DNA from: a virus
Virus record (IMG/VR): IMGVR_UViG_3300036766_000889
Length of the DNA: 64,000 bases
Direction: 5' to 3' (one strand)
A program made the position numbers and the translations under genes. The notes under the pieces are model-generated. The model saw nothing but the letters and a program-made list of their open reading frames with translations, made no database searches and had not been told where the DNA came from. Below, one piece after another: positions 1-64,000 of the stretch (position 1 is its first letter; each line of letters opens with the position of its first letter).

Positions 1-340
1 CCGAGCAGTTCACCCGTACCAATTCGTTCAGCGCCGCCGCAATCACCCCCGACTGAACCGCTGTCTGGACATACGGCAGAGTCTTGCGACGCCATACAGC
101 CGCCGTGGGCGTTGTGGCTTCAAGGGCATAGTTGGCAGCGGGCGGTGGAGACAACGATACATCTACCGAGGCTCCCGTGGTGTCCAGGGCTGTGGCCGTA
201 CCTACGCCCGAAGGCGTCACGTTGTTGGCCGAGTCCTTGGTCTTGAGGATGCCGTCCAAGTCCACGAACAGCTTCAACTGGTCCGCTGCCGGGACTGGTA
301 CGCTAACGGCGGACTGCTTCTTGAGTGTCGATGTACCCAT
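1..340 (-). CDS. tail fibre/appendage-associated protein, partial (runs off left edge)
   Basis: Not in ORF track. ATG at 340 with AGGAG upstream; translates MGTSTLKKQSAVSVPVPAADQLKLFVDLDGILKTKDSANNV..., similar to the N-terminus of 4701..5156. Confidence 0.65.
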   Translation of the reverse strand, partial: MGTSTLKKQSAVSVPVPAADQLKLFVDLDGILKTKDSANNVTPSGVGTATALDTTGASVDVSLSPPPAANYALEATTPTAAVWRRKTLPYVQTAVQSGVIAAALNELVRVNCS

Positions 341-364
341 GTTCTATCTCCTGCTTTCTCTAGC

Positions 365-574
365 TCAAAGGCTTTCCGCTGCCTTGATGTCTGTGATGCA
401 ATCTGCGACCACGGCTGACGTAGCCACGGTGAAGTCGGGAGCGGGTTCTTCATGGAGCTTAGTCGGCTCCTGCATGTCCGCGTTCACGACCATGTAGTCG
501 CTGATGCAAAACGAGGGGCCGGTAGCGGATCCAATGATCACGACCATTGTTGGATTCTGTAGTTCGCGTGCCAT
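365..574 (-). CDS. small hypothetical protein in structural operon
   Basis: TGATG stop/start overlap with upstream gene at 574. Confidence 0.6.
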   Translation of the reverse strand: MARELQNPTMVVIIGSATGPSFCISDYMVVNADMQEPTKLHEEPAPDFTVATSAVVADCITDIKAAESL

Positions 575-813
575 CAGACGATCCCTTCTGCGGCATTGAT
601 CGCCGTAACCATGTCAGTCCAGAACTCGCCCGCCGTACCGGCAGCGTGCATGACCTTGGCGAAGTCAGGATCTACAAGCTGAAGCCTGCCTACCTTGAAG
701 GCCAGGCCGTCCTCGACTCGGTAGTCAACATAAGCGGACTGCGGCACGCCGTCCGTGTCGGTGACGATGTGGAGCCGCATCGTGTGCGGCAGTGCTGAGA
801 GTGCTTTAGCCAT
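574..813 (-). CDS. small hypothetical protein in structural operon
   Basis: TAATG stop/start overlap at 813. Confidence 0.6.
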   Translation of the reverse strand: MAKALSALPHTMRLHIVTDTDGVPQSAYVDYRVEDGLAFKVGRLQLVDPDFAKVMHAAGTAGEFWTDMVTAINAAEGIV

Positions 814-2087
814 TATCCATGCTCCGTGATGTTACCGACCACACGCCATTGAACCGTGTCTGTGCCGTCGCCTGTGACTTTCATCTGGATGGTTGTTCCA
901 CTGATCGTGAAGGTCACGTCCCAGGCGGCGTTATCCTCGATGGTAGCCAGGAAAGCCGTCGCACCCTTCTGCACGACCGTACCCGCGCCGTCACGATGAA
1001 ACAGGGCAGCTATATCGTATAACGCGGCTCGACCGGGAGTACCCACAGTCTCAAGCGCCTCGACCTGGACCTTGTAGGCGATCACCCGGTTAGCGAGGTT
1101 CGTTTGGTGCGTATGGATGATCGTAGCCACCGCGTCCGTAGTCGTGACGCCACGATCAACGCGACCGGAGGGAACGGCTGGCGTGACCAACCAGCGCGAA
1201 ATAGACGAGTAGTACCGCAGCAACACCACCGTACCAGGCGTCTGCACGTAGTCTGAAAAGTCCGTAGACGGCGCAGCGCCTTCGTGGCGAATGCGAGAGT
1301 TTGTCGCCGCCGCGCCCGTATCCTCGTTTTTCCAAATGATATTTTTGTACGTTCCGCTGCCGTTCAGACCTGTATCGTTATACACGAGCTTGTCGTGCCG
1401 CTGATCTTGACTCGTCGGGCTTACATAAACGCCACGCAAGATAAGGTCGCTCGCGCCCTGCCATCGAACACCGTGGGCGCGCGACCAAGAAGTGAATATC
1501 CCAGACTGCCACCAAGTTTGGACTCCTACATCGGTATTGAAAAGAGCGCCGCCGCCATCACCATACAGGTTGTGCGCCTGCATCCACGGGGGGAGTTCCT
1601 GTAAATTGGAACCCTCTACCCGGCCAAGCGTACTAAACGCACTAGTGTTCAACCGAGCCCTTGCCGGGTACCCAGAGCTATCACTAACGGGCACGGCATA
1701 AGTAAATGGGTAGCCATACAGGAGGGACGACACCGAAGTATCTATCGACTCCCAATCCCCACTCGCAGTGCTGTACCTGAAAGCCAAATCCAAGTTCCCT
1801 GTAGCGAACGTGAAGGTAAACGACTGTGTTCCGGCCAGCATTTGCAAACTGGGACCGTTCCCGAATACGGTAGTGCTCCCGGTGCCGAGCCCGACTCCGC
1901 ATACGGCAACAATATCGCCGTCCGCTGGCCCGATGGGCATGGTCACCGTGACGTAGGCCACGCTATCGATAAAGTAGCGGGTTCCGGCTACCGCCGTGAA
2001 ATTGACAGTCCTAACCGTTGTGTCGTCACGGGGTATTCCAGAGCGAGGCGACGGAAAAAAAGCAAACTGGTTATACCGTACAGCCAT
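813..2087 (-). CDS. tail fibre/receptor-binding-like protein, paralogue 1
   Basis: Start moved to ATG 2087 (TGATG overlap). NFTAVAGTRYF..MPIGPADGDIV fibre-type repeat; C-terminal domain ending QWRVVGNITEHG. Confidence 0.7.
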   Translation of the reverse strand: MAVRYNQFAFFPSPRSGIPRDDTTVRTVNFTAVAGTRYFIDSVAYVTVTMPIGPADGDIVAVCGVGLGTGSTTVFGNGPSLQMLAGTQSFTFTFATGNLDLAFRYSTASGDWESIDTSVSSLLYGYPFTYAVPVSDSSGYPARARLNTSAFSTLGRVEGSNLQELPPWMQAHNLYGDGGGALFNTDVGVQTWWQSGIFTSWSRAHGVRWQGASDLILRGVYVSPTSQDQRHDKLVYNDTGLNGSGTYKNIIWKNEDTGAAATNSRIRHEGAAPSTDFSDYVQTPGTVVLLRYYSSISRWLVTPAVPSGRVDRGVTTTDAVATIIHTHQTNLANRVIAYKVQVEALETVGTPGRAALYDIAALFHRDGAGTVVQKGATAFLATIEDNAAWDVTFTISGTTIQMKVTGDGTDTVQWRVVGNITEHG

Positions 2088-3565
2088 CAGCCATGCTCCG
2101 TGATATTGCCTGTGACACGCCACTGGATCGTATCCACTGCGTCACCTACGACGTTCATCCGAATGTCCGACCCGCTGATCGTGAACGTGACATCCCAGGC
2201 AGCCGCGCCTGCGTCTTTGTAAGGGCCGTTGATGAAAACCACGTCCTTGACAACGACTGTCCCAGCCGTATTGCGATAGAACAACGCAGCAATATCGAAC
2301 AGCGCGGCGTCTCCAACGGTAGTGCCAACTGTTTTGATAGCCTGTACTCGGACCTTGTAAGCGTATATCCGCTCTGTGGAAGTAGGGGATACCGTGGCCG
2401 AGGTGGTGTACGTGTGAAGCAAGGTCGGAGCAACAGCCGTCGTCTGAACTTTGGCGTCTACGGTCAGGCCGCCATTTCTGACAGGAGCAAGCACAAGCCA
2501 AGCCGACCAATTCGGATTCCATACCAGCCGAACAAATTCCCCAGGTGCGACGCGGTACTTGTACCCAGAATCGGCTGCAAACCCGCTGGCCCCCGTGATG
2601 TATAAGGATTCGGAACCTCCAAGCGGTGCCCCCGAGTCGATGTGGTTGAGCGTCAACACCCGATTCGTGGTGGAGTTCCACAAAATCTTGTCTTGCCTAA
2701 AATCTGAGCTTGTGGGGGAGGCTTTCAGACTTCGCACGACGAGATCGGCTGCTCCGTCCCATTGCACCAGCATCGCTCGGTACCAAGGAGTGGCGCTTCC
2801 AGGCGTCCATTGCGCGACGGTTCCCGTCTGAGTGTCGTAAACGGAGTTGTCCGAATAGTTGCCGAACAAATTGTGCGCCTGCATCCACGGACGCAATTCG
2901 GTAAGACTAGATCCTGCAATTCTGCCAAAGACTGAGTCCCCATTGACAAGTGTTTGTCCACTCAGTGGTCCTGACCCAACACGACCAAGCAATGAATCAG
3001 AACCCAACTGAATTCTTGTCGGGAACCCAGAGCTGTCACTACCCACCACGGCGTTGCTTGTTGCGTTATACAAGAGGGACGACACCGAAGTATCTATCGA
3101 CTCCCACCTCCCGGTCGCGGTGGTGTACCTGAAGGCCAGATCCAAATTTCGCGCACGGAAGCTAAAGGAAGGTGCGGCGCTCCCAGCAAACTGAAGATTG
3201 TTTCCGTTTCCGAGTACGCTCGGAAATGCGTTGCCAACCCCGACTCCGCACAGGACAACGATATCGCCGTCCGCTGGCCCGATGGGCATGTTCACCTGGA
3301 CGTTGGCCACGCTGCTACCGATGAAATAGCGGGTTCCAGCTACTGCCGTAAAGTTGGCATTTCGAACCGTTGGATCGTCAACGACCCCACTGGCAGGCGG
3401 GTTAGCCCAGTTAGCCGCAGACCCGCCCGTGGCCGTCATCAACTGCCCAACCGTAGGAGCCGCTGCGCTGCCGACGTTTACAGGGCCGCCGAGAGAAGCC
3501 AGTTCAGCAGCACCACCAGCAGCGGGGGAGGGCGCGGTGCCAGTCTGTAGGTATCGTCTAGCCAT
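2087..3565 (-). CDS. tail fibre/receptor-binding-like protein, paralogue 2
   Basis: Colinear with 813..2087; G/A/T/S-rich; ends QWRVTGNITEHG. Confidence 0.7.
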   Translation of the reverse strand: MARRYLQTGTAPSPAAGGAAELASLGGPVNVGSAAAPTVGQLMTATGGSAANWANPPASGVVDDPTVRNANFTAVAGTRYFIGSSVANVQVNMPIGPADGDIVVLCGVGVGNAFPSVLGNGNNLQFAGSAAPSFSFRARNLDLAFRYTTATGRWESIDTSVSSLLYNATSNAVVGSDSSGFPTRIQLGSDSLLGRVGSGPLSGQTLVNGDSVFGRIAGSSLTELRPWMQAHNLFGNYSDNSVYDTQTGTVAQWTPGSATPWYRAMLVQWDGAADLVVRSLKASPTSSDFRQDKILWNSTTNRVLTLNHIDSGAPLGGSESLYITGASGFAADSGYKYRVAPGEFVRLVWNPNWSAWLVLAPVRNGGLTVDAKVQTTAVAPTLLHTYTTSATVSPTSTERIYAYKVRVQAIKTVGTTVGDAALFDIAALFYRNTAGTVVVKDVVFINGPYKDAGAAAWDVTFTISGSDIRMNVVGDAVDTIQWRVTGNITEHG

Positions 3566-4691
3566 GTTCGCTCACTCCTCCAAACACACGCCATTCGACT
3601 GTCTGCGCCACGTCACCAACGACATCTACCGTGACGCTCTGACCCGCCACGTTGAACTGAATGTCCCAGTTCACATTGTCTTTGTAGTTCTTGACCAGCA
3701 AGTCTTCGAGAACGGTTACCGATCCACCGCCACCGCGCACGACTGTTACTTCGGCAACGAAGTGCCCGATCAGACCGTCAGTGGCATCCGCCGCGATCAC
3801 TGTGACCTTCATCGAGATGACCCGATTGTTGGCCAACGTGGCGTAGGTAGCGATCGTCGTAGGCGTAGCGTTTGTGGTCTGAACCGTGCCAGTGAGCGTG
3901 GTGTCGCCAAGCTGCGGCAATCGAGGATCAGCAGGCGGAGGTGGCGGAGGGGGCACAGGCGTGATGTCCGTGGCCTGACCATCAACGGTCAGCACACCAT
4001 CGACGACCAGGTCGTCCGAATAGAACATCTCCTCGTTCTCTTGGACGACTTTCTCGGTACCAGGCGGGATGTACAGAACTGAGTAGTTGTCCTCAGTGCG
4101 GGCTGAGATCAGGTCGCCTTCGATGAGAAGATCGCCTCCATCGACGATGACCACATCTTCCATGATGACCATCGCCGTCTTGGCTGGGATCCGCTTAGGC
4201 GAATCCACCAAGGTCAGCGCACCGCCGCCGCCGCCCGATTCCACCACCACGATATCGAGCGGTGTCGTGTTGAGCGTGACAGGGTCTGGCGTAACCAGAA
4301 CGAACTCGGTGCCGGGGACGTACTGGACGCCTTCTTCAATGGCGACACGCATCCCGCTGTTGACGAGATCGTTGGCGTTGGCGTCTCCACGACGGTTCAG
4401 GATGAAGGGCGTTCCGCCGCTTCCGAGCTGCGTGATCGTCCAGATGCCGTTATCAACACCGGCTTGAGACCCTAAACCTCCGGGTAGTCCCAATAACACA
4501 AACGAGTTTCCAACAACGGGAACGACGCCGTCTTGGGTCGGAAACGCGACGTTGGAATTGGATTGAATCGTGTTGCCAGTGCGTGTGTACGCAGGCAGTG
4601 CAACCGTGGTGGCAAACCGCGCCGATGACTTGCGGTCAACGGGGTCAGCCGAGGTCAGTTGTCTGTTGAGGAAGTCTTTATCTATGCCCAT
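3558..4691 (-). CDS. tail fibre/appendage protein, paralogue 3
   Basis: N-terminal module (ARFATT..QDGV..NGIW..RRGDAN) typical of phage fibres; poly-Pro linker; same C-terminal domain ending EWRVFGGVSEHG. Confidence 0.7.
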   Translation of the reverse strand: MGIDKDFLNRQLTSADPVDRKSSARFATTVALPAYTRTGNTIQSNSNVAFPTQDGVVPVVGNSFVLLGLPGGLGSQAGVDNGIWTITQLGSGGTPFILNRRGDANANDLVNSGMRVAIEEGVQYVPGTEFVLVTPDPVTLNTTPLDIVVVESGGGGGALTLVDSPKRIPAKTAMVIMEDVVIVDGGDLLIEGDLISARTEDNYSVLYIPPGTEKVVQENEEMFYSDDLVVDGVLTVDGQATDITPVPPPPPPPADPRLPQLGDTTLTGTVQTTNATPTTIATYATLANNRVISMKVTVIAADATDGLIGHFVAEVTVVRGGGGSVTVLEDLLVKNYKDNVNWDIQFNVAGQSVTVDVVGDVAQTVEWRVFGGVSEHG

Positions 4692-4700
4692 GGCTTGGCC

Positions 4701-5156
4701 TCAATCCACGACGAGCCAGTTGGCTCCGTCGCTTTCTAGCGTCATACGCTCACGAGGTGTGGTCAGCGACTTGGAAGGGTCACCGTTGATCGTCTCGCTG
4801 CCGTCTGGGATAATATTGACCGCTGGAGGCCCGATCATGTCGGTCAGGCTGACGACTTTTAGTTGCTGGCCTGCGAAACCGACTGCAGTCGGGAGATTGA
4901 CCATAACAATGCCAGCCGTGGGATCTACCTTCACCGTCTCGTAGATCACGGCCAGCTGAACGGCTGGGCCTATGACCGGAGCACGGTGCACCCAAACCAG
5001 AGCGCCGCCGCCCCCCAGCGTCGTGATATTCCCGATATTGTCTTTGAATTTAAATAACCCATCCGCAATATCACGGAATAACCGAACCTTGCCCGGGGCA
5101 GAAGCAACCGGAATCGAACCAGCAACCTCACTTGCGAATTGAATATTCGACGCCAT
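4701..5156 (-). CDS. tail fibre-associated protein
   Basis: VNLPTA..G..ETING..L..ESDGANW fibre-type repeat. Confidence 0.6.
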   Translation of the reverse strand: MASNIQFASEVAGSIPVASAPGKVRLFRDIADGLFKFKDNIGNITTLGGGGALVWVHRAPVIGPAVQLAVIYETVKVDPTAGIVMVNLPTAVGFAGQQLKVVSLTDMIGPPAVNIIPDGSETINGDPSKSLTTPRERMTLESDGANWLVVD

Positions 5157-5160
5157 TTAT

Positions 5161-5685
5161 TCAAATCTCCGGCAACACCAATTCGCCAATGAGGTCCAGC
5201 GTGCCTTCTAGTTCCAGACCGCCAATTACGATCATCTGTTGATTAATAGGCACTGTAACAGTCACATTAGTATCAACTTTCTTGTAGCTGAAGTTGTCCA
5301 CGGAACCTGAACTTGCTGGACCAGTAGGTCCAATTGCTCCAGGTGGACCCATCACCCCGGTCGGACCAACCGGACCAACTGTTCCTCGCGGTCCAGTCGG
5401 ACCTATGAATTGACTCCCGAGAACTGTTCCGTTCCTCACGAACCTGGCGTTGTAACTGTAGGCAGTGAACCCAGGAAGTTGGACTTGAACTTGGATCAGA
5501 GCAACGTTCGCCAGGACGTACTGGTCTTGACGAATCCCGAGTTGCGAATAGATCCGTGAGTATATCGATGGTTCCCCGAACGTAATGATCGGGTTCGGAA
5601 GAATTTGATCGGACGTTAAAACAATAGCCGCAAAGACGACGTTTGAATTGTCCGATGGAAGCTTCTGAACTCCTACCGTTATCAC
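5161..5685 (-). CDS. collagen-like (Gly-X-Y) virion appendage protein
   Basis: GPTGPRGTVGPVGPTGVMGPPGAIGPTGP; C-terminal DNFSY..QQMIV..LELEG module resembles the middle of 3558..4691. Confidence 0.65.
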   Translation of the reverse strand: MITVGVQKLPSDNSNVVFAAIVLTSDQILPNPIITFGEPSIYSRIYSQLGIRQDQYVLANVALIQVQVQLPGFTAYSYNARFVRNGTVLGSQFIGPTGPRGTVGPVGPTGVMGPPGAIGPTGPASSGSVDNFSYKKVDTNVTVTVPINQQMIVIGGLELEGTLDLIGELVLPEI

Positions 5686-5852
5686 GTTGCGTTTCTTTCC
5701 ACACGATTAGTTACCCGGTTGAACCCATTAGAAGGCGCGTAGATCCGTTCCATCTTGAACTTGACTCGATCCGCCATCCTGCTTATCGATTTCAACAAGA
5801 GGTCCAAAGACCGAGTATCCAACTAGGTAGAATCCTTGTGAAAGTCATGGGT

Positions 5853-6470
5853 ATGGATCCAGTTATGGCGTCTCAGGTTTTGCGTATTATCGCTCAGAAA
5901 ATTGACCTTAGTCGGTCAAATTCTATATCAGAAGTCACTTCTGAGCTGAAATATGTCCTTCAGTGTGTATCCAGCGAAACTCAAACATCCGCATCGGATG
6001 GCTGGATCAAAGGACTTAAAAGAAAAATTCTGAATACGAAAGAAGAGAAGAAAATTCTGGATAGGATAGATTATCTAAACTCTTTAATGAGTTTATGTGA
6101 TCCCGTCTCCAGAAAGATTCGCAATCATGAGAGCATGGTTGATATTTTCTCTGACGATGATTGCCTGAGAGTTTTAGAAAGCTCTGCTAAATTCATCGTT
6201 AATGGATCTAGTATACTAAACATGATTAAGATACGGAATATAGATATCATATCAGCTCTAGCTGACCTTGATGACCATTGGGCCGAAAATGAAGGTGACG
6301 AAGAAGAAGACCGTGGTGTTATCGTGGATTCTATTTCTGAGTTATACTCGAAATGCAAAACCCGAATCCAAAATAATCAGCGACGGCTGTCACTAATGCA
6401 AAGTAAAAAGACTCGAAGTTCATCGTACTTTCGTCATCAGGGCAACTCGTACGATTATGATGTTATCTAA
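5853..6470 (+). CDS. helical hypothetical protein with shared N-terminal leader (paralogue of 6494..7234)
   Basis: Start moved to MDPVMASQ by alignment with the paralogue; both have TCCTTGTGAAA upstream. Confidence 0.7.
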   Translation: MDPVMASQVLRIIAQKIDLSRSNSISEVTSELKYVLQCVSSETQTSASDGWIKGLKRKILNTKEEKKILDRIDYLNSLMSLCDPVSRKIRNHESMVDIFSDDDCLRVLESSAKFIVNGSSILNMIKIRNIDIISALADLDDHWAENEGDEEEDRGVIVDSISELYSKCKTRIQNNQRRLSLMQSKKTRSSSYFRHQGNSYDYDVI

Positions 6471-6493
6471 ACTCCTTGTGAAAAGAGTCGAGC

Positions 6494-7234
6494 ATGGATC
6501 CAATTACAACTTCTCAAGCGCTACGCATTATTGCTCAGAAAATTGAACTGGGCCATTCACCATCCATATCGGTTGTCGCTTCAGAGCTTGAACAGGTACT
6601 CCAGTATATAGAGTCTGGAGACGTTCGAATTGCCGGTGAAGACGTTCGAATTGCCGGTCCAATTAAATGGATGAAGGGTCTTAAAAGGAAACTTTTAAAT
6701 ACGAAGGGTACGAAAAAGATCCTCGATAGGATTGATCACATCGAGTCCTTGATGAAGTGGACCAAATCGGTTTCCAAAAAAGTACGTGGTGGTGAAGCCA
6801 TGATGGACATTGCGTCCGATGATGACTTTATCAAGGTATTGGAAGGTGTATCGAAGTTAATAAGTAGCGGTTCAGAAGAACTAGAGAACTTCGCAGATAC
6901 AGAAGCTGACGTATCTGCTATCGAAGAACTTGATGACTTCTGGTCTGAAAATGAAGAGGAAGAAGCAGGAGATCGCGAAATTATTGCAGACGCGTTAATT
7001 GAATTTCATTCGAATTGTAAAGAACGCATAACTAAGAATCAGAAATTACTTAAGAAACAAGAAGTCAACGAGAAGAGAGATTTCCAAGAGTCAAAGGGTA
7101 AGAAGAAAGACAAGAAAGACAAGAAAGATACTGAAAAGAAGCCACGCAAGAAGGAAGCCGAGCCGGAAGCCGAGCCGGAAGCCAAGCCGGAAGCCAAGCC
7201 GGAAGCCAAGCCGAAGCGGAAACGCAAGGAATAG
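6494..7234 (+). CDS. helical hypothetical protein with shared leader and Lys/Glu-rich tail
   Basis: Paralogue of 5853..6470; DVRIAG duplicated; EAEP/EAKP tail. Confidence 0.75.
   Translation: MDPITTSQALRIIAQKIELGHSPSISVVASELEQVLQYIESGDVRIAGEDVRIAGPIKWMKGLKRKLLNTKGTKKILDRIDHIESLMKWTKSVSKKVRGGEAMMDIASDDDFIKVLEGVSKLISSGSEELENFADTEADVSAIEELDDFWSENEEEEAGDREIIADALIEFHSNCKERITKNQKLLKKQEVNEKRDFQESKGKKKDKKDKKDTEKKPRKKEAEPEAEPEAKPEAKPEAKPKRKRKE
7153..7213 (+). repeat. 12-bp coding tandem repeat GAAGCC(G/A)AGCCG x5
   Basis: Read directly; encodes EAEP/EAKP. Confidence 0.85.
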
Positions 7235-7273
7235 TAACTCGAGTTAAAGATATCTGAAATAAAGAAAGTTATC

Positions 7274-7672
7274 ATGAAACCATCACAGTTAGCCGCCAAA
7301 CTTCGTCAAATTGCCACGACGATAGATAATTCGAAGCAACCTGATCGTGCATTCGTGGCACGGGATCTGAAGCGAGTCCTCGCTGGCATAGATTCTGGTT
7401 CCGGATCTTTGATAGTTCATATTCATGGTGACGGAGAAATGATAGATGTTGTGCAATCTTCTAGCATGGCTTCAACCAAACCATTCGACTCTTTGACTCT
7501 CCCTAAGGGGGATATACTTATAATTGCGAAATCACTCGATGACATCAAGTCTAATATGGATATGTCAAATGAGGCGCTTTTAGACGCGTTATTCAACCGT
7601 GGGCTAATTGAGACGGATGACGATGGTAATTATATAGGTCCCACGGAACTTGGGGTCCCTACCAAACGATAA
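7274..7672 (+). CDS. hypothetical protein with shared N-terminal leader
   Basis: MKPSQLAAKLRQIATTIDNSKQPDRAFVARDLKRVLA. Confidence 0.7.
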   Translation: MKPSQLAAKLRQIATTIDNSKQPDRAFVARDLKRVLAGIDSGSGSLIVHIHGDGEMIDVVQSSSMASTKPFDSLTLPKGDILIIAKSLDDIKSNMDMSNEALLDALFNRGLIETDDDGNYIGPTELGVPTKR

Positions 7673-7715
7673 ACCGGAATTTCGTAAATCAGGGAACGGG
7701 TATGGTATACACCAT

Positions 7716-8045
7716 ATGAAAGCCGTCCCATTTAATTACATGGTCCGTTCCGGAAGGCATTATTGCCCGAAGTGCAATATTCTCATTAATGCAAGTGACC
7801 GCCGTGTTTGTACCGGCAATTGGGTCAAGAGAGTATTCGGTTTTTGCCCGACCGGCGAACATTTCCACAGGAAATGTTATGACTGCGGCGGGAAGTGGTC
7901 TGAATCGACATTCGAGTCATCGGATGAATCAGCCACCAAAACACTACGTCGCGCCCTTGAACTTGCCGAAAAATCAGGTATCACTGAAGATACTATATCG
8001 AGTGAGTTCAGAAACATCACTGTCAAACAAGTGATGGACAGCTAG
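7716..8045 (+). CDS. Cys-rich Zn-binding hypothetical protein
   Basis: CPKC, C..CYDC; ends VKQVMDS. Confidence 0.6.
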   Translation: MKAVPFNYMVRSGRHYCPKCNILINASDRRVCTGNWVKRVFGFCPTGEHFHRKCYDCGGKWSESTFESSDESATKTLRRALELAEKSGITEDTISSEFRNITVKQVMDS

Positions 8046-8051
8046 TACGTG

Positions 8052-8089
8052 TCATCCCCATGTCCGCGATAAAGCAGACATGGGGATGA
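8052..8089. terminator. 13-bp stem hairpin between convergent genes
   Basis: TCATCCCCATGTC...GACATGGGGATGA. Confidence 0.7.
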
Positions 8090-8095
8090 AACTAT

Positions 8096-8602
8096 TCACT
8101 TCGTTGATTCAATCATTTCTCCCAGTTCCATATATCCAACAGGATCAGCAGTAAGAACGGGGGCTGGCAACGCTGCGGGGGCGTCAGTTGTGGCATTCAT
8201 AGCCGCTGACATTGATGGTGACTTCACCAAATCACGGATCTCGGTGATAATCCCGCGAACTTCGTTCACAGCTGTCATCACGTCGGCTATTACTGCAGTA
8301 AAATCCGGGTTCTTGTTCTGGGCTTCAGCCGCGACCTTTACGGCTGTTCGTACAGCACCCATTGTTTTATTAAGAACAACGATGGACCCATCGAATTTGC
8401 GTTGAAATTCTCCCTGTCTCGCACTAGGGATCAATGGTTTAAGTTGATTAAACACGACAATGGATACTTGCTCAATTGAGGCAACTGAATTGAGAACGTT
8501 GTCCGTTTGCCTTGAAGGGTCGTCCTTGAAATCTTGAAACCATGTTGGCGAACACCCGATGAGAAATCCACAAACAGCAATCAATACTAAAATGTGACGC
8601 AT
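8096..8602 (-). CDS. lipoprotein
   Basis: Signal peptide with lipobox FLIG-C; AGGAG RBS. Confidence 0.7.
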   Translation of the reverse strand: MRHILVLIAVCGFLIGCSPTWFQDFKDDPSRQTDNVLNSVASIEQVSIVVFNQLKPLIPSARQGEFQRKFDGSIVVLNKTMGAVRTAVKVAAEAQNKNPDFTAVIADVMTAVNEVRGIITEIRDLVKSPSMSAAMNATTDAPAALPAPVLTADPVGYMELGEMIESTK

Positions 8603-8671
8603 ATTATCTCCTACTGGTTATCATACTGTTGTCATACTGGTTATTCAAACACTAATGCTTAAGTCTTATAA

Positions 8672-8962
8672 ATGACTGCGAATCACGACATAAGTCCGAC
8701 TTTAGAAATTATTATGGCTCAAATAGCCAAAGAATTAGACATCATGCAAGACGAGTTACCTCCATCGATAGAGGGTATCCTGTTTAATGCCATGCTAGAC
8801 ATATGGAAAAAGGGAAACGATTCGGCTCATTCACGTAATACTGTCCCTCCACCCCGTACAAAAACAAATCCGTCTTTTCCTTCGGTGTCAGAACCGATAG
8901 ACCAAAGTGAAGAAATTACTAAGATTTTGCGACCCATAAAGAAACCCAAATCTAGAAAATAG
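8672..8962 (+). CDS. hypothetical protein
   Basis: ORF fills the gap between neighbours. Confidence 0.5.
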   Translation: MTANHDISPTLEIIMAQIAKELDIMQDELPPSIEGILFNAMLDIWKKGNDSAHSRNTVPPPRTKTNPSFPSVSEPIDQSEEITKILRPIKKPKSRK

Positions 8963-8964
8963 TA

Positions 8965-18463: not shown

Positions 18464-18998
18464 TGGAACACACATCAACCCACCCGTTTAGTTGCCCGGT
18501 GACTCCGGATTCGTTCTCTAACCGTAGTCCATCAAATCTATTTGTAGTTTCTTGTGCTGTCCATAACCCGGTCTTGTTTGACTGTGTTACGCCTGCCGTT
18601 GTCCATAATTTTTCATTTGCATGTAAGAATATGCGTACATGTTCCATTTCACCACGTGCTTTGGAACCAAGATGAATAATGTCGCCTAGCATTGGCGAAT
18701 TTTCGAAAACGAAACGCTTCCAAGCAGACAGCCTTTGTGCACCAGACACAATTTTTTCGATTTGGTTATTTGAATACTTTATCCCGCGATCTGGAACATC
18801 CCGACACAAGATCCTGCTATCTCTACACCCGAGTTCAAATAACACCCAATGACACAGTTCTGAGTCGGGGGAATGTCTTCTGTCAGACATTCTACCCTGA
18901 CACATAATCGAGTCGAACCAATCGTCACCTTCTGTCTTCGGCAGTACAGCCGTTAAAATTGTACTTATGGTAGTTCTTACGTCAACGTTCCGGTTCAT
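18432..18998 (-). CDS. hypothetical protein, possibly a degenerate NlpC/CHAP-like fold
   Basis: ELCHWVL..LGDII..EHVRIF spacing; weak. Confidence 0.45.
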   Translation of the reverse strand: MNRNVDVRTTISTILTAVLPKTEGDDWFDSIMCQGRMSDRRHSPDSELCHWVLFELGCRDSRILCRDVPDRGIKYSNNQIEKIVSGAQRLSAWKRFVFENSPMLGDIIHLGSKARGEMEHVRIFLHANEKLWTTAGVTQSNKTGLWTAQETTNRFDGLRLENESGVTGQLNGWVDVCSITYENFPRVQ

Positions 18999-19196
18999 AA
19001 CCGTGGTAGATCAATAAAAATAAATTGTAGCGGGTCAAGATGGACTACGAGAATCATTACGCCATTCAAGAAGCAAACAAAGCTCTCAATCGTGAAAAAG
19101 CTGATTCACGAATCGAAATCATGTTTTCTGTGATATTCATAGTTTCGATATTCATATTCATTGCTAACCTTTAGACTTCCCAGTGTATTATTAGTA

Positions 19197-19452
19197 GTGG
19201 GAGTGTTTTGGTTATCTTTCTGCGATCCTGACCTTCCAGAGGGTCAAAGATTTCTTGGCGTCGTAATTGTTCGTGCCAAGACTTTTGAAGATGCAGTTTT
19301 TATTTCATGGAAGCGGAAGATCAACCCGGGTGGTCAAATCGCTTTTTTTTCAAGTACCGACGGATAAATGTTACGCAATTAAACCAGGTGAAATGAATAG
19401 GCTTCTCTCTCGGGAGGAAGCATACCTGATCGATGCCCGTGCCCAAAATTGA
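19197..19452 (+). pseudogene. small phage protein split by a +1 frameshift in a T8 run
   Basis: GTG start; T8 at 19343-19350; removing one T joins ..NPGGQIAFF to QVPTDK..NRLLSREEA. Confidence 0.55.
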
Positions 19453-19517
19453 GTTACCATATATGTATGGTAAACAAGTTAACGCGTAAATTCATTTGAC
19501 TTGCGTGTACGGATGAC

Positions 19518-20459
19518 ATGGACACTCGAAAAGATGATCGCGCCCTTCGTCCCCTTACATTCTCTGATTTCCTCGGACAGGATGAAGCTAAGAGAAACCT
19601 TTCCACATTTGTGAAAGCCGCACGCTCACGCGGCGAACCTCTCGACCATCTGCTTTTAACCGGGAGACCAGGTCTCGGAAAAACTACTTTGGCGAACATT
19701 ATTGCCAACGAGATGGAGTCACGCATTGTCGTAATCAACGCTTCGACCGTTAAGGTAAAGGGTGATCTTGCCAGGGCAATCATCGAACTGAACAAGGGGG
19801 ACATCTTGTTCATCGATGAGATTCATTCGCTACGACTGGACATCGAAGAGCTTCTGTACACGGCCATGGAGGATTATAGGATCGATACGGCAACGCCGAA
19901 TGGTGCCGTTTCAATCAAGATTGCCCCATTCACTCTCATCGGGGCTACGACACGTGCAGGCGATCTATCACAACCTCTGCGCGATCGATTCGGTGAAATT
20001 ATTCAAATGAAGCCGTATACGAATCAGGAACTCACGATGATTGTTCTTCAGTCTGCACCAAAACTTGGACTGAAAGTCACTGAAGAAGGGGCTTACGTCA
20101 TCGGTTCGCGTTCACGCGGAACGCCGCGTGTTGCCAATCGTCTAACCAGGCGTGCTCGTGACTTTGCTTTTGAAGCTGGTCACGACATCCTCGATGGAGA
20201 CACTGCACTAGTCACGTGTAAACTTTTGGAAGTTGACGCGATGGGACTCGATAGCACTTCTCAAAAGTATCTGAGTTTGCTTTCGGAACGACAAACCCCT
20301 ATCGGGGTTGATGCCGTGGCGGCAATTCTTGGAGAGGCTCGGATCACGATTGAAGACGCAGTTGAGCCTTTCTTGATGTCTCAAGGTCTCATTGAGAGGA
20401 CTCCGAAGGGTCGAATGATTACTTCGGCGGGTGATAATCACGTTCGAGGAATAGTATGA
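19518..20459 (+). CDS. ruvB: Holliday junction branch migration helicase RuvB
   Basis: LRP..F.DFLGQ, GRPGLGKTT, FIDEIH, GATTR, LRDRFG, RGTPR, RTPKGR. Confidence 0.97.
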   Translation: MDTRKDDRALRPLTFSDFLGQDEAKRNLSTFVKAARSRGEPLDHLLLTGRPGLGKTTLANIIANEMESRIVVINASTVKVKGDLARAIIELNKGDILFIDEIHSLRLDIEELLYTAMEDYRIDTATPNGAVSIKIAPFTLIGATTRAGDLSQPLRDRFGEIIQMKPYTNQELTMIVLQSAPKLGLKVTEEGAYVIGSRSRGTPRVANRLTRRARDFAFEAGHDILDGDTALVTCKLLEVDAMGLDSTSQKYLSLLSERQTPIGVDAVAAILGEARITIEDAVEPFLMSQGLIERTPKGRMITSAGDNHVRGIV

Positions 20460-20710
20460 GTCAACGTGAGGTAAAAGGAAAGGAAGCTGCTTCTATCCTC
20501 AAGAATGGTGGAACGCTAGAGTCACTTGAAGATCCGAAAACCCCATGGACAAATGGTGTTACATGGAAACTTTCGGGTGGTTGCGTTTATCCATTTCGGT
20601 ATGGGAAAGTCGTCGGGTTTCTACCAACTTATGACCTTAACGAAATTAAGCAGGGCATACATACTCCGTTGGCTGTACACGAGGAATCAATGCCAAAGCG
20701 TGAATCTTGA
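20456..20710 (+). CDS. hypothetical protein
   Basis: ATGA overlap with ruvB. Confidence 0.55.
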   Translation: MSQREVKGKEAASILKNGGTLESLEDPKTPWTNGVTWKLSGGCVYPFRYGKVVGFLPTYDLNEIKQGIHTPLAVHEESMPKRES

Positions 20711-20758
20711 ATGCCATATCTGATCTCGTGAATTTGAGAGAAAAATTCGGAAGGCTAT

Positions 20759-21085
20759 TTGATCATGGATCATAAACTAACAATAGAAACGTTCACAGTG
20801 TCGTGGGTTCTCGGTGGTTACAAAGGGCAAGAAAAAAGTGACAGTTTTGTTTCCGCAACTGTTCGGTGTGAACCATCGGTAAGTCTCGAAGATTTTCAAC
20901 TTCTGCAAATCAAGGTAGCGATGAAGGTGTCAGTTGCCGTCATACATGACGCTCTCGCACGACAGGCAATTTCTGAAGATGAAGCAAGAGATCGATTGAA
21001 AGAAATCAAAGAAAACTTCAGTTCACTCAGTCAAGCAATGCTAGCAGCTCGGGAGAAAACTGATGTCACAGTCAGGTCTAAGTAG
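20759..21085 (+). CDS. hypothetical protein
   Basis: ORF in operon. Confidence 0.55.
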   Translation: MIMDHKLTIETFTVSWVLGGYKGQEKSDSFVSATVRCEPSVSLEDFQLLQIKVAMKVSVAVIHDALARQAISEDEARDRLKEIKENFSSLSQAMLAAREKTDVTVRSK

Positions 21086-21239
21086 TCTCAAGCCTTTGGA
21101 TCGTTCCAGAGAACAATTGTTTGAGGAACTCAAAAGAATTCTTGGGGATCTCCCTACGCGTCTTCCTGAGGCTGAAGTCGTTGAACTAGCTCGTGCAGCT
21201 TGGAAAGAAGCAGTGATCAATGACGTTTTAGATCGCTAG
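21063..21239 (+). CDS. 58-aa hypothetical protein (not in ORF track)
   Basis: MSQSGLSS...AWKEAVINDVLDR; GGAG upstream. Confidence 0.55.
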   Translation: MSQSGLSSLKPLDRSREQLFEELKRILGDLPTRLPEAEVVELARAAWKEAVINDVLDR

Positions 21240-21268
21240 TCCTTTTTATAGAACAGGTCCGGTATGCG

Positions 21269-21700
21269 ATGACTGAATTTACATCAAAATACAACCCGAA
21301 TGAGCGGGTGGCGAAGTGCCAAGATGATGACTCTTTTGAAATATCTAGGATTGAAGTAGAATTCGCCATTCCCGTCGTCATGACTCAAGATCAATATATG
21401 CGAATACTAGAAGTGATCAATGAGATCACTCATGCACCTTGGAACACACCGCTTGAAGGCGTGCACTGGATGTCCACGCAGGGATCCAAGCCTAATTGGT
21501 CGCAAGCGGATGCGGCGTTTTTGGGGAAAGTACCCGACATAAACGCACCTGAAAACGGGGAACCAACGTTTGATGACTCTGTTACGGTCATTGGAACTAG
21601 TGCACGTTCATTCTTGTCTGAGAAAGAGCGAACCGAAACTCTCATAAATAGAACTATCGCAATAAACCTCAACATTCCAAGCGCCAACAATGATGAGTGA
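21269..21700 (+). CDS. hypothetical protein
   Basis: ORF only. Confidence 0.55.
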   Translation: MTEFTSKYNPNERVAKCQDDDSFEISRIEVEFAIPVVMTQDQYMRILEVINEITHAPWNTPLEGVHWMSTQGSKPNWSQADAAFLGKVPDINAPENGEPTFDDSVTVIGTSARSFLSEKERTETLINRTIAINLNIPSANNDE

Positions 21701-21754
21701 ATAATAGTATAAGTGTACAATAAATTGGTTTCACAATACATGGATTGAAAGTAT

Positions 21755-22240
21755 ATGAACAAAAAATCAGATCTGAAAGAAACAATCGATAGAATTCGTG
21801 GATTAAAGTCACGTGGTCATGAATGTGAAGTTCAAGCAATGTACGAGGTAATCCTTCTTGAGAAGACCTCGGTTTTGTGGAAACAGTCTGGAACTCATGA
21901 CTTCGATTCTTTTCTTCGTGAAGAAAACGGTATCTGCACTCCGTCCAGGTTTAAAGCGTTCAAACGTTCAGTAGAATACTTCGACCAGGAAACCATTTAT
22001 CTTCTTGGTGTCCCTTGCATATGTCTCCTTGCTTCTCAAAATCAAGCCACGCGTAAGAAACTATTGGATCGTGCTTTGGACTTCCGTAAGAGGTTTAACT
22101 GTTTACCCAATTATCAATACTTCTCTCAGTTTTTACGAAAAGATCCAGTAGGTCCGACAAGAACAGAACTACTTCGATATATTGATGTATTACGTAATCA
22201 TATCAAAGAACTAGGCGGTCGAATTCCTGCAATGAAGTGA
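21755..22240 (+). CDS. hypothetical protein
   Basis: ORF only. Confidence 0.55.
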   Translation: MNKKSDLKETIDRIRGLKSRGHECEVQAMYEVILLEKTSVLWKQSGTHDFDSFLREENGICTPSRFKAFKRSVEYFDQETIYLLGVPCICLLASQNQATRKKLLDRALDFRKRFNCLPNYQYFSQFLRKDPVGPTRTELLRYIDVLRNHIKELGGRIPAMK

Positions 22241-22254
22241 GATAACAAACAGAC

Positions 22255-22935
22255 ATGAATAAAAACGATTTTAAATTTCTCTTGCAACTCTCTAATTACA
22301 TCGACCAGGGTTGCAAAATTTTGGTGACCAATCGTAACGGACTACTTCAGCATTTACAGGTTGTCCTTGAGGCTGCTAGTTTTGGTATGGAGATGGGAGT
22401 AGCTCTCCCGGAAACAACAGCAAAGAAAATCTTGGTGGTTGAAGGAAAAGACGTAAATCGTTCTAATCGTTCTAATCAACTGGAAATTGAGATAAAGAAA
22501 TTGCTAACTAAAAACGGCGAAATGCGTTTGGCTGAAATAACTGAATCTGTTAAACCGTTGTTGTCCGGTCTTTCCAATCAAGATAAATGCGTATGGATCG
22601 TTTTGTCACATGATTGTTTTGAGAAAGTACCGGATAAGCGAGGTTTTTATCGCCTTAAAGATACAAAGAAACCCGGAAAGAAACCCGGAAAGAAACCTAA
22701 GTCGAATTCCAAAACCAAAGTCAAAACACGTTCAAAGACTATTGTGGATGAGGCACAAAAAATTTTGAAAAAGAACGGTGACATGCGAATATCCGATATC
22801 GCGAGTGCACTTGGTCATTTGGTTTCTGATCTGTCCGACCCGATCCAAGCAGTATGGAAGGCTATAAAAAAGTCACCTCTTTTTGAGAGTGTTCCAGAAA
22901 AAACTGGTTTTTACCGTTTGGTTAAGGGTAAATAA
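22255..22935 (+). CDS. basic DNA-binding protein with two winged-helix-like repeats
   Basis: Two copies of L.KNG.MR...I.....L.S.LS.....VW......FE.VP.K.GFYRL. Confidence 0.7.
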   Translation: MNKNDFKFLLQLSNYIDQGCKILVTNRNGLLQHLQVVLEAASFGMEMGVALPETTAKKILVVEGKDVNRSNRSNQLEIEIKKLLTKNGEMRLAEITESVKPLLSGLSNQDKCVWIVLSHDCFEKVPDKRGFYRLKDTKKPGKKPGKKPKSNSKTKVKTRSKTIVDEAQKILKKNGDMRISDIASALGHLVSDLSDPIQAVWKAIKKSPLFESVPEKTGFYRLVKGK

Positions 22936-23079
22936 CCCACAAATCTGCGTCGCTGCATCTGCTCAAGCCCGGTGCTAAAGGCCCGTTCAAGTGATGATCA
23001 AACCGCACGAGCGAGTACACTTTCAAGCTCGTGTGGCACAACTAGAAGAACATCTTGGCTACAACATCGGTACTATGCG

Positions 23080-23502
23080 ATGAGCGACAACATCTATGTA
23101 GTCGGATTTGCCTTCAACTCTGAGCTTACAGATGTGGTACTGATCAAGAAGAACCGACCAGCATGGCAAGCTGGTAAACTGAATGGTGTTGGTGGTAAAG
23201 CACATCTTGGCGAAATGGCTATGTTTGCGATGAGCCGTGAGTTCAAAGAAGAGACTGGCGTATATGTAGCTCCCGTAAAGTGGGAGTGCTTTGCGACGCT
23301 CGAATCTTGTGTTCCAAGCCCTGATCAGACACGACCACTGCATAACATTATCAATTTCTTCAGAACAGAGCTGTCCGATTTGCGTATTGTAGAGACTATG
23401 ACAGATGAGTCTGTACAGACGTGTACAATCTCATGCTTATTCGAAAATCACGAGACGATCCCAGATTTACGTTGGTTGATTCCGATGGCCTTGAGAAAAT
23501 AG
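23080..23502 (+). CDS. Nudix hydrolase
   Basis: Nudix box GGK..LGE....AMSREFKEETG; start at MSDNIYVV. Confidence 0.88.
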   Translation: MSDNIYVVGFAFNSELTDVVLIKKNRPAWQAGKLNGVGGKAHLGEMAMFAMSREFKEETGVYVAPVKWECFATLESCVPSPDQTRPLHNIINFFRTELSDLRIVETMTDESVQTCTISCLFENHETIPDLRWLIPMALRK

Positions 23503-23503
23503 T

Positions 23504-23749
23504 ATGACCAAGCCCAAGCCTCATGAGCGAATACACTTTCAAGCTCGTGAAACTGATGCGGTATATCGCTCTCCAGATAAGAAACGGATTTCTTTACGTG
23601 GCATTGTAGGTTTTACAGGACCATTGCCTGTTAAAGATGTAAAAGACCTTACAGTATGTGGTTGTCTACAGGTGAAACATTTCACAACAAAACTCGACAC
23701 TCTAACATGTCCAACGTGTATCACTTACTATTTGAAGTTCATCGGATAG
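23504..23749 (+). CDS. small Zn-binding hypothetical protein
   Basis: VCG..TCPTC. Confidence 0.55.
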   Translation: MTKPKPHERIHFQARETDAVYRSPDKKRISLRGIVGFTGPLPVKDVKDLTVCGCLQVKHFTTKLDTLTCPTCITYYLKFIG

Positions 23750-23750
23750 T

Positions 23751-24005
23751 ATGCGTATGAGTGATCTCAGTAGTGGGAAGTGTAAGGACTGTGATAACTG
23801 GACAGAACATAGCGGCCGTAAACTTTGTTGTGAATGCCGCCGTCCAAAATTTATCATGACCGAATGCGCAGAAGCTGATTGTAAAGAACTTTTCAAGAAA
23901 CTTGGAAAGGCAAAATATTGTCTTATCCACCGAGTTCGACGAAACACACGTAAAGCCGGTGCACCGCCACACCCTCCGGGTATATGGAAAGGTAACTCAG
24001 TCTAA
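23751..24005 (+). CDS. small Cys-rich protein
   Basis: Multiple CxxC motifs. Confidence 0.55.
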   Translation: MRMSDLSSGKCKDCDNWTEHSGRKLCCECRRPKFIMTECAEADCKELFKKLGKAKYCLIHRVRRNTRKAGAPPHPPGIWKGNSV

Positions 24006-24027
24006 TGGCTCGAGTGTAGATTTGTTG

Positions 24028-24960
24028 ATGACGGATAAGGTAAGCGCTCAGAACGAAAAACTTGATCAGATGCTTGAAGAGGTCGCCGGTTATTCGGTAG
24101 AACTCGAAACTGATCCTACTCTCCCGCATCTCGGGAAAAGATATCTCCATGATGTCCTGTCGAAGTGTCGTAATTACACGAACAGGACACTATTCTATCT
24201 CCAGAACGTTATGCGTCAGGAGAAAGAACTAAAACGCGAGATCAAGCAATTGGAACTCGACCTTGAGTTCAAAATGAGTGAAAAACTCGCTGATGATGCT
24301 ATGGTACGGGCACAACCTTCAATTGAAGATCGGAAGGCTGTTGCGGCTTCATTCTTAAAAGATGAAAATATCGTACTGGCTCAGTTGAGAGTTGACCTTA
24401 TAGACGTTCAGGAAACGGCCAAAATCCTTAAAATGAGGTATAATGACCTACAACGGACTTCAAATGACATCAAACTTCAAAGAACGATAGTCAAAGATGA
24501 TGTCATCGGTCAAATGGACGGTGGTGGTGGGTTTGAAAAACCACAGTTAAACCAGGACAAGTCAGTCCGTGGTGGCCTTACTGCCCCGATTTCCATGAAA
24601 CCAGTAGACCCGAAAGACATTCTGGATCCGGCAAAACGACCGGCAGATATGCCGGAACCGAAAGACGAGTCTGATGCTGGACGAATAGCTGCATTTCTAA
24701 GTCGCCATCCTGAAAAAGACGCTGTCGACGAAAAAGTTGGTAAAGACGGTGGTGGTGTGGAATATTATACTGGGAAGCACTGTTTGATTTGTAAAAAACC
24801 CCAGTTCAACACTTATAGCGGAATAACCTGTGACCTCGGTCACGGTGGTGCGGAGTCTTTGGAGGATACTATGTCAACTGAGTCAAACCGAAAAACACCC
24901 ATTGCGTTTGATAATGTACCAGAGACTCTCTCTATTGATTATTCTTCGTTACTTGATTGA
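24028..24960 (+). CDS. coiled-coil protein, UvsY-like recombination mediator candidate
   Basis: Helical core (..SIEDRKAVA...KMRYNDLQRTSNDIK) next to SSB/RecA; start moved to MTDKVS. Confidence 0.5.
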   Translation: MTDKVSAQNEKLDQMLEEVAGYSVELETDPTLPHLGKRYLHDVLSKCRNYTNRTLFYLQNVMRQEKELKREIKQLELDLEFKMSEKLADDAMVRAQPSIEDRKAVAASFLKDENIVLAQLRVDLIDVQETAKILKMRYNDLQRTSNDIKLQRTIVKDDVIGQMDGGGGFEKPQLNQDKSVRGGLTAPISMKPVDPKDILDPAKRPADMPEPKDESDAGRIAAFLSRHPEKDAVDEKVGKDGGGVEYYTGKHCLICKKPQFNTYSGITCDLGHGGAESLEDTMSTESNRKTPIAFDNVPETLSIDYSSLLD

Positions 24961-25025
24961 CGTCAGGCACCGCAATGAATCTTTGAATATAGAATGATGT
25001 TCAATAGCAGCCGATTTCCGATCAA

Positions 25026-26564
25026 TCACGCCCTCCATACCCATCTTGTCTTGCCAACGTCCCAAATTTTTCGATAGCCATCAGATTCTCGGAGTTCAGA
25101 TTCAGTTCTTTTCTCACCCTTTGGTTTTCTAAGTCCAGATTTATGGAACCTATGGGTTCCCTTACACCAATAATAGTCAGGCTTGACGGTTCCATCATTG
25201 ACGAATCCTATAGTCTGATACGTGGAACCGGAAAAAAGTCTGTTATCTGAAAATGAGACTATGGACTCAGGTTTATATTCTAAAATGAACTTACCTAACA
25301 GTTTTGTCCATATGCCATGGACTCTGAAGTCTTGGTGACTCACCATCCGTACGAGTTCCCATTCGAATTTGGATTGCCTGGTTGGACGTTTGAATGAGAT
25401 ACATGATACAAGTTTATCTTCCAACAATACCCCATAATTGATTCGTGCGTTGCATGGACCTATATAGTGATATAAAGAATAAAACTCGTCGGCTTTCTGA
25501 TGAGTTATTGAACGTATTTCGCATTTCTTTGGTCTGATAGACTTAGGACTTTTCGCACCTAACCTATACTGTAATAAATTCTTTACACGATCATTTGCCT
25601 TCAGCCATTCGTCTTCAAACACCATGACATATTTTAAATCATGTTTTAATGCGTTTGTATATTTGATGAAATCACGATTTCCATCTTGATGCCATCTCAA
25701 CCCATTATACTCAATAACTACGTTTTTGGTTGGTATGAATATATCATACTTCAATTTGTTGACTTCATGCTCCATCTGCACTGATAACCCAAGTGACTCA
25801 ACAAAATCAGCAATACCCCGTTGTGCAGACGATGTTCTAAATGTTGTACATCCACATGTCAGAGATACTCCTTTTTTTATATCACCAAATCGCGGAGTGT
25901 ATTCAGACCCACACACGTAACACTGTGTTTTGAATGGTATGCCAGTGCTTATGATGTCTTCCATCGGGTAAATAAGCCCCTTCGGGAAATCATTTAAGCA
26001 TATAGGCGTTTTCAGTTTAAGCAGATCATCTTTATTTTTTGAATACCACGCTTGAGCTCTGTTCATGCACTTACCGCAACTCTTGGTATTTCCAGTAGTT
26101 ACATTCACTACTTTCGCCAATGTTTCTTGTCCACAGTCGCATATCCATTTAACTTTTATGTTAGACCCACTGCTTATTTCATGAGGATCCTTCATCCGAA
26201 GACGTCCATACTTTGCACATTTCCAGTCATCTATTGATATAATATTACATGATCCACATCGTGTCGTGTTCCCGTTAGTGACGTTATGAACTTTTGCTTT
26301 GAATGTTCTACCACAATCGCATATCCATTCAACTTTAGTGGATGATTTCTTGTGAGTGGCAAATGGATTCTTCATTCGAAGGCTTCCATAACTAGTTGAC
26401 GCCCAATGTTCCGCTTCCAGAACATTGCATCGCCCGCAGGTAGATGTCTTCCCGCTCATATACCTATACCATTTTTTTGTAGTGGTCTTACCACACGAAC
26501 ACACGAAATCAATTAGTTTATTTGACCCATATGAAAGTGACTGTTTTGATATCGGTGTCAACAT
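25026..26564 (-). mobile_element. homing-type endonuclease: CxCG Zn-ribbon repeats, PD-(D/E)xK domain, C-terminal GNAT/Hef-like domain
   Basis: Repeated W.CDCG..VT.G.T.SCG.C; KYDIF..IEYNG.RWH; WELVR..SFSDNR..GF; antisense inside the recombination cluster. Confidence 0.75.
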
Positions 26565-26664
26565 TTTTCACTGATTATATTGAACGATGAAACAAAACCA
26601 TTGTTTGAATGTACATTTCGTTAACAAATCGGCCGATAAGGCCACCAGTACAGGAGATAATAAT

Positions 26665-27564
26665 ATGTCTGACAACATTCTTGAATTCGGATTCGATGAC
26701 GCTAAAGTAATCAAGAACCAGGGCATTGAGCTTTTCAAACAAGCCAAAAAGGGCGAGAGGACACGCGTGAGTGTCATCTCGTTCAAGAAGTTTCACGACG
26801 TTGCCTTGGCTGATAAACAACGCGAAAAGCTTGGGCCGGATGGGAAGATGATCCCGCTCACGGATATGGAGAAATCTGGGTATATTCAAAAGGTTGATGC
26901 TGCGTTGGCTCAAAAACTCGGAAAGCCCGTTGATCAGCTTACCGATGTTGATCGTCTCGACATCAAATTTCCTCGTTTCAAGTACGCCTTCACGCATTAT
27001 GGTGACGGCGTCGGGACGATTCGTTGTCTCTCGAAGTACGAAGGTACCACATGCGTCAAGACCGAACTTTGCTGTGAAAAGTTTGGTGATGCCGAACAAA
27101 CAGTCGGAATGGTTGTCATGACATACCCGGTTGACGACAGTCTTCAAGTTGATGCCGACATGTTGAAGGCCAAGAAGTATACCGGAATCTACATCTGGAA
27201 GATGGGTTCCAAGAAGTTCAAGAAGTTCGAAACGGCGTACATCGACGCTCGTAACGACAAGCGTTTCGTTATTGACCTGTCGGTTGTCTTGGACGGAGAT
27301 CCGAAATATCAGGGTCAGGTGATCACCGCCATGTCGGGAGCTTACTGGGCGCGTGAAGGTGGCGATCCGGCAACGCGCCAGTGGGTACTTGAACAAGGTC
27401 TTCGTGCGTGGAAACACGTTGACAATAACCTCGGGTTCGAGATGACAAAGGACAAGCTAATTGAGAAGCTTGGTGGCGGCGGTGGTAGCCACGGCTCAAT
27501 TGGTTCCGGTGATTCAGGGGAATCACCTAAACTTATAAGCGACTACGGGTCATTGATTGACTAG
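26665..27564 (+). CDS. single-stranded DNA-binding protein (gp32-like)
   Basis: THY..RCL..CCE Zn site, aromatic core, Gly linker and acidic tail; AGGAG RBS; context. Confidence 0.6.
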   Translation: MSDNILEFGFDDAKVIKNQGIELFKQAKKGERTRVSVISFKKFHDVALADKQREKLGPDGKMIPLTDMEKSGYIQKVDAALAQKLGKPVDQLTDVDRLDIKFPRFKYAFTHYGDGVGTIRCLSKYEGTTCVKTELCCEKFGDAEQTVGMVVMTYPVDDSLQVDADMLKAKKYTGIYIWKMGSKKFKKFETAYIDARNDKRFVIDLSVVLDGDPKYQGQVITAMSGAYWAREGGDPATRQWVLEQGLRAWKHVDNNLGFEMTKDKLIEKLGGGGGSHGSIGSGDSGESPKLISDYGSLID

Positions 27565-27566
27565 CG

Positions 27567-27608
27567 CCCGGGAGATTGTCAGCCTGAAAAGGCTGTGATA
27601 GTCTCGGG
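27567..27608 (+). promoter_or_regulatory. long hairpin with GAAA tetraloop just upstream of the GIY-YIG start
   Basis: GAGATTGTC-AGCCT-GAAA-AGGCT-GT-GATAGTCTC (G-U pairs). Confidence 0.6.
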
Positions 27609-27610
27609 TA

Positions 27611-28573
27611 ATGGAAACAACCAACGAATTGATTGAGGCCACGGAGGAAACTCCAGTGGCCTCAATCGTGTATACGATCTATTGTCACATCCATGCTGAG
27701 TCTGGGCGTCGTTACATTGGTCAGACCAAGAAGACGTGGAAGACACGATGGAATCAACATGTATATAAATCAAAGAATCACAAGCTTGGAAAGAGATCGC
27801 ATTTCTGGAGCGCAGTCCATAAATATGGCCCTGACGCTTTCGACCATGAAATTCTTGAAACGTGTTCAACTCTTGAAGAAGCAAATGCTGCAGAACAGAA
27901 ATGGATTATTCACTTTCGATCAAATGAGACTGAGTTCGGATTTAACCTTATACGTGGTGGCTCTCATATCCCACATTCTATTACCAATCCGTGGGATCGT
28001 CCTGGATACCGTGAACGTAATATGGCAGCATCCAAAGCTGCTCTCAACACTCGTGAATCACGAATGAGAAGAAGTGCAGCATCTAAGAAAATGTGGGCTG
28101 ACCCTGAATTTCGAGAAAAAAACATCGCTGCAGTCAAAGAATCACATGCACGCCCGGAGGTTCGTGCTCGGTTGTCTGCCGCTCAAACTGGCAAAGTATT
28201 ATCTGCAGAACATCGCGCTAAAATTTCGGCCAATGATGCTTCAAGACGTCCTGAAGTGCGAAAAAAGTTATCTGAATCAACCAAGCGGGTTATGTCGGAT
28301 CCAGCGTTCCGTGAAAAATTTGCGGCTAATTTTAGAGGAAAGAAACATTCTGAGGAAACTCGAGCAAAAATTATTGCAGCTGGGACCGGTCGCATTTTAT
28401 CTGAAGAGACGCGTAAAAAAATCGCGTCTTCCATAAAAAACCGTCCCAGACCGACTCATTGTCGGAAAGGCCATCAATTTGACGGCTTTCGTAAAGATGG
28501 ACGCACTTTATGTAGAAAATGCAGGAACGAAAGACAGAACCAAAAACGAAGATATCGCGTTATTGAAATCTAA
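27611..28573 (+). mobile_element. GIY-YIG homing endonuclease (Seg-like) with NUMOD3 repeats
   Basis: TIY..RYIGQT..RW..H; E..W; GFN; repeated HSEETRAKI. Confidence 0.88.
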
Positions 28574-28603
28574 GTATATATTTTACCGGAGTCTATTCAA
28601 ACG

Positions 28604-29029
28604 ATGGCAAAGAAACCAACATTCACCGAGTTCGGAACGTGCCCATTGTCGCGGAACGGGTTGTGCGAGTCTGAAGGGGAGTGCCCCTACGGTTGTGATA
28701 TGGAAGCTCGCAAGGTTGTGGACGTTGAGGCTAGGATCCATTTAACACGTCTGTCCAGTGATCCTACATATGTGTTGCTACGCCTGTTGGTCTGTTCGGC
28801 ATGGGCGATACAGTTCCAGAAGTTGAAATCGGATTTCTGCATTGAGAAAGCCAAGAAAGACCTAGAGCTTGTGAAAGCTCATGCGACCGCGTGGGTATTG
28901 CACGAATTCAAGCACCACTGGCCACAGTTCTGGAAGGACTTCGACGGCCCGGACAGCATAACTGTGATACTTCGGTGGGAGACTAAGTTATATCAGCTGT
29001 ACAGTGCTCCTACGAGTCTAAGATCGTGA
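28604..29029 (+). CDS. hypothetical protein
   Basis: ORF only. Confidence 0.5.
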   Translation: MAKKPTFTEFGTCPLSRNGLCESEGECPYGCDMEARKVVDVEARIHLTRLSSDPTYVLLRLLVCSAWAIQFQKLKSDFCIEKAKKDLELVKAHATAWVLHEFKHHWPQFWKDFDGPDSITVILRWETKLYQLYSAPTSLRS

Positions 29030-29048
29030 GTCCATAAGCGCGAATTGA

Positions 29049-29774
29049 ATGATAACCCTTGGCCTTGATCCGAGTTTACGCAGTTACGGCTGGGCGGTCC
29101 ATGATTCGTCTGCTACCGGACGTTCTAGACGCATAGAATCTGGTCATGAGGGAACACTCTCTGACGTCGTTCCTGTAGCCAGGTTCTTACATTTCCAAGC
29201 ACTCGTGGAAAATCTTCTTCGAAGGTTTCCCACGATAGAAGCTGTCGGCATAGAAAGTCCTGCGTTCAACGGGGGGCCTTTTCGGTCGATCCATTTCGGT
29301 TTGATGATGTTCAGTCAAGTTCCGGTATTTGAGTATAGAAAGGATCTTGTTTTATTTGACCCAGCCACCCTTAAGTACCTGGCAAAAGAAGACCCTCTAA
29401 AAAAGAAGGGTATTATGGGTAAGGCTGACATGCAACGTAAAGTTCAGCTCGACACCGTTGACACAAAGATCATCGATAATAACGAAGCAGACGCCTATAT
29501 GATGGCTGTTTTCACGGCTCGTTTTTTAGAGATGCAATCTGGAAGTATACACCCATCCTCTCTAACACCATCAGAAAAAGCGGTATTTCTGAAGAGGAGT
29601 CGTAAGGTTAAAACTTCGACCGGCATAAAAGTGAAAAAAGTTGCTCACATTTCCCGTGAAGGATCTCGCTATTTTAAATTTAGCAACATCCCTCAGGGAT
29701 CTGTCAAACTTCCACAAAAAACGGCGATAAACCCGAAACTCATGAAGTTTTTAGAAGACTCTGAGTCTGATTAA
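29049..29774 (+). CDS. RuvC-like Holliday junction resolvase
   Basis: LGLDPSL..YGWAV, GIESP, K..M, NEADAY. Confidence 0.8.
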   Translation: MITLGLDPSLRSYGWAVHDSSATGRSRRIESGHEGTLSDVVPVARFLHFQALVENLLRRFPTIEAVGIESPAFNGGPFRSIHFGLMMFSQVPVFEYRKDLVLFDPATLKYLAKEDPLKKKGIMGKADMQRKVQLDTVDTKIIDNNEADAYMMAVFTARFLEMQSGSIHPSSLTPSEKAVFLKRSRKVKTSTGIKVKKVAHISREGSRYFKFSNIPQGSVKLPQKTAINPKLMKFLEDSESD

Positions 29775-29823
29775 AAAGACTAGCGGTGATGTAATCTGTT
29801 TTTCCATAGGAGCAAGAAGACAA

Positions 29824-31146
29824 ATGGCAAAAGTTAACGAGATTAAGTATCACCCTAGGATCGCAAAGTTTCTCGCATCAGTAGATAAGAGGAAGGGGAA
29901 CCTAACAGACACGATCGTTCAGCCGTCATTTCGGATGGAGTGTATTAATACAGGGTCTACTGTACTTAACATCCTGATCGGCGGCTCAAGACTCCCGGAC
30001 GGGTCTTTCATTTGCCCTGGATACCCGAAAGGAAAAATATGGGAGATCTTTGGTCGTGAGTCATCCGGAAAATCAACCATAGCTCTCACAGCGATGGGTC
30101 AAGCGTGCGCGTTAGAGGATGGTACTGGTCTATATATCGATCTTGAGCACGCAGTTTCTGATTCATACGCCATGAAACTTGGGTGCGATTTTCGTCCCCC
30201 GGAACTCGGAGGGAACGGTCGTTGCATAAGAGCAGCCCCGCACACGGCGGAAGAAGTTGAGGCGATGGTCGATACGGCCGCTCTTCACGGGATATCTCTT
30301 ATCGTCATTGACTCAGTTGCCGGTCTTGTTAGCAAACGTGAACACAAACGCGATATTGTTGATGAAAAAGATAAACTCGGAATTGCTGAAATTCCGCGAT
30401 TCATGGCAAACTGGATGCCGAAACTCCAAGATATTATTGCCAGTACTGGTACCTGTGTAATATTCCTAAACCAAACACGTGACAAAATTGGGGCAAGGGG
30501 TTATACCGAAGAAGCTTTGAAGAGCACCACGGGTGGAAATGCTCTGAAGTTCTGGGCATCAGGACGTTGGTTGCTTCAACCGAAAGCGGTGTCAAAAGCC
30601 AAGATCTGGAATCCGCTTCTTAAAGAACATGAAGAGGTTCCGATCGCTACCGACATCATGGTCAAAAACATAAAGAATAAAGTGGATGCGAGACAAGGAC
30701 ATTCAGGTCTTATAACCATTCGTTATGGTGTTGGCATAGATGAACTTCGAACAATGATGAACATCGCGTGTGCATACAACATAGTAAAACACACAAAGAA
30801 TGCGATGAAGCAGGACGTCTTTGAATATAAGAGTAATACCTCCGGTCGAATAATCAAAGCCGTCGGAATTGAGAAATTCCGTCGTGCTATTCAAGAAGGC
30901 GAGAACAAGGAAGATTATTCTGAAATGATGTCTTTTTGCGTGGAAAAAATCATGCAGGGTTTTCGTGCTCTTGATGATGAACAGCTTTCTCAACTGTCGG
31001 AAGATGCTGTTAAAACCATGCGAAGTGTTGCGGATGACGATGATTATGCAGAAGAAGACTCTAGTGACCCGACAGATACTAAGTTTAACGTATCTGACGA
31101 TGACGCAACCGCAGAAGGACCGTCTATAGACTCTTCAGAGGTGTGA
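29824..31146 (+). CDS. recA: RecA/UvsX recombinase
   Basis: GRESSGKST, YIDLEH, IVIDSVAGL, FLNQTR, TTGGNALKF, IKNKV. Confidence 0.93.
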   Translation: MAKVNEIKYHPRIAKFLASVDKRKGNLTDTIVQPSFRMECINTGSTVLNILIGGSRLPDGSFICPGYPKGKIWEIFGRESSGKSTIALTAMGQACALEDGTGLYIDLEHAVSDSYAMKLGCDFRPPELGGNGRCIRAAPHTAEEVEAMVDTAALHGISLIVIDSVAGLVSKREHKRDIVDEKDKLGIAEIPRFMANWMPKLQDIIASTGTCVIFLNQTRDKIGARGYTEEALKSTTGGNALKFWASGRWLLQPKAVSKAKIWNPLLKEHEEVPIATDIMVKNIKNKVDARQGHSGLITIRYGVGIDELRTMMNIACAYNIVKHTKNAMKQDVFEYKSNTSGRIIKAVGIEKFRRAIQEGENKEDYSEMMSFCVEKIMQGFRALDDEQLSQLSEDAVKTMRSVADDDDYAEEDSSDPTDTKFNVSDDDATAEGPSIDSSEV

Positions 31147-31147
31147 A

Positions 31148-32461
31148 ATGGGGGAGTCTAAACTAAGTCCGATAAACATCCGGATAAAACAGTTCCAGTC
31201 CATTGAAGACCTTGAAATTGAGGTTAAAGGACTCACTGTGATTACCGGCAGGACAAACGTGGGAAAATCGGCCATAATGCGTGCCATCTCCAGTGCCACG
31301 CTTGGTAGTTCGGTAATCGGCCTTGTCCGGAAGGGTGCTCAATACTGTTCGGTTGAAATGTCAAGTAAAGACTGGGGATTCCGATGGGAAAAAGGAGAAA
31401 AGGGCATAAACCGTTACATAATTGGGGATACTACGTACGATAAACCGGGTCAGAAGCAACTTGAAGAAATCATAAAAATGGGTTTCGGATCCGTGAAACT
31501 CGGATCGAAAGAAGTACAACCATGGTGGTCTCCACAATTTTTTCCGATTTTCTTGTTGGGAGAAACGGGACCAGCATTAACAGATTTCATTTCTGAAGTC
31601 TCGAGGCTTACCGTTCTGCAAGATGCGATCGTACTATCGTCACGCGGAAAGAAGAGAGCGAATGATAGTGCGAAAGAAAAAGCCAACGAGGCTAAAAAAC
31701 TTCGTGATCGACTGACTTTGATCTCCGGAGTTGATCAAATGATCAAAATCTGTAAAGAACTAGAAGATCAAAAGAATAGTATTGAGGATTATCACAAGTA
31801 TGTAGAAATAGGGAACGAACTTTATTCTAAATTACTCATCAGTGTTCAAAGAATTTCTGCACTTGAGTCAATAAGTTCTGTAAAGATTCCGAAAGATGAT
31901 GCAGAAGAAACATCATTAAAACTGAGTGGGATGCACGCTTTTTGGAACAAACTTGAGACTGTTGCCAAAAGAATTATCTCTCTGAAACCTTCTGAAAAGA
32001 TGTCCATGCCTGATCCACCGATTGATGAATGGAAACATCTATCTGATGGAAGAAAATTCGTTATTATTGATCATCTAAAGAAAAAAGACGACACACTTGA
32101 TGGAATAAGGAATGTTAGTATACCCCCTCTCCAAAATGTCGATACTGATTTATTATCAATTCGTGCTATGGGGACTTTGCTAACAAGATTAGAATCGTCA
32201 GCAGAGTCTATCAAAAAACTTTCACTACAAATAAATATCCCTGAATCGCCCGATGGTATTGAACAACTTAAAAGTGGTCAAGAGATTTTAACGAAGTTAA
32301 ACGAAGCGAATGAAAATGAAGCCGCTCTCGAAGATAAGATGGTGGCGATCGATAAAGAACTTGATCAAATAAATATACAGCTCGCCGCCATACCATCCTG
32401 CCCCTCGTGTGGTCGTCCCATTCCTTCAGCGGAACACAAGAACCACGCGATTAGTCTATAA
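31148..32461 (+). CDS. SbcC/Rad50-like ATPase, N-terminal half
   Basis: FQSI, GRTNVGKS Walker A, coiled coil ending in CPSCG Zn hook; no Walker B. Confidence 0.8.
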   Translation: MGESKLSPINIRIKQFQSIEDLEIEVKGLTVITGRTNVGKSAIMRAISSATLGSSVIGLVRKGAQYCSVEMSSKDWGFRWEKGEKGINRYIIGDTTYDKPGQKQLEEIIKMGFGSVKLGSKEVQPWWSPQFFPIFLLGETGPALTDFISEVSRLTVLQDAIVLSSRGKKRANDSAKEKANEAKKLRDRLTLISGVDQMIKICKELEDQKNSIEDYHKYVEIGNELYSKLLISVQRISALESISSVKIPKDDAEETSLKLSGMHAFWNKLETVAKRIISLKPSEKMSMPDPPIDEWKHLSDGRKFVIIDHLKKKDDTLDGIRNVSIPPLQNVDTDLLSIRAMGTLLTRLESSAESIKKLSLQINIPESPDGIEQLKSGQEILTKLNEANENEAALEDKMVAIDKELDQINIQLAAIPSCPSCGRPIPSAEHKNHAISL

Positions 32462-32756
32462 CCCCAAATGACAGAAGTTCTGGTGAGAGTTGAATGTTAT
32501 GATGTTTCTCTTTCATAACTAAGTCTTCTCCCATATACCAGACCCCGTCGATCATCTCAAGGGGACCCTTTCCGAGCCTAATCCCGCCACCGTCCGTGCC
32601 AAGCCAGTTCCCGGTTGGTACGTAGACAAGGGCCTGTATATCTCGGAAGTCAGCGACATATAACGGAGAGTCTTCCGCTATATCTCTTGAGGTGAGAAGT
32701 ATTAGACTTCCGTTTTCCTGTAACATGGATAGGTCTATCTGTCGCACATTGAACAA
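32451..32756 (-). CDS. hypothetical protein
   Basis: ORF only. Confidence 0.5.
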   Translation of the reverse strand: MFNVRQIDLSMLQENGSLILLTSRDIAEDSPLYVADFRDIQALVYVPTGNWLGTDGGGIRLGKGPLEMIDGVWYMGEDLVMKEKHHNIQLSPELLSFGVID

Positions 32757-32807
32757 TACTAAAACCTTTGTCGGACGGTTAATCCGGACGGTAATCTAGG
32801 GCATAAC

Positions 32808-33302
32808 ATGGACAAAGAAACGCTCTCTAGAATCGCGGAAAGGGTGGCTACACCTCTCAAAGAGGGAGCTTTCTCCGCCGAACCGGGTGAACTGATTTCT
32901 CATCTGAATGTTTTTCTTGCAGCAAAATATTCGATCGAGGCTTCTTACAGAAGTTATGCCGACCGTGTGAAGGGTCCATGGCGAGATTCATTGGTTGCTC
33001 ATTGGAGTGAGCATGCCGGTGATGAAAGAAAATCCGCTTATGACATCGCTATGAAGTGTGTCGCCCTTGGCGGGGACCCCATTTTGACGGTCGTCCAGGT
33101 ACCACCATGCACTCCGAGCCTTGCCGGTTTCATGCAGGTTTTAATATCTCAAGAACTCGACGCAATCGAAGCTGGCAGGAAGCTGGCAGCCATGGCCGGG
33201 GATAATATGGGCCTTCGCGTTCTTGCGGAAAACACGGTAGTGCTAGACAGCCACCACGTTGATGACCTTCGACGTTGGAGTGCAAGAATGGGCATAGACT
33301 GA
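32808..33302 (+). CDS. ferritin/bacterioferritin-like protein
   Basis: EHAGDE..LGGDP..ELDAI..HVDDL four-helix pattern. Confidence 0.7.
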   Translation: MDKETLSRIAERVATPLKEGAFSAEPGELISHLNVFLAAKYSIEASYRSYADRVKGPWRDSLVAHWSEHAGDERKSAYDIAMKCVALGGDPILTVVQVPPCTPSLAGFMQVLISQELDAIEAGRKLAAMAGDNMGLRVLAENTVVLDSHHVDDLRRWSARMGID

Positions 33303-33986
33303 TCTTACATGATCTAAGAACTCCTGCACAGATTTAGTTCCTTTTGAAATATTGCAACTCGTGCAGCAAGGAACAACGTTGTTAGAGGAATGATCTTTAG
33401 AGTTATCGAGACGATCAAGACCATTATACGTGAAATCTGCATCGTCACGTTTCGGATGACGCTTGTCTCCGTTATATTTATTGAAAGTCCTATGTGGAGG
33501 TTTTCCACAGTATGTACATGGCATTTTTGACAAACTAAAAAATGTCTCGAAATCACACCCATCTTTATAAACACGCATCCAAATTGATTTGGCACTACTT
33601 ATTTCTGGTGTGAGTTTTCTGGATTTTGCGCCAGCTATAGCTCTACGACTACTGGTTTTACACCCGCAGTTATCGGTAATCCCTCTTATGACGAAGTATG
33701 CTCTTTTCTTGATAATCTCACCACATTCACATTTTAACTTCCACAAAATTGATCTGTTATGTCGCTCATCTGTTTTTTGAATGAATGTTAAAGATCCGAA
33801 TTTTTGTCCAGTCCAATCTATATCATTTTTTACTTTCGGAATTTTTTCAGCATACTTCTTTGCTCTCCTATCCTTTGTGCATTGTTTGCAAGCTTCTACT
33901 ATTTTTTTTCTCCCCTTATACTCTGTATGCCAAAAATAACATTTATCTTCTGAAACAAGACCATGAATTTTACAACGGACTGCCAT
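33243..33986 (-). mobile_element. HNH/His-Me homing endonuclease
   Basis: KFGSL..W..KCECG; CTYCG; NGLDRLDNSK.H...NVVPCC..CN. Confidence 0.8.
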
Positions 33987-34155
33987 AACATTCTTTTAAG
34001 AAAAGAATTCTAACAAAGTAGAATGAACTTTTTTCCGTGAAGAAGTATTATAAAAATCCCGAATAGAATTGTGCAACCTCTAATTAAACGCAGTCCACAG
34101 AGGTGTCAAGTACACAGTCCACAGGGTTACTCAACGACATTTACGAAGGTTCTAT

Positions 34156-34710
34156 ATGAAAATCCGGTCCTTCTTTCTCATTTTAACTATAACTATTTTA
34201 CCAACTATCGGACTGATGTCTAGTTTGACCAGTCCGATTTTTGCTCAAGAAGAAGCAAAGTGTAATGGACCGGTTGAGCTATGCGCTCAGGTTCTGGAAC
34301 TTAAGTCGGTAATTGCTTCTCAGAAGAAAACAGTTCTTTCTGCCTCGAAAGAAGAAGAAAGCAGTGAAACTTCTGGAAAATTACTCGCAGCCGCTGCACT
34401 CGCAGCCGTGATTTTAAAACTATTGATTTCAACATTGAAGTCTTGGACATCTTGGATTCAAACGGACAAGCAGAAAGCCGTCATGAAGGCTGGTTTGCTT
34501 ATCCTCGGTTTTGCGTTGTTCGTTGTTGGAAACGTGGCGATCGGCCTTCCTTGGTGGCAGGCACTGATAGTTGCTGGCGGGCCCCCGGGCGCGATTTTAG
34601 TTCACGAACTCACTGATTTATTCCGAGTTTTCAAGGGAGAGAAACCTTTGCCTCCTGAACTTGACCCCACAAAAGACAGTCAGCCTCCCGTTTCTCCACC
34701 TGTTGCCTGA
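34156..34710 (+). CDS. membrane protein with signal peptide
   Basis: Hydrophobic N-terminus plus about 3 TM segments. Confidence 0.6.
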   Translation: MKIRSFFLILTITILPTIGLMSSLTSPIFAQEEAKCNGPVELCAQVLELKSVIASQKKTVLSASKEEESSETSGKLLAAAALAAVILKLLISTLKSWTSWIQTDKQKAVMKAGLLILGFALFVVGNVAIGLPWWQALIVAGGPPGAILVHELTDLFRVFKGEKPLPPELDPTKDSQPPVSPPVA

Positions 34711-34718
34711 CGGACGAA

Positions 34719-35177
34719 ATGGCTAACATAATCAATGGAAGCTCGGCCGGGCTTCATGTAATTATGGACGCTCGGGTCTACGATCCGAGTGTATTCGACA
34801 AAACAACTTTGCTCAGTCTTTTCGACAAAATTGTCAAAGCACTCGGCATGAAGCCACTTGATGATGTTAAGGTGTATGAGGTTCCCGTGGATCATGCGAT
34901 TCTAGCGAGAGCTCAAGCGACGGGTAATTTCGAGGATGAGGGCGGTATTTCGACTCTGCAAGTGATCTCTACCAGCCACCTCGCGTTACATGCTTGGCCA
35001 CTCCAGAGCTATTTTGCACTTGACGCGTTTTCGTGTAAAGACTATGATGCCCAACTTGCCCTAAGTATAATTCGCGAAATGCTTGGAGTGAAGTCAGAGA
35101 ATACGCTAGTCATAAAGCGACAGAAAACTGCTTTAGACTCAACAACTAGAAATGTACAGTATTTTGAGTGTGGCTAA
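34719..35177 (+). CDS. pyruvoyl-dependent decarboxylase, AdoMetDC (SpeD/SpeH) family
   Basis: GLHVIMD, GGIS...ISTSHLALHAWP, LDAFSCK. Confidence 0.85.
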   Translation: MANIINGSSAGLHVIMDARVYDPSVFDKTTLLSLFDKIVKALGMKPLDDVKVYEVPVDHAILARAQATGNFEDEGGISTLQVISTSHLALHAWPLQSYFALDAFSCKDYDAQLALSIIREMLGVKSENTLVIKRQKTALDSTTRNVQYFECG

Positions 35178-35181
35178 ATCG

Positions 35182-35203
35182 GGACGGAAATATATTTCCG
35201 TCC
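35182..35203. repeat. perfect 22-bp palindrome
   Basis: GGACGGAAATATATTTCCGTCC. Confidence 0.9.
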
Positions 35204-35304
35204 GAAATTGAAATTCATTCGGAAATCCGTTCAGTCTTACTGTATTTATTCAAAGAAGTCCGGAGTCGTTCCGGAAACTTTGAGTAGGAAATAGTAAGGG
35301 AACT

Positions 35305-35571
35305 ATGAGTCAAATTGGACGTTGTAAGGGTTGTTACGAAGTCAATAGGCTTGATGATGGTATATGCTCAGTATGCCTAAATCACACACTTCGTGGTAGA
35401 AGTTGGGCTGACATGTCTCATAAATGTCGAACTGACCCAGCATATGCTTTGGCAGTGTACTGTCATATTAAGACAGAAACTACTCGTGAAAATTTCGTAA
35501 AGATGTATGGACTTCCGCCAGGGGCCGAACGTCTGGCTGTTGGGAAGCCTAAACTGAGACTAGTGAACTAG
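35305..35571 (+). CDS. small Zn-binding hypothetical protein
   Basis: CKGC..CSVC. Confidence 0.55.
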   Translation: MSQIGRCKGCYEVNRLDDGICSVCLNHTLRGRSWADMSHKCRTDPAYALAVYCHIKTETTRENFVKMYGLPPGAERLAVGKPKLRLVN

Positions 35572-35620
35572 CTGAAGTTGACAGACAATGAGATCGGTGT
35601 CTTTCCATACGTGATTCATG

Positions 35621-35824
35621 TCAGGTTTTCATTACTGAGTCAATGATCATCTGGTCACAATCAGGTTCTTCTTTACTGATCGGAGTTGGCTTGCCGATGA
35701 ACGGCATATAAAGAATGTCACCCTTGACGAGAAGACACCGGTCACAAATACTATGTCCGTGTGCCCACAGTCCTGGGATCCCTAAAAAATCCGTGGATCG
35801 CGTCATACGCCATTCGTGACCCAC
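35621..35824 (-). CDS. small Cys/His protein
   Basis: HEW..CDRC..CD; ends IDSVMKT. Confidence 0.55.
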   Translation of the reverse strand: MGHEWRMTRSTDFLGIPGLWAHGHSICDRCLLVKGDILYMPFIGKPTPISKEEPDCDQMIIDSVMKT

Positions 35825-36240
35825 TAGCTTTCCATCACTTCTTTAACAGCTTTCACTCGATTACGATACATAGAATCTGATTCTTGTCGATATTCGATCG
35901 AATAAGTATCCGGAAGCTTCACCCAAAAACGTGAATTCTTAACCGATTTCCCGTCTTTCAAAACTCGAAAAGTGATACTGTCGTAGTCATCACCGACACG
36001 AATAGCGGACTTGCTGAATTGACGGACGTACACTCGAGCAATTTCTAGAGTGAGACCGGCCTTTACAATACCGCGTACCTTCTTATATCCTCCTCCCTTT
36101 TCATAATGACCGCTCCCGTCTTTCGGGAGCAAATCAAGTGACTTGGCAAAGTCAGTGTTTCGATATTCGAGGTAAAGGTCGAATTCCCAGTCCTTTTCGA
36201 GGATAAGACGATCACCACACGCAGGGATATAAAAGTTCAC
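35824..36240 (-). CDS. hypothetical protein
   Basis: GTGA overlap; ends VKEVMES. Confidence 0.6.
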   Translation of the reverse strand: MNFYIPACGDRLILEKDWEFDLYLEYRNTDFAKSLDLLPKDGSGHYEKGGGYKKVRGIVKAGLTLEIARVYVRQFSKSAIRVGDDYDSITFRVLKDGKSVKNSRFWVKLPDTYSIEYRQESDSMYRNRVKAVKEVMES

Positions 36241-36731
36241 AGTGTTCCACCTTTGGCTCGCATAAGAATGAAAGTTTCGTAAAGACTTCCGCTCGACTTA
36301 GTTTTTTCTCCAAAAAGTTGAATAGCTGCCAAAAGATCAGAGAGAGGAATGTTCACAAGTGCCGCAGCCGCACGAAGAGATGAGAGAGTGGCTAATGGAT
36401 CCGCCTTCGGTACTCGGGCAGACAAAACGACTTCTGAAGCTTTTTTTGCGGCCCATTCTTCCCGTTTTGCAGCCTCGAAGAACTCAAAAGATCCATCATC
36501 AAGAACCGCAAACCAGTGTCCGTCTGGAATATGACGTGGAGCGTCCAGAACTTCGGTTTCAGGGTCCTTAACTTCTCCAAAAGACCCATCATCAAGAAAC
36601 GCAAACTTTTGTCCACCATGATGAGCTTCCGAAACTTCGATTTCGAATTTCTTCGATCCATCCTCGAGAATGACCATTTTCGGGATATATGGTTTATCTG
36701 ATGATGGAGGACCGTAGGCTATAATGTTCAT
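36237..36731 (-). CDS. hypothetical protein with internal FA.LDDGSF duplication
   Basis: Start moved to ATGA overlap at 36731. Confidence 0.6.
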   Translation of the reverse strand: MNIIAYGPPSSDKPYIPKMVILEDGSKKFEIEVSEAHHGGQKFAFLDDGSFGEVKDPETEVLDAPRHIPDGHWFAVLDDGSFEFFEAAKREEWAAKKASEVVLSARVPKADPLATLSSLRAAAALVNIPLSDLLAAIQLFGEKTKSSGSLYETFILMRAKGGTL

Positions 36732-37150
36732 AGACCAGCACTCGCGGCAAAAGACGCCTTTACGAAGACCCAGACAAAAAATGCAAATATTGATGTCATT
36801 CCGAATATCGCCATCCACATGGCGATTGCACATGTTACCATGAAGAAAGACATGAAAAAACTTCTGGCAGGGGCAGTCTGTACTGATTGAGTGTCATACT
36901 CATCGTCATCGTCAGACTGATCGAAGTAATTTCCAAGATTAACGTTACCCTGTACGGAAACGTTGTTGACATTATTCTGAACGTTCTCATTTCCGCTGTT
37001 TGATAAAGTAGATAGAAGCCTACTGTTATCTTGGTTCTTGTTCAGGTTCCTGTCTACCCTGAAACCTCCGCATCCGGAGCATTCAGTCTCGGAGGCCGAA
37101 CTAGAAATTCCGCAGTTTGCACATCTCCACTTTATTAATTCTGTGTTCAT
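36728..37150 (-). CDS. Zn-ribbon membrane protein
   Basis: WRCANC..CSGC; Asn-rich linker; C-terminal TM segment. Confidence 0.6.
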   Translation of the reverse strand: MNTELIKWRCANCGISSSASETECSGCGGFRVDRNLNKNQDNSRLLSTLSNSGNENVQNNVNNVSVQGNVNLGNYFDQSDDDDEYDTQSVQTAPARSFFMSFFMVTCAIAMWMAIFGMTSIFAFFVWVFVKASFAASAGL

Positions 37151-37178
37151 AACTTACATACCTCTGATCAATTTGGAC

Positions 37179-37787
37179 TTACGAAGCCAGACACTTGATT
37201 CCCTCCCGGAGGAGGTCAGTGATCGGTTCTTTATTCACACGTAGTCCAAGGTTACGGACGAATTTTTCGGTTTCCGCCTTCTTAAATCCCAGGCCTGAAA
37301 GAGCCGACGAAAGGTTCTTACATGCGTCAGGGTCAACTTGTTCCTTCACAGGAGAAAAAACCGCCTGCATTTTGGGCATACTGGCGGAGTGTGATGGCGA
37401 AGCAGTAGCCTTGAACGCCTTCGCCCGATTCAATGCATGGGTGCGTTCTTTAGGAGAACAAGAGTGGTTGAAACAGGCAAGGGTCACCTTGTCGTTCATG
37501 AGCCATTTTGGGTTGACGATATCCATCATGAATTCGATATATGGTACTTCGTCTACCGCATCGTCCCGAACTCCAGCTTCGGTGCATTCGCGAAACACAC
37601 ACAGGACCCTACATTTCTCTGAAACCTGTTGATTGTTTTGAATCAACACACGTTCCAGCGTGGCCACCGCATACTGGTTCTGGGCCTCAACCACGAGATT
37701 TTTCGCCCCGATGGCGAACAAAAACGTTGCGGTCTCTACGCCGAAGGACGGGTGACCTTGATCTAGAATGTTTTCCATGCCGGTCAT
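37179..37787 (-). CDS. protein with RuvA C-terminal (RuvB-binding) domain
   Basis: DACKNLSSALSGLGFKKAETEKFV...ITDLLREGIK matches RuvA domain III; N-terminus is not RuvA-like. Confidence 0.65.
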   Translation of the reverse strand: MTGMENILDQGHPSFGVETATFLFAIGAKNLVVEAQNQYAVATLERVLIQNNQQVSEKCRVLCVFRECTEAGVRDDAVDEVPYIEFMMDIVNPKWLMNDKVTLACFNHSCSPKERTHALNRAKAFKATASPSHSASMPKMQAVFSPVKEQVDPDACKNLSSALSGLGFKKAETEKFVRNLGLRVNKEPITDLLREGIKCLAS

Positions 37788-37806
37788 ACTGACCCGGCTT
37801 GGAGAT

Positions 37807-38127
37807 TTACGTATTTTGGCTAATGTATTTGAATTCGTGTACTACTACCCCGAGAACCGCGCTAAGTTTAGAAACTGCTTCTTCAAGAATTGCACGGGCC
37901 TCGTCCTGGGGATTCAAAGTTCTGGCGGATTTTCTGAGATTACTTATGAGGCCCTTGAGGTCATTTATGGCGGCTCTGAAGTTTGCGTCTGCCCCTTCGT
38001 TGGCTGTCCGAATCTCGGTCAAAAGTAACCTAACTGAGGCAGCCGTCATGGCTTGGCTTGGCTTTTCTTGGCTTTCCAGATACTCAGCTATTTTTACAAT
38101 CTTTGTTTGTAAATTTTCTGGACTCAT
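37807..38127 (-). CDS. helical protein with shared N-terminal leader
   Basis: MSPENLQTKIVKIAEYLESQEKPSQAMTAASVRLLLTEIRTA. Confidence 0.6.
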   Translation of the reverse strand: MSPENLQTKIVKIAEYLESQEKPSQAMTAASVRLLLTEIRTANEGADANFRAAINDLKGLISNLRKSARTLNPQDEARAILEEAVSKLSAVLGVVVHEFKYISQNT

Positions 38128-38130
38128 ATT

Positions 38131-38763
38131 CTACCTTGTCAAATTACCGAGATACTGGATCGTTTCCATACTGGATTTAATTATATCACTGAAACTAGGA
38201 GTAGAAAAACCCCTATCTTCGATTACCCCAAATTCGTTCGAAAAAGCACAGTGTATAAAACATGCGTGCACTTTATGCTCAAACGGATTTGAACTAAGCC
38301 AATGGATTATTTGGTAGTATAGTTCATTGCACGTATGCGTACCGGCATGATAGCTAGGTATTGCGTTTACGCCCTTACTTTTCAGAAATTCAATCATTCC
38401 CAGTATTTCAATACTGGTTTCATACGCCGCTGGACCCCCGCGAATAATGCTCGAGTCTCGGATCGGTATTCGGTTATTATCACCCATCGCTGTATCGATA
38501 ACGTTGATGGCAAAACGTTCGTATCGTATGGGACTATCGTGTTGAGAAGCTCCGTACATCAAAATGAAATCCGGTTTAAACCGAATAGCTTCATTTTTTA
38601 GGATTTCTGATGACTTCCCGAATATTTGCGGGAGGACTATTCCACGTACAGAAAACCCGGGGATTGAAACATCTCCGTTTGCCCACACCTTAGCCAACTC
38701 TCCGGATGGAGTTTTCTTTATACCCCACTGAGGCTCAAATCCGGATAAAAGTACCTTAGTCAT
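38131..38763 (-). CDS. pcp: pyroglutamyl-peptidase I (C15)
   Basis: VLLSGFEP, ERFAIN, GPAAYET, AGTHTCN, FIH (E-C-H triad). Confidence 0.85.
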   Translation of the reverse strand: MTKVLLSGFEPQWGIKKTPSGELAKVWANGDVSIPGFSVRGIVLPQIFGKSSEILKNEAIRFKPDFILMYGASQHDSPIRYERFAINVIDTAMGDNNRIPIRDSSIIRGGPAAYETSIEILGMIEFLKSKGVNAIPSYHAGTHTCNELYYQIIHWLSSNPFEHKVHACFIHCAFSNEFGVIEDRGFSTPSFSDIIKSSMETIQYLGNLTR

Positions 38764-38816
38764 TTGGGCGCTCCCATACCACACAATACCAAAATTTTAT
38801 AGTTCCGTACGGTCAT

Positions 38817-39047
38817 ATGGTACAAAAAAAGACATTTCGTTCCATTGAATTTCGGGATGGGGATGGGGATACTGTTGTCCATCATGGTTTCATGGACGAT
38901 CTCGGGGCAGAAAAACTCGTAACCCAACTGATTGAGTCAGGTGCGACAGAAGTTATGATATGCGATCTCACTCCTGATGAATCGACGAGTGTAAAATTAC
39001 ATAACGAAACTCAACAGTTAGAAAACACCCTGAAACGTTTGCCTTAA
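38817..39047 (+). CDS. hypothetical protein
   Basis: ORF in operon. Confidence 0.5.
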   Translation: MVQKKTFRSIEFRDGDGDTVVHHGFMDDLGAEKLVTQLIESGATEVMICDLTPDESTSVKLHNETQQLENTLKRLP

Positions 39048-39057
39048 TGGATTAAAC

Positions 39058-39417
39058 ATGGATTTCACTTTAGAAAAGAGAATTTTCACGGCAGAGAGAC
39101 TTATACAAAACGACTCAATTGCCAATTTGAAAATATCGACAAGGGATTCGATTTTATCAAGCATGGCAAATTCTTTGATTTTGCAGGTCGTTGCCGAAGT
39201 TGCGACACGTAAGACAGACAGCAAGACCGTTTCCTATCCAACTACATGGTGGGACTCGGTAAAAATTCGGTTTCTCCCAGCGTGGGCGCTGAAACGATGG
39301 CCCGCGAAAATGACTACGGTCACGTTGGAAGCATGGGCACACTACCCATCAATTGCAATCCCAGATACTGAATGTTATGTGACTGTTTCAATCGTTGGTG
39401 ACATGGCGAAATGGTGA
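39058..39417 (+). CDS. hypothetical protein
   Basis: YPTTWWD..K.RFLP.W motif. Confidence 0.55.
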   Translation: MDFTLEKRIFTAERLIQNDSIANLKISTRDSILSSMANSLILQVVAEVATRKTDSKTVSYPTTWWDSVKIRFLPAWALKRWPAKMTTVTLEAWAHYPSIAIPDTECYVTVSIVGDMAKW

Positions 39418-39420
39418 ATA

Positions 39421-39720
39421 ATGACAATTAACATTCAGATCCCAGACAATGGTAAACCCGAACACGTCAAAATTACAATAGACGGTGAGACCGTTGGTTT
39501 TGTGACAAAGTTAAAACTTGAGTTAACACCAGGAAAACCAACGGTAATTTTAGAAATTGAACGCACATTTCCTAATGATAAACACGTAAACAAACAGTTC
39601 AAGGATCACCGTTGGGTGAAGTTTCCCGTTTCGGTCACACCAGCAGTACCAGTTGTTGCGGTCACACCAGCAGTACCAGTTCGATCAAAGTTCGGTCCCA
39701 GCGTTCGTGCTAAGAAGTGA
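39421..39720 (+). CDS. hypothetical protein
   Basis: ORF in operon; VTPAVPV duplicated. Confidence 0.5.
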   Translation: MTINIQIPDNGKPEHVKITIDGETVGFVTKLKLELTPGKPTVILEIERTFPNDKHVNKQFKDHRWVKFPVSVTPAVPVVAVTPAVPVRSKFGPSVRAKK

Positions 39721-39741
39721 CGATCAAGTGTACTATCCAAC

Positions 39742-40380
39742 ATGTGGAAAGAATTAATATTAGCGACCCATGAGTGCCAAAGACTTGATTATACGCCAAG
39801 GTATAGCACGATTCCGATCGTAACCCAAGAGTCTGTCTCGACTCACAGCTATTGGGTTACAGTCTACGCCGCCATGATCCACACGGCTTTAGACCCTGAT
39901 GATACCGATACCCTAGCGGCTTGCCTATTACAGGCAGCCATACATGACATCATAGAAGGAATAGGATCAGGGGATATTGTTAGAACATTTAAGTATCGTT
40001 CAGAAGCTTTGAGAGAAGCGATTGATGAAGCTGAAATTCAGGTGATGGAGGAGTCTCCTCAGTCTTTAAAGAGACTTTTTTCAGTATCTAAATCTCTACA
40101 AGAGAAAACTGGTAAACAAAAATATATCGAATCAGTCGTGAAAGCTGCTGATTTTATGAGTTTACATAACTTCATGATACGTGAATTAGAGCGGGGGAAC
40201 CAAGAAATTAAACCGTATTTTGAAAGAATGACCCAGGATCTTCATAAAATGTCGGTTAAGAATAAAGGTGTGGTTTTCATCACGTCAGGCGGAAACGAGT
40301 TTATTCTTTCAGGATTCTATGACGAACTCGTTACCAACGCAGTGGGAAAATTTGAACGAATTTATCCATTCAAGTTATGA
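39742..40380 (+). CDS. HD-domain nucleotidase (YfbR-like)
   Basis: RY....ESVSTHS, IHDIIE..GD...FKY, VKAAD. Confidence 0.85.
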   Translation: MWKELILATHECQRLDYTPRYSTIPIVTQESVSTHSYWVTVYAAMIHTALDPDDTDTLAACLLQAAIHDIIEGIGSGDIVRTFKYRSEALREAIDEAEIQVMEESPQSLKRLFSVSKSLQEKTGKQKYIESVVKAADFMSLHNFMIRELERGNQEIKPYFERMTQDLHKMSVKNKGVVFITSGGNEFILSGFYDELVTNAVGKFERIYPFKL

Positions 40381-40430
40381 TGTAAGAAATGAACAGATTT
40401 TATTGTTGGAGGGTTGGTGCCGTAATTGAA

Positions 40431-40634
40431 ATGAATGTGGGTGATAAATGTCCAGAATGTGGATGTACTGATCACAATACGTATGGATATGGTAATTGCG
40501 GAAACTTTGTTGAACTACCTGCTGAAAAACGAACTCTGGATCACGTTGGAACAAATTGTGTTTTACCAATTAATCACCCCGGGTCGTGTTCTCATGATTT
40601 GGAAATTATAGCTGAAGAGATCCATGATTCTTGA
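40431..40634 (+). CDS. small Cys-rich protein
   Basis: CPECG..C...H...H; ends AEEIHDS; alternative start 40389. Confidence 0.5.
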   Translation: MNVGDKCPECGCTDHNTYGYGNCGNFVELPAEKRTLDHVGTNCVLPINHPGSCSHDLEIIAEEIHDS

Positions 40635-40683
40635 GAATCGAATGAAAAGGTAAACATCTTAAACGCAGATTGTGAGAAATTAA

Positions 40684-42258
40684 ATGAACAGCGTAATTAA
40701 ACCTAATGAATGGTGGGCGATCCAGAAATTCGGGAAAATTCGACTTAAGAATCCAGCCACCATCAGTACTGGATACCGTAAAAAGATGGAGTTCGTATGT
40801 GAATGTGGGAATAGTAAATTCATAATTGTTAGAGATGTCACAAGCGGTAAAACTAGTAGTTGCGGGAAGTGCAATGAAATGCCACCAGAATGGTGGCATA
40901 CTAAAACATTCGGCAAGCTTCGGTTGAAACAACCAAAAATTTTGAGCCTTGGATCATCTAAAAAAGAAGTTTGGATTTGTGAATGCGGTAAAAATAAACC
41001 GATCATTGTTAAAGATGTTACGAATGGAAAAACTACATCATGTAACAATTGCCATAGTATGCCACCTGATTGGTGGGCTTACAGACGATTCGGAAGGTTG
41101 CGAATAAAATTTCCGAAACAGTTACACCAAGGGTCTCGGAAAAAAGAAATATTTGTTTGTGTATGTGGCAATGAAAAAAGACATGTAGTGTATACTGTTA
41201 CATCAGGGTTATCACGTAGCTGCGGCCACTGTTCGAGAAAAATCAGTGAGTGGTATTTGAAAAACCGAAAGACTTTGGCAACGCTCAAAACTCCAATACC
41301 AGCAGGTTCCATACCACTCGGTGGACCCATTCAATTGGAGACAGTACACCGTGTTGATAGACCATTTCTTGCAATTTGTCCACACTGTGGGGACAAATAT
41401 AGACCACGATTTAGTAGTATAAAATCTGGCAAGTCACTTACTTGTGGATGCTCGGCAGGAATGATCTCGCGACCAAACACTGAAATCCATCAGTTTATAG
41501 TATTAAATGGGTTTGAATCAGAACTCGAGTATGAACTGAGTGGGTACAAATATGATGTCTGTGTTAAACCATGTAAAACACTAATTGAGTTTCAAGGTTC
41601 TCGTTATCATTCTAGTGCAAAACAAAAAGAGCGTGATCAAAAAAAGAAAGCTCTTGCCGAAATTTATGGGTATGAACTCATTCAAATTGATGAAAAATTA
41701 TGGAATAAGAAATCAACAAAGGATGAAGTTAAAATCAACATCCTAAATATTTTGATGAATCGAAAGGGTATGGGTTCCGGTCATAAATGTAAAAGCGAAA
41801 TACTCGCAAAAATTGAAGAGTTAAACGATTTAATAGCATCCGGCCTACCTGAAGACATTTCTACTCGTGTTAATCAAAGAGTTGATGACTTGATGCAAAA
41901 AATGAAGACTGCAAATGAAGACATTATGTCGGCAGCTATATCATCACATCATGTTATGTGTGCAATCAAAAATATGAAACCGAATGAAGCATTCGGTAAT
42001 GACCCGTTCGTATATTACGCTCTTGGCCTAGTTGGTGAAGCTGGCGAACTCACTGGAGCCCTACTCCGAGCGATTCGGAACGGGGACACTGTTGAAGGGA
42101 AAAAAACTGCCGTTGAAAGTGAGTTGGCAGATTGTATAATCTACGCAGTGATTCTTGCCTATGCGACTGGTATCGATCTGGTGAAAATTGTTAATGATAA
42201 AGCAAGGATTGTTGAAGCTCGTGCTAGAGCGGGGTATTATGGCGGTCCGATACACTAA
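40684..42258 (+). CDS. Zn-ribbon-repeat PD-(D/E)xK endonuclease fused in frame to a MazG-like NTP pyrophosphohydrolase
   Basis: N-part paralogous to 25026..26564; C-part LGLVGEAGEL...ESELADCIIY. Confidence 0.8.
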   Translation: MNSVIKPNEWWAIQKFGKIRLKNPATISTGYRKKMEFVCECGNSKFIIVRDVTSGKTSSCGKCNEMPPEWWHTKTFGKLRLKQPKILSLGSSKKEVWICECGKNKPIIVKDVTNGKTTSCNNCHSMPPDWWAYRRFGRLRIKFPKQLHQGSRKKEIFVCVCGNEKRHVVYTVTSGLSRSCGHCSRKISEWYLKNRKTLATLKTPIPAGSIPLGGPIQLETVHRVDRPFLAICPHCGDKYRPRFSSIKSGKSLTCGCSAGMISRPNTEIHQFIVLNGFESELEYELSGYKYDVCVKPCKTLIEFQGSRYHSSAKQKERDQKKKALAEIYGYELIQIDEKLWNKKSTKDEVKINILNILMNRKGMGSGHKCKSEILAKIEELNDLIASGLPEDISTRVNQRVDDLMQKMKTANEDIMSAAISSHHVMCAIKNMKPNEAFGNDPFVYYALGLVGEAGELTGALLRAIRNGDTVEGKKTAVESELADCIIYAVILAYATGIDLVKIVNDKARIVEARARAGYYGGPIH

Positions 42259-42327
42259 TGATGGTTATTATGGCGGACCTTTGAAACGTGCAAAACGTTT
42301 GACAATAAAGAAAAACAAGAAACAAAA

Positions 42328-43065
42328 ATGAGTCTTCCATCAACCATTACACTCGCACTTGCTATTTCGGATGACCAAGAAATCACATGCATTTTCTGCG
42401 GATATCGTAAGATAGACTTGGACGTTGAGTTATTTCACCCAGGTAAACGTTCATGGGGCGGAGCCCATCAGAAGTGCGTAGACCAGCACAATCAGTATTT
42501 CTTGCGTCGATACGCTAATCAACCGGATACCCTATCAAATCGTATCTTAGCGATTGCCAATAATTTTGACGTTGAAGACCCACGTTGCGATAACGTTAGA
42601 GAACTATCACGAGCGGTTGCGTCTCTGCAGAAACTTGTTCAAGCCGCAAACATGGCGATGTATGCAGCACAGTACACTCTTGAAAAGACGCACTGGACTC
42701 CAACAGATAACTTCAATCAGTGGTCAGCTACGGCTGATGGGTATAATCACGCACAAGTGCAGCAAACCGTCCAAGACTTGATGATTGCGCAACAATCTAT
42801 TCGAGCCGTAATCGGACCGAATGATTTAGAATATCAAGTTCAAGAATGTGATAGGTGCGGAGCTAAACGCGAACCGTGGCAGGATCCGCAAGACATCCGT
42901 TGCCCTCGTCACGCAATTCCTGGGTCAGATCCTAGTTGCGACGGAACATTATATGCTCCATCGGTTTTTTCAGGTTCAGTGTTGGATAAGCCGACTTGCG
43001 AAAATTGCTTCGCACCTTACGGGGAAGAACATGCACCCGAGTGTCCGTCAGTGATTCACAATTAG
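42328..43065 (+). CDS. hypothetical protein with Zn ribbons
   Basis: Several CxxC motifs. Confidence 0.55.
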   Translation: MSLPSTITLALAISDDQEITCIFCGYRKIDLDVELFHPGKRSWGGAHQKCVDQHNQYFLRRYANQPDTLSNRILAIANNFDVEDPRCDNVRELSRAVASLQKLVQAANMAMYAAQYTLEKTHWTPTDNFNQWSATADGYNHAQVQQTVQDLMIAQQSIRAVIGPNDLEYQVQECDRCGAKREPWQDPQDIRCPRHAIPGSDPSCDGTLYAPSVFSGSVLDKPTCENCFAPYGEEHAPECPSVIHN

Positions 43066-43119
43066 GTTATGCCAGTAATTCACCGCACTGTTGGTCCAGA
43101 CACCAATTTCTTTTTTACT

Positions 43120-43506
43120 CTAACCATCAATATTACCCTTGAAAAGGGTATAAAATGGAAGAGTTCCAGCACCAGTTCCTCTCCCTTTGTTGATTAGATC
43201 TGACGCAGCTTTATCTGATTCAATTTCATCCGAAATTAGGTGAGAGTCATTTGCAAGCGACCTTAGAGTTGGGTCGGTTGTGATATTTAATAAGTCCTGT
43301 TTAGCACGTGGAATTCTTTCGAGTATCAACCAAACTTGGTCATACGTTAATTGATCAAGTTTGCATACTCCGTCAACGTACCAAATATTGCATGAATCGG
43401 ATTTATCCCCGTCACAAACCGTGCAATACTGATAGTTGTCATTCACATTGTCCGACATCGAAAAATCGCACCCGCACGCGGGTGCGGTTGGACATCCGCA
43501 ACTCAT
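43120..43506 (-). CDS. Cys-rich hypothetical protein
   Basis: ATGA overlap with the amidase gene. Confidence 0.55.
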   Translation of the reverse strand: MSCGCPTAPACGCDFSMSDNVNDNYQYCTVCDGDKSDSCNIWYVDGVCKLDQLTYDQVWLILERIPRAKQDLLNITTDPTLRSLANDSHLISDEIESDKAASDLINKGRGTGAGTLPFYTLFKGNIDG

Positions 43507-44300
43507 ATTGAACCTCCGGTATACGCTGTTACAACGCAGTCAGCGTTAAACTTTAAACCACCAGTATGGATGGTCCAGTTAGGTTCTATTATCGCAGAAC
43601 CGCCTTGACCAAAGTTTTGACTGAATGACCCGTTGGCCTCTTTACCCCATCGGTTTGCCACCGCTAAAACACACGAGTTGTCTGCCACGAAATCCATCCA
43701 AGAAGTAGATGGAAAACCTCCCTTCCCCCAATTTACGCAAGCGGCAACAACATCAACTTTTTTCCCGTTAAATATCGATGAATCGTCTGAGGATAACCTT
43801 GGAATATTTTTCGGGATCTTATCACGTAAATCACGACAGATAACAACACTCAGAAGTCCGAGATCTGTTTGAACAATTGGCGCGGGTTCAATGCCAGGTT
43901 TTGACCAGAGAAAATCTGTCGAAAACAGATTTATTTTATCACAACACGATATGATTTCACCCTGAGGGGAGATCATAGTAGCAGAATTGTGTAAACGTCG
44001 AGTTTTAGGGTCTATGCGAACATATCCCCATGAAACATATGACTTCATGTTCACAGCAACGTTTTGCATGAAACGGAAAGTAGGTCCGTTCTGATTTTCA
44101 GCCACCAGCATGGCTTCGTCTAAATTGAGAAAAGAGTATCCGGTCAAGCATAGTTCGGGGAAAACCAAAAAATTAGTTCCCATATCATGAGCTTGGCTGA
44201 TTAGTGGTTTCAGTTTTCGAAAATTGTCTATAACATCGGCATGACACTTTGCAAGCCTAGGATTAAACTGAACGACAGAAACTATGAGCGCATTTCCCAT
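43503..44300 (-). CDS. carbon-nitrogen hydrolase (nitrilase superfamily amidase)
   Basis: FPELCLTGY (E), DKINLF (K), ICRD (C), ANRWG.E. Confidence 0.88.
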   Translation of the reverse strand: MGNALIVSVVQFNPRLAKCHADVIDNFRKLKPLISQAHDMGTNFLVFPELCLTGYSFLNLDEAMLVAENQNGPTFRFMQNVAVNMKSYVSWGYVRIDPKTRRLHNSATMISPQGEIISCCDKINLFSTDFLWSKPGIEPAPIVQTDLGLLSVVICRDLRDKIPKNIPRLSSDDSSIFNGKKVDVVAACVNWGKGGFPSTSWMDFVADNSCVLAVANRWGKEANGSFSQNFGQGGSAIIEPNWTIHTGGLKFNADCVVTAYTGGSI

Positions 44301-44308
44301 TCGTTTAG

Positions 44309-44629
44309 TTATTTCTTCTCGATAAAGACTGAACGTCGAGCCATAGATTCTTCAGCTTTTCTGGCAGCTTCCATGGTTTTCTTCTCAAACATTTCTGCGT
44401 GATGAAATATCGCTTCCAACGCGTTTTGGACTTTTTGAAATTTTTCGGCATCCCCACCCATGTCCGGGTGATTCTTTGCAAGCAAAGCCCTTGATAGTTT
44501 CTTCGCCTCCTTGGATAGGTCTGATACTGCACCCGACCGTTCACTGCGGGGAAGTTTAGATATACCATTCATGATGACATTGATGTCCTTACCAAGGATC
44601 GACCAAGCTTCATGAAGTGGCATCATCAT
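44309..44629 (-). CDS. small J-domain protein
   Basis: AWSILG...KNHPDMGGDAEKFQKVQNA. Confidence 0.75.
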   Translation of the reverse strand: MMMPLHEAWSILGKDINVIMNGISKLPRSERSGAVSDLSKEAKKLSRALLAKNHPDMGGDAEKFQKVQNALEAIFHHAEMFEKKTMEAARKAEESMARRSVFIEKK

Positions 44630-44630
44630 A

Positions 44631-44846
44631 TTATGGAAAAAGCATTCGAAGGCTTTTTGCCGCCATTGCAGCCCTTGGTTTCGGTCTGGACAAACGTCTA
44701 TCTAAAAATTTTTCAAGTTCATCAACAGTTTCTGGGTATTTTCCTGTAGAGACTCGAAAATCTTCTTTAATCTTCCGAAGTTTTTCAGTAAATTCGTCGT
44801 ATCCCATTTTTCCTCCTGAGTTATTGAACTGTACTGAATTAGCCAC
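44631..44846 (-). CDS. small hypothetical protein
   Basis: ORF in operon. Confidence 0.45.
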   Translation of the reverse strand: MANSVQFNNSGGKMGYDEFTEKLRKIKEDFRVSTGKYPETVDELEKFLDRRLSRPKPRAAMAAKSLRMLFP

Positions 44847-44967
44847 GTATTTAACTTCAAAAAAGTATCGTTAAAATAACAGGCTTCAATCGAGTTCCAT
44901 ACTTCTTTGGAACCTTTGAATCATGCGTACTGATCACATGTTCAGTTTATATAGGTCGGGTAGTTAA

Positions 44968-45180
44968 ATGAAAAGTCAACCAGATTTCACGTCTCTTTGG
45001 AACCTTTTGGTAACGGCTTCAAAAACCTCAGGGAATGAAAGACTGCAGTCAACTTTGATGAATCACTCTTCCAAGAAAGAGTACATATGTAGAAAGCTTG
45101 GAGTAATTTCTGGTACCGACATAAATAGGTATAAAATTGTATCAAAGAAAACTGGGAATGATAAAAAAGTTTTGCTGTAG
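44968..45180 (+). CDS. small hypothetical protein
   Basis: ORF only. Confidence 0.4.
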   Translation: MKSQPDFTSLWNLLVTASKTSGNERLQSTLMNHSSKKEYICRKLGVISGTDINRYKIVSKKTGNDKKVLL

Positions 45181-45243
45181 TGTATAGATCCAGTATGGCC
45201 CAATTTTATGGGTCGGTTTTCAAACTTTAGAGGATAAATCGAC

Positions 45244-45930
45244 ATGTCTAAGACGCAAACAAAAACTGAAATCAGGAACAACACCGCGAAGATAGGGAAA
45301 CTTCTTCGTGGAATTGATAACGACACCTTGGCCATCAAGAAGGACCAAGTGAAACTGAACGTAAGGATCAAGGCGGTCCAGGATAGCGCTAAAACTGTCC
45401 AAACCCTCATCGGTGGCATTTCGAATATGGCTCTTGCCGCTCCGGCCAGTCTGAAAAAGGTTCAGGTCAAGAAGCCCGAACCGAAAACCGCCTCGAAGGT
45501 ATCTCCCAAGGCTCCCAAGGCTCCCAAGAAACCGACGCCCAAGAAGGCGGCTACGAAAACTGCGGCCCCGAAGAAGAACCTGACGAAGGTCCCGAAGGCC
45601 CCGAAGGCCCCGGCGGCTGTAAAGGCGTCCACAAGCGAATCACCTCAGGACCGACCTTCACTCAAGAAGGTTATTACTGATATTATTCTGAAAAATGGGA
45701 AGCCGATGGGAGCTGCCGATATTTACAAGATGGCATGTCAGAAGTTCGGATATTGGTCGCGCCAATCCCTTTACAATGCCTTGAAGGATAACAAGGCTTT
45801 TGCTAAGAAGGGAGAGGGATATGATGTACCTGACTCTTCCCCCATCAGTATTTCAGAGACTTCAGACTCTGAAGCGGAAAAATTCGTTCAGAGGGTTGAA
45901 GGCAACTCTGCTACATCGGCGGTTATTTGA
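45244..45930 (+). CDS. histone H1-like nucleoid-associated protein
   Basis: N-terminal coiled coil, PKAPK/KAA-rich linker, C-terminal winged-helix-like domain; GAGG RBS. Confidence 0.65.
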   Translation: MSKTQTKTEIRNNTAKIGKLLRGIDNDTLAIKKDQVKLNVRIKAVQDSAKTVQTLIGGISNMALAAPASLKKVQVKKPEPKTASKVSPKAPKAPKKPTPKKAATKTAAPKKNLTKVPKAPKAPAAVKASTSESPQDRPSLKKVITDIILKNGKPMGAADIYKMACQKFGYWSRQSLYNALKDNKAFAKKGEGYDVPDSSPISISETSDSEAEKFVQRVEGNSATSAVI

Positions 45931-45989
45931 GTAAATTACGGCTCTGCCCTGATCGAAGATCTTAAACCCAGGGCCGTAACATCAAACAT

Positions 45990-46370
45990 ATGGAAGTACA
46001 AATAGACCTTCGAGTTAGAACAGGGATTAGTAAAACCCTGTTCTCAGCCATAGAAGTATGCAGCGTTAGGATAGCCAGGAAAGTTATCCTCAAAAGATAC
46101 TGTCCGGAGGGTCATCCAGTTATAGAGGTAGAGAACCAACTTGTAGAGATGGCTGCGGCCAAACTCATCGAGATCGTCGGGTCTAAGGATCCTAATCTTG
46201 AGGAAGCAGCTTTAATGATCCGAAATTCCGCAGCGATTAAAGTTCGTAACTCGGATGAAGAAGACCAAACAAAGATGTTGGCTATAATGGACATCATGAA
46301 GATGAAGACGAATGAAATTCTTCCTTTTGAATTGAAATTTCATGTGGTCGGACGTGAGCATGACACCTGA
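45990..46370 (+). CDS. hypothetical protein
   Basis: ORF only. Confidence 0.5.
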   Translation: MEVQIDLRVRTGISKTLFSAIEVCSVRIARKVILKRYCPEGHPVIEVENQLVEMAAAKLIEIVGSKDPNLEEAALMIRNSAAIKVRNSDEEDQTKMLAIMDIMKMKTNEILPFELKFHVVGREHDT

Positions 46371-46557
46371 ACAGATCAGAGCTAGACGGGGTGAACTGAG
46401 TTCACAGATTCAGAACCTGAAAAATCAGATCGAGCACGTAAGAATAGACTTCAAACATCTGCAGCTAGAGTGCAAGCACCCAGGCAAGATCTCGACAAAC
46501 ACTTGGGGTCGAGATCCAGGTGGTGCCCATTGTCCTGACTGTGACAAGAACTGGTAA
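46360..46557 (+). CDS. small coiled-coil Zn-finger protein
   Basis: ECKH..CPDC. Confidence 0.55.
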   Translation: MTPEQIRARRGELSSQIQNLKNQIEHVRIDFKHLQLECKHPGKISTNTWGRDPGGAHCPDCDKNW

Positions 46558-46719
46558 ATCTACAATATGGTGATCACGCCGGAACAGGCGAGATACCACG
46601 AAACTACAAATACTTGCTTGGGCAGGATTTCACAAACTAGGATTTCGAATTCATGACGCCACCATCCCTCGCCCGAGGATTGATGGTGAAAACTGTAATA
46701 AAACAACAGTATTTCGATT

Positions 46720-47373
46720 ATGAAAAAACCTTCTAGTCTTTCAGCCATGGTAGTAAGTTACGTCCCGCTGTTGTTCGGAGACCCAATGTTTTATGTTGAG
46801 GATCCGAAAGAAATCACTGAAGCTTTACTCAAAATACCGGATGTCGAGACATTAGCCTGCGTATGGTTCATGAAGGAGAATAAGCCTTTTCCCATCATCG
46901 TCATGAAAGACATGAAAAAGGTACTCGACCACCTCAATTGGTGGTCCGAAGGGAAACCTACTGAATGGTTTGACCTTAACATCGCACAACGCGATGGTAA
47001 ATACATCATCGCTCTCATCCCAAGAATCAAGAAATCAATTAAACGTTGGGATATTGCTTATCAACTTAGGACAGGATACCCTCCGCCACGTGATACCAAA
47101 TACAGTGTTATGTTTCGGTCCATAACTTTCGTTTCCGGAAATGGCACCGTGTTTGACAAAATTTCCGACCAAATTGGTTCAGAGATTAAAATCGGGTTCG
47201 TCGATGACAATGACGTGAATCGTAATAACATTAGTGATATTGCTGACGACAAGATCCACACGCTTGGGTCATTTCCAATTAATCAAGACAACTCACTCTA
47301 TGACTACATCATGAGTATGATTGATGACGCGAAGGATCCAGGTGTGCCGAATATTGTGAGTGAAGTTATTTGA
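46720..47373 (+). CDS. hypothetical protein
   Basis: ORF only. Confidence 0.55.
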   Translation: MKKPSSLSAMVVSYVPLLFGDPMFYVEDPKEITEALLKIPDVETLACVWFMKENKPFPIIVMKDMKKVLDHLNWWSEGKPTEWFDLNIAQRDGKYIIALIPRIKKSIKRWDIAYQLRTGYPPPRDTKYSVMFRSITFVSGNGTVFDKISDQIGSEIKIGFVDDNDVNRNNISDIADDKIHTLGSFPINQDNSLYDYIMSMIDDAKDPGVPNIVSEVI

Positions 47374-47388
47374 CGCGACAGGATTAAT

Positions 47389-47673
47389 ATGAAAAAAGCA
47401 CGAACGATAGTATCGCGTCAGATAAGAGCACGAGTACTCCCTGAGAAAGGTGTAGTCTTTCCACTGCTAGATAGTGTTGATGTAAAGACGCCACCCGTAG
47501 GTTATGCAACATTATTCAGACAAGCCGTAGATGGTAAGTTCTACATGAAGCATGGCGATGGTACTATAGCACCACCCACAGAAGACGATTTGTTATCGGT
47601 CATTGTTGGCTTAGTGAAATTTCCCCAAGAACCTCCATTGTTTGACGTCTTCAGTTTTCAACAGCGCCGTTGA
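47389..47673 (+). CDS. small protein with fibre-like LF..DG..K motif
   Basis: TPPVGYATLFRQAVDGKFYMKHGDG. Confidence 0.5.
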   Translation: MKKARTIVSRQIRARVLPEKGVVFPLLDSVDVKTPPVGYATLFRQAVDGKFYMKHGDGTIAPPTEDDLLSVIVGLVKFPQEPPLFDVFSFQQRR

Positions 47674-48383
47674 TCACCCCTCGGGGACTCATAAAACGAG
47701 TGGGAAACTGAGTGGTGCGGAAAACGAACGGGTGTTCCATATCCGATTCCTTGAAGAAATTTTTCACACTCAGTTCCGATGCCGCTAGACTTAAATTCGT
47801 GTTCCTCGATTAAAAGACGGGGAAGATGCTTTCTTATGGTCTTTTTTGCACCACGAAGGACGGATAACTCACCTCCTTCGACATCAAGTTTAATCATATC
47901 TATTCGTTCGTTTATGCCATAACTTTCCATTTCATCAAGAGATATGACTTTTAGACATCCTTGATTAATCTGGTCATCTGAAAAAATATTAGCGTCAGGG
48001 TCAAACCACCCTGACTTTTCGTGTAGACCAAGTGATACGACATGAACTGGAAACTCTGGATTTACGGCTATATTTTCTTCAAGAATTGACCTACAAAATA
48101 AATTCGGTTCAAATGCATAAACAACTGCTCCCTGCAAAGCTGCAGTGATGGCATAACTACCGAATGCTGCCCCCACGTCTAAAACCACGTCACCAGGTTT
48201 AAAATGCCAATGTCGTTCTCGAACTTCTCGTTCATCCACAAACGAAGCATGTGTCGCATAAGCATGGTTATATAAAGAACACACGGTCATGTCAATACCG
48301 GGAACCGTTGCGATCGATGCTTCGTCCATCACAACAATGTTATAGGTTACCCCGTTAAACTGGGCAGTTGTAATCTGTTTCAT
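47658..48383 (-). CDS. FkbM family SAM methyltransferase
   Basis: LDVGAAFG, YAFEP, IKLDVEGGE..VLRGA. Confidence 0.88.
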   Translation of the reverse strand: MKQITTAQFNGVTYNIVVMDEASIATVPGIDMTVCSLYNHAYATHASFVDEREVRERHWHFKPGDVVLDVGAAFGSYAITAALQGAVVYAFEPNLFCRSILEENIAVNPEFPVHVVSLGLHEKSGWFDPDANIFSDDQINQGCLKVISLDEMESYGINERIDMIKLDVEGGELSVLRGAKKTIRKHLPRLLIEEHEFKSSGIGTECEKFLQGIGYGTPVRFPHHSVSHSFYESPRGDQRRC

Positions 48384-48480
48384 AATAAACACTACCATAG
48401 TCACACGGGATATCTCAGTAGCCAAACAATCTACACCGTGTACAAAACGTATCGTTTTATATGAATCGGTACGGCTGGAA

Positions 48481-49083
48481 ATGAAGTTATCCGATGCAGT
48501 AGCTTCGGTGAAGATTGCAATGATGGACGCATCTCAGAAGGCGTCTATACGACGTCTGAACGTCCTCGGAGACAAGTGTAAGTGTAAACCTGGGTGTTCA
48601 GCGTGTTGCAGTAGACTCATACATATTAGTATTGCCGAAGCTTTAATAATGTATGACCATCTAAAAAGGTCAAATACGTGGTTGAAAGTTCGGGAAGCCG
48701 CTCAAAAACAGTATAAAACGGCGTCCTCGTTAAGTGAGATCGCCTGGTTCAATATGAACATATCGTGTCCCATTCTTGATCTAGAAACCAAGATGTGCAG
48801 AGCGTACCCAGTACGTCCGACTCCGTGTTCCGTTCATTTCGTAACGTCCGACCCTTCTATTTGTGATCCTTGGTCAACTTCTGGAGGGACGTTTGAAAAA
48901 ACTGACTTCCCTGAAGTCCATGCTGATTTTATGGACGCTCTCTCAAAAGAACTTTCCGGACGTGGAATATTAGAACTAAGACTCCCATTGCCTGCTGCTC
49001 TATTGTTTGCAGAAAAAGTCCAGGTTCAAAAAGGTTTGACGGCGGATCAAATCATCACGTTCATATCATCTGAGATCGCCTAG
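48481..49083 (+). CDS. YkgJ family Cys-cluster protein
   Basis: CKPGCSACC, CPIL, CRAY..RP..C. Confidence 0.85.
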   Translation: MKLSDAVASVKIAMMDASQKASIRRLNVLGDKCKCKPGCSACCSRLIHISIAEALIMYDHLKRSNTWLKVREAAQKQYKTASSLSEIAWFNMNISCPILDLETKMCRAYPVRPTPCSVHFVTSDPSICDPWSTSGGTFEKTDFPEVHADFMDALSKELSGRGILELRLPLPAALLFAEKVQVQKGLTADQIITFISSEIA

Positions 49084-49084
49084 T

Positions 49085-49324
49085 ATGAATGGTAAATGTA
49101 ATTATTGCGAAAGAATGGGACCGAATCGTCTCGGTGAAGACGATCCGACTTATGTTTGTTCCGGGTGTTGGAATATGCTTCAAAACCCGGTTACAGCTCT
49201 CCCATTCATCCGTGGACACCTAACGTTGGAACTTCGAGGAAAAGTTCCAGACGATCAGCTCAAAGTCCGGATCAATAGGTTTATGGAGGGTATATCGAAA
49301 TGGAAGAGATCGAACGCCAATTAG
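49085..49324 (+). CDS. small Zn-binding protein
   Basis: CNYC..CSGC. Confidence 0.55.
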   Translation: MNGKCNYCERMGPNRLGEDDPTYVCSGCWNMLQNPVTALPFIRGHLTLELRGKVPDDQLKVRINRFMEGISKWKRSNAN

Positions 49325-50005
49325 CTACAATAGATTGGCGTGTCCATCACGAACGACCGTCTGAATTTGTGAACGAATGTCACGGATCGTTTTACTCGAA
49401 ATTTTCCGTCCTCCCCAAGAGAGCGCTTCTCTAATAACATCAGCGTCAGCTCCGGAACGAACGGCACGTAAATAACGCGCCATATCCCACATGCCATGAC
49501 GACGCATGTTCGTTTCTATTTCGTCCATGTACTCGGACATACCATCGCAGTTTTTTTCCGGGGGAGCTTCAAATGAGTCTAGGATGGTACGATTGTCATC
49601 GTGCCCGCTCGGGGTATGTATAGATTCTGATTCTTTGTCGTATCGACGTTTACGATGAACTAGGTTGATGCAAACGTTGTTTGCCACCATGTAAACATAA
49701 TGTCCGAAAGAACTCTTTCGTGAATCGTGAGCAGATCGTGTAAAATTCTTATGTATGATCGCTACATAAACTTCTTGAAGAAGTTCTTCCATAGGTATAT
49801 TATTTACCTTGAAAAATTTATGTACAATTTTAATTATATCTTGACGTTTTGCTACCACGTCAACACCAAGGGCGACAATTCGACCTTGTTCGTCAGGACT
49901 TGAAAGTCTCGGCCATGGGAGCCTATCGGGGCGCTTTTTTAGTGGTTTTCCGGGAATTTTGACGACTCTGGATATTCCTGTCCCGAACTTAGTTTTAAGT
50001 TTCAT
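49325..50005 (-). CDS. phage sigma70-family factor
   Basis: Region 2: EELLQEV....DSRKSSFGHYVYMVANNVCINL; GGAGG RBS. Confidence 0.75.
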   Translation of the reverse strand: MKLKTKFGTGISRVVKIPGKPLKKRPDRLPWPRLSSPDEQGRIVALGVDVVAKRQDIIKIVHKFFKVNNIPMEELLQEVYVAIIHKNFTRSAHDSRKSSFGHYVYMVANNVCINLVHRKRRYDKESESIHTPSGHDDNRTILDSFEAPPEKNCDGMSEYMDEIETNMRRHGMWDMARYLRAVRSGADADVIREALSWGGRKISSKTIRDIRSQIQTVVRDGHANLL

Positions 50006-50192
50006 TCAGCCACCTCCGATGAAAACCACGATAAGGAGTGTCATCACTTTGATGATCTCCCCGAATCGTGTGTAATTTAACATATTGAAAGTTTTTCCAC
50101 AATAAGAAAAGTAAAATTTATACAAATTTGAAAAACGACACTGTGGCATAGAACGCATAGTATACTACATTATGAAATTGGTACGGTAAAGA

Positions 50193-50786
50193 ATGGAAAA
50201 TAATGTTAACCGCCCAGATTTCTTGAAAGAGTGTATGTCCGATGTTGGGCAAACTCCGCTAGATATATTTCAAAAATCATATTGTTTCGTATGCGGTAAC
50301 CGAGAATGTTCCAGAAGTTCCGCAAATAACCTTCAGTTTGACAGGAGGGTTTTGAACTGGAAGAAAGATTTATTCGATGAGGTACCGAGGGCAGATGAAT
50401 TCGATCAAAGATTTGCTCAAATTCGATCAAAACAATTTCTTCCAGCCAATCAATCACCTGCAGTTATTACATCGCGATTTCAGGAGATAGCCCCCGTATT
50501 TAAAGAAACCATCCCCGAAGTGGTCCAAACAGACCCCATTTTAGATCAAGTAAGCCCCGAAAACTCGACACAACCTATGGTAGATATGATCGAAATATCT
50601 ACCATAGATCCGCCAGTACCGGTAAATACTCTAAAGCCGGTTCAACCGATCGTTCAGCCTACTCAGGGGCAGTCAAATACGCCATTTTCACAGGGAACAA
50701 CGCTTCCAGGTTTTCGAAAAGAAGAAACTAAGGATATCATTATAGAGGCGGGCGGTAGCTTTACGTTCGGAGGTGATAATGAGTAA
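50193..50786 (+). CDS. hypothetical protein with Zn site and Pro/Gln-rich tail
   Basis: CFVCGNREC. Confidence 0.55.
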   Translation: MENNVNRPDFLKECMSDVGQTPLDIFQKSYCFVCGNRECSRSSANNLQFDRRVLNWKKDLFDEVPRADEFDQRFAQIRSKQFLPANQSPAVITSRFQEIAPVFKETIPEVVQTDPILDQVSPENSTQPMVDMIEISTIDPPVPVNTLKPVQPIVQPTQGQSNTPFSQGTTLPGFRKEETKDIIIEAGGSFTFGGDNE

Positions 50787-51540
50787 TGATATAGTATGGT
50801 CTAAAGAAAATGCTATATCTAACGTTCGAATTCGGGTCCGTGACTTGTTTGAGATAGACCCCGACATCAGAAAAATTTTGAGTGACGCAGAAAACCCGTC
50901 GGACGCGAGTGTACCAATTCTAGAAATACTCAAAAAAGAAAAATTAAATGAATTGGTATTGGAAGAAGTTCTAGGTGAACTTCTAGGAGAATTAGAGCAG
51001 TATAGGAATTCAGAGCCAGGTTTATATCTGGTCGACTCAAAGACTGGAAAATCTGTTATAAAATTACGGGAAGGCGCAGTTTACCAACCTCCGGATTATA
51101 TCGGAGAAGATGGCACTAAGCGAAGAGCGAAGCCGATTCTCCACCCCGGAATATCTGTTCCGTTAACTATGCTAATTCATGAAGAAGGACGGTTATCCCT
51201 GGCAAAAGAAAAACCAGGGTCGTCAAAAGCCCTGACTGCCGTACTCGATCCTACCTCTATCATTCGTGAAGCAGAGTTTAGGCTTCAAGAAATGGGATAC
51301 AAAGTAGGACCGGTAAATGAAGGGGTTGTTGAAAAAATTGAAATAGGCAGGGAGTACTATGACCCTCTGCAATCAAAAAATAATCAGTTCCATCGTCATT
51401 CCGCGTTCGGTGCCATACTTGCTAAAAAAATAATGAGCAAAATGCAGGATTTCGAAAAATGCGAATTGATGTCGATTGAATCAATGAAGAACTCGAAACA
51501 ACGCTGGTATGAAGTCTCCGTTAAATATGACATCGACTAA
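50773..51540 (+). CDS. hypothetical protein
   Basis: GGAGG RBS; overlaps the upstream gene. Confidence 0.6.
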   Translation: MIMSNDIVWSKENAISNVRIRVRDLFEIDPDIRKILSDAENPSDASVPILEILKKEKLNELVLEEVLGELLGELEQYRNSEPGLYLVDSKTGKSVIKLREGAVYQPPDYIGEDGTKRRAKPILHPGISVPLTMLIHEEGRLSLAKEKPGSSKALTAVLDPTSIIREAEFRLQEMGYKVGPVNEGVVEKIEIGREYYDPLQSKNNQFHRHSAFGAILAKKIMSKMQDFEKCELMSIESMKNSKQRWYEVSVKYDID

Positions 51541-51541
51541 G

Positions 51542-52108
51542 TCATTTGATATTACGTAATCTGGTTCTTTCTTCCGCTATTTGGAATTCCATACACACCA
51601 TCGCTAGAACTGAAGCGAGAGCCCACTGAAAATCGGGTATTCCGATAACCGGCGTATTTTGAACGCCCTCCAAAACTTTTGGTATATCGTCTATTCGGCA
51701 TCTGAATCTGAGTTGTACATACGTCCCCATGGGCAGGAACGGAATGATGTCAGACGGATCAATGAGATATTGAGAGATTTTCTGGAAAACTTGAACAACT
51801 TCATCCGTCCACTGCTTTAAAGCCATGTTGGATCTGATGTGAGGAACATCAATTCCGGCCGCCGCATTGTTCATTCTCTCCGCAGTCAACTGCGGAATCC
51901 AAACCGAAATTGGTTCTTTCACTTTTAGTCTATCGACCCACCCAGATCCTAGAAGTGATGGAGTTATGGCTTGGAGAAGTGTGTGTGGGAGACATATTTC
52001 AAGAGATGCTTGACGTGTCTTAAAATCTTTAGCTTCAAGAATGACATAGCCATGCCCGAAAAACCTTGAGTTTTCTGATGGTTCTGGCTTTTTATCAGGA
52101 CCAAACAC
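51542..52108 (-). CDS. hypothetical protein, possibly a degenerate ThyX fold
   Basis: ..IIPFLPMGTYVQL.. echoes the ThyX AR..LP..T segment; RHR motif absent. Confidence 0.35.
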   Translation of the reverse strand: MFGPDKKPEPSENSRFFGHGYVILEAKDFKTRQASLEICLPHTLLQAITPSLLGSGWVDRLKVKEPISVWIPQLTAERMNNAAAGIDVPHIRSNMALKQWTDEVVQVFQKISQYLIDPSDIIPFLPMGTYVQLRFRCRIDDIPKVLEGVQNTPVIGIPDFQWALASVLAMVCMEFQIAEERTRLRNIK

Positions 52109-52112
52109 TACT

Positions 52113-52394
52113 TCATTTCCAATCTGGATGACTCGTTAACTCTAAGTCGATATCAGTAGTACGAATATTTGGTTCATGTAGTTTCAATCTTGCCCATAGG
52201 ACGTCAACATAAATTTTGTTTCGGCGTGCTTTTATTAGTGTTTGTCTATGTGCCTCCTCTGGTGTTCGGTTATCCTTCATTCCAGGATCGAGAACTGCGT
52301 ATAAAAGTTCATTATACTGAAGTTGAAGTTTCTCCAGTTCTTGACTTGGCGTCGGTTTTTCTACTTCAGGTACTTGTTTTTTTGGTATGTTCAT
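52113..52394 (-). CDS. hypothetical protein
   Basis: GAGGAG RBS. Confidence 0.55.
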   Translation of the reverse strand: MNIPKKQVPEVEKPTPSQELEKLQLQYNELLYAVLDPGMKDNRTPEEAHRQTLIKARRNKIYVDVLWARLKLHEPNIRTTDIDLELTSHPDWK

Positions 52395-52414
52395 AACTTC
52401 TCCTCATCGGGCAG

Positions 52415-52633
52415 TCATCGTTCTATTCTATGTCGCGATTGACTCGCAACCAGTCGTTCAGCGTCAACCACTTCTTCTTCGGTAGCCTCTCGAACTTCAC
52501 CTAAATGATTTTTGATCATGATCTTGCCATCGTGATCACGAAACATGATAACGTGCTCCTCAGACGGTGTGGGCAAGCGAGGCCTATTGTCTTTCAAGGT
52601 AATACTCATTTGGTAACCACTCCTAGACAGCAA
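52415..52633 (-). CDS. small protein with fibre-like MF.D.DG..K motif
   Basis: LPTPSEEHVIMFRDHDGKIMIKNHLG. Confidence 0.5.
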   Translation of the reverse strand: MLSRSGYQMSITLKDNRPRLPTPSEEHVIMFRDHDGKIMIKNHLGEVREATEEEVVDAERLVASQSRHRIER

Positions 52634-52898
52634 CCCATTGATCTTGCTTTTGAACGATAAGATGCAACAACTCTAGATATGCTATTAAATGTGTGCTAAA
52701 CGTAAATGTAATACGCATTTCAGTTGACCAAACTTTGATTTGCTTAAGCGTCTTAGGCTGCTGTAGATACGTAAGCAAAGGAGCACTCCAGACATCCCAG
52801 CGAGAATCTTGTGCCGCTGGTACATCTTTAGATGTTGGTACGGGTATGCCGTTAAGCATATGTGTACTTTTCCTAGTACGTGCACGTTTCTTTATCAA
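52623..52898 (-). CDS. small HTH-like protein
   Basis: ORF in operon. Confidence 0.4.
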   Translation of the reverse strand: MIKKRARTRKSTHMLNGIPVPTSKDVPAAQDSRWDVWSAPLLTYLQQPKTLKQIKVWSTEMRITFTFSTHLIAYLELLHLIVQKQDQWVAV

Positions 52899-52907
52899 GC
52901 TTATCTT

Positions 52908-53207
52908 TCATGTACTACCAGCTAAGACACAAGGAAGGCATAATGTCTTCGTTACAAACCCGTTTACAGTTCGTTTAATCAAAATCTCTTGAGAACTGGG
53001 TGCGAGCCATACAAGCTCTTTACAAGAATCACAAGCCACTTTACCACTACCGAGAACGGGCTCACATTCTGTCGCTCTCATGGCACACATGGTCATTGAC
53101 TGCGAGTCTTCTGTGAAGTCTTGCTCCGGCTTGATTTCTACCCCTAACGCTTCTACCTTCTTCCGTAACAAAAGCTCTTCTTTCAACTTTCTCGTATTCT
53201 TACTCAT
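52908..53207 (-). CDS. small Zn-binding protein
   Basis: CDSC..VW..P..LCLPC. Confidence 0.55.
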   Translation of the reverse strand: MSKNTRKLKEELLLRKKVEALGVEIKPEQDFTEDSQSMTMCAMRATECEPVLGSGKVACDSCKELVWLAPSSQEILIKRTVNGFVTKTLCLPCVLAGST

Positions 53208-53457
53208 ATTTCCGTACTACCTCGTAATTGTCGCACACTGGGCCAAGTATTGTCCACGTTCTTCTTGCTTCCACAAGTCGGATAAATCCAATTGTGCATC
53301 CCAGTACACGAGCACCAGTTCTTCAAGAGAAAGCATGCCAGCTTCTGCCTTCTGTTGAACTGCTGGCAAGTCACACATTTCGTAAACTGTTAGCATTTAC
53401 TTTCCATGGTTTCTCTGGCAAGATTCCAGCCATTTATGGTTTACGGTATGGTCATAT

Positions 53458-53745
53458 ATGGAAATACCAATAACCAACGAAGAAAAATCTGACATGGAGT
53501 TTATCGCTCTTGGACTTTCTAATGAAAGTGTATCTGAAGGGCTTCAGTTCCTGTTAGATAGAGAAAAAAGTCTACTTGAACAACTTGAGACTGGAGAAAT
53601 GAGAGAAATCACACTTCATAACATGACTATTTTACTGGCTGCGGCTGCTAGGATAACGGATCTCGCAGATGCAGAAATGGTAGATGCAGAAATGAAAGTT
53701 GTTTCGAGGTCCATTAAAAAACCCGAAAACAAACCCGATGAGTAA
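53458..53745 (+). CDS. hypothetical protein
   Basis: -10-like TATGGT 5 nt upstream. Confidence 0.5.
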   Translation: MEIPITNEEKSDMEFIALGLSNESVSEGLQFLLDREKSLLEQLETGEMREITLHNMTILLAAAARITDLADAEMVDAEMKVVSRSIKKPENKPDE

Positions 53746-56619
53746 CTAACCAAGTCCGAATAAATCAGCTATTGTCCTAAATCGAGCTGGGTCGACTTTA
53801 ATACCGGCTTCATCTGAAACGAGAATCGTTCCATTCGGGTTTAAAATTCTGAGCAGGGTGTTGCCCTCAGTCAAAATGCAAACCGCATGTAGTCTCCGCA
53901 TATTGTATTCATTCCTTTGAGCTCGAAAAGTCCAGCGAAGAACCTCCGATTCATCATGCTTACCATTAGGGTTTTGAGTGTCAGTCGATTTGCTCGGTTT
54001 TTCGGGCGTTTTAGGGGTAGCTTCCGCACGCTCTTGTACTTTTGGAGTGTCAGAGAATGCTTCAATATCTAGTTTGATGTCGTCAAAATCAATCGATATT
54101 TCCCCGGAAACCTCTGGAGACACTTCTGAAGGAACGTGTTCGGTTTCATCAGACTGATTTGATAATTTCAATTCATCAATTTTAACATCAGGTAAGGCTA
54201 ATATCTCAGGCGTTTTGACTTCAGTGTCGGGTTGGGGTGGAAGCTTTAATTCAGTCTTGACTTCAGGTAGAACGTTTTCAGTAGTGTTTTCAGTCATAAC
54301 TTTTACGTTATCAAGTCTTCTGATGCTAGGCTTCAACCAGTCCGGTATCTCCTGATACATACGACCGTCTAAAAAGTAGTAGCCTTTCTTGATCTTTCCC
54401 GTATACTTACCGTTTTCATCAACACTATTAAGATCAACTGGCAAACCATTAACCATTTCAAAATAATTGTATCTGGCCTTCCAGTTCGTATCGATTCCGG
54501 GTTCGGTTAACAACGGAACCACCCATGTACGACCATGCGCCTTTGGGAGTCTTCCTGGGATTGTCATCCATTCGTCAATTAGTGGGATGATTTCCATCAA
54601 ATACTCAGGTTTGATCTCAAACACGATCTCATCGTGAACGGTTAAGACGTAGCGACAGCGATCCTTCCAGTTACGTGCACGAAGCTGTTTATCTATGTAA
54701 CACATTGCGAGCTTGATTACGTCTGCAGAAGTACTCTGGATCGTATAATTAATAGCGCAGCGTTCTGCTTTCTTTCGGATTGATTGTATCTGGCTTTCAA
54801 TCGTCGGTATCGGGATCTTTCTTCCAAACGCGGTAAGAATATACTTATACTTCTTGGCGTACGCTTTTTGATGGTCAACATAACTCATCAAAACCGGCAC
54901 GTCTGACCGTAGATTGTTCATGTGACGTTGAGCGTCTTCCATCGAACAGCCAACGTTACGTTGAATTGCCCCCGACCCGCCGCCATAAATAAATGCGAAG
55001 TTACAACGTTTTCCGCGATTACGTTCGTCCTTGTTGATTTCTTCTTTTCCAAACAAAGTACGTGCGGTAATACTATGAACGTCCCCGTCTTTGTTTAAAA
55101 AGGAGTCAGTCCAAACAGGGTCTCCAGACAGATTAGTTACGACACGAAGTTCTTCACCTGCATAGTCGAATTTCACTAACGCCCAACCTGGACGTGGGAT
55201 TATGCATGTGCGTATCTGTTTAAACAATTCAGGCTTGTCTTCATCAGAGTCACGCGGTATGCCCTGGAAGTTGACACCCGAGTAACCATTAACGATTTTG
55301 TCAGCCTTACATGAAAGACGTGCTGTATCGGTACCCATTTGGTTAAATGACGGTCGAACGTCGCCATTTTTATCAACCGCTAAGATGAGTTTCTCAACAT
55401 ACGAACCCTTCATCTTTTGGTAGTGACGCCACTCAAGTATTAAATCAAATACACTATCTGGTTTTTCTTTCCCTTCACGTTTCACCATGAATTTCGGACC
55501 GTAAGCACGGTCCATTGACTTTAGTGCTTCATCCTTGAGTGAATACTGTTTTTGTTCCTCATTACCATCGTCATCGTCATCGTCATCATCAGGATCTGAC
55601 AATTCTTCGCCAGACTCACCTATCATCTCCGGAGTAGGTTTTAGCTTCATCCCCTCAGAGTCAGTAATCAGGGCCATGGAAAGTTGTTTCGGAGATCCAA
55701 CGTTCAACGTCAACCATTTGCCGGATCTCTTCGTACGAGATTCTATGACATCACGGATCAAGTCACCAACGCGGTCAAGTTCTAGTCTGCATTCAGTGTC
55801 GAGTTGTACGGCGCGTTCAATATCAACGTGGACGCGATTACGCTCCATCTCGCGAACGACGTTGCAAAAAGACTTCTCGAGCATATATATGCTTAAGTCA
55901 CCTTCTGACAACTTATCACGTAAAACATGGTAGTTTTTATATGTGAATATTCCATCGGAACATCCATATATCAAACCCTCTTTTGGATGTAGAACGGCGA
56001 AGTTCTTAGTGGAACGTTTGTCTCGTTTAAGCTGTTCCACCATTTCTGGCGTGAACAGTTCATCGAGTTCAATCATGTCAACGCCGAAATTTAACTTAGT
56101 TAGCGGCTTAAGACCAGCCGGATTACCCTTCAAAGGCGATATTACTTTCGCCATCAAAAAAGTGTCTTCGTACTCGCCATTTTTCCAGTATTCTTTGCCC
56201 GTTACAGGATATAAGAATTCGGCGTCGAATTTTTTGTTGTGAAAAATAACGCGACAATTGTTAACGAGTCTCGTTAACTCATCCCATGACAGATCCCATG
56301 GTAAATTTCCAGATTCTTCCGGTTCATGAGATAAAGGTATGTAATATCCGTGTTGACCATCAAATGATATGCACACACCAACAATTCGATCTACAGTCCT
56401 TATGCCATTTCTAGTAGTTTTTCCATCATCAAAGTATTCATCGGGATATATGCGATTATCAACACCTGTCGACTCGAGATCGAGCGAACACAGATTTCGA
56501 CTAATGCACATGTCAACGAGTGTCGCAAGCTCTCGGACAGTCGTTACTAGACGGAAACTGTAGTTTTGAAACCAGTCTCGTTGTATGTCGATACGGTCGT
56601 CTAGTCTTTGGAGCTGCAT
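53746..56619 (-). CDS. DNA polymerase family A with 3'-5' exonuclease
   Basis: Exo DLEST and HNKKFD; motif A FDYAGEELR; motif B RNRGKRCNFAFIYG; motif C VHDEI; no 5'-3' exonuclease. Confidence 0.95.
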   Translation of the reverse strand: MQLQRLDDRIDIQRDWFQNYSFRLVTTVRELATLVDMCISRNLCSLDLESTGVDNRIYPDEYFDDGKTTRNGIRTVDRIVGVCISFDGQHGYYIPLSHEPEESGNLPWDLSWDELTRLVNNCRVIFHNKKFDAEFLYPVTGKEYWKNGEYEDTFLMAKVISPLKGNPAGLKPLTKLNFGVDMIELDELFTPEMVEQLKRDKRSTKNFAVLHPKEGLIYGCSDGIFTYKNYHVLRDKLSEGDLSIYMLEKSFCNVVREMERNRVHVDIERAVQLDTECRLELDRVGDLIRDVIESRTKRSGKWLTLNVGSPKQLSMALITDSEGMKLKPTPEMIGESGEELSDPDDDDDDDDGNEEQKQYSLKDEALKSMDRAYGPKFMVKREGKEKPDSVFDLILEWRHYQKMKGSYVEKLILAVDKNGDVRPSFNQMGTDTARLSCKADKIVNGYSGVNFQGIPRDSDEDKPELFKQIRTCIIPRPGWALVKFDYAGEELRVVTNLSGDPVWTDSFLNKDGDVHSITARTLFGKEEINKDERNRGKRCNFAFIYGGGSGAIQRNVGCSMEDAQRHMNNLRSDVPVLMSYVDHQKAYAKKYKYILTAFGRKIPIPTIESQIQSIRKKAERCAINYTIQSTSADVIKLAMCYIDKQLRARNWKDRCRYVLTVHDEIVFEIKPEYLMEIIPLIDEWMTIPGRLPKAHGRTWVVPLLTEPGIDTNWKARYNYFEMVNGLPVDLNSVDENGKYTGKIKKGYYFLDGRMYQEIPDWLKPSIRRLDNVKVMTENTTENVLPEVKTELKLPPQPDTEVKTPEILALPDVKIDELKLSNQSDETEHVPSEVSPEVSGEISIDFDDIKLDIEAFSDTPKVQERAEATPKTPEKPSKSTDTQNPNGKHDESEVLRWTFRAQRNEYNMRRLHAVCILTEGNTLLRILNPNGTILVSDEAGIKVDPARFRTIADLFGLG

Positions 56620-56659
56620 TAAACAACCTTACACCGGAACTGCAACTGTATAATCAAAA

Positions 56660-57775
56660 ATGGATAGGAATTTATATGATGTACTTGGTATTCAAAAGAA
56701 TGCTTCTCAAGAAGATATAAAGAAGGCATTCAAAGAACTTGCTCTGAAATTCCATCCAGACAGAAATCCTGGGGATATATCATCAGAAAATCAGTTTAAA
56801 GATGTGAATGAAGCTTACCAGACGCTATCAGACGTCACGAAGAAGGCAAACTATGACCTTCGTGAATCTTTCTCATTCGGGTATCAAACGAGAGCCAATA
56901 CGAGGTCCGGGACCGGACCGAACATATCAGATTTTAGAAAAGCTGTGGAAGACATGTTCGGAAGGACTCACGGAAGGACTCAGGGTGCCCAAAATACCGT
57001 TTGGGGTTCCCAAAGTACCCAGGCAACGCAACAACCCCAAGAAGGAACTTGGCACCCGTCTCATGACATTCCTGGAGAAGACATAGAGACGAGTGTAGAG
57101 ATAACACTCAAGGAGTCAATTAGTGGGTGCAAGAAACCGATTAAAATACATGGAAACCGGTCGTCTCCCTGTAAATCGTGTGGGGGAACCGGAGGGCAAC
57201 CCGGAGCCAGGACAATAGTATGCTCGTCATGTGCCGGTCGTGGATCTGGGGTGAGCCCGAATGGCATGTCCGCAAGCATCCGAAAGTGCATAGTTTGTCG
57301 AGGTCGCGGCAAGGTACCGCTTGCTTTATGTGAAGCTTGCTTAGGCCACGGACTCGAAACTTACGCGAAAGAAGTTACAGTCAGTATACCGGCTGGCATA
57401 GAAAACGGACAACAGCTTCGTATTTCGGGTCGCGGCAACCCAGGTCATCCACCAGGGGATCTATACATTAGTGTTCGAGTTACAGATGATGGGAGGTTCC
57501 GTCGGAATGGGATGGACATCCATTGCAACGTTAAAGTCATGTTAAAACAGGCGATTCTCGGCGGGTATATATCAATCAATGGACCTGACGATTCAAACGT
57601 GGACGTTAAAATTCCGCCTGGAACGCAACCCGGAGATGAAGTTAAAGTATCAGGAGCTGGAGTTAAAGGTGCACACTTACGTGGAGATTTCGTCGTACAC
57701 GTGACAGTTGATTTGCCGAAAGTTCTTTCTCCACGCGGAGAAAAATTACTTGACGAGCTACTAGACGATAGATGA
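56660..57775 (+). CDS. dnaJ: DnaJ chaperone
   Basis: HPD J-domain, four CxxCxGxG, C-terminal domain. Confidence 0.93.
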   Translation: MDRNLYDVLGIQKNASQEDIKKAFKELALKFHPDRNPGDISSENQFKDVNEAYQTLSDVTKKANYDLRESFSFGYQTRANTRSGTGPNISDFRKAVEDMFGRTHGRTQGAQNTVWGSQSTQATQQPQEGTWHPSHDIPGEDIETSVEITLKESISGCKKPIKIHGNRSSPCKSCGGTGGQPGARTIVCSSCAGRGSGVSPNGMSASIRKCIVCRGRGKVPLALCEACLGHGLETYAKEVTVSIPAGIENGQQLRISGRGNPGHPPGDLYISVRVTDDGRFRRNGMDIHCNVKVMLKQAILGGYISINGPDDSNVDVKIPPGTQPGDEVKVSGAGVKGAHLRGDFVVHVTVDLPKVLSPRGEKLLDELLDDR

Positions 57776-58150
57776 TTACGGTTCGAATCCTTCAGCGTGA
57801 GTGAGCCAGTTTCCTGAGCGTATTTCTCGACAGTGTGCAACTTGTCTCGGAGTAAGCAAGTACGTCTGTACGGTCGAGCCGTCGGTCAGTTGGATGGGCT
57901 GGCGGCGATAGAGTGACGGGTGATCCTCGAGTTGGTCGAGCGCAGCGAGTTGGTCTTCGTTGACTTCGAAGACCTCACCAACGATCGACTGCGACCCGCC
58001 AGCGACTACCCCGGGGAATCCTCCGAGCGAGTGCATGCGATAGGCGGGCATGGTCATGGCCGGTCCCACGAACCGCGCTCGCGACAGCAGGCGGTGGTTC
58101 CCTTCTCCGCGCAGCAGGGTTCCATATACGAACACCAGCGACGTCGTCAT
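57776..58150 (-). CDS. gamma-glutamylcyclotransferase (AIG2-like)
   Basis: VFVYGTLLRG..NH, GEVFEV, LDQLE..YRR. Confidence 0.9.
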   Translation of the reverse strand: MTTSLVFVYGTLLRGEGNHRLLSRARFVGPAMTMPAYRMHSLGGFPGVVAGGSQSIVGEVFEVNEDQLAALDQLEDHPSLYRRQPIQLTDGSTVQTYLLTPRQVAHCREIRSGNWLTHAEGFEP

Positions 58151-58193
58151 AATTTCCCCTTGCGGCTCGAGCCAGAACCCGGCGATCAAAGCA

Positions 58194-58601
58194 TTATTTA
58201 TTCTTTGGCGGTGGATAAGAAGAATCTTTTTCAGGAACCGTATTTTGAATCACGCGCAAAACTGGTCCCCATCCATGTGCTATTGCCATTGATTCTAGTA
58301 CTGTGTGTCCGATCATCGTAAAGGCTCCGGCAAGCATGCCAGCATTGATGGCACCGCCACGACTCGTAACGAATTCAATTGATGGCATGAATGGCCAAAG
58401 CGCTCCCCAAAGCGCTCCCGCAATAATCGGGTGTAATGGGAGAGTAGAACGTGCGAATAGCCATATCCCGCCATTCTTAGCACGTTTCTTCGTCCAAATT
58501 CTCTTCTTGGCGACCTGCCCGAATAACCATATTACTAGTACTTGAGTGATGAATGGCCAGTATGGGCCAGCTTCTGCAAGAATTTTCGTCAAATCTGGCA
58601 T
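58194..58601 (-). CDS. membrane protein, holin-like candidate
   Basis: About 3 hydrophobic segments with a basic loop. Confidence 0.45.
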   Translation of the reverse strand: MPDLTKILAEAGPYWPFITQVLVIWLFGQVAKKRIWTKKRAKNGGIWLFARSTLPLHPIIAGALWGALWPFMPSIEFVTSRGGAINAGMLAGAFTMIGHTVLESMAIAHGWGPVLRVIQNTVPEKDSSYPPPKNK

Positions 58602-58666
58602 AAATCACCTTCTAACTCAGTTGAGAAAGAAGGCTTATCGTAAACTCAATACTAACAAGATAAAAT

Positions 58667-59389
58667 TCATGTTCCAGTTCCATGTTCAAGATAGAACTCT
58701 TTGTAAATGCCGGTAGTAAGTCCATAATCTAAAAGGACTAAATTTCCTGAAGCAGACTTACCCCAGTGTTCAAGTACTACTAAATCTTCGTACTCTAAAC
58801 CAAAACCTTTTAGTTTTTCAAGAATTTTAATTGCACTCTTGCATGACTCTTTATCTTGATCAGTAATAGGTTCAGATCTATAAAAATGGAATTCTTCAAC
58901 AAACAGATCGTATGCTCGTTTTGATGATAACCCATCGGCTAAAATAAATTGAGCAAGAGTTCCGAAAAGGTTCATACTTACGCCCGCTAATGACTCGAAT
59001 TCATGATTATTATTAATCGGCCTAACGAGTTCTGATAAGATCCATCTAAATTCATGATCAGTATCAAATATTTTGGTGCATATTTGTTTAGTTTGTGGAT
59101 TTGTGTACATATCCACTTCCGCTCGATTTTGAGCAGTTCCAGCGCCATTTTCGCGACCACGAAATGAAATGGCGATTTTTAGTACTTTAGATCCACTCAA
59201 TAAATAACAAGCTCTTGATGACCCTTGTCCAAGTTTCTTTAGTTTATCTCCAGCGTATTCATTCATTTCGTTCGCTGAATTAAGGTTTTTAAACTCATTC
59301 CAGTCAAACTTATTACTTTTGTCTTCATGCCGAATCCCAAATCGGTTCGGTTGAGTCGCCAAACGAATGGCTATGCGAAATAAGTCCAT
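58667..59389 (-). CDS. protein-kinase-like protein, paralogue 1
   Basis: LGQGSSR, VLKIA, QNRAE, EDL....HWG, LLDYG. Confidence 0.75.
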   Translation of the reverse strand: MDLFRIAIRLATQPNRFGIRHEDKSNKFDWNEFKNLNSANEMNEYAGDKLKKLGQGSSRACYLLSGSKVLKIAISFRGRENGAGTAQNRAEVDMYTNPQTKQICTKIFDTDHEFRWILSELVRPINNNHEFESLAGVSMNLFGTLAQFILADGLSSKRAYDLFVEEFHFYRSEPITDQDKESCKSAIKILEKLKGFGLEYEDLVVLEHWGKSASGNLVLLDYGLTTGIYKEFYLEHGTGT

Positions 59390-59470
59390 ACCCACTTTTT
59401 TCGGCCCGTTTTAGTCCACAATCTCTTCTTCGCGACTTAACCAATCAACCAAATTACATTTCTGCTGACA

Positions 59471-60184
59471 TTATGTACCCGTTCCTTGTTCACGATAAAA
59501 TTCTTTATATACACCGGTAGTAAATCCATAGTCAAGAAGAACTATGTTTCCTGAAGCAGATATGCCCCACTGCTCAGGTGACAAATCTTCATACCTTAAG
59601 TCAAGACTTTTCAGATTACTGAGAATCTCGGCAACATCTTTGTTCTGTTCATGTTGTTTATCACGATCGTCAATATCATGAGACTGTACCTCGATGATTT
59701 CACGGCAAATTTCATCGACGGAAAAATTTCTTTCAATTAATCTAGCAATCAAAAAAAAGTCTCTAGTTTTAACGCCCATTTTTGATTCGAATTCAGAATG
59801 ACTGGTGATAGGTCTAACCAGTTCAGATATCACCCATCTAAATTCAGGGTCAAAATCGAAAATTTTAGCGCAAATAGGCTTCGTCTTTGGATTTGTATAA
59901 ACGTCAACTTCTGCTTTGTTTTGAGCAATTCCTGCACCGCCAGTTTCAATACCACGAAATCTTTTGGATATCTTCAATACCTTTGATCCGCTCAAAACAT
60001 AACATCTTCTAGATGACCCTTCCCCAAGCCTTTCTAACCTTTCATTAGCATAATCATCCATTTCACGAATAGAACTTAGATTCTTAAACTCAGATAAACT
60101 GAATTTATTACCTTTATCCTTATGTCTAGTCCCGGACTCAAGTGGGACAGAAGATATACGAGCAGCTATTCGAAGAAGATCCAC
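59471..60184 (-). CDS. protein-kinase-like protein, paralogue 2
   Basis: LGEGSSR, VLKIS, QNKAE, EDL...QWG, LLDYG. Confidence 0.75.
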   Translation of the reverse strand: MDLLRIAARISSVPLESGTRHKDKGNKFSLSEFKNLSSIREMDDYANERLERLGEGSSRRCYVLSGSKVLKISKRFRGIETGGAGIAQNKAEVDVYTNPKTKPICAKIFDFDPEFRWVISELVRPITSHSEFESKMGVKTRDFFLIARLIERNFSVDEICREIIEVQSHDIDDRDKQHEQNKDVAEILSNLKSLDLRYEDLSPEQWGISASGNIVLLDYGFTTGVYKEFYREQGTGT

Positions 60185-60206
60185 GCTCGAAATATATAAA
60201 AAAAGC

Positions 60207-60677
60207 TTATTTTCCTACTATGATCGCGTATGTACCGTGACGCCATACATGAACAACAGCCGTTCTTAAAGCACGGGATGCTTCAATGATATCTGTAGGA
60301 AACTTTATAGATATATTAGCTTCGGCTTCCCAACACTCTGGGAATGCACCACCCTGTCGTGAAATATTTTTAGTGGAACACTCCGTTTTGTTGTACATGG
60401 AGCACGACCACCGCTCTGAGCATAAAGGTGATGAAATCTTCAATAACGCTCCGACAGGAGGAGTCTTCAAAAGTGACTTCAGTTCAGTGTCGTAACCTCG
60501 TTTCGCTGATTCAAGTGCTTCACGCGAAGCTCTTGTGCAACGATCAAGAACATCTGCTGACGCAATAATCACTTCCGGATCGTTCATTTCCGGGATGCGT
60601 TCAGGATCAAATTCTGCAATTTTCAGTTCTTCACCGGTACTAAGGTCTATGATATAATCAACCGGGTGGATCAGCAT
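60207..60677 (-). CDS. hypothetical protein
   Basis: Cys cluster; overlaps the primase Zn-finger gene. Confidence 0.55.
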   Translation of the reverse strand: MLIHPVDYIIDLSTGEELKIAEFDPERIPEMNDPEVIIASADVLDRCTRASREALESAKRGYDTELKSLLKTPPVGALLKISSPLCSERWSCSMYNKTECSTKNISRQGGAFPECWEAEANISIKFPTDIIEASRALRTAVVHVWRHGTYAIIVGK

Positions 60678-61317
60678 CTGTACTCACAACGTTCAGATTT
60701 TCTGGAAGAGCGGTTATGTCGTTCACCATGGATATAGCTCTCATGAGAACTGATACCATTTCTGGGGTAGAGACCTGGGTTTTGTCATAATCATATTGAA
60801 CGGAGTCAATAAGACGGCAAAATTTAATATAATCTGACATACCACAACGATCACGAATTGAAATGAGTTTTTTCTCGAGAATCGCCAAAACTCTCGGAAC
60901 ATCACTCCACTTATCAGAAACGTACTCAGATTTTCGTTCAGAAGGTTCGACAATTTCCGGACCTTCTGGTCTGCGTGGTATTTTGATTCGGAATCTTTTC
61001 TCAAGATCCACCAACGCGTCCATGAACCTTAGTCCACGAAATTTCGCATATAAATTTATTGAGTCCAGTCGAACTTTGCACTTGAAACAAAAAAAGTGGG
61101 GCCTCTGACCAGATCCGTAGTAACGAGCAGATGGTCGATTGTCAGGGCCATGTCCAGGAAGCGGACAACTTATTTGAAAATCAGTTCGTTCTTCTGGAAT
61201 GTCAATATTATTACTAGTAAGAATGTCGTACATAGATATGTGCGACTCGACTTCACGTACTCTTCTCACAATCCATTCTTGAAATTCTGTTTTAGAATCT
61301 TTGTGATTTGTTGTCAT
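60658..61317 (-). CDS. primase CHC2 zinc-finger domain protein (no TOPRIM)
   Basis: SCPLPGHG.DNRPSA..Y..FFCFKC..F..A. Confidence 0.75.
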   Translation of the reverse strand: MTTNHKDSKTEFQEWIVRRVREVESHISMYDILTSNNIDIPEERTDFQISCPLPGHGPDNRPSARYYGSGQRPHFFCFKCKVRLDSINLYAKFRGLRFMDALVDLEKRFRIKIPRRPEGPEIVEPSERKSEYVSDKWSDVPRVLAILEKKLISIRDRCGMSDYIKFCRLIDSVQYDYDKTQVSTPEMVSVLMRAISMVNDITALPENLNVVSTDADPPG

Positions 61318-61322
61318 TAAAA

Positions 61323-62297
61323 ATGGGAACCTATGAAAAACTTATATCCAGTCATGCTGAACGAATAAACAAAATATCTAATGAATTTTTACGTTGTTTA
61401 CCTGATTGTCGTACAGACAGGAAAGCATTAATTAAAAGTGGACTAAGTAAAAACATGCTCAGGAAACTTAAAAATAGAGACCAAATTTTTATATCAAAGT
61501 ATAGAGAAATACACAGGGAGATTGAGTTAAATAGGTTATGCAGAAAATGTGGAGTCACATTTACACCGGAAAAACATAGGAAAAACTCAGTGTCATTTTC
61601 AGTATGCATAGGGTGTTCAACAAAATACTATAACATGCACCTTGATAATCCAGAAGCAAGAGTTAAACGAATTATTGCATCAGCGTCAACACGCGGTGAA
61701 TGTTCGTTAAAACCAAACCGTGTAATAAAACATCTTGACTCAACAAAATGGGTGTGTTCCTTATCAGGGGTCGTGATGACAACTGAGTCTGGACCAGATT
61801 GTGTGAGTCCAGATCGTATTGTTTCACATGATGGGTATTCAGTTAAAAATGTTCAGTTTGTTAGAAGACGAGTGAATTTAATGAGAGGAATGCTAAAATT
61901 AGATGAATTTATACACTTATGTAATCTTGTTAGTAATCCCGTTATTTATAAATCAAAAGTGTTTATTGATGAAAAACTTTTAAAAGAGTCGGCACGAAAA
62001 TTGATAAGAGACATAACAAGGAGAAAGAAACCATGCAACATATCAATAGATAATATCATAACCATTGTAAAGCGTCAAAACGGAGTTTGTTTTTATACCG
62101 GACTACCGATGAAAATTGAAAAAGGAAGAAATGATCCTTGTCAAGTTAGTATCGATAGAAAAAACTCGAGTGAAGGGTATTTGATAAACAACGTAGTTGC
62201 TTGTAGGCTAGATGTCAACAGAATGAAGTATGATATGAGTACTGAAACATTCATATCAGAATGTGATAGAATTTCTAGCATGAATGTTTCAGTATAA
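61323..62297 (+). mobile_element. homing-type endonuclease with two His-Me/HNH-like domains
   Basis: C.LSG..SPDRI.S..GY...NVQ and C.YTG..SIDRK.S..GY...NVV. Confidence 0.75.
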
Positions 62298-62489
62298 TGA
62301 TGAAAGCACGTTACTTGGATTGGTGTGCTTTCATCAATAAGCATTTCACCGTGTCCAAATTCATTTATACACGAATACGTTGTATAAGCATCACGTACAG
62401 TTATATAATTGAGACGTTTCTAAGAAGTGGTGGATCATGCCCGGGGTTACCGCGCATGTATTCAACAACGCCAACCATTTCTTAGAAAC
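62298..62489. other. structured intergenic region with three hairpins
   Basis: Stems 62298-62309/62325-62336, 62365-62371/62381-62387, 62416-62426/62479-62489. Confidence 0.6.
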
Positions 62490-62495
62490 AATCCA

Positions 62496-63665
62496 TCATC
62501 CTTTAACACAGAGAATTTCTTTGAGACACGCCATAATCTCTACTAAATCTACCTGATAGGCCATAACTTGATCCAAGTCTTTGTAAGCACCTGGTATCTC
62601 ATCCAAAACTCCTTGGTCTTTTCGGCATTCGACTCCTGCCGTTTGTGCAGCCAAGTCCTCTAATGTGAACGTCCGTTTAGCAGCTCCACGGGACATTTTT
62701 CGTCCCGCCCCATGTGATGCTGAATGAAACGATTCTAAATTACCTAATCCGCGTACGATATAAGACTTAGTACCCATGGATCCAGGTATAATCCCCATTT
62801 CACCCAAGCGAGCAGATATGGCACCTTTGCGCGTCACCAACACTTCCTCTCCGAAGTGATTCTCTTCAGAGACATAATTATGGTGACACGTTATGGGCAC
62901 TTCATATTTGACTTGTGGGAACATTTTGAACATTATATCCAAACTGATTTTCAACATGATCTGTCGGTTGGCTAATGCGTAATCTTGACACCAATTTAGA
63001 TCGCGCCGATATGCATCCATTTCAGTAGTCCCAGATAGAAATACTGCTAGATCCCTATCTGGTAATGCTTGGTTGTGCGTCAACTGCATGGCCTTACCGA
63101 TGTGGATCTCAGCTAACGTCTTACCGATATTACGAGATCCGGAATGCAACATTATCCATACACTTTGATCTTCATCTAAGCAAAGAGACCAAAAATGATT
63201 GCCGCCTCCGAGCGTCCCCATTTGCTTGCGTGCTTTGCCAAGAATATCCTGAACTTTGTCATGCAAATTATGAAATTCGTCCCATAATTTATGCTTGTCA
63301 GCATATTTATTAGTATACTCATGAGCGTTGAACCCGACAGGGATCTTCGCTTCAATCTCCAGCCGCAACGCTTGCAGCGAGTTCGGGAGATCTGATGCCA
63401 TGAGGTTGGTTTTAACTGCGATCATTCCACAGCCAATATCCACACCTACCGCGCTTGGAGATACCGCACCCTTCATAGCGATTACAGAACCTACCGTCGC
63501 TCCTTTGCCATAGTGGACATCAGGCATGACCGCAATATGATGGAAAACCCAAGGTAGAGAAGCAACGTTTCTTAGTTGGTCTAGGGCGCTACTCTCAACC
63601 TCATGAATTGGCACCCACAACTTAACCGGAACAGTCTTCCCTTTAATTTCTGAAATTGACATCAC
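62496..63665 (-). CDS. rtcB: RtcB RNA ligase
   Basis: MPDVH, VGVDIGCG, GGGNHF, HSGSR, HHNY, HGAGR, DEIPGAYK. Confidence 0.97.
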   Translation of the reverse strand: MMSISEIKGKTVPVKLWVPIHEVESSALDQLRNVASLPWVFHHIAVMPDVHYGKGATVGSVIAMKGAVSPSAVGVDIGCGMIAVKTNLMASDLPNSLQALRLEIEAKIPVGFNAHEYTNKYADKHKLWDEFHNLHDKVQDILGKARKQMGTLGGGNHFWSLCLDEDQSVWIMLHSGSRNIGKTLAEIHIGKAMQLTHNQALPDRDLAVFLSGTTEMDAYRRDLNWCQDYALANRQIMLKISLDIMFKMFPQVKYEVPITCHHNYVSEENHFGEEVLVTRKGAISARLGEMGIIPGSMGTKSYIVRGLGNLESFHSASHGAGRKMSRGAAKRTFTLEDLAAQTAGVECRKDQGVLDEIPGAYKDLDQVMAYQVDLVEIMACLKEILCVKG

Positions 63666-64000
63666 AAACCCTCACCGATTTCCCACCGAATGAATCGTCG
63701 GATATTAACCTTTTCACCAAGCTTGGCGCTTAATTCTACTTGAATTTGTTCGATGGTCTTACCTGGCATGGCCACCGATTCCTGCTCAAGCAAGCAGACC
63801 TCGGAACACCACTTCATATACTTGCCCGAGAAAATCTTCTGTTTCCGATCCTCTGGAACATCCACAGGAATTTGAGCCCTAAACACAGCTTCTTGGGCTT
63901 CCCACGCTTCTAAGGGAACCTGTTGTTCACGCACTGCCAACGGGGATGTCGCTACGATTTGAAACATCACCAAATCAGCGAATTGTTTGAAGTCAACAGA
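63662..64000 (-). CDS. tsf: elongation factor Ts homologue, C-terminal part (runs off right edge)
   Basis: F..L.MFQIVA..P, KI..GK, EVCLLEQ, KLGEKVNIRRFIRWEIGE; frame open to 64000. Confidence 0.8.
   Translation of the reverse strand, partial: SVDFKQFADLVMFQIVATSPLAVREQQVPLEAWEAQEAVFRAQIPVDVPEDRKQKIFSGKYMKWCSEVCLLEQESVAMPGKTIEQIQVELSAKLGEKVNIRRFIRWEIGEGL

Follow-up and report, generated by a model that had tools for sequence, protein, structure and literature searches.

Several open reading frames in a 64,000-nucleotide stretch of viral DNA (hereafter, the window) begin with a similar segment of about 40 residues and continue into bodies of different kinds, which raises the question of what a common N-terminus does on otherwise dissimilar proteins. 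The initial annotation had proposed that this segment is a portable tag that loads effectors into the phage head for injection. The best explanation of the results described below is that the window holds a terminal address module of an uncultured huge-phage clade in two related forms, and the tag most likely labels proteins for head loading and host delivery. Proteins injected with the phage DNA are the first counter-measures against host defences; to our knowledge, they have been identified in only a handful of cultured phages, through mass spectrometry.

Long-form leader genes in the window

The long form of the leader is present on three adjacent genes of the same orientation, termed A, B, and C, and probably on a distant fourth gene, D:

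5853..6470, + strand: gene A (205 aa), long-form leader at 5853-5969, then the A/B-family body; family profile score 55 bits, in register from Met1
6494..7234, + strand: gene B (246 aa), leader at 6494-6610, duplicated D-V-R-I-A-G, A/B body, and lysine-rich low-complexity tail; family profile score 52.7 bits
7274..7672, + strand: gene C (132 aa), near-consensus leader at 7274-7390 and an unrelated beta-rich acidic body; family profile score 78 bits
37807..38127, - strand: gene D (106 aa), candidate divergent long-form leader at 38011-38127; best non-seed match in the window

Genes A and B are full-length paralogs with 47% identity, and the region 5' of gene B resembles that of gene A. A protein near-identical to the gene A product (P0002) was found in JGI data, and the ortholog of gene B (P0001) is 58% identical to it; gene B and P0001 both have a lysine-rich tail. 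An alternative ATG for gene A is located at 5847. The leader common to A, B, and C was confirmed by a profile of the first 44 residues of A and B, which matched the N-terminus of gene C in register among 1160 six-frame ORFs (E 5.7e-4). The body of gene C constitutes a separate cluster of eight members and is unrelated to the A/B bodies, in agreement with the initial annotation. The AlphaFold2 model of gene C, built with an alignment (pLDDT 76), has helices at residues 3-19 and 25-39, with a beta/alpha body after them; Foldseek searches of PDB and BFVD and a wide VIA search gave no specific fold match for this model, with only generic helical hairpins at Z 5-6, and ESM Atlas yielded no usable match. 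For genes A to D, no Pfam or PHROG family was matched at E<=0.001, the remaining hits being noise; tblastn of genes B and C against GenBank phages and an IMG/VR scan with gene B were likewise without a match.

Gene D had been listed as a fourth carrier of the same leader, and here the evidence is divided. The family profile matches it in register from Met1 (E 0.054 when run on the six-frame ORFs); against a set of 1129 candidate N-termini, the value is E 0.012, with the runner-up at E 5. However, gene D is missed by the A+B+C profile in the six-frame ORFs of the window. The sole homolog found is 97% identical, and the homolog search is uninformative. As judged from its sequence, gene D is a probable but unproven divergent and marginal member of the long form. 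The start of gene D lies 3 nt past the stop of a pyroglutamyl peptidase gene.

Short form of the leader and its replication in an independent phage

A shorter variant of the leader had also been noticed in the window, at the start of a ferritin-like protein and of two paralogous proteins described as kinases:

32808..33302, + strand: ferritin-like protein (164 aa), short tag at residues 1-16 (32808-32855), ferritin domain at residues 31-139 (PF00210, E 3.3e-8)
58667..59389, - strand: phrog_4301 protein (240 aa), short tag at 59348-59389 with the match at residues 1-15; phrog_4301 E 3.7e-13
59471..60184, - strand: phrog_4301 paralog (237 aa, GTG start), short tag at 60143-60184; phrog_4301 E 1.3e-20

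The two latter proteins match phrog_4301 only and no Pfam kinase family. The 39-residue profile of the long form misses all three N-termini, and the short tag is a related but separate form. It consists of a helix of 12-15 residues (M-D-L-L-R-I-A-A-R-V-A type, in many cases with V-P coming next), which corresponds to helix 1 of the long form alone and can be derived from this first helix. The pattern L.RIA..[ILV] has three matches in the six-frame translation of the window, all of them at N-termini of real ORFs (32808, 59389, and 60184); since the pattern was derived from those same three N-termini, this count is not independent, and thus the test of the short form is its replication in another genome.

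We used for this purpose G001, an independent complete phage genome of 393 kb. The window-derived pattern has six matches in G001 versus 0.45 expected, and five of them fall within the first 25 residues, a number equalled in none of 300 shuffles; RIAA is the most N-terminally enriched 4-mer of this genome. In total, about 13 short-tagged proteins from at least 12 unrelated families were identified in G001, their genes being dispersed over the 393-kb genome. These include an ortholog of the ferritin-like protein (58% identical), where the short tag again precedes the ferritin domain, an ortholog of the phrog_4301 protein at 59389, a kinase-like protein with a weak Pkinase/APH match below the Pfam cut-offs, and an ADP-ribosyltransferase of the ART-PolyVal family (PF18760, E 4.8e-9). 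A profile built from the G001 sequences only recovers the short tag of the ORF at 60184 (E 5e-6). Thus, the short leader of the ferritin-like protein and the phrog_4301 paralogs is real, and the N-terminal enrichment over shuffled controls that was suggested as a check of the initial proposal is observed in G001.

R-[ITV]-A motif at the leader end

The leaders had been described as ending in small motifs of the VRIA, IRTA, RVLA, and QTSA types, with an exact duplication of the first in gene B. The duplication is read directly in the sequence:

6620-6637 and 6641-6658, + strand: exact 18-nt repeat, 21 nt apart, doubling D-V-R-I-A-G just after the gene B hairpin

From its sequence and position, the repeated R-I-A-G is a candidate recognition or cleavage site. 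In the whole family, [RH][TIV]A is found within 25 residues past the hairpin in 16.4% of 152 members and in about 1% of later windows and shuffles, an enrichment of approximately 12-fold in which about half of the matches belong to one homologous subfamily (A/B), so that fewer of them are independent. The R[ITV]A[SAG] motif occurs 62 times in G001 versus 20.9 +/- 4.9 expected, including 23 occurrences in the first 30 residues. The proposed end motif is therefore enriched after the hairpin in its R-[ITV]-A version, whereas RVLA (gene C) and QTSA (gene A) are outside the enriched motif. No cleavage motif is conserved family-wide past position 39, and the R-x-A motif, together with a part of the head-cluster reading given below, was found post hoc.

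Distribution and conservation of the long-form module

An exhaustive profile search of 1.84 billion representatives identified 172 matches to the long form at E<=1e-3, more than 100 of which cover profile positions 1-42 only, at their own residues 1-42. Its carriers, far more numerous than the ORFs noted initially, comprise over 140 metagenomic protein clusters, and the hairpin almost always begins at residue 1; of 146 proteins, 127 have the module start no later than residue 3, and 21 have two copies. Besides its usual N-terminal location, the module is observed at the C-terminus, internally, duplicated with Pro/Ala-rich linkers, and stand-alone, with leader-only mini-ORFs also present. BLAST groups the 182 bodies attached to it into 92 clusters, including 72 singletons; the bodies are mostly small and acidic (median 104 aa, median pI 4.6), whereas the leader consensus is strongly basic (pI 11.8, net charge about +7). 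The carriers are uncultured phages, their contigs encoding phage coat, protease, and tail proteins.

Positions 1-39 of the module are nearly invariant, and at position 40 conservation falls to the background level. The consensus starts with M-K/D-P-S; helix 1 contains L-R-x-I-A and helix 2 V-A-x-D-L, the turn being S-K-N-P, and the hairpin has a single conserved hydrophobic face and invariant polar residues; positions P3, A14, S20, and P23 are near-invariant. Many carriers are organized into tandem arrays of three to five tagged genes. Between array paralogs, the leaders show pS of 0.39-0.59 versus pN of 0.10-0.23, which indicates that the peptide and not the DNA is under selection, and conservation at the RNA level is ruled out by the diverged synonymous sites. 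The leader is thus kept by purifying selection while the bodies have become unalignable. Taken with the approximately 90 body clusters and the varied positions of the module, this strongly supports the proposal of a portable tag on unrelated proteins. Even if head loading is not its role, the tag constitutes a phage protein module that is undescribed, widespread, and strongly selected.

The hairpin has no match among Pfam or PHROG families, and no family is common to the 131 carriers examined, which by Pfam scan are without LXG, WXG100, or MuF domains; a single weak Mu-like_Pro match was seen among these 131, and it could not be located in the ten largest carriers. In 185,579 prokaryote genomes, pattern scans for the long-form consensus were without a match, within the limits of such patterns. 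The upstream regions of the leader genes, as judged by eye, have no obvious common promoter. A ParB-like domain was considered for the region of approximately 380 residues before the internal leaders of P0176 and rejected, because PF02195 gave no match to a related record and no PDB sequence match was obtained.

Genomic links to head and tail genes

At locus L042, two leader genes are located directly upstream, on the same strand, of the genes for a protease, a scaffold-like protein, and the major head protein. In G001, the head-cluster protein P0168 ends in the hairpin, as does its ortholog P0170, where the C-terminal copy scores 23 bits with the leader profile (P about 1e-9), and other P0168 orthologs start with M-D-L-x-R-I-A and have a short R-I-A helix at the end. 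This direct profile score is significant, whereas a profile-profile alignment (hhalign) of the leader with the P0168 family is not (probability 1.2%). The G001 protease, of the phrog_18299/phrog_2774 type, has G-R-I-A-S 8 residues before its end. The scaffold-like protein of 436 aa, encoded between protease and coat, has the short motif only and no hairpin: G-R-T-A-S lies 33 residues before its end and is aligned with G-H-V-A-S in L042. Sites of the [RHK]-V-A-[SAG] type are found in gp331, gp332, and gp328 of the Tunturiibacter phage Tunturi_5, the nearest cultured relative via the protease. No long leader was found in Tunturi_5 or in LR745208.1, the uncultured 485-kb phage record with the best protease match, and Peptidase_S77 (PF03420) has no match in the complete G001 genome.

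In the window, leader genes adjoin tail-fibre-like genes. Elsewhere, the nearest ESM Atlas clusters of one leader-gene neighbour are tail-sheath proteins (score 0.94, taken as a lead), and another neighbour has a weak tape-measure-like match below the Pfam cut-off. Clustering of neighbours over 46 loci identified homing endonucleases, a sheath-like protein, and an AAA ATPase as recurrent, with no other enzyme among them. Many leader loci have non-structural surroundings, including Mom, DNA ligase, VWA, glycosyltransferase, and AAA ATPase genes, which we count against a role in head loading.

Proposed function and alternative explanations

The best reading of these data is that the tag loads its carriers into the head and is then trimmed, in the manner of T4; we consider it to be somewhat short of an even chance. 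The circumstantial support comes from the core motif near the termini of the protease, the scaffold-like protein, and further proteins of the head cluster, from the finding in several lineages that tagged genes immediately adjoin those for head, sheath, tape-measure, or fibre proteins, and from the nature of the cargo, which includes a polyvalent-type ADP-ribosyltransferase, small acidic proteins, and a kinase-like protein. In this mechanism, the module would dock the carrier onto a component of the assembling head, either the core of scaffold and protease or the inner surface of the coat, and the prohead would then close around the tagged proteins. The head maturation protease would recognise the core R-[ITV]-A-[S/A/G] and probably cleave there. 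At infection, the ferritin-like, kinase-like, and ADP-ribosyltransferase enzymes would exit along with the DNA, as would the rest of the cargo, which is small and largely acidic. More tentatively, the clade may mark its whole packaged and injected proteome by a code readable from sequence, namely a scaffold-like coat-binding hairpin of 39 residues or its 14-residue first helix around a protease-cut R-[ITV]-A-[S/A/G]. If true, the injected arsenal, comprising enzymes and about 90 small acidic families, could be listed from metagenomes alone. A conserved tag would thereby make the injected set of uncultured huge phages predictable from sequence; about 90 new small acidic families would become candidate anti-defence effectors, and the presence in these genomes of enzymes such as the ferritin-like protein would be accounted for. 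Should the hairpin bind the capsid interior, it would also offer a small, naturally occurring means to load phage-derived particles with cargo.

A folded hairpin of 39 residues that is also found internally, duplicated, or alone fits a general interaction domain equally well as a signal. The module might then dock or oligomerise, joining numerous small effectors to one non-virion partner (for example, a phage AAA+ ATPase or chaperone, or a host hub) or to each other via a four-helix bundle. The predicted helix-turn-helix fold, the conserved hydrophobic face with invariant polar residues, the tandem copies with Pro/Ala-rich linkers, and the C-terminal, internal, and stand-alone copies agree with such a domain, as do the recurrence of the AAA ATPase near leader genes in three lineages and the many non-structural loci. 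However, it leaves unexplained the core motif at the ends of the protease, scaffold-like, and other head-cluster proteins and the leader genes that abut head, sheath, and fibre genes, and the AAA neighbour is missing from both the window and L042; we regard a docking domain as unlikely. A nucleic acid-binding hairpin, tethering acidic cargo to phage DNA or RNA and either carried into the head or acting in the cell, is suggested by the leader pI of 11.8 versus the median body pI of 4.6 and by the lysine-rich tails on gene B and its ortholog. Yet the short form occupies the same position and is far less basic, hairpins of two helices are not among the recognised DNA-binding folds (only generic hairpins were matched), and the near-invariant non-basic residues P3, A14, S20, and P23 suggest a specific protein partner, all of which makes this explanation improbable.

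We give equally little credence to a leader that is recognised, as in RiPP-like systems, by an enzyme that modifies or processes the protein independently of packaging: gene D directly follows the pyroglutamyl peptidase gene and R-x-A-S resembles a protease site, but the clustering of neighbours over 46 loci revealed no recurrent enzyme partner beyond homing endonucleases and the AAA ATPase. The simplest alternative would assign no address function to the leader, the N-terminus being merely the most constrained part of a fast-evolving family of tandem paralogs. The adjacent and co-oriented genes A, B, and C, the plain paralogy of A and B, and the arrays, which suggest duplication, are in line with it; nevertheless, it is largely refuted by the distinct body folds (ferritin, ART, LRV repeats, and a kinase-like domain), by the 92 body clusters, and by the presence of the module at either protein end and the dispersal of its copies over a 393-kb genome, and we consider it very improbable. 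An import signal for the phage nucleus was also considered and is less likely, because G001 is without tubulin.

Comparison with known systems

The internal proteins of T4 have only the capsid targeting sequence in common (PMC3012670, PMC7411985). Like the module described here, this sequence (on IPI-III and Alt) is one N-terminal peptide on unrelated, diverse, small, and partly anti-defence proteins encoded at plastic loci (PMC3012670, PMC7411985). An ADP-ribosyltransferase is among the carriers in both cases, and a candidate protease motif lies beside the tag of the present family. The T4 sequence, however, is approximately 10-20 residues long, unrelated in sequence, and cut at L/I-x-E by the gp21 (S77) protease, whereas here we observe a predicted hairpin of 39 residues that is also C-terminal, internal, duplicated, or alone, and no S77 protease in G001. 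Because Peptidase_S77 is missing from G001 and the tag is unlike the T4 sequence, no homology to the T4 system is proposed, and the parallel drawn in the initial annotation with T4 and phiKZ propeptides concerns mechanism. Numerous head-internal proteins are likewise present in the giant phages phiKZ and SPN3US, where terminal propeptides have been proposed to direct proteins to the prohead, and the SPN3US protease itself has a terminal tail, a proposed C-terminal targeting propeptide (PMC7411985, PMC10052503). Those propeptides are long and protein-specific, having only a cut motif ending in Glu in common, and no shared portable leader is described for them in PMC7411985 or PMC10052503.

The head-cluster proteins P0168 and P0170, which end in the hairpin, and the protease and scaffold-like protein, with R-[TI]-A-S as a candidate maturation site near their C-ends, may be compared with the scaffold tails of P22 and herpesviruses and with the terminal tails of protease and scaffold of the herpesvirus/HK97 type. 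The C-terminal basic helix-turn-helix of the P22 scaffolding protein binds coat, and the present module is likewise a predicted basic helix-turn-helix, of 39 residues, with AlphaFold2 helices at 3-19 and 25-39 and a charge of +7. Herpesvirus scaffold proteins bind the capsid protein via their C-termini, which are then cut by the protease, the tail being released at the M site (PMC12474303). In contrast to both, the module described here is mainly N-terminal and is attached to cargo rather than scaffold; the likeness proposed is one of design.

Polyvalent proteins and MuF toxins also contain effector domains, including ART-PolyVal, that are predicted to enter the host with DNA (PMC5512222); these are large multidomain fusions with head-morphogenesis anchors, whereas here the candidate effectors are separate small tagged genes. 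With LXG, WXG100, and MuF toxins the family has in common only a conserved N-terminus and variable C-terminus in arrays. Encapsulin cargo-loading peptides are similar in being short terminal peptides on ferritin-like proteins, as in the window and G001. Those peptides belong to cellular genomes that encode an encapsulin shell next to the cargo, whereas the long form was absent from the 185,579 prokaryote genomes in pattern-limited scans, and its carriers are on phage contigs. Finally, the analogous tags reported for other huge phages, of the MNRYDIALGKKP, MNWYK, and MKRYI types, are 8-17 residues long and have other sequences, whereas the tag of this clade has a folded 39-residue form and a short form.

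Occurrence and Anatomy of the Long-Form Leader

A portable terminal module in two related forms and under purifying selection is carried by many unrelated phage proteins: the long form is a 39-residue basic helical hairpin (leader), and the short form a helix of about 12-15 residues that corresponds to helix 1 alone. The initial annotation had assigned one shared leader to four ORFs of the window, named here A to D:

5853-6470, plus strand, gene A
6494-7234, plus strand, gene B
7274-7672, plus strand, gene C
37807-38127, minus strand, gene D, starting 3 nt past the pyroglutamyl peptidase stop
38131-38784, minus strand, pyroglutamyl peptidase (Peptidase_C15, E 2e-27)

Genes A, B, and C run divergently from the minus-strand tail-fibre-like genes. 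A and B are paralogs along their entire length (47% identical), and a profile of the first 44 residues of A/B recovers the N-terminus of C in register (E 5.7e-4). D was missed by the A+B+C profile in the window search; with the profile of the whole family it becomes the window's top non-seed match, aligned in register from Met1 on (E 0.054), and reaches E 0.012 among 1129 candidate N-termini of the window. The assignment thus holds for A, B, and C, and by sequence similarity D is a probable rather than an established member. Pfam and PHROGs gave no match for any of the four. The lysine-rich, low-complexity tail of B with P-E-A-K repeats (7050-7234) has a counterpart in the metagenomic ortholog P0001; paralog A is without one. 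The enzyme adjoining D acts on N-termini, which may be relevant or a coincidence.

A profile of the A/B family and the first 50 residues of C, searched against 1.84 billion protein representatives, gave 172 matches at E<=1e-3. About 16 of them are A/B-like along the whole length, and more than 100 cover profile positions 1-42 alone, at their own residues 1-42. Two copies of the module occur in 21 of 146 proteins, and six have it solely internally. In the family profile and consensus, built from 167 long-form domains, conservation is sharp across hairpin positions 1-39, with M1, P3, L10, R11, I13, A14, I17, S20, P23, V28, and L32 at least 90% conserved, and falls to background at position 40, where the linker residues are small and acidic. 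AlphaFold2 predicts helices 3-19 and 25-39, followed by a beta-rich body in C (89-sequence alignment, pLDDT 76). The hairpin has a net charge of +7; median values for the bodies are 104 residues in length and 4.6 in pI. BLAST groups the 182 non-identical bodies into 92 clusters, including 72 singletons, and the module starts at or before residue 3 in 127 of the 146 proteins, which bears out the earlier proposal of a portable leader on unrelated proteins. Pfam found LRV repeats in two bodies and otherwise scattered weak matches.

The long form is present in five IMG/VR loci and 36 sediment-metagenome loci, all from uncultured phages, and two pattern scans, their reach limited to the patterns used, found no copy in 185,579 prokaryote genomes. 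The module is confined to phage contigs and belongs to no curated family; we found no description of it in Pfam, PHROGs, the SPN3US and T4 literature, or a broad comparative jumbo-phage survey. Many loci contain tandem arrays of three to five consecutive small genes with a near-identical leader on each, and mini-ORFs made of the leader alone also occur (custom-script gene calls are simple longest-ORF calls):

L016, L025, L018, L029, L019, and L032, tandem arrays
L002:4540-4662 (same in L039 and L003), leader-only ORF of 41 residues
L038:59-1765 (P0176; homologs in L023, L035, and L017), long frame with internal leader
L042:1382-2137 (likewise P0017), leader, LRV repeats, and second C-terminal leader
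L025:3595-4542, L039:3514-4503, L001:3438-4421, and others, GIY-YIG genes that directly precede leader genes or arrays

Synonymous divergence of the leaders within arrays (pS 0.39-0.59) far exceeds replacement divergence (pN 0.10-0.23), thus selection acts on the peptide. The same pS values led us to reject recent gene conversion as the cause of the likeness, as well as an RNA signal as the conserved entity. The commonest immediate neighbor of leader genes is a GIY-YIG homing endonuclease (nine distinct versions in 14 loci), which fits hyperplastic loci; these endonucleases may drive cassette turnover there. The 41-residue leader-only ORF is flanked by a homing endonuclease gene on one side and by a virion-structural (Ig-like) gene of 719 residues on the other. 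In the long frames, the leader follows a domain of ~380 residues and a lysine-rich linker; such frames may represent polyproteins or unrecognized gene fusions. P0176 and its homologs have extra R-V-A and R-T-A motifs between segments.

The Short Form and Its Replication in an Independent Phage

The 39-residue profile misses the short-form N-termini of the window, which belong to three genes:

32808-33302, plus strand, ferritin-like protein
58667-59389, minus strand, phrog_4301 paralog
59471-60184, minus strand, phrog_4301 paralog

The pattern L.RIA..[ILV] has just three matches when the window is translated in six frames, all at these N-termini; since it was derived from the same three, the window count proves little, and we therefore tested it in G001, a complete 393-kb phage genome with direct terminal repeats. 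There it has six matches against 0.45 expected, five of which fall at residues 1-25, and none of 300 shuffles reached this result, so that both the shorter version of the leader noticed initially and its N-terminal enrichment over shuffled controls were reproduced. In an unbiased count, RIAA is the most N-terminally enriched 4-mer of G001 (8 vs. 3 elsewhere; uncorrected P 5e-6, with 12 words tested). A small profile identified about 13 tagged G001 proteins, each with the tag right behind the start methionine and together representing at least 12 unrelated families. They include orthologs of the ferritin-like protein (58% identical) and of both phrog_4301 proteins, a protein matching kinases and phosphotransferases weakly, below Pfam cut-offs, and an ADP-ribosyltransferase:

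L055:7450-7929 (G001), stand-alone ART-PolyVal protein of 160 residues with an intermediate-form tag

Intermediate forms consist of helix 1 and an S-x-N-K-P turn without helix 2, and by their sequence connect the short form with the long one.

Association with Head-Morphogenesis Genes

One minus-strand cluster of G001 encodes both the major head protein (phrog_2522, E 2e-46) and the head maturation protease (phrog_18299). A 315-residue protein of this cluster (P0168) has the hairpin at its C-terminal end; the leader profile gives its ortholog P0170 a score of 23 bits (P about 1e-9), and further orthologs end in a short R-I-A helix instead, two of them starting with M-D-L-x-R-I-A. In both G001 and L042, the protease carries G-R-I-A-S eight residues before its end. 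In the scaffold-like protein, whose gene lies between those of protease and coat, G-R-T-A-S stands 33 residues before the end (aligned with G-H-V-A-S in L042), and the gene following the coat gene opens with an R-I-A-A-S helix. The motif R[ITV]A[SAG], defined post hoc though related to a window-derived pattern that was replicated independently, occurs 62 times in G001, where shuffles give 20.9 +/- 4.9; 23 of the 62 copies fall within the first 30 residues. Such a motif lies within 25 residues past the hairpin in 16.4% of family members vs. about 1% in controls, about half of these matches coming from the single homologous A/B subfamily; in B it is doubled through a 21-nt repeat.

The protease, scaffold-like, and major head protein genes of L041 and L042 are immediately preceded by two leader genes in the same orientation, and the protease gene carries an intein:

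L042:2874-5633, intein-split head maturation protease gene with LAGLIDADG homing endonuclease (LAGLIDADG_3, 8.8e-14; Intein_splicing, 2.2e-7, below the Pfam cut-off)

Other leader genes follow a ~1100-residue protein that lies closest to tail-sheath clusters in the ESM Atlas (score 0.94), which is no more than a lead to its identity, or adjoin a weak tape-measure-like match below the Pfam cut-off; those of the window adjoin tail-fibre genes. Elsewhere the neighborhoods are non-structural (Mom, ligase, VWA, glycosyltransferases, AAA ATPase). The protease has homologs annotated as capsid maturation proteases in cultured phages (Tunturiibacter phage Tunturi_5, mycobacteriophages of cluster C, and Bacillus phage G), its best match being the uncultured phage record LR745208.1. 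The long leader is absent from Tunturi_5 and LR745208.1; in Tunturi_5, [RHK]-V-A-[SAG] occurs near a terminus of the protease, of the next gene, and of an annotated ejection protein.

Proposed Role of the Module

We tentatively propose that the module acts as an address by which its carrier would be incorporated into the prohead, and R-[ITV]-A-[S/A/G] would be a candidate site that the head protease reads or cuts. T4 offers the closest precedent: the only feature that its internal proteins and Alt have in common is a capsid targeting sequence, which binds the scaffolding core and is then removed by the protease (PMC3012670, PMC7411985). Terminal tails of herpesvirus scaffolds likewise bind capsid protein and are then cut (PMC12474303), and a capsid-binding, later-cut tail was proposed for the SPN3US protease (PMC7411985). 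The present module combines a folded 39-residue form, a short form derivable from it, and a core motif that recurs at the ends of head-morphogenesis proteins. ART domains are found in phage proteins predicted to enter the host with DNA (PMC5512222, PMC7824862), and the 160-residue protein of G001 is a candidate Alt-like injected enzyme.

Among other explanations, a domain for general docking to a partner outside the virion is unlikely. Nucleic acid binding by the basic hairpin is quite improbable, and a recognition leader for another enzyme equally so. Mere conservation among paralogs is the least credible, being largely excluded because the tagged bodies have unrelated folds.

Two further features border the tagged genes A-C:

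8096-8602, minus strand, ORF of 168 residues just downstream, with a hydrophobic N-terminus that ends in Cys (lipoprotein-type signal) and no family match
1-5600, high-G+C block with minus-strand tail-fibre-like and collagen-like genes
5161-5685, minus strand, collagen-like G-P-T repeat protein inside this block

Within 1-5700, G+C falls abruptly near 5600, from 57% in the block to about 42% across the remainder of the window; the block may represent a receptor-binding module that was acquired or is exchanged rapidly, or else an assembly join.
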